From contig CAXNAD020000002.1 in the NCBI GenBank assembly GCA_964200185.2, forward strand, positions 1 to 64,000: 64,000 nucleotides of DNA, in the 5' to 3' direction. The translations under genes were made by a program, and so were the position numbers. The notes under the pieces were generated by a model. It made no database searches, was not told the origin of the DNA, and saw nothing but the letters and a program-made list of their open reading frames with translations. Shown here piece by piece: positions 1 to 64,000 of this stretch. Within the stretch, counting starts at the first letter, position 1, and each line of letters opens with the position of its first letter. This stretch comes from Choristocarpus tenellus KU-1152 (taxonomy: Eukaryota; Protista; Phaeophyceae).

Positions 1-861
1 GTAAGACAGATGTTGACGTACCATACGTTCAAGCGCCCCACAAGGTGTGGCCCCCCTCTTTTTGGTGCTTTTGCAGTCTATTGACGTCAAGTGCACTCAT
101 TAAAAAGTGCCCGCAAAAAAACGCCTCCTCCTCACACGTCCGGACGTATTTACGCTCAAGAAAGAGCAAAACCCATCACGTCGTAAATAGGCATATATAA
201 GAAGGGCGATCTCATGTAATAATTTGCCTCTTTCCTTGGACTATGTTATTTGTTTAAATTTAGAATGGGAACCTCTCATTTGTCCAATCTTACTGCTTCG
301 ATTTTGATTTTAAAAAAGTGCCCTTGCTGGTTGATTCTTCACTTGAGTGAGATAATATGCAATACCGTACATTCTACGAGGAAGCAAGTGCACCCAGGAG
401 GATACATTCTCTACTTGTGTAGGTAGAATGCAGCAGACAGTCATCATATAACATACTCCTTTGTCATCATCACACATCACATCACAACTTGCATTCCATA
501 TATTGCTTCTCCTCTTGTACCTTCCAGGTCTTCCCAGTGTTTCCACTCACAGAGACAGAAAAGGAAATTAAAAGGACTGAGGAATTTTTAACTCAACTCG
601 TTTCCTCCTTTTCTCCACAAGACTCTCACCACTTGGCAAGACCTGACTGAGAAAAAGCCGACTAAAGAATTGTCAAGAAACATTTTGCGATTTTACATTT
701 AATGTCAATTGCTTTGATCTATTCCCAGTATCTGTGCCAATTCACTGCTGTTGGTGTGACTGTTGTGTTCAGGTGGTCCTTGTGCAGCATTAGTGGCACA
801 AATCCCAGTTTAGACAATAACGAGCACAGCAGTGGAAGTTTGCCACGCTCATGGGTGAAAT

Positions 862-1099
862 TATCTTAGAGGGTACGAATTTTGTCCTGTTTGTCCATTT
901 GGGGCTTGGCTTCCCTCGGGGTTTTTTATGACTTTTTCCTACTCCAAAATATTTCGGAGTAGGTAAAATGTGTATGTTATGAAAAGGTGTGTCCGCAACA
1001 AGGATATTGACACCCTAACAAACACGTAGCCAAAATGACATCAGAATTGCAACATTGGATTTTGACCCCCAAATGATCGCCCCTCTACCCTGTAAGATA
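862..1099. mobile_element. MITE-like element, family A, copy 1
   Basis: Terminal inverted repeats TATCTTAGAGGGTA...TACCCTGTAAGATA (13/14 match). The interior aligns with 1773-2010 through shared blocks GGAGTAGGTA, AAAGGTGTGTCC, CAAGGATATTG, TAGCCAAAAT and CAACATTGGATTTTG. Confidence 0.7.
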
Positions 1100-1772
1100 C
1101 TTTGGCTCTCATCTTGTGAGACTTTGTAGCTTCATAAATTTGTGGTGGTATGGGCATGCTTTAATTTGATTGTACTGTACTGTGGGGTGCGAAGCTGCAG
1201 CACACCTGACCTATTTTGTGGTGTGGCATGAAGTGCCAATGTTTACTGAAGTACTGTGTATTATTTCCTATGCTACTGATGCCTACCATTTTCCACTCCT
1301 AGCTGTTTTTTTCAGTACCATCAAGTTCTGTAGGAGACATTAGAATCAGTGACAATGCAAGGGCACATCGATAAGTCTCGCCTGGGGAAGAAGAGGAAAG
1401 TGATCAGAAAACAATTTGCTTGGAAAAACACTCTGGGAGTAGAGAGATAAGTGTTTGACACGGTCGAGCAATCATTTCCATGATCTCATCCACCCTCCAT
1501 GTTAATGCTCCTAAACAGGAAGTGGTCAAGGGAGGGAGGGGAAGAAGTCAACTCACTTGGGGCTAGATGTACCTATTAGTAGTTCAAAGGTCTTGCGGCA
1601 GCTATGTAGGACCCTGCAAGAAATTATCCCAGCCCAAGTAGTTTTTGCTTCCTCAAACACATAATTACTATATTCTACTTACGTACTTATATTTCCCCAG
1701 TTAGGATATCTAAGTTGATCCCTGCACCATTTGACTGCAAAGCCATGAAATGGAAGGGAGTGACCCAAGGAA

Positions 1773-2010
1773 TTTAAAGAGGGTATGAGTTTTGCCCTGC
1801 TTGTCCATTCGGAACTTGGCTCCCCACCATTTTATCATACTTTTTTTCGGTTTTCGAAACATTTTGGAGTAGGTACAACGTATACGACCATGAAAGGTGT
1901 GTCCAGAGCAAGGATATTGGCACTTCCTCACAAAAACGATAGCCAAAATTATATCAAAATCACAACATTGGATTTTGGACCCCAAACGGACGTGACCCTA
2001 TCCTCTTAAA
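1773..2010. mobile_element. MITE-like element, family A, copy 2
   Basis: Diverged direct copy of 862-1099, with ends TTTAAAGAGGGTA...TATCCTCTTAAA. Confidence 0.65.
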
Positions 2011-2949
2011 TGCTTTGACTCAGTTTAAAAAATGACATAGGGACCGTTTTATGGGGGTGGGATGTGGGATGACCAGGATGGGGTGCTATTGGGCACAATC
2101 CTGTGCGTGGGTAACAGAGGGGGCTGCGCTGGGGGGAAAGAGGGCGGGGAACCCGGCCAGATAGTAGTAGGCACTGTGTTCCAGCAGCCTAAGGAGAAAA
2201 TAAACAGTGTGTGTGTGCCTGGGTAATTCACGGGGGGTTGTGTAACTGTTGCCTTGGGGGTAAAGAGGAGAAATAGGTCCACCATAGTGTTCCAACTGCA
2301 CCAGGAGGAAATGTACAGGGGGTGGGTGTGCTTACATGGCAAGGTGAAGTTGTGCTGGGGTAGAAGGGTGGGGTGTGCCAGGGGAAATCTGTGCCCGCCG
2401 TTGCAAAATTTGATGATTGAACTAAGCATACATCTGTAGTAAAGGGGTCTATCTGTAATGTTGACGATGGCGATTTAGGAATTCCAAAGTAAAGATGAAG
2501 GCATTACAGACCAGGCAGCACTAAATCAATCATATTCTGGGTTGACAATTCTCTCCATAATGTTAAACAAAAGAGGTTTGACAAAAGATTGTTGGACTAC
2601 CGCTAGAATGGAAGGGGGTGTCTGATGATAGTTGCAATAATGACTGCTTTACATCTAGTGATAGGGGTACTAATATCTCTAAATTATCCTCTTGTGTGCT
2701 TGGTCTCTTCACCTCATGTCGCAATAATTTCTATATGCTTTTCTCTACAACATTCCACCCCTCTGGAAACCTACACGCATTTAGATAAACATGTTGCAAC
2801 AATCCTGTTGAGCGATAACCCTACCGAGTAGTTCTGTGTCTCACGTGTCACAACCATAATGGGCTACTGACAACCTCCCACGACCAAGATGGAGAACTAC
2901 AGGTCTCTTACATGCGAGGTTGTGTTTGGGTAACAAGGGGGGGTTGTGC

Positions 2950-3325
2950 CAGGGGTGACAGAGGTTGGGAAGCTCTGCCAGCCAGTAGCCACCGTGCTTT
3001 ACCAGTACCCAAAGTTAGATAACAACGTATCCTTCCAGCGGCCCATGGTAGCACACGAAAGGAATTTTCGTTCAAACATGGCAAATCCATCACCATCATC
3101 ATCGCTACTGTAGACCTTGAATGTTGATGGCAATGGGATCAGTCGTTTCAATCTTCGGCCCGTTGATACCTCCTGTTGTGCGGTTCCGCTAACCGCCCCT
3201 CTGTCTTCTTCATCCTCAGATTCGACCACCTCTCCATCTTCTTCAACTGGTGTTGTTGCAGGTGTCATGTCTCCATACTCCGCTCTTCTCGAAGTACGTC
3301 TTCTGTAACCGATGGCTTCCTCCAT
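2950..3325 (-). mobile_element. Decayed LTR-retrotransposon gag-like fragment (Ty3/gypsy-like)
   Basis: ORF 2999-3325 ends FKVYSSDDDGDGFAMFERKFLSCATMGRWKDTLLSNFGYW and continues after a frameshift as TGKARWLL. This resembles the retrotransposon Gag pattern F..FE..A...gW.D.....L.G.A..W. No pol or clear LTR was found. Confidence 0.45.
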
Positions 3326-4999
3326 CGGGACTCCCCCTCAAATCGATTTAACGCTAGCCTTGAGAACTTAGCACAATTCAATAAGTCGCGCTAGCTAGCT
3401 TGTTAAAGAAATTGGTGTTCCCAAGACTTGTGTATATAAAAACTAGATTAATTCCTTATTATGCAGAACAGGTTGTACATGAAGTAAGGAAGGTGTAAGA
3501 AAGGAGAGAGAGAGAGTGAGCTTCAAAGCTCAAAGGGGGTCATCACCTGACGATTCACACATTCTAATAACCCGTCATTCAGTCCGTTGTACTATAATAA
3601 CCCGCGGACAATATTTTCGTTATCCAACTACCGCTTCTTCGCTTTAATTGGCGAGGTTGAAGCTACAGGTAGTGTACACACACAAAAAAAATACACAAAA
3701 AGTGGTCAATTCAATCAAGACCCCTATCCTCCCCTCCCCCCCCAAAAAAAAAAAAAAAATCACCTCAATATCTGCTGGGAACTGTTCCAAGAACCGCGCA
3801 TCACTACCCCAGAACAGGCGCAGGTCTGGGATCCCGAACTCAAGGTATTTACAGAGAGTTTACAAAGTTTCCACCCGGATAGCTTGGGGCTGCAGGGGTA
3901 ATTACCAACAGTAAATACTCTTCAAGAACTCAATATTTCTCCCACAGAATCATATTTTACACATACATGAATATAAAGCATATTCTTAACATCCACAATT
4001 ATCCATACATATGTGACTCGATTGGCCTGTATTTGGGGCTGCAAGGAATGGTTAACTTAGTTGCTTGGGCGTGATTGTTGCGTTGCTTTGGCTGATTTGC
4101 TACTTTCTGTAAGTGTTCAACGTAATCAGTGTTGTTCCTTCCACTCCATAACCCAGCTCTGTAACAAACGTACGAATATTTACGTTAACGTTTGATGTCT
4201 ACCAACAATATTACGTTATTCAATGGGACACAAAACTTCTGTGAAAATTGAAGATAAACCAATACATCTGCACTCCCTTGGCTCTCACTCTGTCTGGGAT
4301 ATGTGTGACGGAACGAGGAAAAGTGAGTTAGTTTGCTTAGTCTACCTTATGTGCCCTCTATTTCTCTCTTTTAGATGCGTCAGCTTTCCTGGTTGCGAGT
4401 GGTGCAAGCGGTGATGTTGACATCACATGGTCCGTCTCTCATCTCGATCCGTTGCTGCGGCTAGGTAACTCCATCTAGTTCACATGCTACTGAGAGCACA
4501 TGCCTTCCTCGCGCCGTCACGTTGTAGTAAAGGGATATTTGAAGGCTTTTGTTGGATCGTATTAGTTGTGACTGCAGGATTCTTTGGGCGTCTTCACCTC
4601 TTCCAAATCGCGATGCAGTGAAGAGCCTTCAACAGGAAACTCTGATGACCAATAAACTAAACATAGTGCTCACATGGCCATAAATTGCTTTAGTTTCTGC
4701 AGCGTGGTTAAACTCCCCTTAGAAAAGAAGCAATCCATTATAGTACAGGCAGAATGCCTGTCTTTTCCTTCAAGAAAGGTTACTCCTTCATGCCTCGCCC
4801 AGCTTTTTTACAGGTGATTAATACATTTTCCCCTTTATCACCACTGACCGGCTCAGAAGATTGGTTTAGTGTGTTGGGTTCAATTTTCCTCGTGTTGACG
4901 ATCGTGCTCAAGGTGTAGAGCTTCTCTTAGTTGCATCACTTTCCGTGTCCCATCTACTCATTCCTTTTCTCATGTAATTACTTTTTCTCTCTATACAAG

Positions 5000-6861
5000 A
5001 GTCGAATTGCTCTCTAAACAATAACATTGACTCACCTCGGGATCCACCTCCAGATGTGTGCGATGCTGCCTATGGCATCTTCTTCCTACAGGGTGTAGGG
5101 CAGCTATTCCCGTGGAATGTCTTCATCAATGCTGAAGATTATTTTCGGCGACGACTATGCGGCACTCCTTACGAGAAGAATTTTGAGAACTTTTTCTCAA
5201 TAGGGTACAATGTAATGGCTGTTCTTGGTCTGGGTTTCGTCCTCAGGTGCACACTTTGACTGCCCTGGGTTTATGTTTTGTTTATTAGACATCCAGGTGC
5301 CTGCTGATACAGTTTGAACGATGACGTGACTGCAACACATCTCACCCTTGTGTAACCGGACAGGTATCAGCGGAGATTCAATCAGCGCCTTCAAGTGCTT
5401 GGTGCTCTTTCAGTCTCAACATTGGTGTTCATGATGTCCATGCTGCTGGTCCTGGTCGTTGAAATGAGCGGAACAGTCCTGTTCAATGTCACCATGGTTC
5501 TTGTGTCAATTTCGGCTCTTGCAGTGGCATTTTTGCAGGCAAGGTTTTCAGCAGAGTCTATCAAGCAAGAGTGCAGTCTGGATAGCAGCAGTTGTTGTAC
5601 TTACCATTGTGTGGGCAAGAAAGCAAACCCAGATGCCCTGTACCTTATGCCATTTTTTTTGCCTTCCACATTTTTTTTATACTGTTTTTGGTTTTCGTGC
5701 TATACTTTGTTGGAATTTGTTCTCATCCTCTTAAGTAACCATCTATGTTCTATGTTGTGTCAGGGAGGACTATTTGCTTTTGCTGGAGCCTTTCCACCAA
5801 GATATACCCAGGCCATGATGCTTGGACAGGGGCTTGCAGGGCTTTCTGTTTCCATTGCTGGTCTTTTTACCACTCTTTCTGGGCCAGATGCCACAGAGTG
5901 CGTATCTGATGAAGGGTTCGGAATTGACTTGACCTCTGTAAAATCCCAAACAGAATGCAAGTCATATGAAGTTGATATTAGTAGTTTGGTGTACTTTGGA
6001 ATAGCTTGTGGAATTCTGTTGGCCTGTATGATATCCTTCCCAGTCCTGGAACGCCTGCCCATCCCTTTGGAGTACACAAGGAATACTACTCCATCTAGTT
6101 TGGAGTCTGTTTTGTCGGAGACTCTGGAGGCACAATCATCTTTGATGAAGAGTGAGCATGGGGAGAGAGAGAGAGGATGGATATCACCCATTGAGGATTC
6201 CCGAGGATCCCTTCACTATTCCCAACAATCTATCCTGGAGGAGCATGCATTGGATGATACGGTTGTGAACCAGGATAAAAATAATTTTAGAGGGTCCAGG
6301 GGAATCATGCTGCAATTTTCCGGCTTGCAGCCCCTTGTTCCATTTGCTGTTGGTGTTTTTAGTACCTTCGCAGTGACACTTGCTTTGTTCCCTGCTACTA
6401 CATCCAAGATCATGTCTTCAAGACAGTGCATTCCCGGTCAGTCAAGGTTTTTTGCTGAAGATGTCTTTGTTATGTTTTCATTTGTGAGCTTCAACTTGTT
6501 TGATTTCATTGGGCGATTGGTTGCAGGATTGCCTCAACAACTGTTGTCTGGGCACATGTTGTCCAGTATGGCAGCTGCACGAGTTGTGTTCATCCCCCTA
6601 TTTCTTGCTTGTCGCTTACAAGGGTCAAGATTTCCTCAATGGCTTCATTGGGATGTCTTCCCATTAGCCCTGATGCCCCTTTTCTCCTTCTCAAATGGCT
6701 TTGTGGGGAGTCATTCTATGATGGCTGGACCACATGCTGTTTGTCCACAAATGCGTGATTTTGCTGGAACATCAATGGTCTTTTGTCTCTCAATGGGACT
6801 GCTGGTGGGTTCAGTCTTGTCTTTCTTTACTTTGTACTTCAGCACAGGATCTTTCTCCTAA
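5000..6861 (+). CDS. Equilibrative nucleoside transporter (ENT/SLC29 family); start exon not resolved
   Basis: Exons ~5000-5246, 5364-5538 and 5764-6861. ENT motifs: FFLQGVGQLFPWNVFINAEDYF, LQGGLFAFAGAFPPRYTQAMMLGQGLAG, VTLALFP, FNLFDFIGR, ARVVFIPLF, FSFSNGF. Many hydrophobic segments. Intron 5539-5763 is GC-AG. Confidence 0.93.
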
Positions 6862-7112
6862 CTGTGAAAAGAGCAATATATATATTCTACATACGCAAAC
6901 CTTACTGAGTGTGTTAATAAAACATCCCACAACCCAGAAGTCATCATGACGCATCAATAATTCTTGCTTTGGTCAGAAAATGGATTAGTGTTCCATTCCA
7001 TGCTACACACACAGTCAATGCCTGTTGCTCCTATTCCAACATCAAACAAAATCACAATAGGTGCTAATTGATTGGTGACCAGTCCTTCCTCCTTTGCAAA
7101 CTATAACCCGAC

Positions 7113-10100
7113 TCACACAGCACCATGTGCCAGCATGACATCAGCCACTTTCATGAAGCCTGAAATAGTAGCGCCTGCCCAACACAATTTTCGTAATGAG
7201 GGAAGGAGAGTCAAAACAAGTTTATAGGCGAAACATGTCATGTAGGCATCATGCACGGTAAAATTTTCTGAAGGAGGGTAGTGCAGATAGTCACAAAGGA
7301 TCTAAATGATCAATGCTCACCTGTTCCATAGTCACCCCGGGCATTGAACTCCTGAGCAGTTGCCTTAACATCTTGAAAGATCATGCTCATCTGTTCTGCG
7401 ACACGGTTGTGGATGGTTTCCTTTGGTCCAAGTGGGTTGGTGCTCAGTGTGAGCCCACTGACAATGCCGCTTCCTGCTAATGTGGCCTTGTGTGGTGCAA
7501 ACACCAATCCTCTTTTGCGGAAAACTGCCTTAGCCTGAAAAAAAAAGGCGAGTCATGGTACAACAAAAAGATTGAACTGATGGTGAAAAAATTCATACCT
7601 TCGAAGAACAGAAGCTGATAAAACTACCCCTACAAATATGAAACATGAGGAAATAAGCACAGAACATCAACATGGTGTTTGGTGCTGGACATTTCTTATT
7701 CATCTATACATAAATGGGGAGCATTACCAACTAGCTTCTCGCCAATGCCCCACAAACCTTCAAAACAGAAATAGTTACAAAAAGACAAAAAAAATTCCTC
7801 TTCAACTTCAATCCAAAGGTCCTAAAATACCTCTAGCACTAAGAATATTCCCTCTTTTGCTATTTGACAACTTACGGCTTTGCTGCATGGATTATTGGCT
7901 CCCTCTATCACTGCCATGCACCCAGTATCTGCCAAAAGTGTGGCAGCAGTCTCTGCAAAGGAATGTGGCAGTGGCACCAGAAACAGGACAAATTGAGCAC
8001 CAAAATTGGTTAGAAGTTCATTTTACGTAACTAAGGGCTCACACCACACTCAGTGCGACTTACATTATCTCTACAAATACTATCTATCTCACCATCAATT
8101 TCGTTCCGATGAGAGCAAGGGAAGACCAGATCACACGGGATGCCAAAGATGTTAGAAGGCTCCTGTTTTGGTAGGAAAGAGGTAAAGAGGGCAGGAAGGA
8201 GGGGGGGGGATTGGTGTCTACTATTGTAGTTTGTTTTTTGCCAGTTCAGATCTGGGCAGAGGGGAATTTTATGAAACATCTCAAATATGACACTGGGTAT
8301 CCATGATGAGCTAAGGCTTGCTACCGGTGTTTCTCAAATAGACCTGGTACTTGGCAGTAGTGGAAGCAATGATGTATCGGCCCACCCTTGCTCCTCTCTC
8401 TGACTTGATCTTCACGATGGTACGCAACTTGGCAGAGTCAATTCCCTGGTAAGATATTTAGAACATAGTACAGAAATCAGCATGGTGGAACAGACCCCTA
8501 CTTAAAAATATTAGAGCACATTCAACAAAGAGTGTGCTGTTTTCAGTGAGAGGTAGAACTCCTGAGTTTGATTCTGAAGGGTCAATAAATATTATGATCT
8601 CCACTAAATTGAACACAAGGGCTGACCATCTAAACCAATTTCAGGATCGACCTTGAGTCATTACTGAAACGATATAAACCCCAAAAACAAATGAGATAAT
8701 TTCAGAAGCACTTCTGGTTCACATGCACCTCAGGTTCATAGATGTGCCCACTTGAGTCTGAGAAGGTAAGTGGGATCGCTCCAAGCTGTAGCAACTTTTC
8801 AGCTGCATGGACTGCAACCTGGCACAATGGGATGAGAGTCAAAGTAACAGCGTTCCTGTTTAATCGCAAGATGTGTGGAAACACAAGAGCTTTTGCTTGC
8901 CAAAATAAAAAATTTAGGTCTGTAGCAAACACCAGAGGATCTTGTAGAGCACTCCCCATTAAACAAGAACAAAATTGCCCAGCAAAATCCACGCAGATAT
9001 ATTTTCATATCCATCCACGTACTAGTCTGTTAAAATGTTTTTCCCACGCACCTTTCCACTGCCAGTGATGAGGCAACGCTTTCCCTTGAGTGAGTCTCCC
9101 TTGTCTTCAAGAGCACACTTGGCAAACTCCACAACACCATAGCCAGTAGCCTTTGGAACAACCACAATGTCACAAAATAAATTGAATCTGTGAGGGACGA
9201 GTTTTATCTGCACAACTTGGTAACCACCAGAGTCCAGATCTATCTGAACACATCTGACTACTTGGCTCAACAAACACACTTGCCCTTTTCTGAACAGATT
9301 AAATCAAAAAGACAACACAGTTTAATAAATAAACAAACCTGGGTACTAAAACAAGAGTATACTTACTGGGTATCTCTTGTTGGAAATATTTGAAGCTAAG
9401 GATATCCTACCAATCCATCTTTAACACATATTAGCAAGCATTTAAGTAAGTCAAAATACTCCCAGAATAGTTGACTGATAGAATCCCCTAGAACATCACT
9501 TCATTAAACCAAACAAACACTAGCCACAAAAACTGTGTCTGCTTAACCATACTAAGGTGGATAACAGTTCAGCATAATTTTCTCCCATTACCTTCACTTC
9601 TCTGGATAGAATATAGTTTAGTTTAATGCATTTCTTAAACAGCGTACATTGTGGTGTGATGTAACTTCCTCTGAAATACACAAACTGTTCCACAATCCAC
9701 AGAAAATACCAACACAATTAATCTGTATAGTGAGCTTGTGAGCATCACAACTTACCTCAGGGTAGAAGTGAGTGCCACCCCAAAGCACACCTCGTCCCCG
9801 CTGTGCCACATGGTCATTGATGCGCTTGTACTGCCCATAGAGATACCCAACCTGAACATGTCAAGAACACAATATTTCAGGATTACAGTATTCAAAGCTG
9901 TTAACATCAAGTTGCCAAATGGGACAATCGCCAAATATATCTTGCATCTATTAGCAGATCAAATTTACACAGATGCCTCAAAACACCACTCAAAATTGTG
10001 AGGGTAGGGAAACCTGGGTTTACCTCTGGGACTCCCACGCCATAACCCATTGCTGGGATGTCAAGATCAGGACCAATATACTTGGTGAGCTCTGTCATGT

Positions 10101-12818
10101 AGGACTGGCAGAACCTATCGGAATATTGAATTGTGATAATATAAGTATCAGTACCGGTTGTGTTTCAGGTCATACGAGTTTATCACATCTTGCAAGCAGT
10201 CAAGAATCCAGACAGGTTGGGAGGTGTGAGGCAAGCCATATACTTGACACAACCACCATTCCACAAGGGCAGATGGTTGCAAAACTATCTGCTCCGGTGA
10301 ATTAGTAGTATCTCAATATTTGATGAAATCAGACTGGGAATCTACCCAGCAAAATCCTTGGGTCATCACCCTGAACTGTCAACCTCAATTTTTTTCCCAG
10401 TGAGCCTGTACTCTGGAACTCCCTAACATTCTACATTTATCCTCATGCCGTAGGGTGTTGGGGAAATGGTTCAGGTGGGATTTGATTTTATAACCTCTGA
10501 TTTGATCTCAACATGAGAAGCCGCTATAACACTAGAGCAGTTAGTCTCATGGACTGCTTTGCCACTCCCTACAGCGGGAGGACAAATATAGAATGAGAGG
10601 GGAGGTCTGCAGCTCAATAGGAGATTATAAGATTGAGATGGACTGCTTGGGGAGAGTGCACAAGTAGTTGGGTGATTACCCATGGAATACGATAGAGGTA
10701 GGTTCCCAGTCTCTAATTTTTTCAAATATTGAGATACTCTTTCATCAGGAAAGACAATTGCACAGCTATCTACCCTGGCGGAACAGTGGTATCTCAATGT
10801 TCGATACTTAAGTAGAGAAGTCAAACTGGAGACTTGCAACAAATTGTTACGCTTTCATTTCACATGTATCCAAGAACAAAAAGGACCTTACCGTACGGGA
10901 AACAATAGGAGTGAAAAAACACATTTGTCACTTTAAGAGAGCATACCTTTGAATCTCTGCCTCACTCTTGTTATGTGGATTGAAGTCAGCCCCTCCAACT
11001 GCTGCCCCCAAGTTGCAACCCGTTAAGGCATTGCTAAACACTGTTTCCATACCCAAAGCCTGATAAGAACGTCAAGATGGAGGAAAATACACAAGAGATA
11101 TTCTGAGAGTACTATTCCAACCTGCTGCACACGACACACTCTCTCAACATATCCAATAAAATACAAACAGAATAGTTGAAGGCATTCTTAGTTATCTGTT
11201 ATCTACCTTGAGGACATCACTGTTAATCCCACCACTGAAGTGTAGTCCACCCTCATATGGCCCCAGAGCACTTGAATACTGGATCCTGAAACCACGGTTC
11301 ATTCGAGAATTGCCATTGTCATCCAGCCATGCCTGAGCAAAACCATTCACAATTCCCAATAAGGTTGAAATGTGAAAAGCGTTTCAGGTTTGGTTGATGC
11401 AACACTAGAGTCAGCGACCTATACTTATTGCCTCCATGTTCACCAAACTCGTTTAACCCAAAATGCGTAATCTAGGCATCAATTTGCACATTTCATGTCA
11501 ACATGCAACCATCATGGCATATATGTCTCATCATTGATCTACAACATGGAATGCTTGGCGCTGAGACTACCAAGATCACCTCCATTACCTCAGGTTCGAT
11601 TTTATGTATGTTGTGATTCCTCTTGCCCCAAACGTAATTAGCTATGCCTGGACCATCCCAACCTCTGAGACCTAAATATGTTGAACATTACTCTTCCAGA
11701 ACTTGTCTAATATATTATTGTAAAGTGGGGCACATCCACTGTAACTTATGTCCAGGTACTGACCACACGGAACTGGATAGCTCGTTCTGGCTCCAGGAGT
11801 TGCTTGGCAATCCAAGCATATTTGGGCGCCCTATCAAACACAGGCGCCAATGCTGGAAGGGTATCGCTCAGTGACTCAAGGAAATCCTCGGAGTGAGGGT
11901 CCTTCCGGCGCGCTTCGCTCAACCTGAAATGAGGATCGGTGCCCGAAAGAAAAAATGTCGAAACTGAGTGTACACGAAGGTAAACCCACAGGCACACGAT
12001 TCCCACGCCTTCAGGATATTTAGTGATATTGTTCATGACCTAACGGTGTTTGTAGTTGGAGAAAACATAATGCAAGTCGATAAGAGGTCTTTACAAGGTT
12101 AACAGTATCATTGACAAAAATAGAGTACTCACAGCATGTCCGTTGCCTCGGCTCCTGTCTTGAAGCGCTGGTCACCCTGCCACCATCAGCCAACCGATGA
12201 GAAAAAGTGCAATTTATAAGTAGACGGTTGGTCCGACCAAAACTTCTAGAGTGTCAAGGGGATCGCAATGTCACAGATGGGTATGTACCACGACTGGTGT
12301 TGTGGAGACTTTAATGTGAGGTGATTGTGCCCTGATTTGTAATCACCCCGCCCCAATTCAAATCGATGTCAGCACTTTACGCATACCATACGATGAATGC
12401 TGGAGAATATACAGAAGCCAGCCTACATGTTACCTTTCCACACAAAGAAATAGGTTAGGAAGTAAGTTCAATCAATTACGCTCACCTCACGCCGGAAAAG
12501 GGGCTTGTTTCTCCACGTTTTCTGGAAGGGGAGACAAAGAATCGAAGTGGACAGTGTAAGGTGAGCACAATCTTTGGAAAAGAAGGAAGTCCATGTTTTA
12601 TGTTGTGTGATATTTACTGGATTAACATGACGTCTCATGGGACCTCTTCTCAAGCCAGACGCACATCATACCTGACCAGACCGGGATCCATGGACACCAC
12701 CAAATGTATAAAGTGGTGAAAGGGTTTCTGCCTTTACATTAAGCACTGCGGCTGTGTGGTGCACGCTGCGAACGCCAACTCTCGAGGCGGCCTGGCGGGC
12801 TATTGGGAGAAAGCTCAT
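7113..12818 (-). CDS. NAD(P)-glutamate dehydrogenase-like protein (GdhA family, ~486 aa) with degenerate active site and a mitochondrial-presequence-like N-terminus
   Basis: 15 phase-consistent GT-AG exons: 12818-12738, 12521-12486, 12176-12133, 11923-11764, 11332-11207, 11059-10947, 10114-10024, 9851-9756, 9150-9052, 8818-8729, 8445-8344, 8162-8093, 7952-7876, 7534-7321, 7174-7113. GDH motifs: LLEPERAIQFRVAWLDD, NRGFRIQYSSALGPY, PEATGYGVV, LKGKRCLITGSGKVA, FSDSSG, VIEGANNP, GFMKVADVMLAHGAV. The N-terminus MSFLPIARQAASRVGVRSVH is Arg/Ser/Ala-rich with no acidic residues. Confidence 0.92.
10252..10800. mobile_element. Foldback/MITE family B with ~90-100 bp inverted arms, in GDH intron 6
   Basis: The left arm ...GTATCTCAATATTTGATGAAATCAGACTGGGAATCTACC is the approximate reverse complement of the right arm GGTAGGTTCCCAGTCTCTAATTTTTTCAAATATTGAGATAC. 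Related copies lie at ~45.1-45.6 kb and ~62.65-62.95 kb. Confidence 0.7.
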
Positions 12819-14394
12819 GTTGTCTCCCCAACCAAGGCGAACACGTTTCTACAATAAGGACAACAGACCCCGTTTGAATTAACGAAATAGCTACGAGATT
12901 GAGAGACACAAAGCCTTAATCGAGGAGGTGACTGTGTACTGTTCAGCTCTCTGTCCTGGCAAGCAACAACTGATCCTCTACACAAACAGCTGCAACAACA
13001 GATACAACATGCAAGTACGTCTTCAGAAGGCCTTCCATGGTGTGTAATATCTTCTTAAATCTATGGAAACTTATCCGTTGTTGAGTCAAGCGAAGGTTTA
13101 TGCGATCATAGGGTCAGACCTACCACTGCACAACTGGTACTACCAGTATTTAGGGACGAGCCAAGTTTGCACTATATGCTCCTTGCGAGCAGGCGTGCGC
13201 AATGCCTCCATTGTTGTTTGAGGTGAAACTGATAGGCAATATGAATCTGAAAGATTGGATGGCGAGTGAGGTTGGTTAGATCAAGGACGTTTCAGCACCT
13301 CATCCAGGACTCATCATTTGAACAAGGCGAGTTGTTTTCAGTTGGTCTGGAGGGTGTATTAATCAATGGTTTATATATATATAATCATACCCCATTCGTT
13401 TACTCATAGATTTGCCCCCAGTGCCATTGTGCATGTTGTATTTTTGAGCATATAAATATTTCCACCTCACTCTGCCTCACCATGTTGGAGACCTTGTCTC
13501 CCTGATGCTGCTTCAATTTTACAGCAGTGTGATCATGTGCCATACATCGGTAGGTGTTCTGGTATGGTATTTTGAACCAAGTACTGCCTGGTCCTTACCT
13601 ATTCTAGATACTTTGTAACATCGGGCCATGCCAAGTTTGTTTCCTGTAGGTAGGCCTGTGAGCATGAGTTTATATTTGTCGCACGTCCCAATACGTGGAG
13701 ATAAGACTAGTATGAGCAGGAAGTCAAGCGGAATTACATTTGTTAACTTCTGTTGTGCTACGTAATTGTTGACTATCAATCCAGCTTATTAATTACTGAT
13801 GTTCCCATTGTTGTATGAAGCCTGATATGTGGATGGACACTGTTTGGAGTGCTTTCCACCTAAATACACCAGTATGTCACTTTTTCCTGAGGAATGTTGA
13901 AAATCATCTTAGATTTGTACTATTTGAGTCCAGTGCATTCTATTCAGGCAGAAAATAAATGCTGCACCCACTACACAGGTGAAGAGAATAGATTACCCAA
14001 CAAGCAGTTGCTCAACAAAACTATATGGTAGCATCCAATGTTGCTGTGGACACATGCCTTGATTGGTACTTACACCCTTCTCTGTCACCAAAATAGCAAG
14101 TTCCTAACATTCCCACAGCCAACGGGAAATAATGTTCATAGTTTGCAACCCTCTATGTGATAAATATATTACAAAGATATAGTCAGAATTTTACTTCCAC
14201 CCCCCCTTAACCTATGCGGAGTCCCACTTAGCATGCAGGGTACCAATCTTCTGTAAAGGAGAATGTCACATACAGCTTTGACAAAAGACTTATTCTCTCT
14301 CTGTGTATGCGAAACTCCCTGCAGCACATTTACAGTCACGAAAAATAGAGATAAAAGAATTTCCCAGGAATGAATTGCCTGTGATGTGCCACTA

Positions 14395-17300
14395 TCAATA
14401 GATCAACCGGTGCAAAATTGATGCAAAATTGTGACGCTGGTAACTGTTGAAGAGTACATTGTGAGCACTCTGCCGGATAATAGTGCACAACATATGGAGA
14501 CTCTGTGCCCCCTGTGGGACAGAGAGTATCAATTGGACCGCACGATGTTCACTTTCTCCTTCTTTAAGAAGATTGTCTGCAAGGAATTCAATGACAGTAC
14601 ACCAGCTTAGTCGCCTGTCTTTCGGCACACAGACCTGAAAATGGGAAGCACAGAACAACGATTGTGTCACATGATAGTAATGGCATGGATTTAGAAACCA
14701 ATTATCAAAAGACAAATTTTGCCAACTCTGAATCATTCGTTCATATAATTTTCAAGCGTTTTCTGTGAGATGTGAATCATATTGCACCCTTCACAAGTAA
14801 CTCATGCAGTTGCATCAAGAATCTAAAGCAATCTCTCCACAGCCATAAATAGATTCCTGATACTTACCCCTTCCATGAAAACTCTTTCCACTGCAGGTGG
14901 GGCATATGGGAAATGCTGTTGACAAGTGGCTTCTCCTGACATAACCTCATCAAGGTGTGCATTATCCTCTCCATTTGCCAAGATGCTCCCAATGTATTGT
15001 GCTGCATCCAATCCAAAGCACATTTCAAAGGCTGGACTTACACAGCTGAGCAAACCTTCCCGAAGGACTGACTTCTGGAATGCATGCACAAGGGCATTGA
15101 ACTGATGTACCACCTGGATAAGGTATGCATTTGATGTTTACTCATGATAAACAATCACATCGGTCAAAATCTTGTTTGAACAATACTTTCCATGACTACC
15201 TGTCAGTGGTTTCTCAGTTTTTCCTGCTCCCCACCGCATTAGTACAAAATATTTGTATCCCTTCCAATTCATTGTCATAATGCTCAGGAACCTCCCAATA
15301 CATGTTATACTCAGTCTCAAGCAAGATGTCTCTATTCACAACTAAAGCATCTCCCTGAAGATGTGATGTGGTGGAGTGTCAATGTGTGGACAATGCGTGA
15401 AGATGGGGTGGGTAAGAATACAAATACATGGATCTCACCTTAAATCTCTTTTGAAGTGTATGGTGTTTATATTGTATGTAGAATAGTTCACATGTTGAGT
15501 ATGTGTCAGGGGAATTTGAAGGGGTTTGGGGTGAATGCCCATACATTTAAAGTATAGCTCTGACTGATCAGGACCACCTTCTTTGCTTGGTATGTCCTTC
15601 CAATATTATTCCCATGGAATGATTGATACACCCACACCCACCCCTGACAATACAAATGGAGAACATGTAACATAGGTCCTGAACTTCTCAGAAGTGGATG
15701 CAACTCTTACCTGCTGGGGATCCAGTTTTGAGGTGCTACGTTGAACCATGTGACCCATACGCCCTTCACCAGAACTAACATGTGTGTTCTGTGTACCTAT
15801 CTTGCCTCTTGACATTTGCACAAGTCTGAAAGATATGAAAGAGGTGGTTGGCATTGTGCATGGCACATCAAGGCGGTGAATGGTAGGTAAGGAAGGTAGT
15901 TCAACAAGCAACTAAGCACCCAGTACCTTGTTCATTCCTTCTAATTGCAGGGAGTAGGTTGAAAGAGGACATAGTGTGGATTCTTTTTTCCCATTTGCAA
16001 GAACATTATCAACTAATAGTGTAATATTAATAAGCCAGAGATTGAAATGACAATGGAACAATGCATGCTATATACTGCGAACATGAAATCTTTGCCATAT
16101 CATTTTCTGATAGCCAAAGGGTATTTTTATATTTTGAAATATTTTAAACAGCAGGATTCATCTGCGCATGTAGAGAATTCAGGCGTAATCCAATGCTATG
16201 CTTACATTCAACAAGTAGAGGAAATAAATAATGCCCAAGCGTCTTGGTTCTGATTAGAGAAGATTGAATTGAGGTTAGCTGGTGTCTCCATCGAAGCAGC
16301 ACTAAAGTACTAGCTAGTACAACATCAAAGGAACCGAGTGCTCAAAAATATATCATAATATAACCATTGAGCATATTGTAGGTGCCCTGTGAAACCTGTA
16401 GAGAATCAAAGGGAACTAGACTTTGCTGTAATGGGAATGGAGATATCTCCCAACAGTGAGGAAAAAGTGTGTATTATTTTATGTCAAAGAATATACAATT
16501 CAATGCAGTGGGGTGTTGAAATACTACTGGCTCATACTGCCAGTTTTCTTGGACACACAGAAAGGAGGTGAACATTGCTGGCCTTGCAGATTCACTATCT
16601 CTGGTCTAATGCTCTTTGGCAAGTGAAATAGCTCTCCAGTGATGAAATGCCAGTGCTGGCTTGATACATACCAGCTCTTGGAGAGTATCTAACAAGCATT
16701 TTCCCCCTTAGAAGTACCAGAATGCTCAAGATAAGCAATGGGACATGACGAGTCACAAAGTCAAGGAGGGCTGATTTTACCTCAGGTTCAATGTTCCTCC
16801 ACTTGGCAATGCTAAGTTTCAAGGACATTTCAGAGGTTGAAGGGAAGGTAACAGCTCTACTTTATCTTGCATGCAGGTGGCCTGCTAACAAAAACGTCCT
16901 GCAACATAGTACAATAAAAATCTCAGAGGAATGTCATTTGGTACATCACACTCAAGAGATGCTGATAACATAAGCTGACAGGTGAATTCTTAAATTCTAT
17001 TGGTTCAGGGTGGTCATACTGGCTTCATACTTGGTAACTGTCAAGGTTGGAGGGTGCTCACTCTCCTTGTAGTTGAGGATTTAAAGGATGATTTTTATAG
17101 TAATACAGCATTATGAAATGATTAGATACCTAAACATTTGATACAGTAATAACATTATGCATGTAACACAGTGTCCATAGACAAGGTCACAAGGAACATG
17201 CACAGCCAAAGCAACTTTGAGGGGTCTGTGGTTGCGCTATTAGTAACCTCACTGGTAATTCATGGTACAAATGAAAAAATATATTAAAATCTTGTTCAGG

Positions 17301-20300
17301 GTCATGAAAAACTTCAAAACTTTTTATTTGCAAGTAAATTCTTTAATCATGCCAAATTATTTATTGATTATATATAATTAATTATTCTATCTTTTTTAGA
17401 TGCAATTTGTACTAAGCAGAGTTCGGCATAATACGTTTTTCTTCAATAAAATTCTGAATCTAAGTAAATAAATCAAGATGGACCGGTGGGGTAGCCTACC
17501 GTAACCATGCCTTTTGTTCAAGCAATTTTTTTATATGTTAATTTGTATTGAAATATTATAAAGCTACCAAAAAATAAATCTGAAATATATTGGCAGGGTT
17601 TAAATCAGAATTTACTGTAGTACAGTACCTGTGGCAGAGATTCATCAACTGTCGAGGTTCGACGACTTCACCAGCACTGATTTTCTTAGTTGGTGTGAAG
17701 GATGGAATGACCTTCTGGAGAATATTATGAACTGGTTCCATGCTGCCAGAATCTAGGTAAACTGCCCCTGGTAAATACAATTCAATGGCATATAAGTTCA
17801 ACCTGTAGTGCGACAGCAAGCGGGGCAAGTCTTTCAGTATGAACAAAGAGTAATGAACACCATAGCACACTTTCCCTAAATGCTTACCTAGGACAGCCTC
17901 AAAGCAGTCTCCAAGAATTTTTGTTCCCTCCAAAAGTTGTCCTTGACCATGGCGGATGAATGGTCGCTACCAGATAGTAGCGAAGAATAGTGAATGTTGA
18001 GGAAGTGTATGGGAAAATCAATTCAAGTTGACTCAATGGCTAATAATGTTGGACAGCTAGTATGGTTTTGGTGTGAGAATAGCTACATACATGAGACTTC
18101 CAACCTCAGTTGTCAATGTCCCTTTACATAATTTTCTAGGGCATACTGAAGGTATGTCGGTTACTCACTTCACTTCTGTAGTTTGAGGAAAGGATGTGTG
18201 TATGACATCTTAACAAGATGCACCCTGGAGATTGTTACTGATAACCCAAATAGTATCTTAATAGGTTTTGCTGAACTTAGTTCTTCAAATGGAGTGTTTG
18301 ACATACTCTGATTCTGATATCTAGACTCATGGATTACATATAGAATATCACTACTACTGTTAATAATGTAAAGTGGTATTTCTCACTGATGTATGGCGTT
18401 TCTTTTATGGTGTATGTTTTATGACATGTGCTCACTGTTTGAGACAATAAATCCTCATCTGGTGAGGGGCAAATGGGGGTTTTAACACCAATTAGAAGCT
18501 GTTTATACAATTGGCTAGAATAATTTGGTGTCCAGTTTCATGTTCACATCAAATTGAACAATTATCATTAGTGCGACCTGAGTTGATGGCAAAACAAGGT
18601 CTACTCTATGAGATGTGGGACTTGGTCCAGACACAACAAGGTTAGTTCGTTCCCACTGGTTCTAAGTCTGTGGTAGGCAAAGTGCATCTTGTACTGTGAT
18701 GTATGGTGCATAGTCAAGGCTAAGATGCAGAATCATATTGGCTTTGCATTCATTCTGGGATATGGTGAGTTTCCTTGTCACCCGGTCATAATAATCCATT
18801 TCCACTCATTTTCCATAGTTGAAATATATCTTTGACAGCATTTTGGAAACTTGAAGAGGCAAAAGAGTTCCACAATGTAGAATGTGGGGCAAAGTCCAGA
18901 GCAAGCATGATCCACTGTACTGCTCATAGCTGTGATCCCAACAGGATGGATAATATCTGCAGCACAAGAAAGCTTAACAATTTGTAGGTGGAAAATATTC
19001 CATGTAAGGGTCCCAATGACTTGCATGAGTTAATTGTTATGCCAGGGAAATGTTTTACCCAGTCCAGATCGCATACTTGTACGATATGCCTGGAATTCTT
19101 GCATTCATACCTAATCAGTAAAACATTTGTCTCCCAGATATTTCCACATCTCATTGAGATCCAGGGTTTCTTCGTATGCATCCTATCAAGCACCTTGTCA
19201 TCAACTCCATCTTGAAATTCCCTGTCTCCCAACACCATATCCACCGGGGGAAAACTACATACTGAGAGGGGATTTTGGGCACTGTAGTAAGAAATCAGTA
19301 AAATGCTGCCCCAGATTTTTATGGACAAGGGTGTTCCTTATCCCCTTGAAACACAGCTATATAGTAGTACCCACCACTTTAGTAGTGAGCACCATCACAA
19401 AGAGGGCTACTATATATCTCACCAACCACTGCATACCCTCACATCAAACCTTGGTCCCATTGTTCATTTTATATTGATCCCTAGATTACAAACCCCTGTG
19501 AGCTAGGTAGTGTTCCATTATTTCATCCACTGGGTTGATTTGACGAATACAATTATGTTTGAAAAAAAAATGACAGATGGTTGTTTTAGGAGAGAGTCAA
19601 TATATTTGACCCTTTATAGTACATGAACTGTACAATCAGAGATGTGTAAAAAAAATATGCAATTTCCATGTCACGTCATAACAGCAAACTCTTTAGGAGG
19701 AAAGGAATGCTGACATGTACTGGATAAGGATTGATCGGTGGTGCATGGGCCGCACGCGTTGAGCACCAAGCGACCTGGCAAGGTATTACATTCCGATTAA
19801 CAAAATCTGGTAAAACCGACACAATCAGACTCTTAGGAGACAAAAGTCAGGGGTATGCTCAAATGTCTTCACCCACTGGGAGTAATTTAGGTAAAGTATT
19901 TTAGGTAACGCGAAGGAGATCAGAAACAGAAGGGCACCTCCTCGGGTGGGGGCTCCAGCAAGGAACTATTAAAATGTGAAGAAGGAAACATTTAATAATT
20001 TCTCAAGGTTGTAAACGTGGACGCTGGTCAACATAAGGACTCAAAAGTTGCTGGACCTTGGAGCATCTATAGCCCTACAATGGGTGTCCATGAAGTGGAG
20101 TAGTGGTCGGTGGAGTGCATGAGATTAGTGGCGGTGACTGGAAAAGCTGTGCAAGAGGAAAGGGGGGGAAGTCCTTCCTACAAGATCGTAACTACGTGTT
20201 TAAAGAAAACTATAAAGGATACGAAGCGACTCACCAGGTTCAACCTGTCCGCAAACGCAGCACATGCACTCGCGCTGACAAAGCGTTGACGCACAATAGA

Positions 20301-20737
20301 AAGGTGTCCAGAAGATCGCTCTCGCGCGGAACTTGAATGAAAAAGCCACGAGGATACCGCCAGCTGTAGCACAGAGTCGCCAAGCCATTCAAGCTCGTCC
20401 ATATGGCCTGTCCAAATCCGATAGCCAGGAAAAGGATTGCCAAGTGCCATTGACGGCTTCTCCTATTTTGCTACATTTAAAGTTCTGCATGGAATGTTAA
20501 TTCAGTAGTCACAACTTTCTCTTGGACAAGGTATCGACCAACGAAGGCAAATCATCTAAAATTTGGTGAAAGCAAGGTTCCCCCGTATATGTTTGTCCCT
20601 TTCGTCACCTTACCTCCAGCAAAGAGCTCCTCATTGCAAAATGATGAGTGTGTGAGAGCATTGAGGATAAAGTCCCTTTTCCTGAATCGATATCCTAGTG
20701 CATTCTCCACGGATGATATTCTTCCCGAATCCTCCAT
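14395..20737 (-). CDS. Ribonuclease III-domain protein (~371 aa): single catalytic domain plus unrecognised C-terminal region
   Basis: Exons 20737-20614, 20407-20235, 17966-17888, 17767-17629, 15825-15711, 15113-14868 and 14634-14395, all GT-AG and phase-consistent. Spliced product: VENALGYRFRKRDFILNALTHSSF...HMDELEWLGDSVLQLAVSSWLF...GHLSIVRQRFVS...KILGDCFEAVLGAVYLDSG. The last three exons are supported by splice phase only. Confidence 0.88.
17253..17472 (-). pseudogene. rnd: Bacterial ribonuclease D fragment (AT-rich, probably endosymbiont-derived) inside intron 4 of the RNase III gene
   Basis: Manual translation: FIYLDSEFY*RKTYYAELCLVQIASKKDRIINYI*SINNLA*LKNLLANK(fs)VL(fs)VFHDPEQDFNIFFHLYHELP. 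This matches the RNase D ExoI motif (DTEF.R..TYY..L.L.Q) and ExoII motif (KVFH...QD). It has 3 stops and 2 frameshifts. GC is ~23% by hand count over 17281-17460. Confidence 0.8.
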
Positions 20738-20918
20738 GTCTTGTGATGATTGAACTTCTTAAGGAGGTGTGGTTTTGAATGACCAAACGAAAACGCCTAC
20801 TTGTTCTTTCTGTGTTTAATAATTGTTACAAAGTAGGTGAGGAACCTTACAACTGTGCAGGAAGGTAGGTAGTCCCCACCACTTTTTAACATCCCAGCCA
20901 CGTTACGCACCGCTCAAC
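20738..20918. promoter_or_regulatory. Probable bidirectional promoter (RNase III gene / PWI gene)
   Basis: Only 181 bp separate the two divergent ATGs, and the flanking first exons are CpG-rich relative to the rest of the window. Confidence 0.6.
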
Positions 20919-23900
20919 ATGTCGAGTGGTTTTTTTCGTGGTACTAACACGGAACAGGACTCCAGATTTGGGGATTCTGACAAGAAACTGATGAAAAAGA
21001 TGAAATTTTCCAAGATCCTGGATCAGAAGGTATGCGTAGGTGGACCTTGTAGTCAAGGTTGCCTACGGACGAGTGCAACATTATGTAAAAGAAAGGAAAC
21101 ATACTCTGCGATTCTTTGCTGTATCTCAATTTCAGGTAAATATGAAGAAGGTCAATACAGACGTGATGAAACGATGGATTGCTCAACGGATCACATCCCT
21201 TTTGGGCTTCGAGGACGACATTGTGGTGGGAACTTGCGTCAATTATCTCTCGGAGGAGGTGTGTCTCGGTGTACAATATTTCTTTATTGGGAATAGAAAT
21301 CGATTGGTATTTTTTTGTTAGAGTGTGAAGGCTGGGTGTGTACAAAACTTCTAGAGGAACCAACTTGATGCTCACCCTATATTTATTATGCTAGCCTTGG
21401 AATGGGAAATCTTTCGTCGCTGCAATATCTTGTCCCCACTTATCCCATGGTTTTGCACTTAGTTTGGTAATCTACTCACAAGTTGTTCATGGGGGAGCAT
21501 GAGTATTCCGTATGCATGCTTTGGTTTAAAGTGTCGTGTTCCTCTTCGGTGGGCATATCTAGGGTAATTTTCTGACTGGACAACGGCTTCGAATCGGAAA
21601 GGTTGTATGTGTATTGACAGGACCACTCGCGGGAAAGTGACTTGGACAACAATTCACTCGGTAGAACTGTGGACTTCTTGCAGGGGAAGCTGGACCCCAA
21701 GAGGCTACAGTTGCAGCTCACGGGATTCCTGGAGAAGTCAACAAGCACATTTATGGAAGAGCTGTGGGGTCTCCTGGTCGATGCGCAGAATAGCCTTGGG
21801 GGAATCCCCTCTGCCTTTCTTCAAGACAAGAAACAGGAGATGCTGAAAGCTAAGGCAAGTGAAGCAGGAAGGAAAGAGTGAAAACCAAAAGTTTTGTGGA
21901 TGTATTTTTTGGACATCTGCGAGATAAAACTTAAGTGGGGGGATTGGATGATGTGGCTCTCTTTCTCATTAATTGGATGTCAAGGTGATGGTGTCTGCCT
22001 TTCTGTGTGTTACCGTTCTGGCCATGCAGAGGTTTCCAGATGGTCTTACCCTCAATCCTTTCCCAACAACAGGAGGAAGAGCACAGGCAGGAAGTTGAAC
22101 TTCAGAAGAGGATGACTGAGCACCAGCAAGAGATGGAACATGCTGCTCTATTGGCTGAAGCTGCGAAGAGGTGACGAACTCAGATGGGCAACTAATAGAC
22201 AATCTCCTTTTGTGGTGGTTGTACCATCTACCAGCGTAGGTTTTCTTTGAGAATAAACACTTTTGTACCCGTGTTCCTCAACACTGTATTTCATTGATTT
22301 TATTCATTTAGGCTTCTTTCTTCTAATGTATGCATCCTGAATTGAACCTAAACTGTGTGTGATAGGGTAGCTGCATCAACTACGGATCTCCCTCATTCTA
22401 GTGGTGGGGCCCGTGCGAGCCGCTGGGGTAAACCTGTTCAAGACCTTGATGCAAAGTTGATGCAACCAGAGTTGCTGAGCAGTTTGGAGCTAGCTCCTGC
22501 TGCAAACAGCAAAGAGGTATGTGTGATTCCTTTGAGTGGATTAAGATAAAAAGTCAATCTACGGAAGTGTGTTAATATCTATGAACCTGTTGTGCTTTTG
22601 ACTGCATCTACAGGAGAATGAATCTGGCAAAGAGGCAGATGTTGGGTTTCACCCTACAAGCTCTGAGCAGGAGGTAAATGAAGGTCAGGAGGATACCACT
22701 GCAGAGTCAAGGAGCGAAGTTGACAAGAAGGAAAGCAGGTACCAGGGTGTATGGAATCATATTTATGAGAACATGAGTCAAGAGGTGGTGCATCTTCCTT
22801 GAAGGAACACAGAAGTCAAGATTTGAAGTGTGATCCATCTAATGCAACCCAGTTGTAACTGCAATGAAAGCAGCATACCATATGGTGTGGTCTGTGCCAT
22901 GCAGCAGCTCACAATATATACCTGCTCTGAAGCTCGAGGACCAGGTTTACACCAGTATATTGAATTCACAAATCACAGATATTGGTCAGATGTGCTGTGC
23001 CCCGCATAGAGATTTCTATCATTACGACTACTCACTGACTACAACTTGCAGGGTGATGGTGGTGATGATGATGATGATGATAATGATGCCTATTACGTAT
23101 GTTTTGACTTCGCACCTTGGTACACTATTTTTGCCATGATCCATACAACTTGGGTTAAGGTAAGGTTTAGGGTTACAGCTCACTCAGACTAAACACCAGT
23201 GGGTCAATGAGATTACCCCATAAAATTACCCCATGATAACCATACCCCATAATAACCATACACTCGCTCCTTAGTGTTAAAGTTTTTTCATGTCTCTCAA
23301 TAGGATCACTTTGTTCATTTGGTGTAGGCAGAGGGGATGCTGAGACCACAGAGTTTGATATTTTCCTTTTATTCTGGGGCAATCTTGGAAAACCAGGAAG
23401 AATGTGAGTGCAGAGGAATCAAGCGGGCATGCAGTGGACAGGTTGGATGATGAAAAGAGGGACAGATCTGAACAGTTACCCCAGCCACAGCGTGTGTTGA
23501 CTCCCAAAAGAAAGAGGAGTGGAAGTGACCTCAGTCAGGATGATAAACAGAGCAAGAACAGAGATGGGGCTAAGGGCTATGGCAAAGGTCATGAGAAGAG
23601 CAAATCACGCAAGCATGACCACAGGAGGCCCGATGAACAGAATAAAGATCGAAGGTCAAGGGAGGGGAGGCGGGAAAGTCCAATTATGAGGGGCAGAAGG
23701 GGCGGTGATGCTTCAAGGAGTAGGGATAGGGCAAGGTACAGTGATGGGGAACGACGGCAGGAGGGAAGCAGGAAGCGAGACGGGGATAGGAGTCGGGAGA
23801 GGCGTTCTGAGAGGAACCAAGAAATAGACCTGGGGCTTGAGAAGAGAGGCAAGAGCAGGGGTAGTCCAAGGCGTGATGATCGTGAACGTAAGGCCAGGTA

Positions 23901-24771
23901 TAATGGAAAGCAGCATGGTCGAGGAGATCTGCGCAGTAGCAGAGACAGGAGCAAGGAAAGTAACAAAACAAGTCGCCACAGGGCAAGCAGGAGGAGGACC
24001 GATGAGAGCAGCGAAGGAGATGATGCTGACAGAGCAAAGGAATACCTTAGCGAGAGTGATGAAGAAAATGGCCTGGGGTCTAGTACTGATGGTGCCAGTG
24101 ATGCACAGGTGACTCTATTCTTATTAGAGACAGCCACCTTTACTATAGAATCAAAGAATGACACGTACTGTACTGGTAGGTGGGGTTGACTCTGTTGTCA
24201 TACCAAAATTGTCTTGAGAAGGGCAGTAGGTGTCTTGTGTGCTTTTTCCCATCTTCCCTTCATCAATTTGACAAACAAAAAGTAGCTCAGCAATGGTGAT
24301 ACAATATTCTATACCAGCACACAGAACGTCAAACAGAAGTAAATCTCTATGTTCAGAATGTATCCCCATGAGATTTTCTTCAGAAATGCTTCATCTCCAG
24401 TATTTGTATTATATGTAGTGTTGCCTGCATTTTTTTGTACACAAAGTGACCCATGGTCCTATCCTCCGACCCCAGTGAAATTTTTAGGAGGTGAGACCCC
24501 AAGATCACCCCCTCCTTTATTTCTTAGTCATAAACATATATATACACAATTTTTGAGTCTCCTGCTCAACATTCTTTGAGTGTTTCCTACAGTATGAGCC
24601 TGTCTGCCAGAGGTCTGGTAGTGATGTAGTTCCAGTGCAACTATGCATGAGTGACTTGAGACCATCTTTATGTTGACACTGACCCTGACGGTCCTTGAAC
24701 AGGCTAGACTGGAACGAGAGGACAACTTGCGCAAGATGGCACTAGCAGCTCTGGCTAGAAGGTCTAGTTGA
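20919..24771 (+). CDS. SRRM1: PWI-domain, Arg/Ser-rich splicing factor (SRRM1/SRm160-like), ~519 aa
   Basis: Exons 20919-21029, 21136-21258, 21684-21854 (GC donor), 22073-22170, 22366-22516, 22614-22738, 23397-24108 and 24703-24771. The N-terminus MSSGFFRGTNTEQDSRFGD...KVNMKKVNTDVMKRWIAQRITSLLGFEDDIVV...LDPKRLQLQLTGFLEK...FMEELWGLLVDAQNS..GIP is the SRRM1-type PWI domain. An RS/RD-rich exon follows, and the C-terminus has LRKMALAAL. Confidence 0.92.
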
Positions 24772-25399
24772 TTGTAAAGTGCACTTGTTACACTCATTGG
24801 CACTGGAAGAAGTGGGTGCTCTTGTCAGCCAGGCAAAAAAGGATTGGGAAGGAATTGCACTATGCACCATTGCTGAAGAGTGAAATATCCATGCAGAAAG
24901 ACCATCTCCATGGAATATTTTGCCATCCGGGTTAGTCATCACCTCAGCTTGTTCCAGCCTCCCCAGTTATAGTGGCTTGACAGTCCTCAGGCCGACAAGA
25001 GTTGGCAGCAAAGCATATGCATATCCTGGTGGTGTCTAGAGGAACATATAATTATCATAATTGAGACAGACAACATCCACAGTTCTTAATGAACCCCATC
25101 TCATGGTACCAGTGCTTTAGTTCAAATTGTGAAAATGCAGTAGTTTCCTAGCTTGACCCCGTGTACCCAATTTGTGGTATTTTAGAAGATTTTTTGAGAT
25201 CTATGCTAATTGAGCTTGAAAAGATCAAGCTCTATATTTTTGGCTAAAACAAAGCCAAAAGTTGATACTTCCTCGGATGCCTCACATTTCCAACAACCTG
25301 TATACAATTGCCATTGCTCAGTGCATCTTCTGGGTGGAGAGCAGTTTTGGAGAGCACTCTGAGGCATGCAAACAATCGGAAATCCCTCATAATGTGAGA

Positions 25400-26030
25400 C
25401 CCTGGCCAAATACCATACCTACACTAGCCAAAGCAAATTGTGATGGACTCAGAGCTATGGTGTGGAGTACACATCAAGTGTGGTGTCAAGGTCATTGTCA
25501 GGACACCTTCTAGACAATTCTGCAAGGGATCAGCATGATGTTAGCACCTTCGATGAAACATGGAATATATTTTTTCAAGTGTACTTCACTTGATGACCAG
25601 ACTGAAATGATCAAGTATAGGAATTTGAACTACATGTCATTTACTGAGGTGGAACAAACTAGCCATTTTGTAATTGTCTGGAAAAATGCAAAGCTTTGAA
25701 ATCTCTTTCAGCCATTGGTTCTTGGTTGTAAGCAATTTTACCTACACTGATGCGCTTTGGGACAATGTAATTTTAATGTTCTAGATCTTTTTATTACTCT
25801 TGTGAAAAAAAGTTCTTGATGGAAAGTGATGCTGACCTTTTGCGAAAAATGGAATATTGTTTAGATATGCTCTACTTTGACACTATGAAACAGTCCTTGA
25901 TTAGAAGCTCTACAGAAACTATCACAATACTGGCAGGCTGAGGAAGGAATGCAATAAGGGGATTGTATAGAGCGAGCTTTAGATTGCTGAACGTATTACT
26001 GTTCACAATACAATCTCCTAAAATAAATTA
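25400..26030 (+). mobile_element. Possible decayed hAT-like transposase relic
   Basis: Broken reading frames give, in the expected order, HQVWCQGHCQD (CxxH-like), ILPTLMRFGTM (TRW/TRF-like) and DCIERA/RLLNVL (C-terminal ERxFS-like). Many stops and frameshifts. Confidence 0.3.
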
Positions 26031-26445
26031 AGATCTTGTGGAAGTACTTGAGAGGGTTTTGTTGGTATGTGTGCATACTGGCCATTGAGAACATTCAGGA
26101 CAAGACCTGCATGTTGAGTGGTTCTGTTGCAGAGCACGTTGACCGCCCTCCTTCGTACACAAAGAAGACTATTGGAGAGATCTGACCCGTAAATTTGTAC
26201 TCTTGGGAGGTCTATCCCCCCATCAAGACAACATCCACTCTGTGATAGGGTAGCTTTGGTCAATGCAAGCTGATTATGACGGAAGACCATGAAATAAGAA
26301 GAGTTTTTCTGTGGACCAGGTAAATGTGACAGCAATGGGTCAGGGGTTGGTCCAAGTGAATTTTGATCGGACCAGTCCAGAGTCGTCAGAGAGTATAACT
26401 GGATCAGACTGTGGGCTGGCCCTGGTTAAATTTGCCTTGATAGGG

Positions 26446-26799
26446 CTTGAGTCTATCTCATATCTTTCACCTGGTAAGGGATTAAAATCTGCTCATTTTG
26501 ATGAAGCTAGAAAGTGTGATGAGCAAAAATGGGCCACCAATTTTAAATTAATGAGTAAGCTTGGAACTGCTGAAATTTCAAGCTCTTATATACAAAATGA
26601 TCGTTCTAGGAAATTAATATATAATGGTTCGAAGATTTCAGGCGGTGAATTATCTAATTTACTAAATGTTATTTGGCTTACTCCTCAGATGGAAAGTTTA
26701 TTTTTAGGAGGTGCGTCAACTAGAAGAAAATTTCTTGATAGAATAGTTTATGGTTTTGATTCAAAACATGCAAAAAATATAGCAAAATATGATCATTAT
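26446..26799 (+). pseudogene. recF: Internal fragment of a Rickettsiaceae-like RecF gene (118 uninterrupted codons, lacks Walker A and the C-terminal half)
   Basis: LESISYLSPGKGLKSA...MSKLGTAEI...YNGSKISGGELSNLLNVIWLTPQMESLFLGGASTRRKFLDRIVYGFDSKHAKNIAKYDHY. RecF motifs LEAIS.L.PG.GL, WLTP.M and RR.FLDR are present. SKLG.AE and YN.SKI...ELS recall Rickettsia RecF from memory. Intronless, ~31% GC by hand count, AT-ending codons. Confidence 0.92.
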
Positions 26800-26958
26800 A
26801 AATTGTCGACTCCTTTGAGTTTTTTAACTCCCTGTGGGAATTGACTAGTCTTTAACCGCTCAATCAAAAGAGATATTTTTAGTAAAAACTTCTTATTGAG
26901 TTTTTGCAGATCTTTTTTTAACATTTTTAGCTAATTCGATTTTATAGGTTCTAGACAA
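26797..26958 (-). pseudogene. relE: N-terminal half of a RelE/StbE-family type II toxin (one +1 frameshift in an A7 run, truncated at the recF junction)
   Basis: TTG start at 26958 gives (M)SRTYKIELAKNVKK(fs)DLQKLNKKFLLKISLLIERLKTSQFPQGVKKLKGVDNL, matching the RelE pattern Y.I......K.L.KL......I...I..L...P.P.G.KKLKG...Y. It ends just before the expected YRIRVGDYR. Confidence 0.8.
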
Positions 26959-26960
26959 GG

Positions 26961-26996
26961 TTAAATACCTAATTCTGATTTAACCTGATCCCAGGA
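26961..26996 (-). pseudogene. C-terminal tail of the cognate antitoxin gene
   Basis: Reads SWDQVKSELGI*, similar to the W/LEEVKKELGL* ending of many antitoxins encoded upstream of RelE toxins. Its TAA stop lies 2 nt before the toxin TTG, an operon-type spacing. Confidence 0.55.
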
Positions 26997-27402
26997 ATCG
27001 GGCTGAAACGAAGCCATAACGATGGTAAACTTGTAAAAATGTGTTATTGCAGAGGCAGACCAGGGCCATTGAGATTGGAACTGGACTGAGTCACCGCCGC
27101 TCATCAATATCATTAGATAAAACACATTTAAGTTGGTAGATTATTCTTGAACCATACTTTACAATCTGCTGTTGAAAGTGGAGCTTTTCGAATTATATTT
27201 CCACCATATTTGAGGTAGTCTCACAGGGCTACAAAATGAAAACATAAAATTTGATTTAACAGGGACATTCCAGGTCCATGAGGGATTATATCTGGACCTG
27301 ACTGCAAACCGACCCAGGTTAAACATTTCTAAACAGGACTGAACCAGAGTCATAGGGATAGTAAGCAGACTGGGCCTGTGAGCTGGTCTGGGTGAAATAT
27401 GG

Positions 27403-27618
27403 CCTAATAAGGGTGGAGTAGGTCCATCAAGACTGTACCCAGACCACGTGGTGGGTTGGACCATGGACCCGGCCCAGTCTGTCCAATTAGCTGCTGGTCT
27501 GGTCTGTCTACCTAATAAGGGTGGAGTGGGACCATCAAGACTGTACCCAGACCATGTGGTGGGTTGGGCCATAGACCCAGCCCAGTCTGTTTGTCCAATT
27601 AGCTGATGGTCTAGTCTA
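27403..27618. repeat. Two-copy 108-bp tandem repeat rich in GGACC/AGACC/GGTCT motifs (transposon subterminal-like)
   Basis: The unit starts CCTAATAAGGGTGGAGT at 27403 and again at 27511, and the copies are highly similar. It is followed by AGCCCTG, a possible element end. Confidence 0.85.
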
Positions 27619-28699
27619 AGCCCTGCACCAAGTCTCTAATACAAAAGAAAGCTATGTTTGGCTTTTCTGGACTAAATGAAAATGTTGCTTAGCACACCAT
27701 CAGCATCACATATTTCCAAGAATGCAACAGGGATGGAGAGCATGGAATACTTATTTTTGAAAGCTCTTCAATGCTATTGGTGGAAGTTCCCAAGGGGTGG
27801 AAGTTTTCTATATGTTACTGAAGAGGCGTCAATTCCAACCATGCTCTGTTTAGAGCACTGAGCACTTGAACTCTTGGGATATTTGTACTGATCATTGAGC
27901 TCTATACAGAAAGGTATCCACTCTAAAACAGAATTGCATCCCAACCTCCACACATTGTAGGAAGTATTACAGATCTCAGATCTACTGGTCCAACAGTAGC
28001 AATTCAAAATCACTTAGAAAAATTGTGATAAGGCCCCAAGAACAGGATAAAAACCATTTTATTTCTCTTGTAAGTTTTGCTGTAAAATTGGAAGCAAAGC
28101 CGGGATCGCTTTTGCTATGTCAAGAACCTTTTTCACAATGAGGTTGAATACAGGACCTATGGCAGGATCTACAACATAAACAAGTTTATGTTGCTCCACC
28201 AACAGTATAGTTCAGAATTATTTGTGATAAATAACTTACTATATTTTTTATTTTATACTGGTCCAGTCAAGAAAACTTAACAATTTTGTTCCTCCTCAAA
28301 ATTGAATGCCACCAAATTAAAACACCAAATTAGTGTCTACCTCACCTTCGAAACTTGTTTCTGGCTGTAGCTGTCAGAACATATTACATGTAAACAAATA
28401 CTGAGCAGTGGTGCAAGATACTTCTTCTAGGACTTCAACTTGATCTCAACTCAGAATGAAGCATTGTTTCAAGACTCTTGGTCACAGCCTTTGCTTTTCA
28501 GAATCATACAATCCTTCTGTAAGTGTGATACAGTTGGGAGACAGGGAAGATAGTATGAGAGGCACTAATCTTTGTGTTAGATCAGACTGTGATACCAATG
28601 GGAACATTGTTTTATCCAAAGTCCTTGTTGATTGTTTCCAGGAATTACTAAAACTAAGTCGTAGTATCTATTCTTGAAGATGCCGCAGAAATGCAAGAA

Positions 28700-30050
28700 A
28701 GGTTGAATATTGCTCATGTCCAAGGTTTACCAATACTGAATCATTCTCATCAGGATAACTCTCCTGCGAACAATAGTCACCACACTCTCACCATCCAACA
28801 GTCTAGTTGTGTATGACATAACTTGGACCTTGGGCAACTGCAAGGTAAAAGGTGCAATGTGTGACAACATGGCAAGTTTGTAATGCTCATCAGTCACATA
28901 TTGTTGCAGGAAAGTTGTAGGGCATACATATTTGCACACGGACAAACATATCTGAATAACACTAAAAAACTGAAGCCTTCCATTATATCCATACACTCCA
29001 AAATAGGACGTGTATATAAATATACAGATAATGATGGATATGTACATACGGTGTCCTGAATATTACTTTATATACATAAGCGCACACACCCACCATGCAA
29101 CACACTGGTAACATGTCATTTTCTGAAGTTTTTTTCAAGTTTTGACAAAAGTCTTAGGATTGTTTTTAAAAGTTCTGTAATACGAGAAATACAAAAGTGC
29201 ATGTACGTCCATATTTGCACAGAATTGAGGATTGTTCCAAACGTAAGATGCAAAATCTTCATGAAACAAAAGATTTAACAGATAAAATTCTTCAATAGAT
29301 TTATCACTTCAAGTTGGTAACTCTATCACTCCCAATACAGAGAGCCGCACAAGGGTATCTCTCCCGTACATATATTATATCAATAACCACTATGCTAGCT
29401 TTTCTATGAGTAATCAAAGAACAGATCATGCCTGGTGTGGGATGAATACAACGGTGCGCTCTTCTGTTGGATTTCTTGTATCTACCACCTGCTACACTTG
29501 ACCCAGGTCTCTCATGTCCCTTAGTGTGCAAGTCAAGAGTCAAACCTGGCATTGAAAGTTGTTCAAGACTATGAAAATGTGTCAGTAGCCTGCTTGATAT
29601 CATAGTGTTGATCAGGTTCAGTAGCTACTTGTAAAAAAATTAAATCTGTTCTTGTATGTGTTGAGAATCAATAATGCATGAGATCCACCGAATTTAATTG
29701 TCCAGTAAAATTAAAGGTATCACAGTACACTGGAGGAGAAAAACAAGGGTGTTTCATTCTCCCATGTATGACATTTCTTAAGTACATGTCAGTTATCTTC
29801 AAGAGATAAAGTGCAAATGTCAACATGAGAAAATAAATTTGACCCCTTTGGAGTGGTTTGGATCACTTGTGTATGCATGCATACAAGGGTTATGCATGAG
29901 AATCAAGCCTGTGCGGCGTGGTTGGTGCGGGCTGTACCTTTTGTTGTATATGAATCCAACATCTCATATCATGGATGCTCTGCTGTTCCTTCTCTGCCAC
30001 TGCAAGCACTATGTGACCACTGGGATCCTTCAGTTGTGTCAATTGTACAA
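28700..30050 (-). mobile_element. Possible decayed KDZ (Kyakuja-Dileera-Zisupton)-like transposase relic
   Basis: Fragmented frames give, in order, DVGFIY..YSPHQPRR (CxC-like SP..P), GMICSLITHRKASIVVIDIIYVRERYPCA (resembles CRH......D...GERY.Y) and TRLLDGESV (DGE motif). Motif resemblance only. Confidence 0.25.
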
Positions 30051-33000
30051 CTTGCACTACTGTTCCGTACAAGAGCAAACTCAGATCATACCTGTGGAAA
30101 AATTGCAGGATATATTATCAAACACATGACACGTGAGATGGTGAGCAGACAAATGAGGAATAATGTGCTGACTAGTGCAGTCCCCAAGGGTCATCTAATG
30201 GTCCACTTGAGTAGGATGGCATGCATATCTGACTTGAGCACATGCATGAGACCTACAGTTGGTATTTGGTATTATGACATGAACCAATGAGGTTTGAGAC
30301 AGAAAGTAGACATGTGTTATCGAGAAATGGCAATGATCACTGATTAATATGGCAAGCACCTGCAGCAGAGGAGTCGCCAGGTTTGTGAAAAAAAAACTAT
30401 TAACCCATGCCAAACCCAATCATGAACAAAAATAAAACACATTTGAAAGAGCATGTGTTTGCACACAAAGGCAAGAAGGGGAGGCAGGACTGGTAACATA
30501 TGTCCAGGCATAGCTTTGTAGCCAAGATCATAGATTCCAAAGTGTAGAGTGGTGTCTGGAGTCATGTTAGGGGTGCCTAAGGAATATGAAGTAGAAAACA
30601 AAATAGTACTTATATGTTGAACACCAGAATCAAAGCTGATTGATATACACTGCAATCCAACAAGTTGATTTAAAAAAATATTGTACAGGTCTTAGATCTC
30701 TGCTCTTATAGTTTGTGTGTCAACTCTGTAAGTCATGGAGGAGACAGGAATATTGGCATGCAGGACCAACCAAAATTCTAGCCAGGTCAATCCTTACATG
30801 GTTACAGTACAGTCCATGGAGTTTGAGGCAAAGGTGGTTTGGGATGTGGAATGGCGGTCAGATACCCAATGGTGGCACAGGTCATGAATCACTAGCCATT
30901 TCACAGGGCACACCCATCCTTCATTCCACCCCCTCTTGACTCATAGCAGGCAGTGGCACTTCACAATTCCAAGTTAGTCTCCCAACAAGGTTTCTATGCC
31001 CCTACCTGGTCAATGCACCAGTACTAACATTGAATGTGGATCAATACCTAGCCAACTACCACTAAAAGCAGGAACTCCTACAACTGTTCTGCTGTCTAGC
31101 TGGCACACAGACTACTAAAAACATGATGCAGCAAGAAGGTATCATAGCAGGTAGGGGCTGGGGTAGTGAATAATAAGAGTGATACTTCAAACTAGAAGAT
31201 CAGTTACATAGTATTACACAACATATCATAGTAGGAGTACAAATATAATAGTGAAGTCAAACAGGCTATCAGGATCCTTACATCTGGCTGAAATTTAACC
31301 TGCAATAGGGTCATGTTTGGGCATATTTGACAACTATTCCATATCCAAAAGCAACTTGACGTTTTGAAACATCTTAAGATATGTCAGGTTGATAACCAAA
31401 AACGTGTCATCCCTGAAGCTGTGCAAAATTTTAGAATACCTTCTCCAGGATAAATGAGTACACGAGGTGATGATAATTGGATTCCTCATCAAAAACGGGC
31501 TGGGTAGGACCTTTTCAATAGTAGAAATCAGCCCAAGACAGCTTCACTCTCACTTAAAAAAAAAGACTAACCCTTCATGCCCCAGTCAACCATGACCACC
31601 CAATGTCCATTCATGCTATGCATGACATGATTTTACTGATAACATGCAGCAATATCAACCTCTTGTCTTGCTATGAGTGAATTTTTTCAGTGATGGTCCA
31701 TCATAGTGCCTGTAAGAGCACCTTTTATGGAAGGGGTGCATATTATGTTGGTACTATAAATAACTCAGTTTTAGACCACCGTCATTGAATACGAACCTCA
31801 TAAAATGTACTCAATCCTCCAAATATATAGTTCAACTCCATAGATCAATGGTGACAGTGTTTATGGTTGCCCTGGTTATTATCATGTTCACCCTCGGAAC
31901 TTGATCAATGATCAGAGGTCCTACAAACCTGAATACTTTCCACGCTAGCCTACTGTTGCACTCTGTTTATACCTTGCTTCTAGCACATTGAGCTCAACCA
32001 TCCTGTTGCTGAAGTTCATGAGTGCACATTTGAGTTCAATAGACTGGTAAGACATAAACAGGGGGTTCCACACCTTGGCAGGCATTCAAGAGTATTTTAC
32101 TTGGTATTTCTACATGTCGTAAGTGCTTCCATGCCTCCACAATTTACGTATTTGATCATAAGGACCCATGTGAGAACTACACCTGAATACATAATGCAGA
32201 GGACCAAGTTCTGGTTGATTTGTGAGTGGCAAGGATCTCTATTGAATTATTATACGAACTACTTTGTCCTGGTCGAGGTTGAGTTAGTCAAGGTAGTAAA
32301 AGGATGGGGAATGCTGAATCTGCCAAGGACTGTTCACTTTCCTGAGAACCTCTCTTAATATTTTATTGTGTACAGTGGACAAGTAATCTGGATTCAGCTT
32401 TTTGGTTGAATGTGGGGAAAGAGTGGAAGGGTTGCAACCCCCATTACTTGTGTCCTCATAGCTCTGTGGTTACAGGCCAGTGTTCTATTTCAGGAGTGGA
32501 TGAATTGAAATCTTACCGATTCCAGATCTTTTGAGGGAAAATATGATTTTGATGATCTGAAGACTGTTGAAAGCGGCAGACTATACACCTGGACAATCCT
32601 GTTTGTGTATCACAAGAAAACACAGAAAGCCAATAAAAGGTTGCAAGGGTGTGTTGTTGAGGAGCACTCAGCCAACTGATCATATGTCTGAAATATATAC
32701 ACAGAAATGTGACAAAAACTGTACATGATGTATATTACATAGGTATGAAGGGTGACCTTGAATATTTAACATCTTACATTATATCCTCATTATCATGATT
32801 TTCTAGCATGTTTTGATAATGTTTAAATTTAATCTGTACCCTTGACTTCATACATACTCTTTTACAATGGAATTGTAGGGAAATACCCTTGTAGAGACAC
32901 ATGTGTAGTTCCACCTCCGACAGTATTTTTTCGCAATGGAAGAGGCTATCTAAAGTCTTAATCACTGGCCATGGACCATCGTTTACCAATGGGTTTTCTT

Positions 33001-34781
33001 AGTGCTCCCCACCACCAACTACATTCTAGTCTTCCTGTTCTGCTGGATTCTACCTACTTGTGCACTATCCCATTCTAGGAGACTCCCTTGAGACCAAGCT
33101 TTCACTCAAACAGCCAGGTCCAACACTCCACACTCTATCCCATGGTCTGGTCTCAGCAAAAGATGTAACGTATTGCTAGATGCAAAAAGGAGATGTGTAA
33201 ATACTGAGTTATTGCCCCCTCTCCCTTCTATCTGTTGTATATTCTATTTCATACTGCTTGTCTCCATGAAAAAAGCCTGGCGTCCAAGGGGTCAGACTCA
33301 CAAAATTCACTCAGGGAACAGCAAGGTAGTTAGTTCTGCACCTGACTCTATTCTGCCACAGCTACCTACACATATTTTGAGTTGGACGTAACTGCACACC
33401 CCCAAAAACCAAAAGAAAAAAAGGCAGCACTCCATCCTACCCCAATATAATCCTAATACAGTTTAATATCCTTGTTCCACTCTACAATAAATTTAATCTT
33501 GAACTTTGTGTATCACAGTCATCAGTCTTCTCCTGTAAAAACTCTCCTCTCAGTGGTTTTGTAGTATGCATTACTTACTCGAAGCAGTTATCAAGACTGA
33601 CCTTTGGTATCTCAAGAAATACAAAGAATATCAACACCAACAACTTACGTATTACCTCCTGAAGCTGTGTCTACAGGGCATAAATCATTGACTAGATAGA
33701 TAATACTCCATTTAGAGGTAGGAACAAAAAGATAAAGTCAGTGGCTACTGTGAAAGCCTGGCGTAAGGGGATACATTAGTTTAGAGGCACTAGGACAGGT
33801 AGACAATTCAAAGAATACATGTATGTAATTGCATGTATAGGCAGCAAATATTGTCTAACAAGCTACGTCAACACTCGATCGGGACTCAGGTATCAAGGGG
33901 GAGTGAATATAATTAGTCTTGTAATCTCCACAGAAGTGTTGCTTGCATGACCTGTGGTCCACACCTTCAGTCTTGACTGTATGTCTACCTGTGTTCAAGC
34001 ACTGAACAGCAACTACAGTAAGTGCTTTAGGGTGTTTTCTTGGTTTCATTGTTATGTCCAAATCTAGGATAATTTCGTATCTTAGCCTGTTCCAAGGAGC
34101 CTGAATTGATAAACTCAAATGGTACTTTCACATCTTTGCTGCAAGATTGAGGTCATGGACTGATGTGTGAAGTCCAATTGGCATCTCATTAATGTAGAGC
34201 AGTTTTGTTACCATAAGCTATTATATCAGTGCCACCATCACATGGCAAAGCACTTCTGATGGCTATGCACTTCTGAAGGTTATGCACCACTGATCACTTT
34301 GTTACCTGCCAATGGAATGGATTGGCAGTGAGATGAAGGGTGAGTCCTCCACAGGTGAGTAAGGACACTAACAGTGATTCACAACAAGAGGACAGCAGGG
34401 AGGGTTTCAAGTAACTAATGGCAAGAGATGGTAACCTTCAGGTACTGTTGACAGAGGAATGATCATCCTACTTACAAGGAAGTGAGCTACTGTTGTGAAA
34501 GCTCAAGTTGAACATCAACATAATATTTTCTTGGAGATGTCTAGTTTAGTCAATTTCCAAAGACTTCAAACAAATTGCACTCCCAACGAACAGCAATCAA
34601 TCTACACCCTTGAGCTTCATACCTGGTCTGACCCTAGACACTAAAATGTGGATTTTCTTCCTCACAGAATACTTCCTTCATACAGCAAAGAGTGTAAGCA
34701 TCAAGAGACAGTTGACACGCCTGTACCACCGACAACCAACTCCCCTCCACAATTTAAATATCATTTCATAGACTACATAGC

Positions 34782-37185
34782 TCACCGCAATTCAACGCAG
34801 AGTCGGCTGATGAGATCTTGTCGAACTCGCTCCTGTGTTTGGTATGGGAGAAGTATTGCTATTATAATTATTATATATACTCAAGCCACGTGCAACACAA
34901 CTTGAAAAATGGAAGAGCATTATCTTGAGCAGAAAATTCGTAACATAGATCCCAACTCACCTTAGCACTCAAAATGAGCACCTGAATGATGTAGAATGTC
35001 TTACCTGAAGCTTGTCGACTTCCTCATTTGTCAGAGATCTACTCATGGAACGATATGTGATGCGGAAGCAGTTACTCTGCCTCTGAGTCTTGGGGTGTAC
35101 AAAAGTATCCACAAGCTGGACCTGTGATTCGATGGCAATACATTGAACAAACTCAGGATGCGAGTAACTCAACAATTGAGTCAACAGTTCTTCTATCATG
35201 CAGCTATATCAAAGTGAGTGCTCACTAGGAGATCCAGCTTGCCTCGCCACCAACACCACTACACCATTAAGTCACATCTGTGCACAAAAAACAAAATGGC
35301 AAAGGAGCACCTCCTCAACCAGGTCCCCTGCAACATCACGAACAACCTCAAACATATCATTGTTATGAAATGTTCTCTCAGCTTCTCTTGGTAGCCAAAA
35401 GCTCACATCCTTGAAACATGGTGGATATTTGCTGTATGGTGTGAATTGAGATATTGTCCCTGCCTGCAGTACAAAGAGCCACAGTGAGAGGGTCAGACCA
35501 GCTCAATCACAACATTATGCTCAAGCATTGAGATGTCATAAAATGTTGATAATATAGTGCAATAAACATTCAAATAAATAGTATCAAGTAGTGACAACAA
35601 AAGGCACCCTTGCTGTTGGACCACATTTTTCATGTGTACCTTAAATTGGCTGGTAAACCGTTCATCATCTGACCAGAACAAGCGAATATCTGGGATTGAA
35701 AACAATACCATCGCTAGACGTTCCAGGCCCAAACCAAAGGCCCAGCCAGTTTCCTCTTGACGACCAGAATTTTGCATCACTTTTTCTTGAATGACTCCAC
35801 AACCGAGCACCTCCATCCAATCTCCCTGCCAATTAAATAGAAAGTAAGGAGTGGAACATTGCAGTTGATCTCAATCTTACACCTAGGCAACATAGGAACA
35901 GCTTAGTAAAAAATATGGCTATAGGCTATCACTATAGAAGGGAGGAAATGCTGAGGTTCAGGCAACAAAAGAATGAGATTGAAAATGATTTTTCCATACA
36001 TTGCAGCAAATGGATGGAATATTTAGTGCAAGATCCAGTAACTCTAGAATCTGATGTGGTGTATGACATCGACAATAAGACTGCAGTTGAAGGCGACATC
36101 TCACCCTGAAAAGTATCTCCAGTTCTGCTGAGTGGTGAGTGAATGGAAAGTAGGCATCCACCCAACGCATTTCCACGTCACCAAAGAGGTGCCTTGCCAG
36201 GCCCTCCAGGGCATTCTTGAGGTCACTGCTCACAATTGCTACTCTCGCCTCTATGTCAGTGGTCGGCGGAACCTGAGAGGGGAAGGCGGAGACAAGGGTC
36301 AAGACGTATCCAGACACCAACATGGTGATACATAGTTGGGTTTGTCGGCAGGCAACCTTTGAGGCAAGCGTGCCACTAAGGGTCTTGCAGGAGGTTTCTA
36401 TCTCTAACAGGACACCTTAATCAATACTGCAAGATGATATACATTCATTCAAAAACAATCTTGAGCATCTTTCCGACATTGCGTGTATCCAACGGAATTT
36501 GACAACGATGGCAGGAAAGTGAGGGTATGTGCAGCCGCCCACGCCAATAAAAGAGTGTCCAGACTCACCTCGTCGTCGCGGAACACACGGACTCCCTCCA
36601 TTTGGTGAAACACGGGGTAGTGACTTCGGTCGATCTCATCACGTCTGTACACATCTCCACACACTAGAAAGGAGTTCTGGCCCTGCATCAGAAGTGTTGT
36701 CTGGTGTGCGCTAGTGTGACACCTCAAGACTCTCGCTTCATCTACATAATAAGTATCAGTGGGCTGGCGGCTCACGTGATCCACAGGGATGAGAAGGGAA
36801 TCAAAGTTGTCATACACTGATACCACAGGTGGAAGGTCATCGAACACCTGGAAGTTGGGTTGTCCAAGCAGAGTATTGGGCTCTTGAAAGTAAACCTCGA
36901 TCCTGCAACAAGTTGGGGAATATCGGTATAACATAATTTACGTCTCATGAGAGCTCAGGTCAACCACCCCTGCTTGTATCGCATTTTCAATCGGACTAAC
37001 CTCTCCTTGATGATGTTCAGGGGATGCCCTACACGCAAGTGCAGGTTCTTCCCCACCTTCGCTGCCACTGATAGCGAAACGTTATTCGCCGGGTCATTGG
37101 TAATCACACGAGTAGCTGTACACAGGGGCCTCAGCAATGAGTTTGGCAATGGTCGGACCTTTCCCACTACCTTCCACAACATCAT
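34782..37185 (-). CDS. FARS2: Organellar (mitochondrial-type, monomeric) phenylalanyl-tRNA synthetase, FARS2-like
   Basis: Exons 37185-37001, 36902-36569, 36272-36105, 35825-35640, 35463-35311, 35121-35005 and 34832-34782. Motifs: [129 protein letters not shown], and the anticodon-binding segment [27 protein letters not shown]. Confidence 0.96.
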
Positions 37186-37593
37186 TCATGGTGGATGATA
37201 GATTAGGGGGGAAGATTACGTAGGGTTTTGGTAAAGAAGAAAACTCGAAGTACTTCTACCTCTACAACAAACTATATATATTGATTGTACTTGCCAAAAT
37301 TTGAAAATTTAGTTGAGTCTAACAAAAAAGGTCAAAGAGATCAAGAGGAACACGATGAAGTATTTCCGAGCTAAAAGTTGGCACATTCGAGGGAATCATC
37401 TGCCTATTCTCAGCGAAGCCGAGCGCGATGAAGAGGGTGCATGGCTTACCAAAAGAGCAGGTGGTTGGGTTGATGGTCAGTCCTCTCGTTCTGTTCCTCT
37501 TAGGGTTAGTCCACAATCTTACACACCTTTTCACACAGTGTTCGTCTCTGTCATATAATTACGAACAACCACCTCGACCACGCTCTGCGTGAC
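37186..37593. promoter_or_regulatory. Probable bidirectional promoter (PheRS / TIP41)
   Basis: About 410 bp between divergent start codons, with CpG-richer sequence than the surrounding introns. Confidence 0.5.
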
Positions 37594-40553
37594 ATGGCGC
37601 CTACTCTCCGTCTCAAATTTTGTGACTCAAGAACAGGTGGTAACCAAGAATCATCATTGGGTAATGTGGTGGTGAAGGATACCCAAATGCAAGTGAGATA
37701 TCATGTATACTTGATGGCCATGTGATTCTCACTACTTGCTCCTCTCTTTAGCAATTAATATGACAAAGACTCAAAAAGGGATCAAGTTGCACAAGCGTTT
37801 TCATTGCAATGCAAGGTTAGAGTGCTGTGACGTAGCCAGTTTTACATCTACCATGAAAAATTCGCAAAGGCTCATTGCGAACAACTTAACTCTTTTCCAG
37901 ATGCCTGAGATTCTTTTTGGCAACAGCACCCTCCAGTTGCATGACGAGGAATCCAGTTTAGTGCTTCATTTTGATGCCCGTGGGGCACTTACACGATGGG
38001 TGGAGTTATTCCTCACAGGAAAGTATGAGGCAAGTAAAAGGAGACTGTCCCTTCCCTTTACAAGTCGCCTGTCGAGGCACAACTTGGGTACTGTACTGTG
38101 TGCTGAAGCTGTCAGTGCAGTTTATTTTTTAGTGTATATTGATGTCAAAATTTCATTCCCCAGGTGATCAAGGTGCTAGAGGCAAAAGATTGGAGGGTCA
38201 GACACGGAGGTGGAGACAACATCAAGCTCCAGGAGTACGACTGGACATGGGCAACAGATTATGCAGGCTCTGTTGGTGTAATGAGTGGGAACACGCTGGA
38301 AGTGGTAAGCGCATTGTGTCTGATTTTTTTTTAAAGTAATGGGCTCATCGATCTCACGGTGTCAGTACCACATTCTATATTGCCCCACATCAGGGTATGA
38401 TTTCAGTGATAGGGCCCCATTTATACTCGAGTTCATCTTGGTGGACATAGCCCTGTCAGAGATGAGGACATAACCTATTTTTTGCAATTACCTAGGTATT
38501 ATCCCGAGAGGTATCACCATAAAGAGTAAAGGCTTCATTTAATATCAGATTTTGCCTATGAGGCCTATTTTTTTTGTGTGAAAATCTATGTACTTCAAAG
38601 GTGTTTATCAAATCCGAATCCCGCTTAAGATATTTACTTTAGGGCACAGGTCACTTGTGTTGTCTTAAAAAACCGACTGAACTGAACTAAACAGTTGCTC
38701 TTTTGTTATTGTGGATAAGTTCCCATGTAGCAGTATCCTCGTGTGCAACTACTACTTTTTGTGAAGCACCACACAACTCTAGTCAATTTCATTTTTAGGT
38801 TTCATGGAGAAAGCTCTTTAGGGGTGTTTATGAGGGCTTGTTGTGACCAGCAATGGGGATGACCATAGCGCAATAATGCAACCTCTTGGTGCCACTGAAC
38901 ACTACATGTCATCCATCCAACTCAACTTCACTGGTTTTTTCCCATCCAAACAACATTAACCTGCCCAGCATTCACCAACCTCACTAGGAGCATGATGATG
39001 ACTGTTACTATGAAAAAATGTAGCAGTGAGTAACAGCTTACTGTTTCTTATGAAATATCTACCTACACCTAATACTGTTAATGATAGCTTTAATTACGAT
39101 AGTACTATACAAGGAATACAAATCTCAAAAGTGTTTTCAAGATGTCTAGTCCTCAGGGTAGGTCTGACCAATGTCTCCAACTATGCCTCAAAAAATCCTG
39201 AACAGTTTGCTCAAAATTGCTGTTACAGTTTTTAATTACCCTGGTTCCTGCATTCTTGAGCATTTGAAAGACACATTTGGACCAATCCACCACTGAAAGT
39301 AGGAAACAAGGGGTATGTGACATGCAAGAGACACACTGTAACTAACAGTCCAGAGGTTGGCAAAATGGTTGATCAGATGGCCTACTTATGCAGAGGTATT
39401 AATAGTTGCTTACAGAGTGTTGAAATGCTTTATTTTAAAAATATGTGATAGTTTTGTGAAGAATGAACACTATATTCCTCTAGATATCTCTTATCTCCAA
39501 CACAGTTCTTTTATTCAAACTCAAATTCAAGTATACTGTCTACTGTCTACTGTGTGGAGGAGAGTTCTTGGACAGGTTGGTGATCATCAACTGCCTGACT
39601 TGTGCACACGAAGGACTTGCACACACCCTTCAGTACTCAACACAGTCAAACTCAGTACCCCATATATACCCCTAACAAACAGCTTCACCCACAGCCCTGT
39701 GGTTCACAAGTGGGAAGGGGAAAGGTTGATGCATCCAATAAAAGCTTGGTATTGATATTAAAATAGATCTAACCTACACAAAGAAAAAAAATAGTTCACG
39801 AAACTGCCGGGAAAACAGAACCTTCACATTCTAACTCTTGACTACTTCTACCAAAGACCACTTCTACAGTGATGTAGTCGTGTCAAGTTAGTTGGGGTTT
39901 AGTCAGTGGTAGAGTAGTGTGAGTGCAAAAGAAAGTGAAGATGGTATGAAAGATGCATCTTTTACTGCCATCAAAGTAACAAAGCTGCCATATCAACCCC
40001 CAACAATTAGTCGGCAAATATTTCCGATATTTGTCAAAATTGGCAGCCCATGCAATTTTGGTTATTTTTACACCCCTGCCACTTAGTATCATACCCTGAT
40101 CTGGTCAGTTACCTGCATATTTCAAAGGCGCAGAATGGAGAGGAATCCTGACACGATGAAAATTCCAAACACATGATACTACCTCTATCTTTTTGAGTAG
40201 TATTAATAGCTGAGGTCGTACTTGAATTTTGAAAGTTCTGTAATGTCGCTGCCCAAAGTAATACTTTTTTTTTTCCTTGACTAATTGTTTAGGTGTCTCC
40301 AGGAGGTCTCTTGCCTTCTCCAGAGACAAAGGGATCTGCTGTAGCCTGGGTTTCTTGCCCTCCAGGTGGTATAGATCGCGTGCTACTTGAGGACCAGAGC
40401 ATCCCCATACTATTCTATGATGAAGTGGTTCTTTATGAGGACTTCATTCATGACCACGGTGTTGTTCGCCTGTCAGTGAAGATTCGTGTGATGCCTCAAT
40501 GTTGGTATGTGCTCCTCCGATATTGGCTGCGTGTGGATGGTGTGGTGATGAAG
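37594..40553 (+). CDS. TIP41: TIP41/TIPRL-like PP2A regulator; final exon(s) not resolved
   Basis: Exons 37594-37660, 37752-38029 (GC donor), 38164-38304 and 40293-40553. Motifs: [89 protein letters not shown]. Confidence 0.9.
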
Positions 40554-41849
40554 GTTTGTTGGATGTTGGAATTACTAGTATTGCACTGCGCCATCTTCCC
40601 ACATAATACGTAAGTCATCTCATTTGCATCCCACATCTTAGTAAGAGGTGTGATATATGTCCAATTAAGCAACCTCTATATAGTGGTGTGCTTGCTGCTT
40701 TTGACTTGTGCAGGTGGAACATGCAGCTAATTGTTTGATCTTGTTTTGCAGTCACCTGTTTTGTTTGCCCATATGCCTTACCTCACGTGCTGTACCTCAC
40801 AGGTTGTCAACAACACTGATTGTGTTTCTTATGGAGTTGTGTTGCAGTGCTCCAAACTTGAGATGAACATCAATTCATCAAATGGTCTCTCCCTTCTGAG
40901 TGTTGGGCAATGATTATTCAACGCATCGGTTTTGCCTTGTCCCATGCTAGGTGGTTGATACAAGAATCTTCCACAAGTTTGGGCAGCCTCATGTGTATCG
41001 GGAACGCACAAAGAACTCAATCACCTTTGAAGAGCTCCGTGATCAAGGAATCTCTACAGCTGCAACATCTTTTGCAGAAGCCCACAACGCTATACCATTC
41101 CTTAGACCAACAGAAGGTAATTGACTTGTCAGCTTTCAGAGTTTACAATTTAGGACTTGTAGCCGGCAAAGGATTCTGATAGCAATTCCCATCCCAAGTC
41201 ATACCCTCCATGATTGCATGTTGATTTTGTTCATTTAGACCATGTCTATAAATGTTAAATTTGTGCAACCTACTGGGTGCCTATGTGCAGTGTATACATT
41301 TTTCCTACTATGCATTACTACTATACATGTCATTTAAATGAACATTTTGCCATCATGCCATACTTCCCAAGTCTTTGACTTACAACATCATCATGATGAG
41401 ACATTGATGATGGAAATGTATGTATGTGTGGACAACGTTGCTGTCCTCATGTGACCCTATCTCCCTACCCCCAATTTGTGGCAGATTGTCCCTGCCCTAT
41501 CCATGACATGGTGGTGTTATATTAGCTAGCTTCTAGGGTGGCTCCTGCATGAAGGCATCAATGCGCTCTTCCAGAACATATTCACCTGAATGGTTCATAT
41601 TTTCAAGTCCCCACAAAAGCTTATTTCTTTTGGCCTGGAAGCTAACTAGGCCACTGCTTTAATAGTAGTTTTCACGTAACTGAATGATGAAGCCATAAAA
41701 CCCACCAAACCCCACAGACAATTTGTGCTCTGTACGCCTTGAATTCCAGATTAACCCAAAAAAAAAAAAGAAACCATCTATGGCATCATCTCCTCCAATT
41801 GGATCCGTTTCCATGTTCCTGTGGGACCAGATATGTTTATTTTGTGAGA

Positions 41850-42880
41850 CCATGTAGCTTCGGAACAAAAAAATCATCAAGTTTAGAGTTGATGTAGCAA
41901 GCACAGATCAAAGTTTGTTGGATTGCGTAGGAGCATAAAACTTGTACAAGAATGATGCACACACCTTGCTTTGCAACACCAAGCTGCATCTGTACATTGG
42001 AGACCTTGCGTGTTGATGCTTGGCCAGTGCTTGGTGTCCCCCTTGCTACACCAGTTCCACGTATATCAGCTCTTGTTGCATTGTGGAATATCATGGCTGG
42101 GGAGGGGGACAGAGTTTTTGTATGAGTAGGATTCAATATCTCATCATTTGGGCTAAGTCACTGTTAAAGTATGCATACACTACTTTCATTCACCAAGAAA
42201 TAATGAAATTTTAATATTTTTTTTAGTTGATCAAAAATGGACTCCGGCAATGAGCGGACCAGAAGATGGTGTGGTACAGAAGACAAAGAACTGTGTCATC
42301 TGCTTAGAGTTTTGAACAAGCTGAAAAGACCCAATGAAATGGTGCCTGTCGTTCAAAGTAAATTGGTTGGTTGCTGCTGGCACCACTTCTTACCAATAGC
42401 ATGAAAAAAACTCGTAACACTCCAAGGAAGAGAAACATATCAATGCATTGAGCGTGTGGTGGTCAACCGGTGAAACATACTTGATGTTAACAGCTTTTTT
42501 CTGATAAGGCACCAACTTGATACCTCAATACTCATAAATGGTATGTTCATCTGGAACAAGTGTATTCTTGATGACCTGTGGGCAAGGCACATTGAAATGC
42601 CATATGATGCCCTGTAAAAGTCGTTTGTCTTCTTGACCGCCAAGTCCTGAGAGTGAAGATGCATGCCCAGTTGGATTAATTGGGTTGGGCCCAAAAACGA
42701 CAATCACCTGGATCCACACTGAAGATGGAGTTTTCATCAAAGAAGATGCGGAATGAAGTAACTTCTTGATTAAAGATTGGGTTGATGATTGCTGGACCTG
42801 AGAACTGCATCCCTTCTGAATTGGTGTCGTTGAAACCCTGCTTTGCTTGTTCAGTGGAAAGAGAATGGTGTGGTGTCAAT
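41850..42880 (-). mobile_element. Possible heavily decayed Ty3/gypsy pol relic (RT/RNase H)
   Basis: Broken frames contain RRQTTFTGHHMAFQCALPTG (like KTAF....G.F....LP.G), then CTDAA / GVCIILVQ / SYAIQQTL (like TDAS..G.GA.L.Q..IAYAS..L), in the correct order. Confidence 0.3.
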
Positions 42881-45108
42881 AATATGCCTCATTGATTATC
42901 CTTCCTACTCAAGTGCCATCCTTTGCTCTGTTGAATGCAATGTAATACTGTATGTTCCTCTCTCTAATCAGCTTTCAATACCCATATTTATTGTGCAGTT
43001 CATGACATCTATGTCATCTACTTGTTGGGAAACATATTGGCAAATCTTGGCAAGTTCGGGGGAGCAACATCAACTTTAGTACCTCAACTGAACAGGAATG
43101 TCTTCACACTCTGACTCTAGCAGTGATTGAATTAGTCATACATTATTGTAGAATGTTACTAGGGAGGTGTGCTCACAGCTCTTGATTGAATGACTATGTA
43201 ATAAGCACGCACCAAAATATACTGTAATATAGTCAATATTTGCTCAACTCTGATCCTAACCAAATATTAAAATTAATCGCATGTGAAGAGTCGCTCACAC
43301 AAGAGATACAAGCCATGCTGATAGCAAGACGAAATGTGTAACCATTACCAAATTAGAGAAACACAGCATAGTCAATACATGTTTCATGCACTCAAGAAGT
43401 GAGGACCCATATAGTTGCATGGAGTCACATGCTGTTCCTTGTGTACAAGCGTTGTGGTTGTAAGCAACCTGGTTGTCCAGCAAGAGTTGTCTACTTTAGC
43501 ACTTTTTATATGTGCTGTCTTCAGGGCAGTGCAAAGATTCTTACAATTGTATTAAATGAAAAGATGCATTGTGTATGGTAGTAGGTAGTGCATGTTGCAG
43601 GCAAAGTATATCCAGGGTGTATTCACTGACTCTATGTTCCATCCTACCTTGTACACTGTATATTTTGCCGGAGGGTTTGGCAGTAAGTATGTAAATGTGC
43701 TTTTGTTGTTGTTGGGAATGTTAATTTTTATGACATGTGCTTCTGCCTTCATACCCTTCAGTCTTGATATTACATAGAATTAAAGATCACTTCGTTGGAA
43801 TGAATTAATACTGTTCCAAATGTCAGTTCTAGATGTGGATGTACAAATTTTCAGTGTAGTACCAGTTGTAACTAAATTTTTCAGATTTAAGTCAAAATAC
43901 TAAGGAACCACTTGGGTATGCAAGTAGCTGCAACCAACGGTGTCCACGGATCAGGATTAAGCAACATACGTCTCTCCACCACCCCTAGGTTGACTGACTG
44001 CCCATAGGTGAAACACTCTTCGTATCATTTTCTGAAGTAGTGATTTGCCACCAGAAAAATCATATTTTTGAGTCCCTGCCTTACTGTGTTTGATTTACCA
44101 TAATCTGTGGCACAGGTGGAAAAAGTCGAACTAAATATGATGTATATGAAATACATGTACATGTGACACAACCAGCCCTGTCAGTCACACTGGTAGATTG
44201 AGTGCTCTCTTTACAAAGTCATTTGAGATGTTTGGACACATTGGAGGTGTAGATGCGGTTTGAGGCAACAAAAGCACAGAGAGCCATGCAAGAGGTTTAT
44301 ACACCTCTTCCACATGGTTAAGAAACACCCTACAAATAACTTGCTAAGAGAGCCCTGCCCCCCCAGGCCTATAGGAATGAAATTGTGCATCTGGTCCTTC
44401 CTTTTGGTCTTTGGGGTTCCTTGCTCTAGCAAGCGTGAGTACACCTCTGCATTCTACTGTGATCCAAGAAATTGCATTATCTTGTGAAGTTATGGTCTTG
44501 ATGAGATGAATTTGGTATAAATCTTGAGATGGGGGGTATAGTAACACAGGGTCCTTGGGCAAATCATTACCACCTCATACATGAGCCCCAAAAGGGTATC
44601 AGTCAACCTTTTATGAGCCATGGTTAACATCAATTCTGGGCTCATGCAGTGAGCAAGAACAGACTACATACTTACCTTTTCAAGGTCGGAGGGAACTCTA
44701 ACATTACACATTGCTGTTATAATAGAAATGTTGATGAAGTCTCTTTAGTACCATGACAGTGACTCTTTAGTGACATGACAGTGGGACACAAAAGTACACT
44801 TCAACTATGTGACGGATGCTTTAAGAATAATTTCTATTGAGGAAAAAATGCTGATTTTGTTGAATAGACCAAATGCCGTGTTCCAGATATCAAAAATCAA
44901 CAAATTGACGTTAGTGCCTCTCTGCTCTTCATCACATTTAAAATTGTCAAATGATAAATTTTGATTGCAAACCTTTTTCTTCTTGTACTTGAAGGTTGAG
45001 TGGTTCTCTCTAAAGTGAAATTACAGGGTTTTCTTTGTAGAAGACTCAAAATATAGAGCCAAACATGATTGTTCATTGTTAAAAAGAGAGGCAGGCTTGA
45101 AAGTACCA

Positions 45109-45580
45109 TTGTAAAGCATTGAGATAACAATATTGGACCATGGCAGATAGCGGTGCAACTATTCACCCTGGTGGAATAGGGGTGTTTCAATATTTGACAA
45201 AATCAGAGGCTGGGAACCTACCCGGCATAATGAATGTGCCACCACCCCACTAACCACATACTTGCCCTGAGCAGTTATCTCAATCCTTGCATTCCTAGTG
45301 AGCCTGTTCCCTAGAACCCCTTCATATTCAATATTTATCCTCCCAATGAAAGGAGTTGGGGAAGTAGTCCAACCAGGATTCAATCCCATAAATGTTTGAT
45401 TGATTTGCTAAGAATTGTAATATCACTACTCCTTTGCGGTAGATGGTTACCACACATTATCTTAGGCTTAGGGTTGGATCCCCAGCCTCTGATTTTGTAG
45501 ATAATTGAGATATCACTGTTCTAGTAGAAAGTCCCACGGCGATCTGTCCTTGCAAAGAGGAAATATCTCAATATCTTACA
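45109..45580. mobile_element. Foldback/MITE family B, copy 2
   Basis: Inverted arms CAATATTTGACAAAATCAGAGGCTGGG...CCCAGCCTCTGATTTTGTAGATAATTG, with outer ends ATTGAGATA...TATCTCAAT. Homologous to 10252-10800. Confidence 0.7.
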
Positions 45581-47543
45581 GGCAGTTTGAAGAAGATTAA
45601 TTTTATTCATACAAACCTAGATAGTTCTTTTTCCAGTTGCCTTTGCCAGTACTTGGTATTCCCTCATTGACCTAACCACCCTAATATGACCTTGTTTTAA
45701 GGAAATGACTAAATTTTGCTCCCAAATGTATTCCATGACACACTAATCAACCTAACTGTCCACTAACATATTTTCATATTTTTGGCATAAAATAACCAAC
45801 CAAATCAAGAACGAACTTTGCTGACATGGTACAGTATGCAGCTGGCAACCCTGCAAGTAGTGAATTTAAATCCCTCTTTTGGCAAAATATGTATGTGGTG
45901 TTCATCTCAAGTTAACAACAGACTAGGAGCTCAAGTGACATTTGATGGATGTACATTGTGTTTTATTTTACTTCAGCAATAACTTGTAAGGCCAGTCAGT
46001 ATTCTGTGGACAAGGGGGTGCTACACATAGTTTCACAATAATTGGGGTCTGGCTATATGGGGGTAGGTAGGAAAGATTTTCTACGGCAGCACTCTGTAGT
46101 TTCTCCAAGGCAACAGCACACAGTGTGGCCGGAACAAAAACATGACAATGGAATACAGAGAGTACGCATTTTGATAAGCACTACAATACATCACACATGC
46201 ACCACAAGAAAAAAGGGCAGGACTTATGATGGAGGGGTAGCAAGTCTCAGGTTTTCCTTGCTTGCTGCACAAGTTCCAGGCCAATTGAGTATTCCCCACA
46301 CTGACCAAGTTGCCGCGACAAATATTTGAGGGTTCTTATCAAGGGAAAAACATACTGTCTGCTTTGAAAATACACAATAAGCTTTAAAGCATGGTGATGT
46401 GTTGTGTGGAATATGAACACTGTAGCATAGTGTAGCTGTACTAAATTGTACCACTACGAGAAGGATACACTGAAATGTACTCTCCACACTGCAGATGTAG
46501 CAATGCAGGAAATTTAAATTTCTTAACCATTTGAACACCTTGGATCACAATACCACCATCCTACCTAAAATCCATACATAGTGTGATACCCAATAAAATT
46601 CACAACGGATTCTCGGGTGGATATTTGAGGTGAGGGTGTTGTACCTCACATACAGATTTAGACACTGCAGTGCAGTATTCCATGTTTGCTTAAGGGCAAC
46701 CTGCCATACAGTTTGGGGTAGGCCGAGGTGTCCAGCTGGCTGACAGGTTGAATCAAGGTCATAATAAGTACCTTATGTACAAGGTATAGTGCTGTCCACT
46801 ATACTATAATTGATCTGATGCAAATTAAAGAGTGGAGGTGCAAGCCTCACCGTGCACATTACTTTTTTCATATTTTGTCATCTCACATCATATCATGTCG
46901 TGTGATATCATGTCCGGGGCAACCAGTTGTATGTGCCCCTTTACTCGTAAGGTGGTATCAGCCCAAGGCATACACAAAATGCAATGAGGGATATAACCAA
47001 ATTTTTGCACGGATTTTATTTTTTAATTCTTGGGCATGTTGTGTTAGACTTTCTCAGTGCCTCCAGAGAGCATATGAAGTATTGTGATTGTAAAAGGTAG
47101 GTCCCATTGGAAGAAGCCTGATAACCTTGCTCCAAAATAAAAGGGCAGCTACAGGGGAAGGTAGAATCTCCAACACTATTCTTATGAAATCAACACAAGC
47201 ACTGTCTCCACAGCTACATAGTCCTACACACTTTAAGTCATGAGATTTATCTGATAACAACGTTGGTTGGCAATCAGTTTCAATTATAACCAGTGAGAGC
47301 TAGGGATTCATATTCATGATAACTTCTGGACAATTTATGGAGGAATAGGAGCTTGCAAAGTCAAGGGTAAACTTTGTTTTGGGTGTCCAGTACTAAAAGG
47401 TAACAGGGCAGATATCTTGGTAGTTTAAGGTAAAAAATATATGCAAAATTACTACTAAAACACATCAAATACTGACTAGTGTGTTAGACACAAACATTCC
47501 TACTCCCCAAAGTAGGTAGCATGTTGATGCTGCAGAACCTTAC

Positions 47544-50500
47544 CGTGAGAATAGGAATATCATCATCACTTTCCTCTTCCTCCTGTGAATTAGATAACTC
47601 CACCTCATTACCCAACTCCAGGTGAGCCTCCCTAATTGTCAGAACATGATATGCAGAGTGGCATCCAAAAGACAACATAATTTTGTTATGGAGGAGAGGT
47701 CACATATTTTCAGAGCAAATAAAAGGGATATTCCTAACCTGTTACTAGCTACTTCTCCTACTCTCCTCACCCAGATAATAGCACAATGACGGCCCCTACT
47801 CGGAACTCGCGTGTCTGGATTGTCTCCCCTGTCATATAGATTATATTTCGTTGTGTTATTTGAGATATCCAGACACGATCTGCCTTGTCACTATGATGAG
47901 TAAGCATTGTCTCCGCCACCCGAGTAGCAGCTGTTTTCCAGATCTGTGACATAATGAGTAACATGTGAGGTAGAAGTCCTTTATCCCATCATGTTTGGGT
48001 CACCAGCATATAGATGCAAGTGTTGTTGTAGCAGCATTTTGAATGTTTAGCAACCATTCTGCAAATGTTATGAGATAGGGCAATAGTGCATCATGTATCC
48101 ATAGTAGACGCCTAAGAAAAGATATCTGTGTTCCAATAGCATATATGAGATCCACCTGCGGCATGCTCTGGAGTGTAATTTGATCTTGCCAGCACGGACT
48201 CCTTCTAATGTGGGATCTTCTTACCAAGTTTCGATACATCTGTACTCCCACAAGATATCTAATCTCAAACAAAAGTTGGAAGGTTGTTTCCTATTTTTAT
48301 TCCTGCATAGGTTTCAAAGAGAGTAGTGCAATGACAGGTATGTTATGCTTGCACTACATGTAATTTGACAGCTGGGCACAGGCGCCCTGAAATATTATTA
48401 CTCGTGGCAATATTGAACAATTTACTACTCTTTATCTCACTGCGATCCAACCTTCTACTGGTGAAAAAAAGAATATCTAGCATACCAGGGAATCCCCTCT
48501 TTCTCTAGAGAGATCCAGGATTTGTCATCAGACAGTCAAATCGTATCTTCTCCCTCACAATTTAAACTAGCTACTGGATGAAACCGTCCAAGGACATCAG
48601 ACCCCAAGATACTTGCACCTAAATATTTGCTTGCCTTTTGATTCAGCTCTGGCCATTCTTCGACAATATTGTTGAGATCATCAGATGATATCTTGAATAG
48701 GACACAGGAGCTAGTGGTCTTGATACTGGCAAGAGGTGGCTGCTTAAGAGCCCATGAAACCTCCCCAAAGAATGAGCCAATTCCCAGCTCAGTAAGGGTG
48801 ATCTCTGAACCATTGTCGTCCTGCATCAGTGGAGAGTTATCAGTATCTCAAGCCTTCATCAAAGGGGTTTGTGTCTGGAAACACTTCCATTCACAAGAGC
48901 TATGCGCCTGAATAACCTTTTGGTGACTTGGGTGTATCGAGGATACAAAATGACTCTCTCTGCTTCCCATCTTCTTCTTCCTCTTGTGGATGACCATTCA
49001 TACAAAGTTATTTGCCTTTGGTGGTCAACATGGCAAGTTCTTATTGTTGAGTTAAGAGATAGTCACCCCCAAAGGAAAAAGGTCATATAAGAGAGACAGG
49101 GAGGGAGAGGAAGAGAAATATAGGCATCTGACTTTTGTGGATGTTGCCGAAGCCTGTCTTGCAGTGCAAGACTGGTTCTATTCCTGTTGCTGCTGAATAA
49201 AATGCTCTAAATGCTCAGACTTTCTCCGCAGACGAGGTACCAGGTTCGTACCAGGTTGTCCATTTAGTTTCATTTCACCTCACCTTGCGGATGACCTTAA
49301 CTGTCCCTCTTGCCAGTACATACACGCTCGTGTTGGCTTCATTCTGTTGTATCACATAGCAATTGCGTGGCATCAACATGTCTTCAAATAATCCAACGAC
49401 CCTCTCCATTTTATTATCATCTATGTTCTGCATCCATTCCACCTGCACATGGGTGGAGGGAAAAAACCTCACATGAAACATGTCTTGAATTGTCAAAAAA
49501 TATTTATCTGGGGCGCATAATTTTTAACCATCCACTTCTTTATGAAAGACGCTGATGCTTCCGTGAAAAAAGGGGTGAGTGAGGTTCTAGATTTTGACAT
49601 GTCTACAGAATCATGGATGGAAGTTGAGGCGCAGTGTGGTCAACCTGCTTGAGTAGTGTGATCTTGTCTGGCATGTCCAGGAGGGGAGGGTCAAAAATAA
49701 GGTGCTTCATTTGTGTTTCCACAGCTGCTAGCATCTTCTCAGCTTCTTGTTTGTCAAGCATACCCTCGTGGTAAAGGTAGCTGATGGTCTTGTGCTGCTT
49801 GTTGAGCACAGTCTAGGGCAACAAATATAAGCAAAGATTGCAAAGGTGCAGTTCAGCAAAGGATAACAAAGTGAGATGAATCGATTTGGCTTATCATGTA
49901 CTTTGCAGCACTATGTACTACTACTTTAACTACAATTAATGATAGTGACAAAAGTGTTGGATACATTGTGTTTAGTAGTAGTTATTCAAATAGTGGGGGA
50001 AAATACTGCATGCATGGACAAATAGACCAGTATACTACTATGCTATTGGGATTAGACAACTTTGGACTGAGAGTAAAATTTCGTTGACAAGTGTACATAG
50101 CCAGGTTAGTATCTTTGCTATTTTTGAATAATTTTGTACTGCGCTACTCCCAAGTACTTCTACCCTCGACAGGCACAAGACATCAACATTAATATTTGTG
50201 TTGATCCTTTTTGTGAGGTGCTTCAAAAGTTGCTAAGAGACAAAGGTGTTCTCCCTATGTCACAAGAGGCGTTCATCCTGCTTGATCACAATAATAATTA
50301 CAATCAAGATGCATCTACCTTTGGGTAGCATAAATCAGTCATTATGTTTACAAGGAGTGTTACTCAAACACTGAAGGGGCTTTCCCCTTAGCAATTTTCA
50401 AAACAAATTAAGACTTCTTTGATGCAACGTTTTATTTGTTTTGATTGACCCTCCTGCTCCCTCCACCAACCACAAACAAGCCATACCATAATCAAGTCAA

Positions 50501-53500
50501 ACTAGTGAGGAGCAATGTAAGATCAGAGTGTACTTACTTCTTAGTACATATTTGACTTGACGTTTTAACTTGGGGTGAACACATGAGGTCCAGTGACAGA
50601 AAAATTCCAGGATTTTTTGGGATGAATCTTACCCAGCAGCATATTCAAAATTCACTTGTACTGCAGAAGCTTCAACAAAGAACTTTTCTCGAGAATTTTC
50701 AAGCACATGGCATCAAAGTGAATCAGTAGCAAAATAATATCATTACTCAAGCCCACCATGATTACTAGCCACATGATATGTCTCATGGTGGTCATGGTCC
50801 CACAAGCAGTGAGTGCTGGTAGTGTGAACAATGTATATGGATGCACAAGATCTAATTTTTTCAATCCATCTGAGAGGTATCTGGCAACTATATATGGAAA
50901 GGTCCAACTGAGAAACAATACATTGTCTACATGAGCACATCAAATGCCCCACAAAAGGCATGATCCCTTGTGTGCAATCATTTGATTGTTATATAATCAT
51001 TATTTTAATACAACCACATCTGGGATTCGAGGCATTTATCACTCCATGACCTATCGGAGGTATATCAGTGTCCATAATACAACAAAGGGTTTATTTGCAA
51101 CAATCAAGAACCACTCTCTCAACTCGGAACTCTAGATATCAAGATAGCACACAATCTGAATTATCGTATCGGTGACATAAGTCAACTCCTCCACTCTCAT
51201 AATTATGTGGTCCTTGATAGGCATGGTTTCCATGACCGAGATTAAATTTACATATCCATTCAATATTCACTCAATTGACCCAAACAATGTACCCCCTTGA
51301 TCTGAACAGCTTTTGCAAAACCCTGTGATGTGTTACTACACCATAATATACTGGACTATAATACACTATTTTGTTACATCATTAATATAGTATTCATGAT
51401 AGGAAAGCTACTGCACAAGATCAAAGGAACCAACAAACAAAAAACTGCAGTTGCACATCAACATCTATTAAAAAGGTGAACACCTCATGTGACTGTTGAC
51501 CTTTTTATTTACAGGAAATATAAGGTGATCCCTAGTCTGTAGGGATCAAGCCAGTTCTGTTGTGTGTATGCTTCTATGTTGTAGTTGGGATGGTGATCTT
51601 GCCATTAATTGTGCTGCAAGTTGATCACATGGAATATCATCAAGTTAGGGGAGCCCATGATGGTGTGGATTGTAGGTAATGTATTGGGTCCTCTCAGGCT
51701 TGTTCCAATCATCGTTCTCACCCCTAACCCTAACCAGTGGGAGGTATAAGAAAGAACTGTTCAGCCCATTCTTTCAGATTCACTTAGATACTTGCATTGA
51801 GGAATTTAAACACACATCACATCAACAACAGAAAGGACTTTGTTCAAGAATAGTGTCAACTCAACTCAGTAGTCACAATGTCACCTTCAACAAACAAACC
51901 AATGATGTGGTCTTCCTCTCTATATTCTTGTCCCCAACACACAAGGCAAAATTAGTTGGTTGCATTTGATCATATCTGGTGTCAGATCACACACTCACCA
52001 AATGTTATGAAGAGGGGAAAAAAGAGGTGTTTGCTGATCAAATTTCAAGCCAAATGTGGTTCTCATTATTGATACAAGCATTTACTCTAATATATGCATT
52101 GGGTTTCTATTTTGAGTAAGTAAAATCAGGCTGTTGAACATGCCCAGATGCCGTGTACCTTAAAAAAAAGAAAATTGTCGACAGCCAAATCATCAGATAC
52201 TTGACTTGTTTTCTTGTGAACAATTTGGACTCACAGCAACAATCTACTACTCTATTTGGAGTGTGAGCTATCCATGGCTCCATTATCCAATTGTTGCAGG
52301 GTACTGATATTTGTTGGAAATGAGACATTGCTGCAAACCAAGTATAGTCTGATATCATCTTCATCAACTGGTAAGGGAGTCTGAGGTTTACCACTAATGC
52401 TGCATGCTAGACCCAACATACTGTTGACAGTTACTTTCAGTCATGATTGTACTATAGTGCTGACTACGCAGCAACCTTGATATTGTAGATGCAGAAAGAT
52501 TTTAACAATTTTGGTGTTGACTGGAAGGATGGTTTTATTTTCTTATCATACTATTGCCTGTATTTATTGAACATAGCAAGATAAAATTTGGTTTTAACAT
52601 ATTAGACATGAAACCCCTCCAATGTTGGGGGACACGCAAATGACAGTATTGAAGAACCTACCCCCCTCCCAAGAGTGTTGACTGCTTGCTGTTGGCACTT
52701 TTTTGGGGGGGGGAAAGGAACACAGGACTTCCTTGTATCAATGCTCATGATACTCAATGCTGTACTGATGTCAATTTACTAATGTGAAAAAATCTGGGTT
52801 TGGTATTATACTACAAAATGTTCAGCTCACTCTGTGATGTGTAAATGCATTCCAATTTTACTTGAGGTGTTGAGGTGTGAGATACATCTGTATGCAAGCG
52901 CACAAATATTTGGTCAGACTACTCCTCCCCACCCCCCTTGCCAGAGGTCCAAATGGCACTTTGATGACATAAGCACTTCACATCAATTCATATGCCTGCT
53001 TGTGTATTTTGGAGCAAGTGGATTTACACCAAAATTGAATCCAACGCCTCATGATTGTGTCTGAAGGTGAACTTTAACTTGGGGCATATGCTCCCAGACA
53101 ACACAATATTCACAGCAAACCCACCCCTGACATATTAAAAAAATCAAAAGATTGGCGGTGTCATACACTTGTTCCAAGCTATCATTGGAAAGCTCCAACT
53201 CACCAACACAAGATGATAGAAATCAAAATATACTCTGGTCCGTTTCCTTTGAATTTATTCTGACTGAAGCAATCTATTGTTGCTAGGAATTCATGTGGCT
53301 AACAATCACTTGGAAGATAAATTTGAGTCCAAATTCATATCAACCTAGCCAAAACACAGGTCCACTTTTTTTTACAACTTTAAATTCCAAAAATTGACAC
53401 AAAACACACACACACACACAAAAAGTGGTTGTAGTCAATTTTAGAGGTTACTGGAGGGTCATTTTTTAGATTCAATGATGGGAAACTAGTCTATCAATTT

Positions 53501-56376
53501 CACAGTTGAATCGAATTTTTGATAGATAAAACTGACCGTAAGATAACATGTCTTTTTTTATTTACAAAGAAATTTATTTTTCTCAAGAAAATGAGGTCAC
53601 TGTGACTGACCCCTCTGAGCCGTTCTGGGTCGCTCAATAGTGATCTGAAGTAGCACCAATTGTCACACGAGGGCTTGATGCACTCTGCATGGTCCAGTGT
53701 GTACATCCTTAGAGCTGTGGTCCATTCATTAGAATATGGTCAACTACTACTGTTCATATATGTCAATTTATCTCTGGAGATAGGTGATGTTATTCAAATT
53801 CACCAAAGTATCGCAAGGGGCTCGGGACAAGCCTTGAGCATGTACCAAGTGGAATAGGCGTGGGGATTCATTGCTTATGCATCCTCCAATTGTCAAATTT
53901 AAACATGTTGGAGTACAATACTTCTGAATAATGTGCATGAACCAGGTTCAGGTTGTAGACCCCTCCATATTTCATCCTCTCAAAGAATTGTATTTCAGGA
54001 TAAGAGGCGATTGGTTGTTATACAGTGTCCCCAGTCAATTTTTGATCGGAGTCTCTATAAAAAGGAAGGTGGGGACCAATGTGCATCATTTCCTCTCCTT
54101 CAGAAGGAGATACATGCCATTAAGAAGTGGATCCAAAGAGTCCTTCTCTGTCAGACAGGGTTTTACATATAAACCACAGCCCACATTTTCCGTTTGGAGG
54201 GAGGAGCATAAAAAAACAAGGTGCAGCAGTCATAACCAAGACTGTCCATCTACATCAATCACTGTCCCCACTCAAAATTATTCTGAACATATTCATTGTG
54301 TTTTGACCACTCGCACTAACTTGCTGTTGCAAAGGATAATTTTTTTTTTGACAATATGCATTTGGTTTTGACTTCAGAATACCATATATCTTCAGGAACT
54401 GACTTGTCTTCTCTCCAATCCAGTCCAGTCCCATCTGCTTTGCATGTCAGATATGTTCCTGATCCTTCAAGTTGCCATGTATAATAAATATGGGCATGTA
54501 TAACCCTGATTAATGGTTCATCTCTGCCTCTGGCTGATTTATTTTCCCTACACATAACCTTGCACTCCACAATATAATGGAAAGCAAACCAAAAGGTCAA
54601 GATTCCTCTCCTCGTACTTTCGCTCTAACAAGGAATTGCTTGCCAATGAGAATAAGGTATTCAAAGCATCATCACATATTAAATCTGAGATCTTAACCAG
54701 CTAATCGAATATGAAATTTGAGGACTTCTCTCTTTTCCTGTATTCCATCTATACCAAATTGCATTGCATCAGTGATTTTTTGCAGTTGATTCAAGCTCAA
54801 GAGCAGTATTATGGTAGCACAGACTCAGTCAAGATAACAGTGTGTTATGATCGACCAAAAGAGAGGAATAATGCTGTCAATCAGTGCAGCTACATGACTA
54901 GTCATGACTGACATTCCTACTATACGTAATTCGATAAAATGAGGTCTGAGGGAGGAGTCAAGGAGCAGCAATGAGCAACCACAAAGGAGAATTCTAACTT
55001 ATTTATTGTTGTTCCTCATCTAAGAGAGGATGACCCAGCTTTGAGATCAGCCATGAAATTTAGTCAACATTGCCTCTACTTTGAGATTAACCATGAAATT
55101 TAGTCAACATTGCCTCTACTTTGAAGGAACTATGAAATATTATTCCAAGCATTTGTTTAACTACATAAACAAGGGAAGACGTCCAGTAGTACATCATGCT
55201 AGCCTTCTAGCTTGAATTAGTTGATGCATGACAAAAGGGGACAAGGGCCCACCCATACATAGTATTATTACAACATTGTGGGTTTAATTGTGATCACCAG
55301 GGGCTTGATGAAGTTGTAACACAGAAGATGCTCGAAAAACCAATTTTCACAGTCTCAGGGGTGCACAAAGCAGCATCAACTACCTATTCAACTAGTGTGG
55401 GATCATAGATGTTTTTCAAGCAGTAACAAACACCAGAAGGAACAAAGCCAATGATCACCAATCAGACTGCAACACAAAAAGGCATTGGTTACAGCAAGCA
55501 ATCTCAAGATCTCTTTGTACACTATATGATCTATTTTCTGTTGTACCTTAGTGGTTCAATTAGTAGCACACTTGGTGGTGTGTGATCAACCCTTGAAAGG
55601 AATGCTGAGCACTCATGGTGGTGTTGCCATGTTTCGCTTGTGTTGTGGGTAATCAAATCGCGAGGTCCTCTAGACCCCCGCACTCCCAAAACACCTCAAA
55701 AGTACTGCATCTGTACACTTGTTCTGAGCACTTACCTGTGCAGCCACAAATGTTGTCATGGAAGAAGCTATTTCCGGATACCTTTTTTGTATGGTCATCA
55801 AAATGTGTCTCACAACCTCAATATCCCTCTCAATCTGTGCTTACGAGACATCAACACGACAGGAAGAAATACCGATGTATGCAACAAGACATTGGGGGAT
55901 AAGAAGTGTCAACTCATCTTTGATTTTGGAATTTCAAACTTTATAACAGAGTTATACAATATAGCCTTTGAAACCAAAACAAATGTAGAAATGTGGACCA
56001 TGTCCAACATGGAAATGGGTACATCATATGTAAAGGGATCACAAACTAGACACCAACACAGAAACGTTCAATATAGGAAGGAGAGTTTAGAGGGGTTGGA
56101 TACGAAGGTTCAAGTTGACAGATCACTGTTTCGGTTTTGAATCAGATAAGGATGTCAAACAGAGAAGGATGTCAAACAATCATGTTTTGGACACTGCTTC
56201 TCTTAGCCCAAAATAGCTGGGGATGCATCTATACCTGGTCAATTATGCTTTGGAACCGAGGGTTTTCTGTGAGGAACTCATGGAGTACTGCAAGTGATTC
56301 CTCCCGGGCTGTTAGGAACCCTGCAGCAATGTCATAACCCAGTCGAAGCTGGGGATACACTAGTCGGCGCTTGATC
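47544..56376 (-). CDS. SOS1/NHX7- or SLC9C-like Na+/H+ exchanger, cytosolic region with cyclic-nucleotide-binding domain (partial model; gene probably extends further both ways)
   Basis: Phase-consistent exons 56376-56235 (LRLGYDIAAGFLTAREE), 55834-55736 (IQKRYPEIASSMTTFVAAQ), 49812-49645 (TVLNKQHKTISYLYHEGMLDKQEAEKMLAAVETQMKHLIFDPP), 49442-49284 (VYVLARGTVKV), 48820-48635 (LGIGSFFGEVSWAL; GC donor), 47943-47771 and 47631-47544. These match the SOS1-type helical domain followed by a cNMP-binding fold. No transmembrane exons were identified in the window. Confidence 0.8.
55039..55124. repeat. 40-bp tandem duplication (two copies plus partial)
   Basis: CTTTGAGATCAGCCATGAAATTTAGTCAACATTGCCTCTA is followed by a copy with 2 mismatches. 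Confidence 0.9.
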
Positions 56377-59300
56377 CTGAAAATTGACAAAGGAGTCCAA
56401 TGGTTTGGTACTATGCAATAAGAGTTTGTGATAAAGTGTCTGTCAGCAATAGGTGGGTTGTACTGCAGGTATATGACATACCAATACAACATACACACAG
56501 ACAAAGGCTTCTGGACTATTGAATGAGGTCAAGGGCTGGGTTGCGTCAATACTTCCAAAGCACACCAACCTCCTCTACAGCAAGCATTTTCATATTGTTT
56601 AAAGGGCAACATATTCATTTAATTACTTGACAAGATAATCAAAATGATTGGAGATGGAGGGGCACATTATGTTGGTGAAAATAGTCCAAAATACTCTAGA
56701 GAAATATATAAATAACAACTGCGTAACACCTGTACACCCATCACTTGATGGCCTTTGATAGATAGCCTTGATAGGCCTGCACTGTCCCAGTTACATTATT
56801 ACAACATCCCGTATTAGAGTCAGTTACTGCTTTATTGTGAAGGCACTTTGAATTGAAACTAAAATACTAAGAAATGTTTCGAGTCAGTTGGATCACTCCA
56901 CCACTTACATATTGTTGAGTACTATTTAGTAACACAAATTTCTACATATTGCTTTGTAGCATCAGCAGCACCCTCTGCAGCACTCTTCATTTTCACAGTA
57001 GTGATCTGTAGTGCCCAGGTTGTCACCACCTCATCACAATTTTTGCAGGCTTGCACTATGTGTGCTCCACAAATACATGAAAATGTTAGACCAAGGGCAT
57101 CTCGTGGATTTTTTTACCCTTCCCAAATGCATGAGATTTCTAATAATATATTTGATAAGAAGGGGGCTAGGTACACGATAATATGGAAAATATGGAGGAA
57201 CCGTTATTGGTTACTTCAGTTTAGTTTTGACGTTCTCAGGTTTAGACATCAATATGATGACACTATCAACCATGCCAACATACACTGTAACTGGAAGAAG
57301 TTCAACGATACAAGGGGATGCTTGGCTGGCCCACAGGTCAGTCTCCTTCCCATCAATGGGACACACATTGCTGCTTGAGTGATTAACACACAGTAACACC
57401 TGAAGGGTCTGAAGCATGACCTGATGAAATGCAAGGGATGATTGCAGGATCTTTGGCTAAAGGAAATATCAGCCTATAGAGAGTGTCAAGGATGATGCAG
57501 GTTGTGGCAAGGATTTCACTGACACTTGCAGGGCAAAGTTATCCAATTGGATACTGTGGTGGTGAAAGACAATTGACACGTGTTGTGTAGCCTCCTCATG
57601 TAGGCATTGGTGGGGGGTGTACTGTACTGTTGCAAACCTCTTTGGTTGACCGAGGACACTGCTGTCACAAGGACCTCTACATTCTACATTGGGTAACAGC
57701 GTAGTTTGTACCCTTCTAGGGGTTGGTGTAAGAACTTCAGTTAATATGGGAAACCCCAGTGATGCAAATCAGCCAGCAGGGAGATCAATGTGGGCATTTG
57801 CATCATCTTTGGGGAATAAAAGTCACCTTAGTAGTGGTCACAGAATAATAATACCACTTCTGACCAGTAGGTGTTGCTTTCACTATGTGATGACCATGTT
57901 TCTATTTCCATCACAGGCCAAACAGTTCCCAGTGGGTTGCCTCAGCACCCTATGTCTCAAATTTGATTCTGATCACATCAAAAAGTAAACCCATTGCATT
58001 ACTCGCAAGTGAGTCGCATCGCATCAGAGAGGTTCACTGGACAAGTCACATGGAGGCAGTTTGCAGAGCTCTCTCTGTAAGTAAAGTAGACTACCCTCTC
58101 CTAATGTTGTACTATGAAGTATGCTGGAATATAGTGTTGGTTATACTTTGAAGTACAAATTTTGTTGGGTAGCATAGTTAATGGGCTTAATTTTTTGTTG
58201 CAAGAAATTCAAATTTGATCCCTCAATGAAAGGAAGAGGAAATTTCTGTTAGAAAAATGCAATTACCAAGTATTGTCGATTTTCTGCCTCTGCAGTCTCT
58301 AGCATACTGTTTGTAAGGAGGGAGTAATGTTTGTAAGGAGACACTATTGTACCCTCAGGTTGCACTTGCACGCAATTTGCATTGGACAAATTAATTTTGT
58401 GAACATTTTCGTAAACTGACTACTGACAAAGTGAGAAAGAGCCTGGGAACCTCTTCCCTGTTCTCCGTGAATTACAAATCAAGCACAGTGACAAAATGCT
58501 CACTATTTTATTACAGGCACTGGGTAGTCAGGGAAAGGACCACCTGCAAATGCCATAGGGAAGTAGAGTCGGGTTAGATTGATGGAAACAGCAGCAAGAG
58601 TGAGGTGGAACCAGGTCTTATAGACAAGGGCAAGAAAACCACCAAGAGCAGGGGGATAATGAGAGCAGTTGGGACTGGGGGGCATATACCTGATCAAGAG
58701 AGCTAGAGGTGAAAGGGAGTTCTGCTGTGCTTGATGTTTGATGATGCCCACCTTAATCGGTATTTACCTGAGAATCCCTGTTGGTATAGGCCACAACAGT
58801 ATTGAGTGGTCACCTAGTTGCAATTTGGTTGACAAATGCATTGTATTCCCCCCAATAAATTAACCTTAGCCGGTCACCATCCCACCTCCACCCTGCCTCA
58901 CAAGATAATACAGAGTATCTCATCAGTGAGAAGATCCTTAGCAACAGACTAAACAAGTACTCCGCAGTAAATAGTACTTTTATTTTATATGTACTTTTAT
59001 TGAGAGTTTACACACTTTTATTAAGTTTATCCCTCCATGTTTGTTTTTTGATAAATGAGCACGAAATATATCATGAACCCATTGTTCTTGAAATGACCTT
59101 GCACAGTCTTCCACTATATATTTATTCCAATTTATTTGTAAATAGAAAATAGAAAATGTCGGTCATTAAATAAGTAGCACCCTTCAACCATCAATCTCTA
59201 ATAAATATTTTGATATTTAAATTTCTGCTGATGTCAAGTTGCTAACACACAAACTACCCATCAAATAGTACTTTTTGATATTAAGTAAGATTTAACCATG

Positions 59301-60997
59301 GGGTTTGGGTCAAGTGAAATACAATAATGTGCTGTGCTGATTTGTCTATGCTCATCAGGAACCGAATCATAGAGTAGACTGCACAAATGCCCTATGGTTA
59401 GTACGGCACTACATTTTGTAGTCAAGGTAATATGTTGGGAACAGATAATCCCTGGTTGCCTCAGGGCACAACAGTCAACTTCAGGCCCTCAATGCACCAT
59501 CATAGAACTTGGAGTTCAAGCACAGCACTAAAAGAAGTTGACATGTCTTTCTTTGTCAATGAACACCTTGAGGCAACGCTGTTGTGGATGCTTGGTGCTT
59601 GACCTACAACGAAAGTGCTCTATTCTTCCTCACATTTTGTTAAGTGACTGTCTTCTATGCGTAGTGAATGTGAATATAGAGACAGGAAGTATGTTCATTT
59701 CTTGTGGTCAGGACGGAATTCAGGACCCATGTAAGCTCACTCGCATGGAGGATCTGTTCCTTAAAAACGATTCATGGTTTCCAAACTTTCACATTGAGTA
59801 CTTCACAACAGGGATGGCAACAAAAAGAACATACAGTCATTATTTCAAATATGGGGTTTCACTTGCATCGCATGCTGAAAATAGGACTAGCTTCCACCAG
59901 AGTGGCAATGTTGACTTGTCCAATTTTATATCTCACACAAAGTGTGAGGGAAAAAATGGGTGGATCAGGGTCTTGAATCTGGGATGTCCACATAATATCT
60001 CAGGGTTGTCACCTCTGATCAAGGAGAGTCATATAGCAATTGAAATGAGTTAGTTATTTTCTGTCTCTACATCCACACTGCATGTACTAGATGTACCACA
60101 AAAAGTGAAAAATACACAATTACACTATTTCTTTTAGACACTCACAACCTGGCACAGTTTAAAACATATCCTGGACGGCTGTAATGGCTTCACTGATATT
60201 GTCAAAGCTGAGCAAAGCAATTCACTGGCACAGTCTACACCAAGGAGGATGATGCTGGGAAAGTACCCATTCAGGCAGGGCAGGTGCAATGAATGCCACG
60301 CTGCCTTCCCGTACAATTTGTCCTTAGAAACACTCACTCAATGCAACCCGCCTCTACATCACTCACAGGTCAAAAGCAATTATAATTGTGGGTGATGAGC
60401 ACCCCAGTTTAATTGACACACACCTTAAAAACAAAAAACCTCTCATTGTTTTTGTAGTCAAGGTGCCAAATATTGTACTTGGAATAAAAAGCTCCTGCCC
60501 AACCATGTACTGTTGAAATAATTAAGTTACTGTTTATGCACAGTGATAAACACATGATGAAAAATATTCAACCGTATACTTTGGATCAAGCTACACAGCT
60601 TACTGGATGAGGAGAAGCACACTGTAAAACATTGGACTGGACTCATCCTAAAGACACCTAAAATGAATGTCCCGCTCTGGACCTTCACTCGCTGGGGTTG
60701 CAATTTGACTCATGGTGGTTGGTAAGTTGCAACATCAGCAATCTTTGTTTGAGAAAGCTGCAGGTATTTTTTAAGCTTCAATTCAATGATTAAAGTAAAT
60801 AGTAAAATTACAGTTCTATCCACGTACTACAGGATTATAATAGCATGGGATAAGCATCGATGCATTTCTATTTTGATGGAGAGCAGGGTGTATGCCAAAT
60901 GCTGAACTGGATGGGGGTATCTAAGCTTCTGAGGCAATGCTCTTATATACTGACAAACAGCATTCAGTCCCCCATAGAAATCTGTTGTGACTCTCAC

Positions 60998-61195
60998 CTG
61001 TCAACATGCTTTATCACCCATTGTCCCAAGGCTCCGCAGGGTGTTGCATCGATTTCATCTTTGTGGCCTACTGGGAGATCCTCATCTGAAATGGAAAATT
61101 CATCAGAGTCTCGGCCAGAGACCAATGGTAGACTAGTAGTGCTAATAAGCAAATTCCTTCCTAATCCCTGGCTTGAATCATCACTGGCAGGTTTT
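60998..61195 (-). CDS. Probable upstream low-complexity exon of the Na+/H+ exchanger gene
   Basis: Open frame KPASDDSSQGLGRN...GALGQWVIKHVDR bounded by a CAG acceptor and a GTGAGA donor, on the same strand as the exchanger. No conserved motif. Confidence 0.45.
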
Positions 61196-62387
61196 CTGCT
61201 TGATACAAATAAAAACACAACAGGTGCATGGGAAAATGTAAACTATATGTCAGAGAGTTCGCCACTGGAGGTCAGGACAGTGCTTGGATAGAGTGGATTA
61301 TTCTGACCTACAGCAGTAGTTCAAAGTATAACTATCAACTTACATGAGAGCGCTGTCCACCTTTCTCTATCTTGGAGCACCACAACCTACAGATAGACCT
61401 GGCAATTTGCTGCACCTCACTTTGGAATGAATGAGGTGAGACACCCAAACACAGGGGAATGCTGTTGACTGCATTATGGTGTGCACTTCCTTCTTGCTTG
61501 TGCAATGAGCTGCAGTCAATAGCTCCATGCAGCAGATGTATGACTATACTGAAGCTTACACACTAAAAAATCTCAGGACAACCTATTAATACAAGTTTTC
61601 TTTTCTTTCATTTTTTTATGAGACTTTTGAGTCCTATGGTGTAAGTTCTAGTCATGACAGGGTATTCAACAGAGAGACCCAGAGTTACCAGGCAAAGTTG
61701 CTGCTCGGTTTGTAGAGTTAGTTTAGCATGTGCTTCGAATGAAAAATTACAGGGAATAGCTGTCCTTTCTGACAAGATCTGCAACTCTGGCATGCCCCTG
61801 GATTCCTTTTCCCCCTCCGAGCAGGTATGGAATTGCTTCCTATTTAGCTGTTGACTATAAATCTTCTCAACACCAAGGACACTTCAACCTTCTACATTGA
61901 TACTGAGGAATGCATATGGCCCACGTAGCCATTGCATAGAGATGGAAAGTACAATTACAAAGTGCATAATGGTGCTTTTTTCATCGAGGTGCACTCAAAA
62001 AGCACACTAGACTGGAAAGATCTTTGTAGAGGATTGCATAGCAACATAATCTGGAACAAGTAATATCTAGAGACGTTTATTACTATCAGCTAGGAAAGTT
62101 ACTGTAGGAGTGGAATACCTGGTGTGTTTTCTACAGTGTCAATGCTTACCTTACATTATCTGAACATTTGGGGCTTAGGACTTGTGTGGTAGTACTGCGA
62201 GTACCCGCTGCTCTCAATATACCTAGAGTCTTGATCTTCACAGCAAGGCCTGGGACAGATGGAGTCTTTGAGAAATAGAAAGGAGGGGCTTGTGTCAGTA
62301 TGCTCTAGAAAGCTCAAATACTGTGTTGGATATACCACTGCTTGATAAAAAAAGAATCAGTATCTTATTACACCCTCCTTCACACTA

Positions 62388-62418
<31 letters not shown>
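62388..62418. repeat. (TATG)n microsatellite
   Basis: Run of about seven TATG units. Confidence 0.9.
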
Positions 62419-62650
62419 TATATTTGGTTGTCACAGGTACAGATAGAAAGCATGTGAAGGATAAGGTGTACATAAACATTTCTGTCTTGATTGACAATTG
62501 CCAACTACAATACTAAAATTGTACATAAAAATAAAGTATGCTGAAAGCATTAAAATGATCAATACTACCTAAGATTCCTGTAACTTCTTGTATGTGTAGT
62601 TTGACTTGGACCATGGACCACATCCAGAGCCTCTATATATATACACATAT

Positions 62651-62954
62651 TGTCAAATATTGAGATACCACTGTTCCTCTGGGGCAGACAGTTGCGTCAC
62701 TATCTTCCCTGGTGAAACAGTGGAAGAGTATTTTTAAATTGACAAAATCAGAGGTTGGGTACTATCCAGCATAGTCCATGGACCATCATCCCCACTAATC
62801 ACACACTTGCCCTAAGAAAATCATCTCAATATTTGTATCTTCCCTTGAACCCGTTCCTGGACCCCTCTCTCACCCCCTCTTTATTTTCCCACTGTTGGGA
62901 GGGAGCCCTAAAAGCAGTCCAACCAATGGAACAGTGATATCTCAATATTTGACA
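62651..62954. mobile_element. Foldback/MITE family B, internally deleted copy with 27-bp TIRs
   Basis: TGTCAAATATTGAGATACCACTGTTCC (62651-62677) versus GGAACAGTGATATCTCAATATTTGACA (62928-62954), a 26/27 inverted match. The interior has TTGACAAAATCAGAGG, shared with the 45.2 kb copy. Confidence 0.8.
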
Positions 62955-64000
62955 TGTAGTAGTACACAAATTGAATGATCAGAGCTTGCAATATATTGTA
63001 CAGTTTAGGAGCTCAGTGCTAGTATATTTGTAGTAAGAAGAGCTTCGAGATGGGAATCACTAATCTTGCTGTTCCTGACCAGGTGGTGATACTAAAATAG
63101 TTTTCCAGGGTATTTGATAGAAACTTGACTAAATAATTTTGCTATTTTTGCCCTACAGGCGATGATACAGTGAACATATGTTATGCAGGGTATGTATAAG
63201 TGTTCAGGTAATTGTCAGTACATAGTTATCTGCCATTCATTCCAAGAAGAGCAAACACCACCTCTAACTATACTACATGATGTGATCTATTTTAAATCAT
63301 GTCACAATAAACAAGTGCAGTAGATCCAACATTATCCAAAGGTGACGTTTCTTAGTGATAACCTTTATTTTTTTGAGTGACCTAGATCGACTACAGAGAC
63401 ACTCCAGAGGATTGAAATAATATTATCTTTGAAAAACCTAGATGCTACAATATCGTTCTTCAGACAGACCATCACACAATGGAAAGAGGTAATTTCACAC
63501 AAAATAAAATGTAGCAGTGGCAGTAGAGCCATCAACTCTGTGAGGTACCTACGCTGAATTGTTTTTTTTTCTTTGGTTAGCATTTCCAACAATTTTGTGT
63601 GAAGTGTTATCTCTAGAACTTCAATTTGATCTGCCATCCCAAGCTTATCTGGTACCATAGTAATGAAAATGTAGGGATTTTCATGGACTGTATAAAAATG
63701 ATAATTACACTTGGAATATTTTTCCACATTGGTCAACCTTGCCCAATGTGAGGTCAAACATCTAGCCTCACACTCAAATAATTTAAGCGGGAGTCAATCT
63801 TCACTATCAAGTTTACAAATACTGGTACAGTAGCACTAATTTTACACTTAGCTCATAATTGTTCTTCAAACTGCATGTTGACTTGCATTTTCTGCAGATT
63901 GGAGGTAGGGTACATATGGAAGTAAGCCTCTACACAATCAAACTCATACAGTGATCTTGTCTGCGTTTTTTATTTTGGTCAAAAATCTTTTTCAAAGTAC

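Follow-up and report, generated by a model that had tools for sequence, protein, structure and literature searches.

Organelle DNA fragments in nuclear genomes (NUMTs and NUPTs) are small, truncated and non-functional, are found at breaks and often in introns, and undergo neutral decay. Rickettsiales DNA is also present in host chromosomes, in the form of nuclear Wolbachia transfers ('nuwts'), which are mostly non-functional, decay through stop codons and frameshifts, and include inserts of different ages within one genome, some of them intronic. Nuwts have reportedly been found in insects and nematodes, for example in the 2007 work of Dunning Hotopp et al. In algae, a 2015 paper describes Rickettsiaceae DNA in the nuclear genome of Volvox, in a sequenced strain without the endosymbiont, and infers that two different rickettsial lineages invaded one host lineage (PMC4324946). 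'Candidatus Megaira' and related Rickettsiaceae are symbionts of algae and ciliates, and a project that sequenced brown algae yielded one Megaira genome (Davison et al. 2023, PMC10132079), providing a precedent for a living association of Megaira-type Rickettsiaceae with brown algae.

The locus described here is a short AT-rich patch in a 64-kb window (the whole stretch of DNA that was analysed) from the brown alga Choristocarpus tenellus. Fossils of bacterium-to-host DNA transfer are an already known kind of event, and the patch is very probably one of them, a non-functional remnant of Rickettsiaceae DNA transferred to the host nucleus, where it lies in an intron and the surrounding gene has an RNase III domain. 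The patch shows that Rickettsiaceae DNA entered and became established in the nuclear genome, including the intron of an expressed gene. A second island, a recF fragment, lies 9 kb away on the same contig, and the two suggest repeated entry, in which several bacterial lineages may have been involved. The features are listed in Table 1.

Table 1. Positions in the window of the patch, its lesions, the surrounding host gene and the recF island used for comparison.
Feature	Position	Strand	Evidence
Rickettsiaceae rnd fragment, dead	17252..17475	-	HMM, blastn, tblastx, multiple alignment
TGA, in frame (Arg, AGA/CGA, in bacterial genes)	17443..17445	-	alignments
TAA, in frame (Leu in bacterial genes)	17368..17370	-	alignments
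TGA, in frame (Gly/Ala/Glu in bacterial genes)	17347..17349	-	alignments
2 bp missing compared with every bacterial homologue	17316..17320	-	alignment gap column; frame switch between two tblastx segments
Host intron with patch, 1803 bases, GT..AG	15826..17628	-	spliced joint 15825->17629, ends CT..AC, run X2
Host exon upstream of intron, encodes ...AVYLDSGSMEPVHNIL...	17629..17766	-	joints 17766->17887, 15825->17629; ORF text
Host exon downstream of intron	15709..15825	-	joints 15111->15709, 15825->17629
Upstream open frame, RNase III signature (DELEWLGDSVLQL)	20178..20450	-	PF00636 Ribonuclease_3
recF fragment, intact frame (comparison island)	26446..26800	+	79-82% DNA, 80-85% protein identity to Rickettsiaceae MAGs G001-G003

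Identity and extent of the patch

The patch derives from a gene of the RNase D family (rnd, TIGR01388; DEDD 3'-5' exonuclease) but is not itself a member. Searched in six frames, the 164-Mb assembly gave a match to the NCBIfam rnd model TIGR01388 at C2:17320-17478(-), with an E-value of 2.7e-4 and a score of 26.8 bits over HMM positions 18-70; the family cut-off is 298.95, and intact Rickettsiaceae rnd likewise fall below it (180-239 bits). The patch, detected by this model, was not detected in a search of the assembly with PF01612. At the DNA level, it is 63-70% identical to Rickettsiaceae rnd, and seven Rickettsiaceae rnd genes were matched by blastn at 67-70% over 209-223 bases, with E-values down to 5e-20 (small databases). 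When the window was compared by tblastx with one complete 1.48-Mb Rickettsiaceae genome, matches were confined to two regions, the recF island and the patch, the latter with E 4.9e-12. The first-pass annotation had assigned the patch to bacterial RNase D and expected a translated search to retrieve Rnd, ideally of Rickettsiales; the assignment is confirmed, and a tree with 99/99 support restricts the source to Rickettsiaceae. A small DEDD paralogue of ~208 residues in the same Rickettsiaceae genomes was considered as the source of the patch and rejected, giving no match.

The minus-strand translation reported earlier for a ~23% GC patch is present, and reads FIYLDSEFY (17446-17472), RKTYYAELCLVQIASKKDRIINYI (17371-17442), LKNLLANKKF (17317-17346) and, in a different frame, EVFHDPEQDFNIFFHLYHELP (17253-17315). 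The aligned block has a GC content of 23.1%, with 14-32% per 50-base bin over 17250-17450 versus 36-50% in most bins nearby. Both RNase D motifs recognized at that time were recovered, ExoI (D-x-E) in the right context as LDSEF, which corresponds to (M/I)DTEF in Rickettsiaceae genes, and ExoII with its acidic residue as VFHDPEQDFNIF, which corresponds to VFHAPDQDFDIF in bacteria. ExoIII (Y-x3-D) and the C-terminal part are missing from the patch, where homology stops at ...ELP (17253) and the bacterial continuation (KNIFDTQIAAG...) was not found.

Base-for-base alignment with rnd from genomes G001-G005, G082 and G114 and from metagenome contigs L142-L147 gives the patch a length of about 222 bases, with ends at 17252/3 and 17472-5, corresponding to codons ~22-96 of the ~282 in rnd of uncultured Rickettsiaceae. 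It runs from ExoI through ExoII (EQDF) to ELP and is truncated at both ends, so that about a quarter of rnd is kept, from the 5' third and without the gene start. The earlier description as an RNase D pseudogene is therefore right as to an rnd relic but not as to a whole pseudogene. Homology breaks off sharply at both ends, the flanks (17476-17640 and 17080-17251) gave no credible match in the complete G001 genome, and the patch is single-copy in the assembly, with no DNA match at any other host position.

Host intron and continuity with host DNA

Placement of the patch within an intron of a host RNase III gene, already proposed from the sequence, is borne out by the spliced joints that delimit the intron and by the PF00636 match of the upstream open frame (E 1e-10, 42.7 bits, cut-off 27). 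Judged by eye, the AVYLDSGSMEPVHNIL exon appears to complete a motif of RNase III type by carrying its second half, and the upstream frame is taken as part of the same host gene as the two exons bordering the intron. The patch has the same orientation as this gene, which is expressed and spliced. Run X2, unlabelled as RNA, was read as RNA on the basis of its GT..AG joints and an 8-10-fold exon/intron depth ratio.

The patch is present with 0 differences in contigs that were assembled separately for each of three samples, although a single study produced all three runs and one is probably the assembly source, limiting their independence. X2 record 6 (1860 bases, second sample) covers 15799-17658, reaching through the whole patch-bearing intron into the exon on either side, and a 41-kb contig from another sample likewise spans the patch. 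Because this second-sample, spliced-library contig runs from exon through patch to exon without differences, it is very unlikely that a chimeric bacterial read was joined to host sequence or that a living bacterium contaminated the sample, despite the shortness and high AT content of the patch and the origin of all the data in a single study. The first-pass argument that decay speaks against contamination from a living bacterium holds, given three stops and a frameshift in a fragment broken and truncated at both ends. In the 164-Mb assembly, moreover, neither an intact rnd nor other rnd parts were found (best match elsewhere 32 bits, versus 205-239 bits for real Rickettsiaceae genes), nor was an intact bacterial recF. 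Practically negligible is the probability that the patch is a decayed remnant of a eukaryotic DEDD exonuclease of Rrp6/EXD type, or that AT-rich intron DNA resembles rnd by chance: the host does possess DEDD-domain genes of its own (PF01612 matches on contigs C2106, C20480, C8312 and others), but the patch shares 67-70% DNA identity over more than 200 bases with Rickettsiaceae genes, falls within their tree at 99/99 and has no DNA match elsewhere in the host assembly.

Decay and placement relative to the recF island

The patch has no open reading frame with a start codon: three in-frame stops interrupt it, a single 2-bp deletion shifts its frame, and the initial ~21 codons are missing. An earlier count of three stops and two frameshifts is upheld for the stops only, since the single 2-bp deletion near 17319 accounts for the change of frame, leaving one frameshift event. 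Of 82 sites invariant among eight bacterial homologues, 10 are altered in the patch, nine falling at codon positions 1-2. The corresponding count is 0-5 in most intact bacterial lineages, whereas G009 (L056), whose own rnd contains stops, stands out with 14. Few differences between the patch and the bacteria fall at codon position 2, showing that the gene was still functional in bacteria when most of the divergence accumulated, and that the patch's 35% divergence from known genomes is mostly the donor's phylogenetic distance, not decay. With divergence mostly predating insertion, post-insertion decay is small and its amount imprecise. No GC-to-AT bias was seen at conserved sites (7 versus 9, and 15 versus 14), and so the low GC is probably the donor's own trait rather than a mark of age.

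The Rickettsiaceae clade in which the patch nests is also the group with the best recF matches. Within it, the patch joins a sub-clade with G004, G005, L142 and L143 (95/95 support, 94/91 in another tree), on an end branch of 0.62 versus 0.39-0.52 for its sisters. It shares PEQDF, IFFHL and QIAS with L142/L033, and EFY, K-DRII and LLANK with the G001-G003 clade. A near-identical donor was not found among 121 family genomes, 401 order genomes (searched by DNA) and metagenome contigs, the best match being 69-70%. Among the 401 order genomes, with two candidates scored per genome, G001 alone gave a full-length match; the other matches were short, AT-rich and due to chance.

The recF island, by contrast with the patch, has neither stops nor a frameshift, and carries changes at 5 of 148 invariant sites versus 10 of 82 (Fisher p=0.013). 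Its branch is as long as those of its sisters; it groups with G001-G003 at 100/100 support, and is as near to them (79-82%) as they are to each other (78-84%), whereas the patch is 64-66% identical to G001-G003, which in rnd are 72-78% identical among themselves. Forcing the patch into the G001-G003 clade was not rejected by the AU test (p = 0.08-0.09). The proposal that the patch is an older and independent transfer is thus favoured by both decay and trees, and is likely but not proven, because the patch has more invariant-site changes and a different sub-clade, yet a shared donor is left unrejected at p=0.09. The idea of a common donor, also put forward earlier, is weakened by best trees that place the islands in different sub-clades, but survives the same test.

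With a probability somewhat short of even, the two islands may represent two Rickettsiaceae lineages inserted at two times, recF recently from the G001-G003 group and rnd earlier from a G004/G005/L142-like donor; a literature search found no paper on such repeated multi-lineage Rickettsiaceae insertion. A rather unlikely alternative is a single event from one donor, a burst of shredded symbiont DNA going into several sites close to each other; the rnd piece would then look older because it is short and fast-evolving. The proximity of the islands on one contig, as the sole Rickettsiaceae-like regions in 64 kb, favours this alternative, as do the AU result and the residues common to the patch and the G001-G003 clade; the split of the islands between well-supported sub-clades, the residues common to the patch and L142/L033, the much closer match of recF than of the patch to G001-G003, and the excess of stops, frameshift and invariant-site changes in the patch all speak against it. 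It is improbable that the stops and deletion predate transfer, the donor gene having already been a pseudogene, in which case its time in the host would not exceed that of recF. Rickettsiaceae do carry pseudogenes, and in-frame stops occur in 3 of the 95 family genomes having rnd (three stops in G009, one each in G123 and G033), but this is only ~3% of the sampled genomes; a coincidence would be needed, and an insertion separate from that of recF would still be required if the donor lineages differ.

Proposed history and comparison with known systems

In the preferred reading, that of a transfer fossil, the source would have been a ~222-base chromosomal piece of an obligately intracellular member of the Rickettsiaceae, carrying part of the 5' third of rnd without its start. 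This piece would have integrated into nuclear DNA, presumably by end-joining at a break, and landed in the intron in the same orientation as the RNase III-domain gene. With no start codon, no promoter and three quarters of the gene missing, it would never have been expressed as protein in the host; it would be transcribed only passively, within the pre-mRNA, and removed with the intron by splicing, while neutral drift after insertion led to the three stop codons and the 2-bp deletion. Relative to the recF island, this was probably an older, separate insertion, possibly from another Rickettsiaceae lineage. Both the absence of function and the relative age of the two islands are inferred.

The patch is a record of a host lineage carrying, or intimately contacting, Rickettsiaceae; alone it does nothing, and its value is that of one dated data point. 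If two bacterial lineages and two times of insertion were indeed involved, several Rickettsiaceae would have colonised the host lineage, repeatedly or without interruption, over long evolutionary time, and its genome would be a dated archive of infections. In the literature searched, a long association between brown algae and Rickettsiaceae was not found, except for the one Megaira genome from a brown-alga project. For annotation, AT-rich patches of this kind should be treated as pseudogenic relics of bacteria and masked, and neither called as genes nor removed as contamination.

Like NUMTs and NUPTs, the patch is a small, truncated, non-functional and intronic fragment, but its source is a bacterium rather than an organelle. 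It resembles nuwts in consisting of non-functional Rickettsiales DNA with stops and a frameshift, and in its intronic position, which some nuwts share. As expected of a nuwt-like fossil, it originates inside a bacterial clade (99/99, 95/95) and is continuous with host DNA in contigs from three samples (one study, one run possibly the assembly source). What separates it from nuwts is a Rickettsiaceae donor in place of Wolbachia, a non-animal host and the very small size of the pieces. The work of Davison et al. 2023 covers bacterial genomes and not host-integrated DNA, and the words 'nuclear' and 'horizontal' are absent from its text (PMC10132079). In Volvox, the insert is ~9 kb with four syntenic genes in a green alga, whereas the patch is an intronic 222-base scrap of one gene in a brown alga; in both cases, Rickettsiaceae DNA resides in an algal nuclear genome (PMC4324946).

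Identity and extent of the rnd fragment

The intact recF fragment lying 9 kb from the AT-rich patch (the recF island) served as bait to locate candidate donor genomes. Comparison of the island with 185,579 species genomes gave uncultured Rickettsiaceae as its best relatives (80-85% protein identity), and each Rickettsiaceae genome found through it carries an RNase D (rnd) gene of ~282 codons (open frame ~292 aa), to which the patch aligns at 67-70% DNA identity over 209-220 bases (E 1e-16 to 2e-13, small database). The NCBIfam RNase D model TIGR01388, run over the entire 164-Mb assembly in six frames, also matched C2:17320-17478(-) (E 2.7e-4, model positions 18-70). The full 64-kb window, compared by tblastx with the complete chromosome of one of the Rickettsiaceae (G001, 1.48 Mb), gave hits in two regions only: E 4.9e-12 for the patch, E 2e-61 for the recF island. 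Judged from these alignments, the similarity to rnd is beyond chance, and the bacterial RNase D identity proposed in the first-pass annotation is borne out. A second DEDD paralogue of the same genomes (~208 residues), considered as an alternative source, gave no match to the patch. Two RNase D-like DEDD genes occur in every Rickettsiaceae genome examined (L035-L039, L030-L034; open frames of 292-301 aa and 207-224 aa), and both types score below the TIGR01388 cut-off.

Coordinates of the rnd fragment, its lesions and the host domain
Feature	Position	Strand	Remarks
rnd patch	17252-17475	-	AT-rich, sharp edges; homology to Rickettsiaceae rnd
In-frame stop TGA	17443-17445	-	alignment with bacterial rnd
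In-frame stop TAA	17368-17370	-	alignment with bacterial rnd
In-frame stop TGA	17347-17349	-	alignment with bacterial rnd
2-bp deletion	near 17319	-	explains the patch's frame change; alignment with bacterial rnd
Ribonuclease_3 domain, PF00636	20178-20450	-	E 1e-10; putatively same host gene as patch-flanking exons

The aligned block has a GC content of 23.1%, falling to 14% in 50-base bins, against about 36-50% in most neighbouring bins. The minus-strand translation reported earlier was recovered as written: FIYLDSEFY, RKTYYAELCLVQIASKKDRIINYI and LKNLLANKKF share one frame, with stops between them, and EVFHDPEQDFNIFFHLYHELP lies in a different frame. Two frameshifts had been proposed; a single deletion suffices, so the change can be one event. 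In the multiple alignment with bacterial rnd genes, homology begins at ~17472-17475 (bacterial codon ~22, three codons ahead of the ExoI D-x-E motif) and extends to 17253, just behind ...HELP (codon ~96 of ~282). Neither the start codon and first ~21 codons of bacterial rnd nor its distal three quarters (ExoIII and the C-terminal part) are present. Nothing in the complete G001 genome resembles the flanks, and the patch with its surroundings (471 bases) occurs once in the host assembly. Directly after the recF fragment, the AT-rich stretch 26800-26996 is not recF and is likewise without a match in G001; the insert may thus be a mosaic in which a further scrap is attached to recF.

Host gene and physical integration

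Continuity of the host DNA over 15000-20000 was checked in three public sequencing runs (X1-X3) from three samples, all of one study. X1, possibly the run from which the assembly was made, has a 41-kb contig that spans the entire stretch. X2 contains minus-strand GT..AG joints (15111->15709, 15825->17629, 17766->17887) and depths of 230-290 in exons and about 30 in introns; read from these joints and depths, this unlabelled run looks like a spliced RNA library plus some unspliced precursor. One of its contigs (1860 bases, 15799-17658) covers the whole 1803-base intron, the patch and 27-30 bases of each adjoining exon with 0 differences. The listed contigs of X3 (low depth, 3-4, with many other gaps) break at 17222 and restart at 17486, near the patch edges, which is read as AT-rich or low-coverage dropout and not as presence/absence polymorphism. 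No joints skipping the patch were reported in any of the three runs.

The joined exons 17887-17967 and 17629-17766 read ...LGDCFEAVLG/AVYLDSG... across their junction, which by eye we take to be an RNase III-type motif. Together with the spliced joints and the PF00636 domain, whose frame putatively belongs to the same gene, this agrees with the earlier placement of the patch in an intron of the host RNase III gene. The neighbouring 120-base intron 17767-17886, confirmed by a spliced joint, is stop-free and a multiple of three, so a plain ORF scan reads through it (ORF 17556-17933).

The assembly contains no intact recF and no intact rnd, the best rnd match elsewhere scoring 32 bits versus 180-239 bits for genuine Rickettsiaceae rnd; the patch is therefore no loose remnant of a bacterium assembled along with the host, in line with the earlier argument against living contamination. 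Elsewhere in the assembly, C18745:1490-3033 (-) carries three collinear matches to PF01612 (DEDD exonuclease; model positions 35-151), two with an internal stop, and represents either an intron-containing host exonuclease gene or a further broken gene. The patch itself is a truncated, broken, promoterless piece of rnd, presumably without function. Sitting in an intron, it would be passively transcribed within the pre-mRNA and then spliced out. That it landed in a gene for another ribonuclease is most plausibly coincidental; nothing connects the two.

Decay, relative age and donor lineage

Phylogeny accounts for most of the roughly 35% divergence separating the patch from known genes: codon position 2 shows few differences (9-15/73) and position 3 many, and the distance to the group of the L033 gene about equals that of intact genes from other sub-clades. 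A clear surplus of changes nevertheless fits loss of constraint. At bacterially invariant sites the patch has 10 changes in 82 (9 at codon positions 1-2) and the recF island 5 in 148 (Fisher p = 0.013); the same count gives 0-5 in seven of eight bacterial rnd lineages, 14 in G009 (L056, an rnd with stops) and 3-4 in the nearest recF relatives. The patch has three in-frame stops and one frameshift, the recF island none; their end branches measure 0.62 (sisters 0.39-0.52) and 0.13 (sisters 0.08-0.15), respectively. From the invariant sites, roughly 0.1-0.2 substitutions per site are estimated since the patch lost constraint, and close to none for the recF island. With 4-5% of substitutions producing stops, the three stops of the patch correspond to K of about 0.06-0.8 and the zero stops of recF to K below about 0.13; confidence ranges from stop-codon counts alone overlap.

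It is possible that the rnd gene was already dead in the donor before transfer, given that rnd with in-frame stops occurs in 3/95 Rickettsiaceae family genomes. These genes (L056, G009:C1:43485-44432, three stops; G123:C21:70471-71313 and G033:C7:6160-7026, one each) are possibly pseudogenes in living bacteria, that of G009 with many changes at otherwise invariant sites. No GC-to-AT bias was seen at conserved sites, so the very low GC of the patch is probably the donor's own.

In a tree of 33 Rickettsiaceae genes (225-column block), the patch falls inside a 99/99-supported clade of nine sequences, including all five genomes found via recF. When closer relatives of one sub-clade, obtained by scanning metagenome contigs, are included, the patch groups with G004, G005, L142 and L143 at 95/95, sharing PEQDF, IFFHL and QIAS with them. 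The recF island is placed among G001-G003 (100/100). A constrained placement of the patch with G001-G003 is not rejected (AU test, p = 0.08-0.09), and with a block of 221 bases tree resolution is modest; two donor lineages are thus suggested, not demonstrated. The older and independent insertion put forward in the first-pass annotation is likely, though unproven. Searches of 121 family genomes, 401 order genomes and metagenome contigs yielded no near-identical donor (best match 69-70%).

Comparison with known insertions

A literature search found no published account of Rickettsiaceae DNA inserted into the genome of a brown alga. Wolbachia inserts are known in animals, and bacterium-to-host nuclear insertion of this kind is already known; the patch stands out only by its greater decay and possibly different donor lineage. 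The nuclear genome of Volvox carteri contains rickettsial DNA for which two bacterial lineages were inferred (PMC4324946).

Follow-up and report, generated by a model that had tools for sequence, protein, structure and literature searches.

Truncated bacterial recF and toxin-antitoxin genes joined tail to tail in a nuclear contig of the photosynthetic eukaryote Choristocarpus tenellus

Organelle DNA occurs in nuclei as NUMT and NUPT mosaics, in which non-adjacent fragments are concatenated at microhomologies. DNA of an intracellular bacterium, Wolbachia, is likewise found inserted in the nuclear genomes of insects and filarial nematodes (nuwts), among them species from which Wolbachia has since been lost (cf. 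Kondo et al. 2002). The nucleus of Volvox carteri contains one rickettsial region, about 9 kb long, whose four genes mostly keep their bacterial order (Kawafune et al. 2015, PMC4324946). That region includes partial genes, the host lacks the symbiont, and the insertion has been read as the trace of an earlier infection (PMC4324946).

Here we analyse a 64,000-nucleotide stretch of a Choristocarpus tenellus KU-1152 contig (CAXNAD020000002.1, positions 1 to 64,000; hereafter the window), in which positions 26446-26999 are a 554-bp AT-rich stretch of two bacterial pieces placed end to end, one from recF and one from a toxin-antitoxin module (Table 1). We put a probability of roughly 0.87 on the reading that this insert is bacterial DNA that entered the nuclear genome and has no function, analogous to a NUMT or NUPT but of bacterial source, with the recF and phd/yefM-relE/parE pieces captured together at a chromosome break. 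Neither piece is functional, since the RecF piece is without Walker A and two thirds of the protein, only a frameshifted N-terminal half of the toxin is left, and the antitoxin is reduced to 12 codons. The locus is a relic of a familiar type, and what is new here is another example, in a photosynthetic eukaryote; a literature search found no paper describing these insertions.

The comparison with described systems holds in part in each case. Like the Volvox region, the insert is Rickettsiaceae DNA, including partial genes, in the nucleus of a photosynthetic host of non-phagotrophic type without the symbiont; unlike that single region of about 9 kb, it measures 554 bp, combines two non-adjacent pieces and is one among many very short fragments. 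With nuwts it shares the form of numerous short, decayed endosymbiont fragments in chromosomes, a fossil record of infection thought to arise by end joining, but nuwts derive from Anaplasmataceae and reside in animals, whereas here the donor is of the Rickettsiaceae and the host a photosynthetic eukaryote. NUMTs and NUPTs resemble it in their non-adjacent pieces, microhomology joins, neutral decay and AT-rich islands, and differ in their source, an organelle in their case and a facultative or lost bacterium here.

Table 1. Features of the insert and its flanks in the window, and matches to related bacterial DNA on other host contigs
Feature	Coordinates	Strand	Remarks
Left host flank	26200..26445		GC ~0.41-0.46; single match in 164-Mb assembly
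recF fragment	26446..26800	+	118 open codons, ~residues 38-155 of 369-376-aa RecF
Inner junction	26797..26800		4 nt TATA common to both pieces; recF homology ends 26800, toxin homology ends 26797
RelE/ParE-superfamily toxin fragment	26797..26958	-	TTG start, codons 1-53 of ~89, plus 2 nt of codon 54
A7 homopolymer with one extra A relative to intact homologue (frameshift)	26913..26919	-	pairwise alignment, single gap
Spacer of 2 nt (CC), antitoxin stop to toxin start	26959..26960	-	same length in intact operon
Phd/YefM-type antitoxin tail	26961..26999	-	last 12 codons DSWDQVKSELGI and stop
Right host flank	27000..27380		single match in assembly
Conjugative-element match	C23053:2916-2996		90%
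Conjugative-element match	C2457:468-610		70%
Conjugative-element match	C974:13930-14001		79%
Matches to 20-kb chunks of the G001 chromosome (among others)	C20511:1606-1823; C13471:2-131; C17223:3821-3905; C1337:3313-3367; C4922:5791-6069		

The first-pass annotation of this DNA had described about 550 bp of AT-rich sequence amid host DNA, and the composition agrees: GC is 0.31 in the recF piece and 0.305 in the toxin-antitoxin piece, against 0.41 and 0.44 in the flanking kilobases. Each element that it named was found, with coordinates slightly corrected; it was mistaken in placing the right end at 26996, as the bacterial DNA stops at 26999, three bases further on. By origin the insert is bacterial, as befits a nuclear insertion of endosymbiont DNA.

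The plus strand of 26446-26799 translates into 118 codons with no stop. The NCBIfam RecF profile TIGR00611 matches this piece (E 1e-15, profile positions 38-158 of 339), bearing out the annotated run of 118 uninterrupted RecF codons. Its score of 57.8 bits falls below the whole-protein cut-off of 172 bits because the piece covers no more than a third of the gene. The piece is orthologous to full-length recF ORFs of 369-376 aa in Rickettsiaceae MAGs, with 81-83% protein identity. It begins directly after GPNGSGKTNI, the Walker A motif kept in relatives, and stops at about residue 155; Walker A, the C-terminal signature and the Walker B region are all missing from it. What survives is part of a gene and does not amount to a RecF protein.

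Peptides of the recF piece were used to scan one genome per species across 185,579 species, and all eight confirmed loci (8/8) lay in genomes titled Rickettsiaceae, at 61-85% protein identity. Over 130 Rickettsiaceae genomes, identity declines from 81-83% in three MAGs (G001-G003) to 69% and then down to about 45-48%, a level that includes many complete single-contig genomes. In a maximum-likelihood tree of the 118-residue region, whose taxa were Rickettsiaceae members only, with no outgroup, the recF piece falls in a clade with the same three MAGs (support 100/97). Sequence comparison thus supports a Rickettsiaceae donor for recF at the family level, as the first-pass annotation had proposed, and the phylogeny it had recommended gives the placement it expected, within a family-only tree. 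Among the five MAGs nearest by recF (G001-G005), the Megaira polyxenophila probe MegPol436 (PMC3748036) finds no 16S target, its sole match, with 2 mismatches, lying outside the rRNA genes. The result bears on M. polyxenophila; other Megaira clades may still include the donor.

At the DNA level the nearest MAGs are only about 80% identical to the recF piece. A closer relative is a 5.9-kb aquatic-metagenome contig from run X5, which is 96% identical (13 differences in 355 nt) over exactly 26446-26800 and whose recF runs on both ways, into GPNGSGKTNI (Walker A) upstream and MRERNKSL downstream. Because this contig diverges into continuing recF at each end, both breakpoints of the recF piece are fixed. 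Eight of the 12 listed differences between the two are synonymous, and the sole derived change in the piece is Ser84, which is Gly in every reference; we infer that the inserted copy has decayed very little and that the divergence is mostly ordinary bacterial divergence. The insertion may therefore be young, and the description of it as fairly recent stands as far as this low decay goes, recency being relative only. Fourteen further metagenome or metatranscriptome runs from eight studies, with sources in soil, seawater, biofloc, biofilm, salt marsh and sponge, share 5-7% of the words of a 1.7-kb stretch, as much as a recF of about 96% identity, such as that of X5, should give; contigs were examined for X5 only. 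In one of the nearest MAGs, a long-read assembly (G004; L009 5001-5353), a frameshift interrupts recF some 52 codons into the aligned region, marking either a symbiont pseudogene or a consensus error.

Read on the minus strand, the second piece gives DSWDQVKSELGI, a stop, CC, a TTG start, about 14 codons and then, after the change of frame, 40 more that end with GVDNL. In the JGI metagenomes, a degenerate pattern for QGVKKLKGVDN matched a single contig (L024), which carries an intact operon of an 81-aa antitoxin ending in DSWEQVKSALGI and an 89-aa toxin. From 26999 to 26797 the window is 88.2% identical to L024 in DNA (179/203), with a single gap at the A7 run. The antitoxin tail aligns with the end of the 81-aa antitoxin, and the spacer context is TAA-CC-TTG in the window versus TAA-CA-TTG in L024. 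The intact toxin passes the Pfam family PF05016 (40 bits against a 23-bit cut-off), and the solved structures nearest to it are RelE proteins; the intact antitoxin matches PF02604 (E 1e-10) and TIGR01552. The annotated succession of an antitoxin-like tail, a 2-nt gap and the N-half of a RelE-type toxin with one homopolymer frameshift is borne out by the alignment to this operon. Since contigs of two further host runs (X2 and X3, described below) carry the same A7 run, with no gaps relative to the window, the extra A is not an assembly error.

Searched against Pfam by itself, the 42-aa toxin piece gave no match at E <= 1, so its identity rests on homologues. Several Rickettsiaceae genomes contain ORFs of 96-106 aa that are 40-48% identical to the 42 residues; these ORFs belong to Pfam ParE_toxin (PF05016), and in every case a PhdYefM antitoxin (PF02604) lies upstream, separated by a spacer of 3 nt. 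The 42-aa piece was unmatched in the five MAGs nearest by recF. The two toxin reading frames, searched separately and never joined, align in order with a 96-aa ParE_toxin ORF in a Rickettsiaceae genome (L010:1462-1749, PF05016 at E 1e-11), at 48% identity over residues 14-53 and 47% over residues 1-19. The RelE/ParE relationship on which the first-pass annotation had staked its reading of the minus strand is thus found by way of these PF05016 homologues, though not by the piece alone.

What remains of the module is its middle. The toxin retains codons 1-53 of 89 with a +1 frameshift and is without its C-terminal half, short of a complete fold; the antitoxin, with 12 codons left, is without its DNA-binding N-terminal domain, and its position and 2-nt spacer are as in the intact operon. 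In gene order, a 2-3-nt spacer, the PF02604/PF05016 pairing and a place beside traD and a TraA_Ti relaxase, the module is like the Phd/YefM-RelE/ParE modules on Rickettsiales-type conjugative elements. Unlike intact modules, the window keeps the boundary only, 12 antitoxin and 53 frameshifted toxin codons.

A 98%-identical toxin is present on Logan contigs of 5-8 kb (L025 and L026), where the gene order is traD, phd, relE, Rpn/PDDEXK_2, Toprim and a TraA_Ti-type relaxase; from this traD/TraA_Ti gene order we assign the phd-relE module to a conjugative element. A make-up of TraA_Ti/TraD and Rpn/PDDEXK is typical of Rickettsiales conjugative elements. The TraD of the element is 56-58% identical to multi-copy Rickettsiaceae TraD versus at most 48% in 400 sampled Alphaproteobacteria, with equal bit scores; the equal from outside the family is a small-genome alphaproteobacterium. 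The PDDEXK_2 protein of L025 is absent from MAGs G001-G005 at E <= 1e-30. To judge from these comparisons, the donor of the toxin-antitoxin piece would be Rickettsiales-like and is not tied to Rickettsiaceae, its nearest relative being an unassigned metagenome contig at 88% identity. A Rickettsiales donor had been claimed for the whole insert; the claim is sound for recF, at the family level, and may hold for the toxin-antitoxin piece, whose element has equal TraD bits outside Rickettsiaceae.

At the inner junction, recF homology reaches 26800 and toxin homology 26797, so the pieces are joined tail to tail with 4 nt that could come from either, in line with the annotated break of both genes at about 26797-26800. 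Past 26797 the intact L024 toxin reads on as YRIRYGNYR..., where the window switches to recF. Because recF continues past 26800 in X5 and the toxin continues past 26797 in L024, the nearest relatives, the junction is not a bacterial arrangement; with both genes intact across the breakpoints in relatives, the earlier description of a mosaic of two non-adjacent donor loci holds good. We read the TATA overlap as a probable microhomology, deduced from relatives rather than from the donor itself.

The insert meets host DNA at 26445/26446 on the left and at 26999/27000 on the right, and it is itself single copy in the 164-Mb assembly. A 41-kb contig of run X1, which is probably the source of the assembly, is identical to the window. 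Two further samples of the study that produced X1 gave X2 and X3, each assembled on its own; the data are Logan contigs, not raw reads. Contigs 26150-26861 and 26847-27828 of X2 and 26180-26720 and 26701-27297 of X3 cross the three junctions with no differences or gaps, the former of each pair crossing the left host junction and the latter the right. The word depth of these spanning contigs is like that of neighbouring contigs. As all three host runs come from one study and are represented by contigs only, depth and strain independence are weak. A GT..AG joint at 24929/25321 in X2, about 1.1 kb upstream of the insert, indicates that X2 behaves like RNA and that the flank is intron-bearing eukaryotic DNA. 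The host is photosynthetic, as judged by at least 41 matches to chlorophyll a/b-binding proteins (LHC) in the genome.

No contig in X1-X3 places recF in a bacterial context at >=90% likeness (contigs can drop rare sequences), and the 164-Mb assembly has no second recF. The proposed nuclear insertion in host DNA is therefore upheld by X2 and X3 contigs that span every junction, by the upstream intron and by single-copy flanks. The checks that the first-pass annotation had suggested came out in its favour: separately assembled contigs of one study cross both host junctions, depth in X2 and X3 is flank-like, and the same data contain no symbiont copy, whether as a bacterial-context recF contig in X1-X3 or as another recF in the assembly. 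The data contained no allele with an empty site, against which microhomology or filler at the two outer junctions could be judged. Carriage by a transposon was rejected, given single-copy flanks and no terminal or target-site repeats around the insert.

Related bacterial fragments occur elsewhere in the same genome. Within the window, 9 kb from the recF insert, the minus strand of about 17190-17442 holds a Rickettsiaceae-like RNase D fragment that reads VFHDPEQDFNIFFHLYHELP against VFHAPDQDFDIFYNLFGELP in a MAG ORF and is interrupted by stops. Its DNA identity with G001 and G003 is 67-69%, and decay or divergence seems to have gone further than in the recF piece. On contig C1543, a 4.5-kb island (8500-13000) with a GC of 0.21-0.32 lies between stretches of host-like DNA. 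The island is a patchwork of at least 12 pieces of 50-115 bp, about 80-88% identical to G001, whose matches are spread from 5 kb to 1.39 Mb along that 1.48-Mb Rickettsiaceae chromosome. It also has two pieces (97-98%) of the L025 PDDEXK_2 gene, about 3 kb apart and out of order, and C1543:9624-9700 is a piece of the conjugative element inside this island of Rickettsiaceae fragments.

Five more matches to the 8-kb contig of the conjugative element were located on other host contigs, three of them at 90-98%. Two arbitrary 20-kb chunks of G001 returned 10 and 3 matches, which lie on different host contigs; roughly half have identities of 81-91%, and the weaker ones (65-76%) may be conserved host or organelle genes. 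A very rough extrapolation from these two chunks suggests hundreds of such fragments genome-wide. Tentatively, and at somewhat less than even odds, the insert may be one of several hundred shards of 50-350 bp from a single Rickettsiaceae symbiont, chromosome and conjugative element together, that lie as scrambled mosaics in an alga now without the bacterium. Were this true, it would be the most fragment-rich bacterium-to-alga transfer on record, and the shards together could be used to describe and date the vanished symbiont, a close relative of which is still present in aquatic metagenomes.

Several other accounts of the insert have to be set against this evidence. The assembly is fragmented (27,310 contigs) and the evidence consists of contigs rather than raw reads, as would suit a chimeric assembly, or a host contig that had absorbed a read from bacterial contamination. 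Yet three separately assembled runs give identical, unbranched junction contigs at flank-like depth, both bacterial genes are truncated, and the junction was not found in bacterial relatives. With spanning contigs from separate runs, single-copy flanks and no second or bacterial-context recF, a chimera or contaminant is very unlikely, and we give it next to no weight. We also place very little credence in the fragment having been taken into host use, for instance within a transcript or within the 177-codon open frame at 26311-26844. The RNA-like X2 has a depth of about 8 here, a spliced contig (24929->25321) runs towards the insert on the plus strand, and the recF frame is open. Against host use, the X2 depth is about 25-fold under that of the neighbouring exon and no higher than in the surrounding non-coding DNA, the 26311-26844 frame has no Pfam match, and the RecF piece has no ATPase motif; the open recF frame is explained by the little decay since insertion.

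We favour an origin in which two short DNA pieces of an intracellular Rickettsiaceae-type bacterium would have been captured in one event at a host chromosome break. One piece, of 355 bp, would come from the middle of the chromosomal recF, and the other, of 203 bp, would span the antitoxin-toxin boundary of a phd/yefM-relE/parE module that lies beside traD in relatives; the two would have been joined tail to tail by end joining at the 4-nt microhomology. On this reading end joining is the presumed mechanism, a single donor probably supplied both pieces, and that donor presumably lived inside the host. The recF-relE junction could instead have pre-existed in a rearranged, pseudogene-rich donor, with one 554-bp fragment transferred. 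Rickettsiaceae with amplified conjugative elements do hold many truncated genes, as seen in multi-copy, stop-containing traD matches, and the recF of G004 is itself frameshifted. Nevertheless, the nearest relatives keep both genes intact across the breakpoints, and C1543 strings together at least 12 tiny pieces whose counterparts in the reference chromosome lie hundreds of kb from one another. These two observations favour joining in the host and make a pre-existing junction quite improbable.

Joint capture of pieces with separate sources, be they two bacteria or one bacterium plus an unrelated plasmid, is unlikely but keeps some plausibility. The toxin-antitoxin element was not found in the MAGs nearest by recF, its TraD is by bit score no closer to Rickettsiaceae than to the small-genome alphaproteobacterium outside the family, and identity to the nearest reference differs between recF (96%) and the toxin-antitoxin piece (88%). 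Set against these points, GC is equal in the two pieces (0.31 versus 0.305), the element has the make-up of TraA_Ti/TraD and Rpn/PDDEXK expected of Rickettsiales, and its pieces are scattered in the host, one of them (C1543:9624-9700) within the Rickettsiaceae island.

Under the favoured reading of joint capture at a chromosome break, the locus records a past Rickettsiaceae infection of a photosynthetic eukaryote, with breakpoints known at single-base precision and, for comparison, a living relative at 96% identity. Taken singly it is a dead relic, and its value lies in the genome-wide set, which could also show how foreign DNA gets stitched into algal chromosomes. For annotators and decontamination pipelines it carries a warning that AT-rich 'bacterial' matches in this assembly are truly nuclear.

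Some other features of the window were recorded alongside the insert. To its right, 27403-27617 consists of two tandem units of about 108-112 bp that are 93% identical over 80 nt, with a GC of about 0.52. In X2 the exon at 24699-24930 has a depth of about 219, after which coverage continues unbroken at about 8x from 25321 through the insert (25321-28015), possibly from a minor isoform, read-through transcription or DNA carry-over. On the minus strand of 35496-36937, two open segments are 37-41% identical to a protein of G001:140.7-141.3 kb and probably belong to a conserved host gene. The plus strand of 5395-6858, for which an Atlas search returned Eukaryota and no narrower group, encodes a single-exon equilibrative nucleoside transporter of 488 codons (PF01733, E 1e-46), a host gene.
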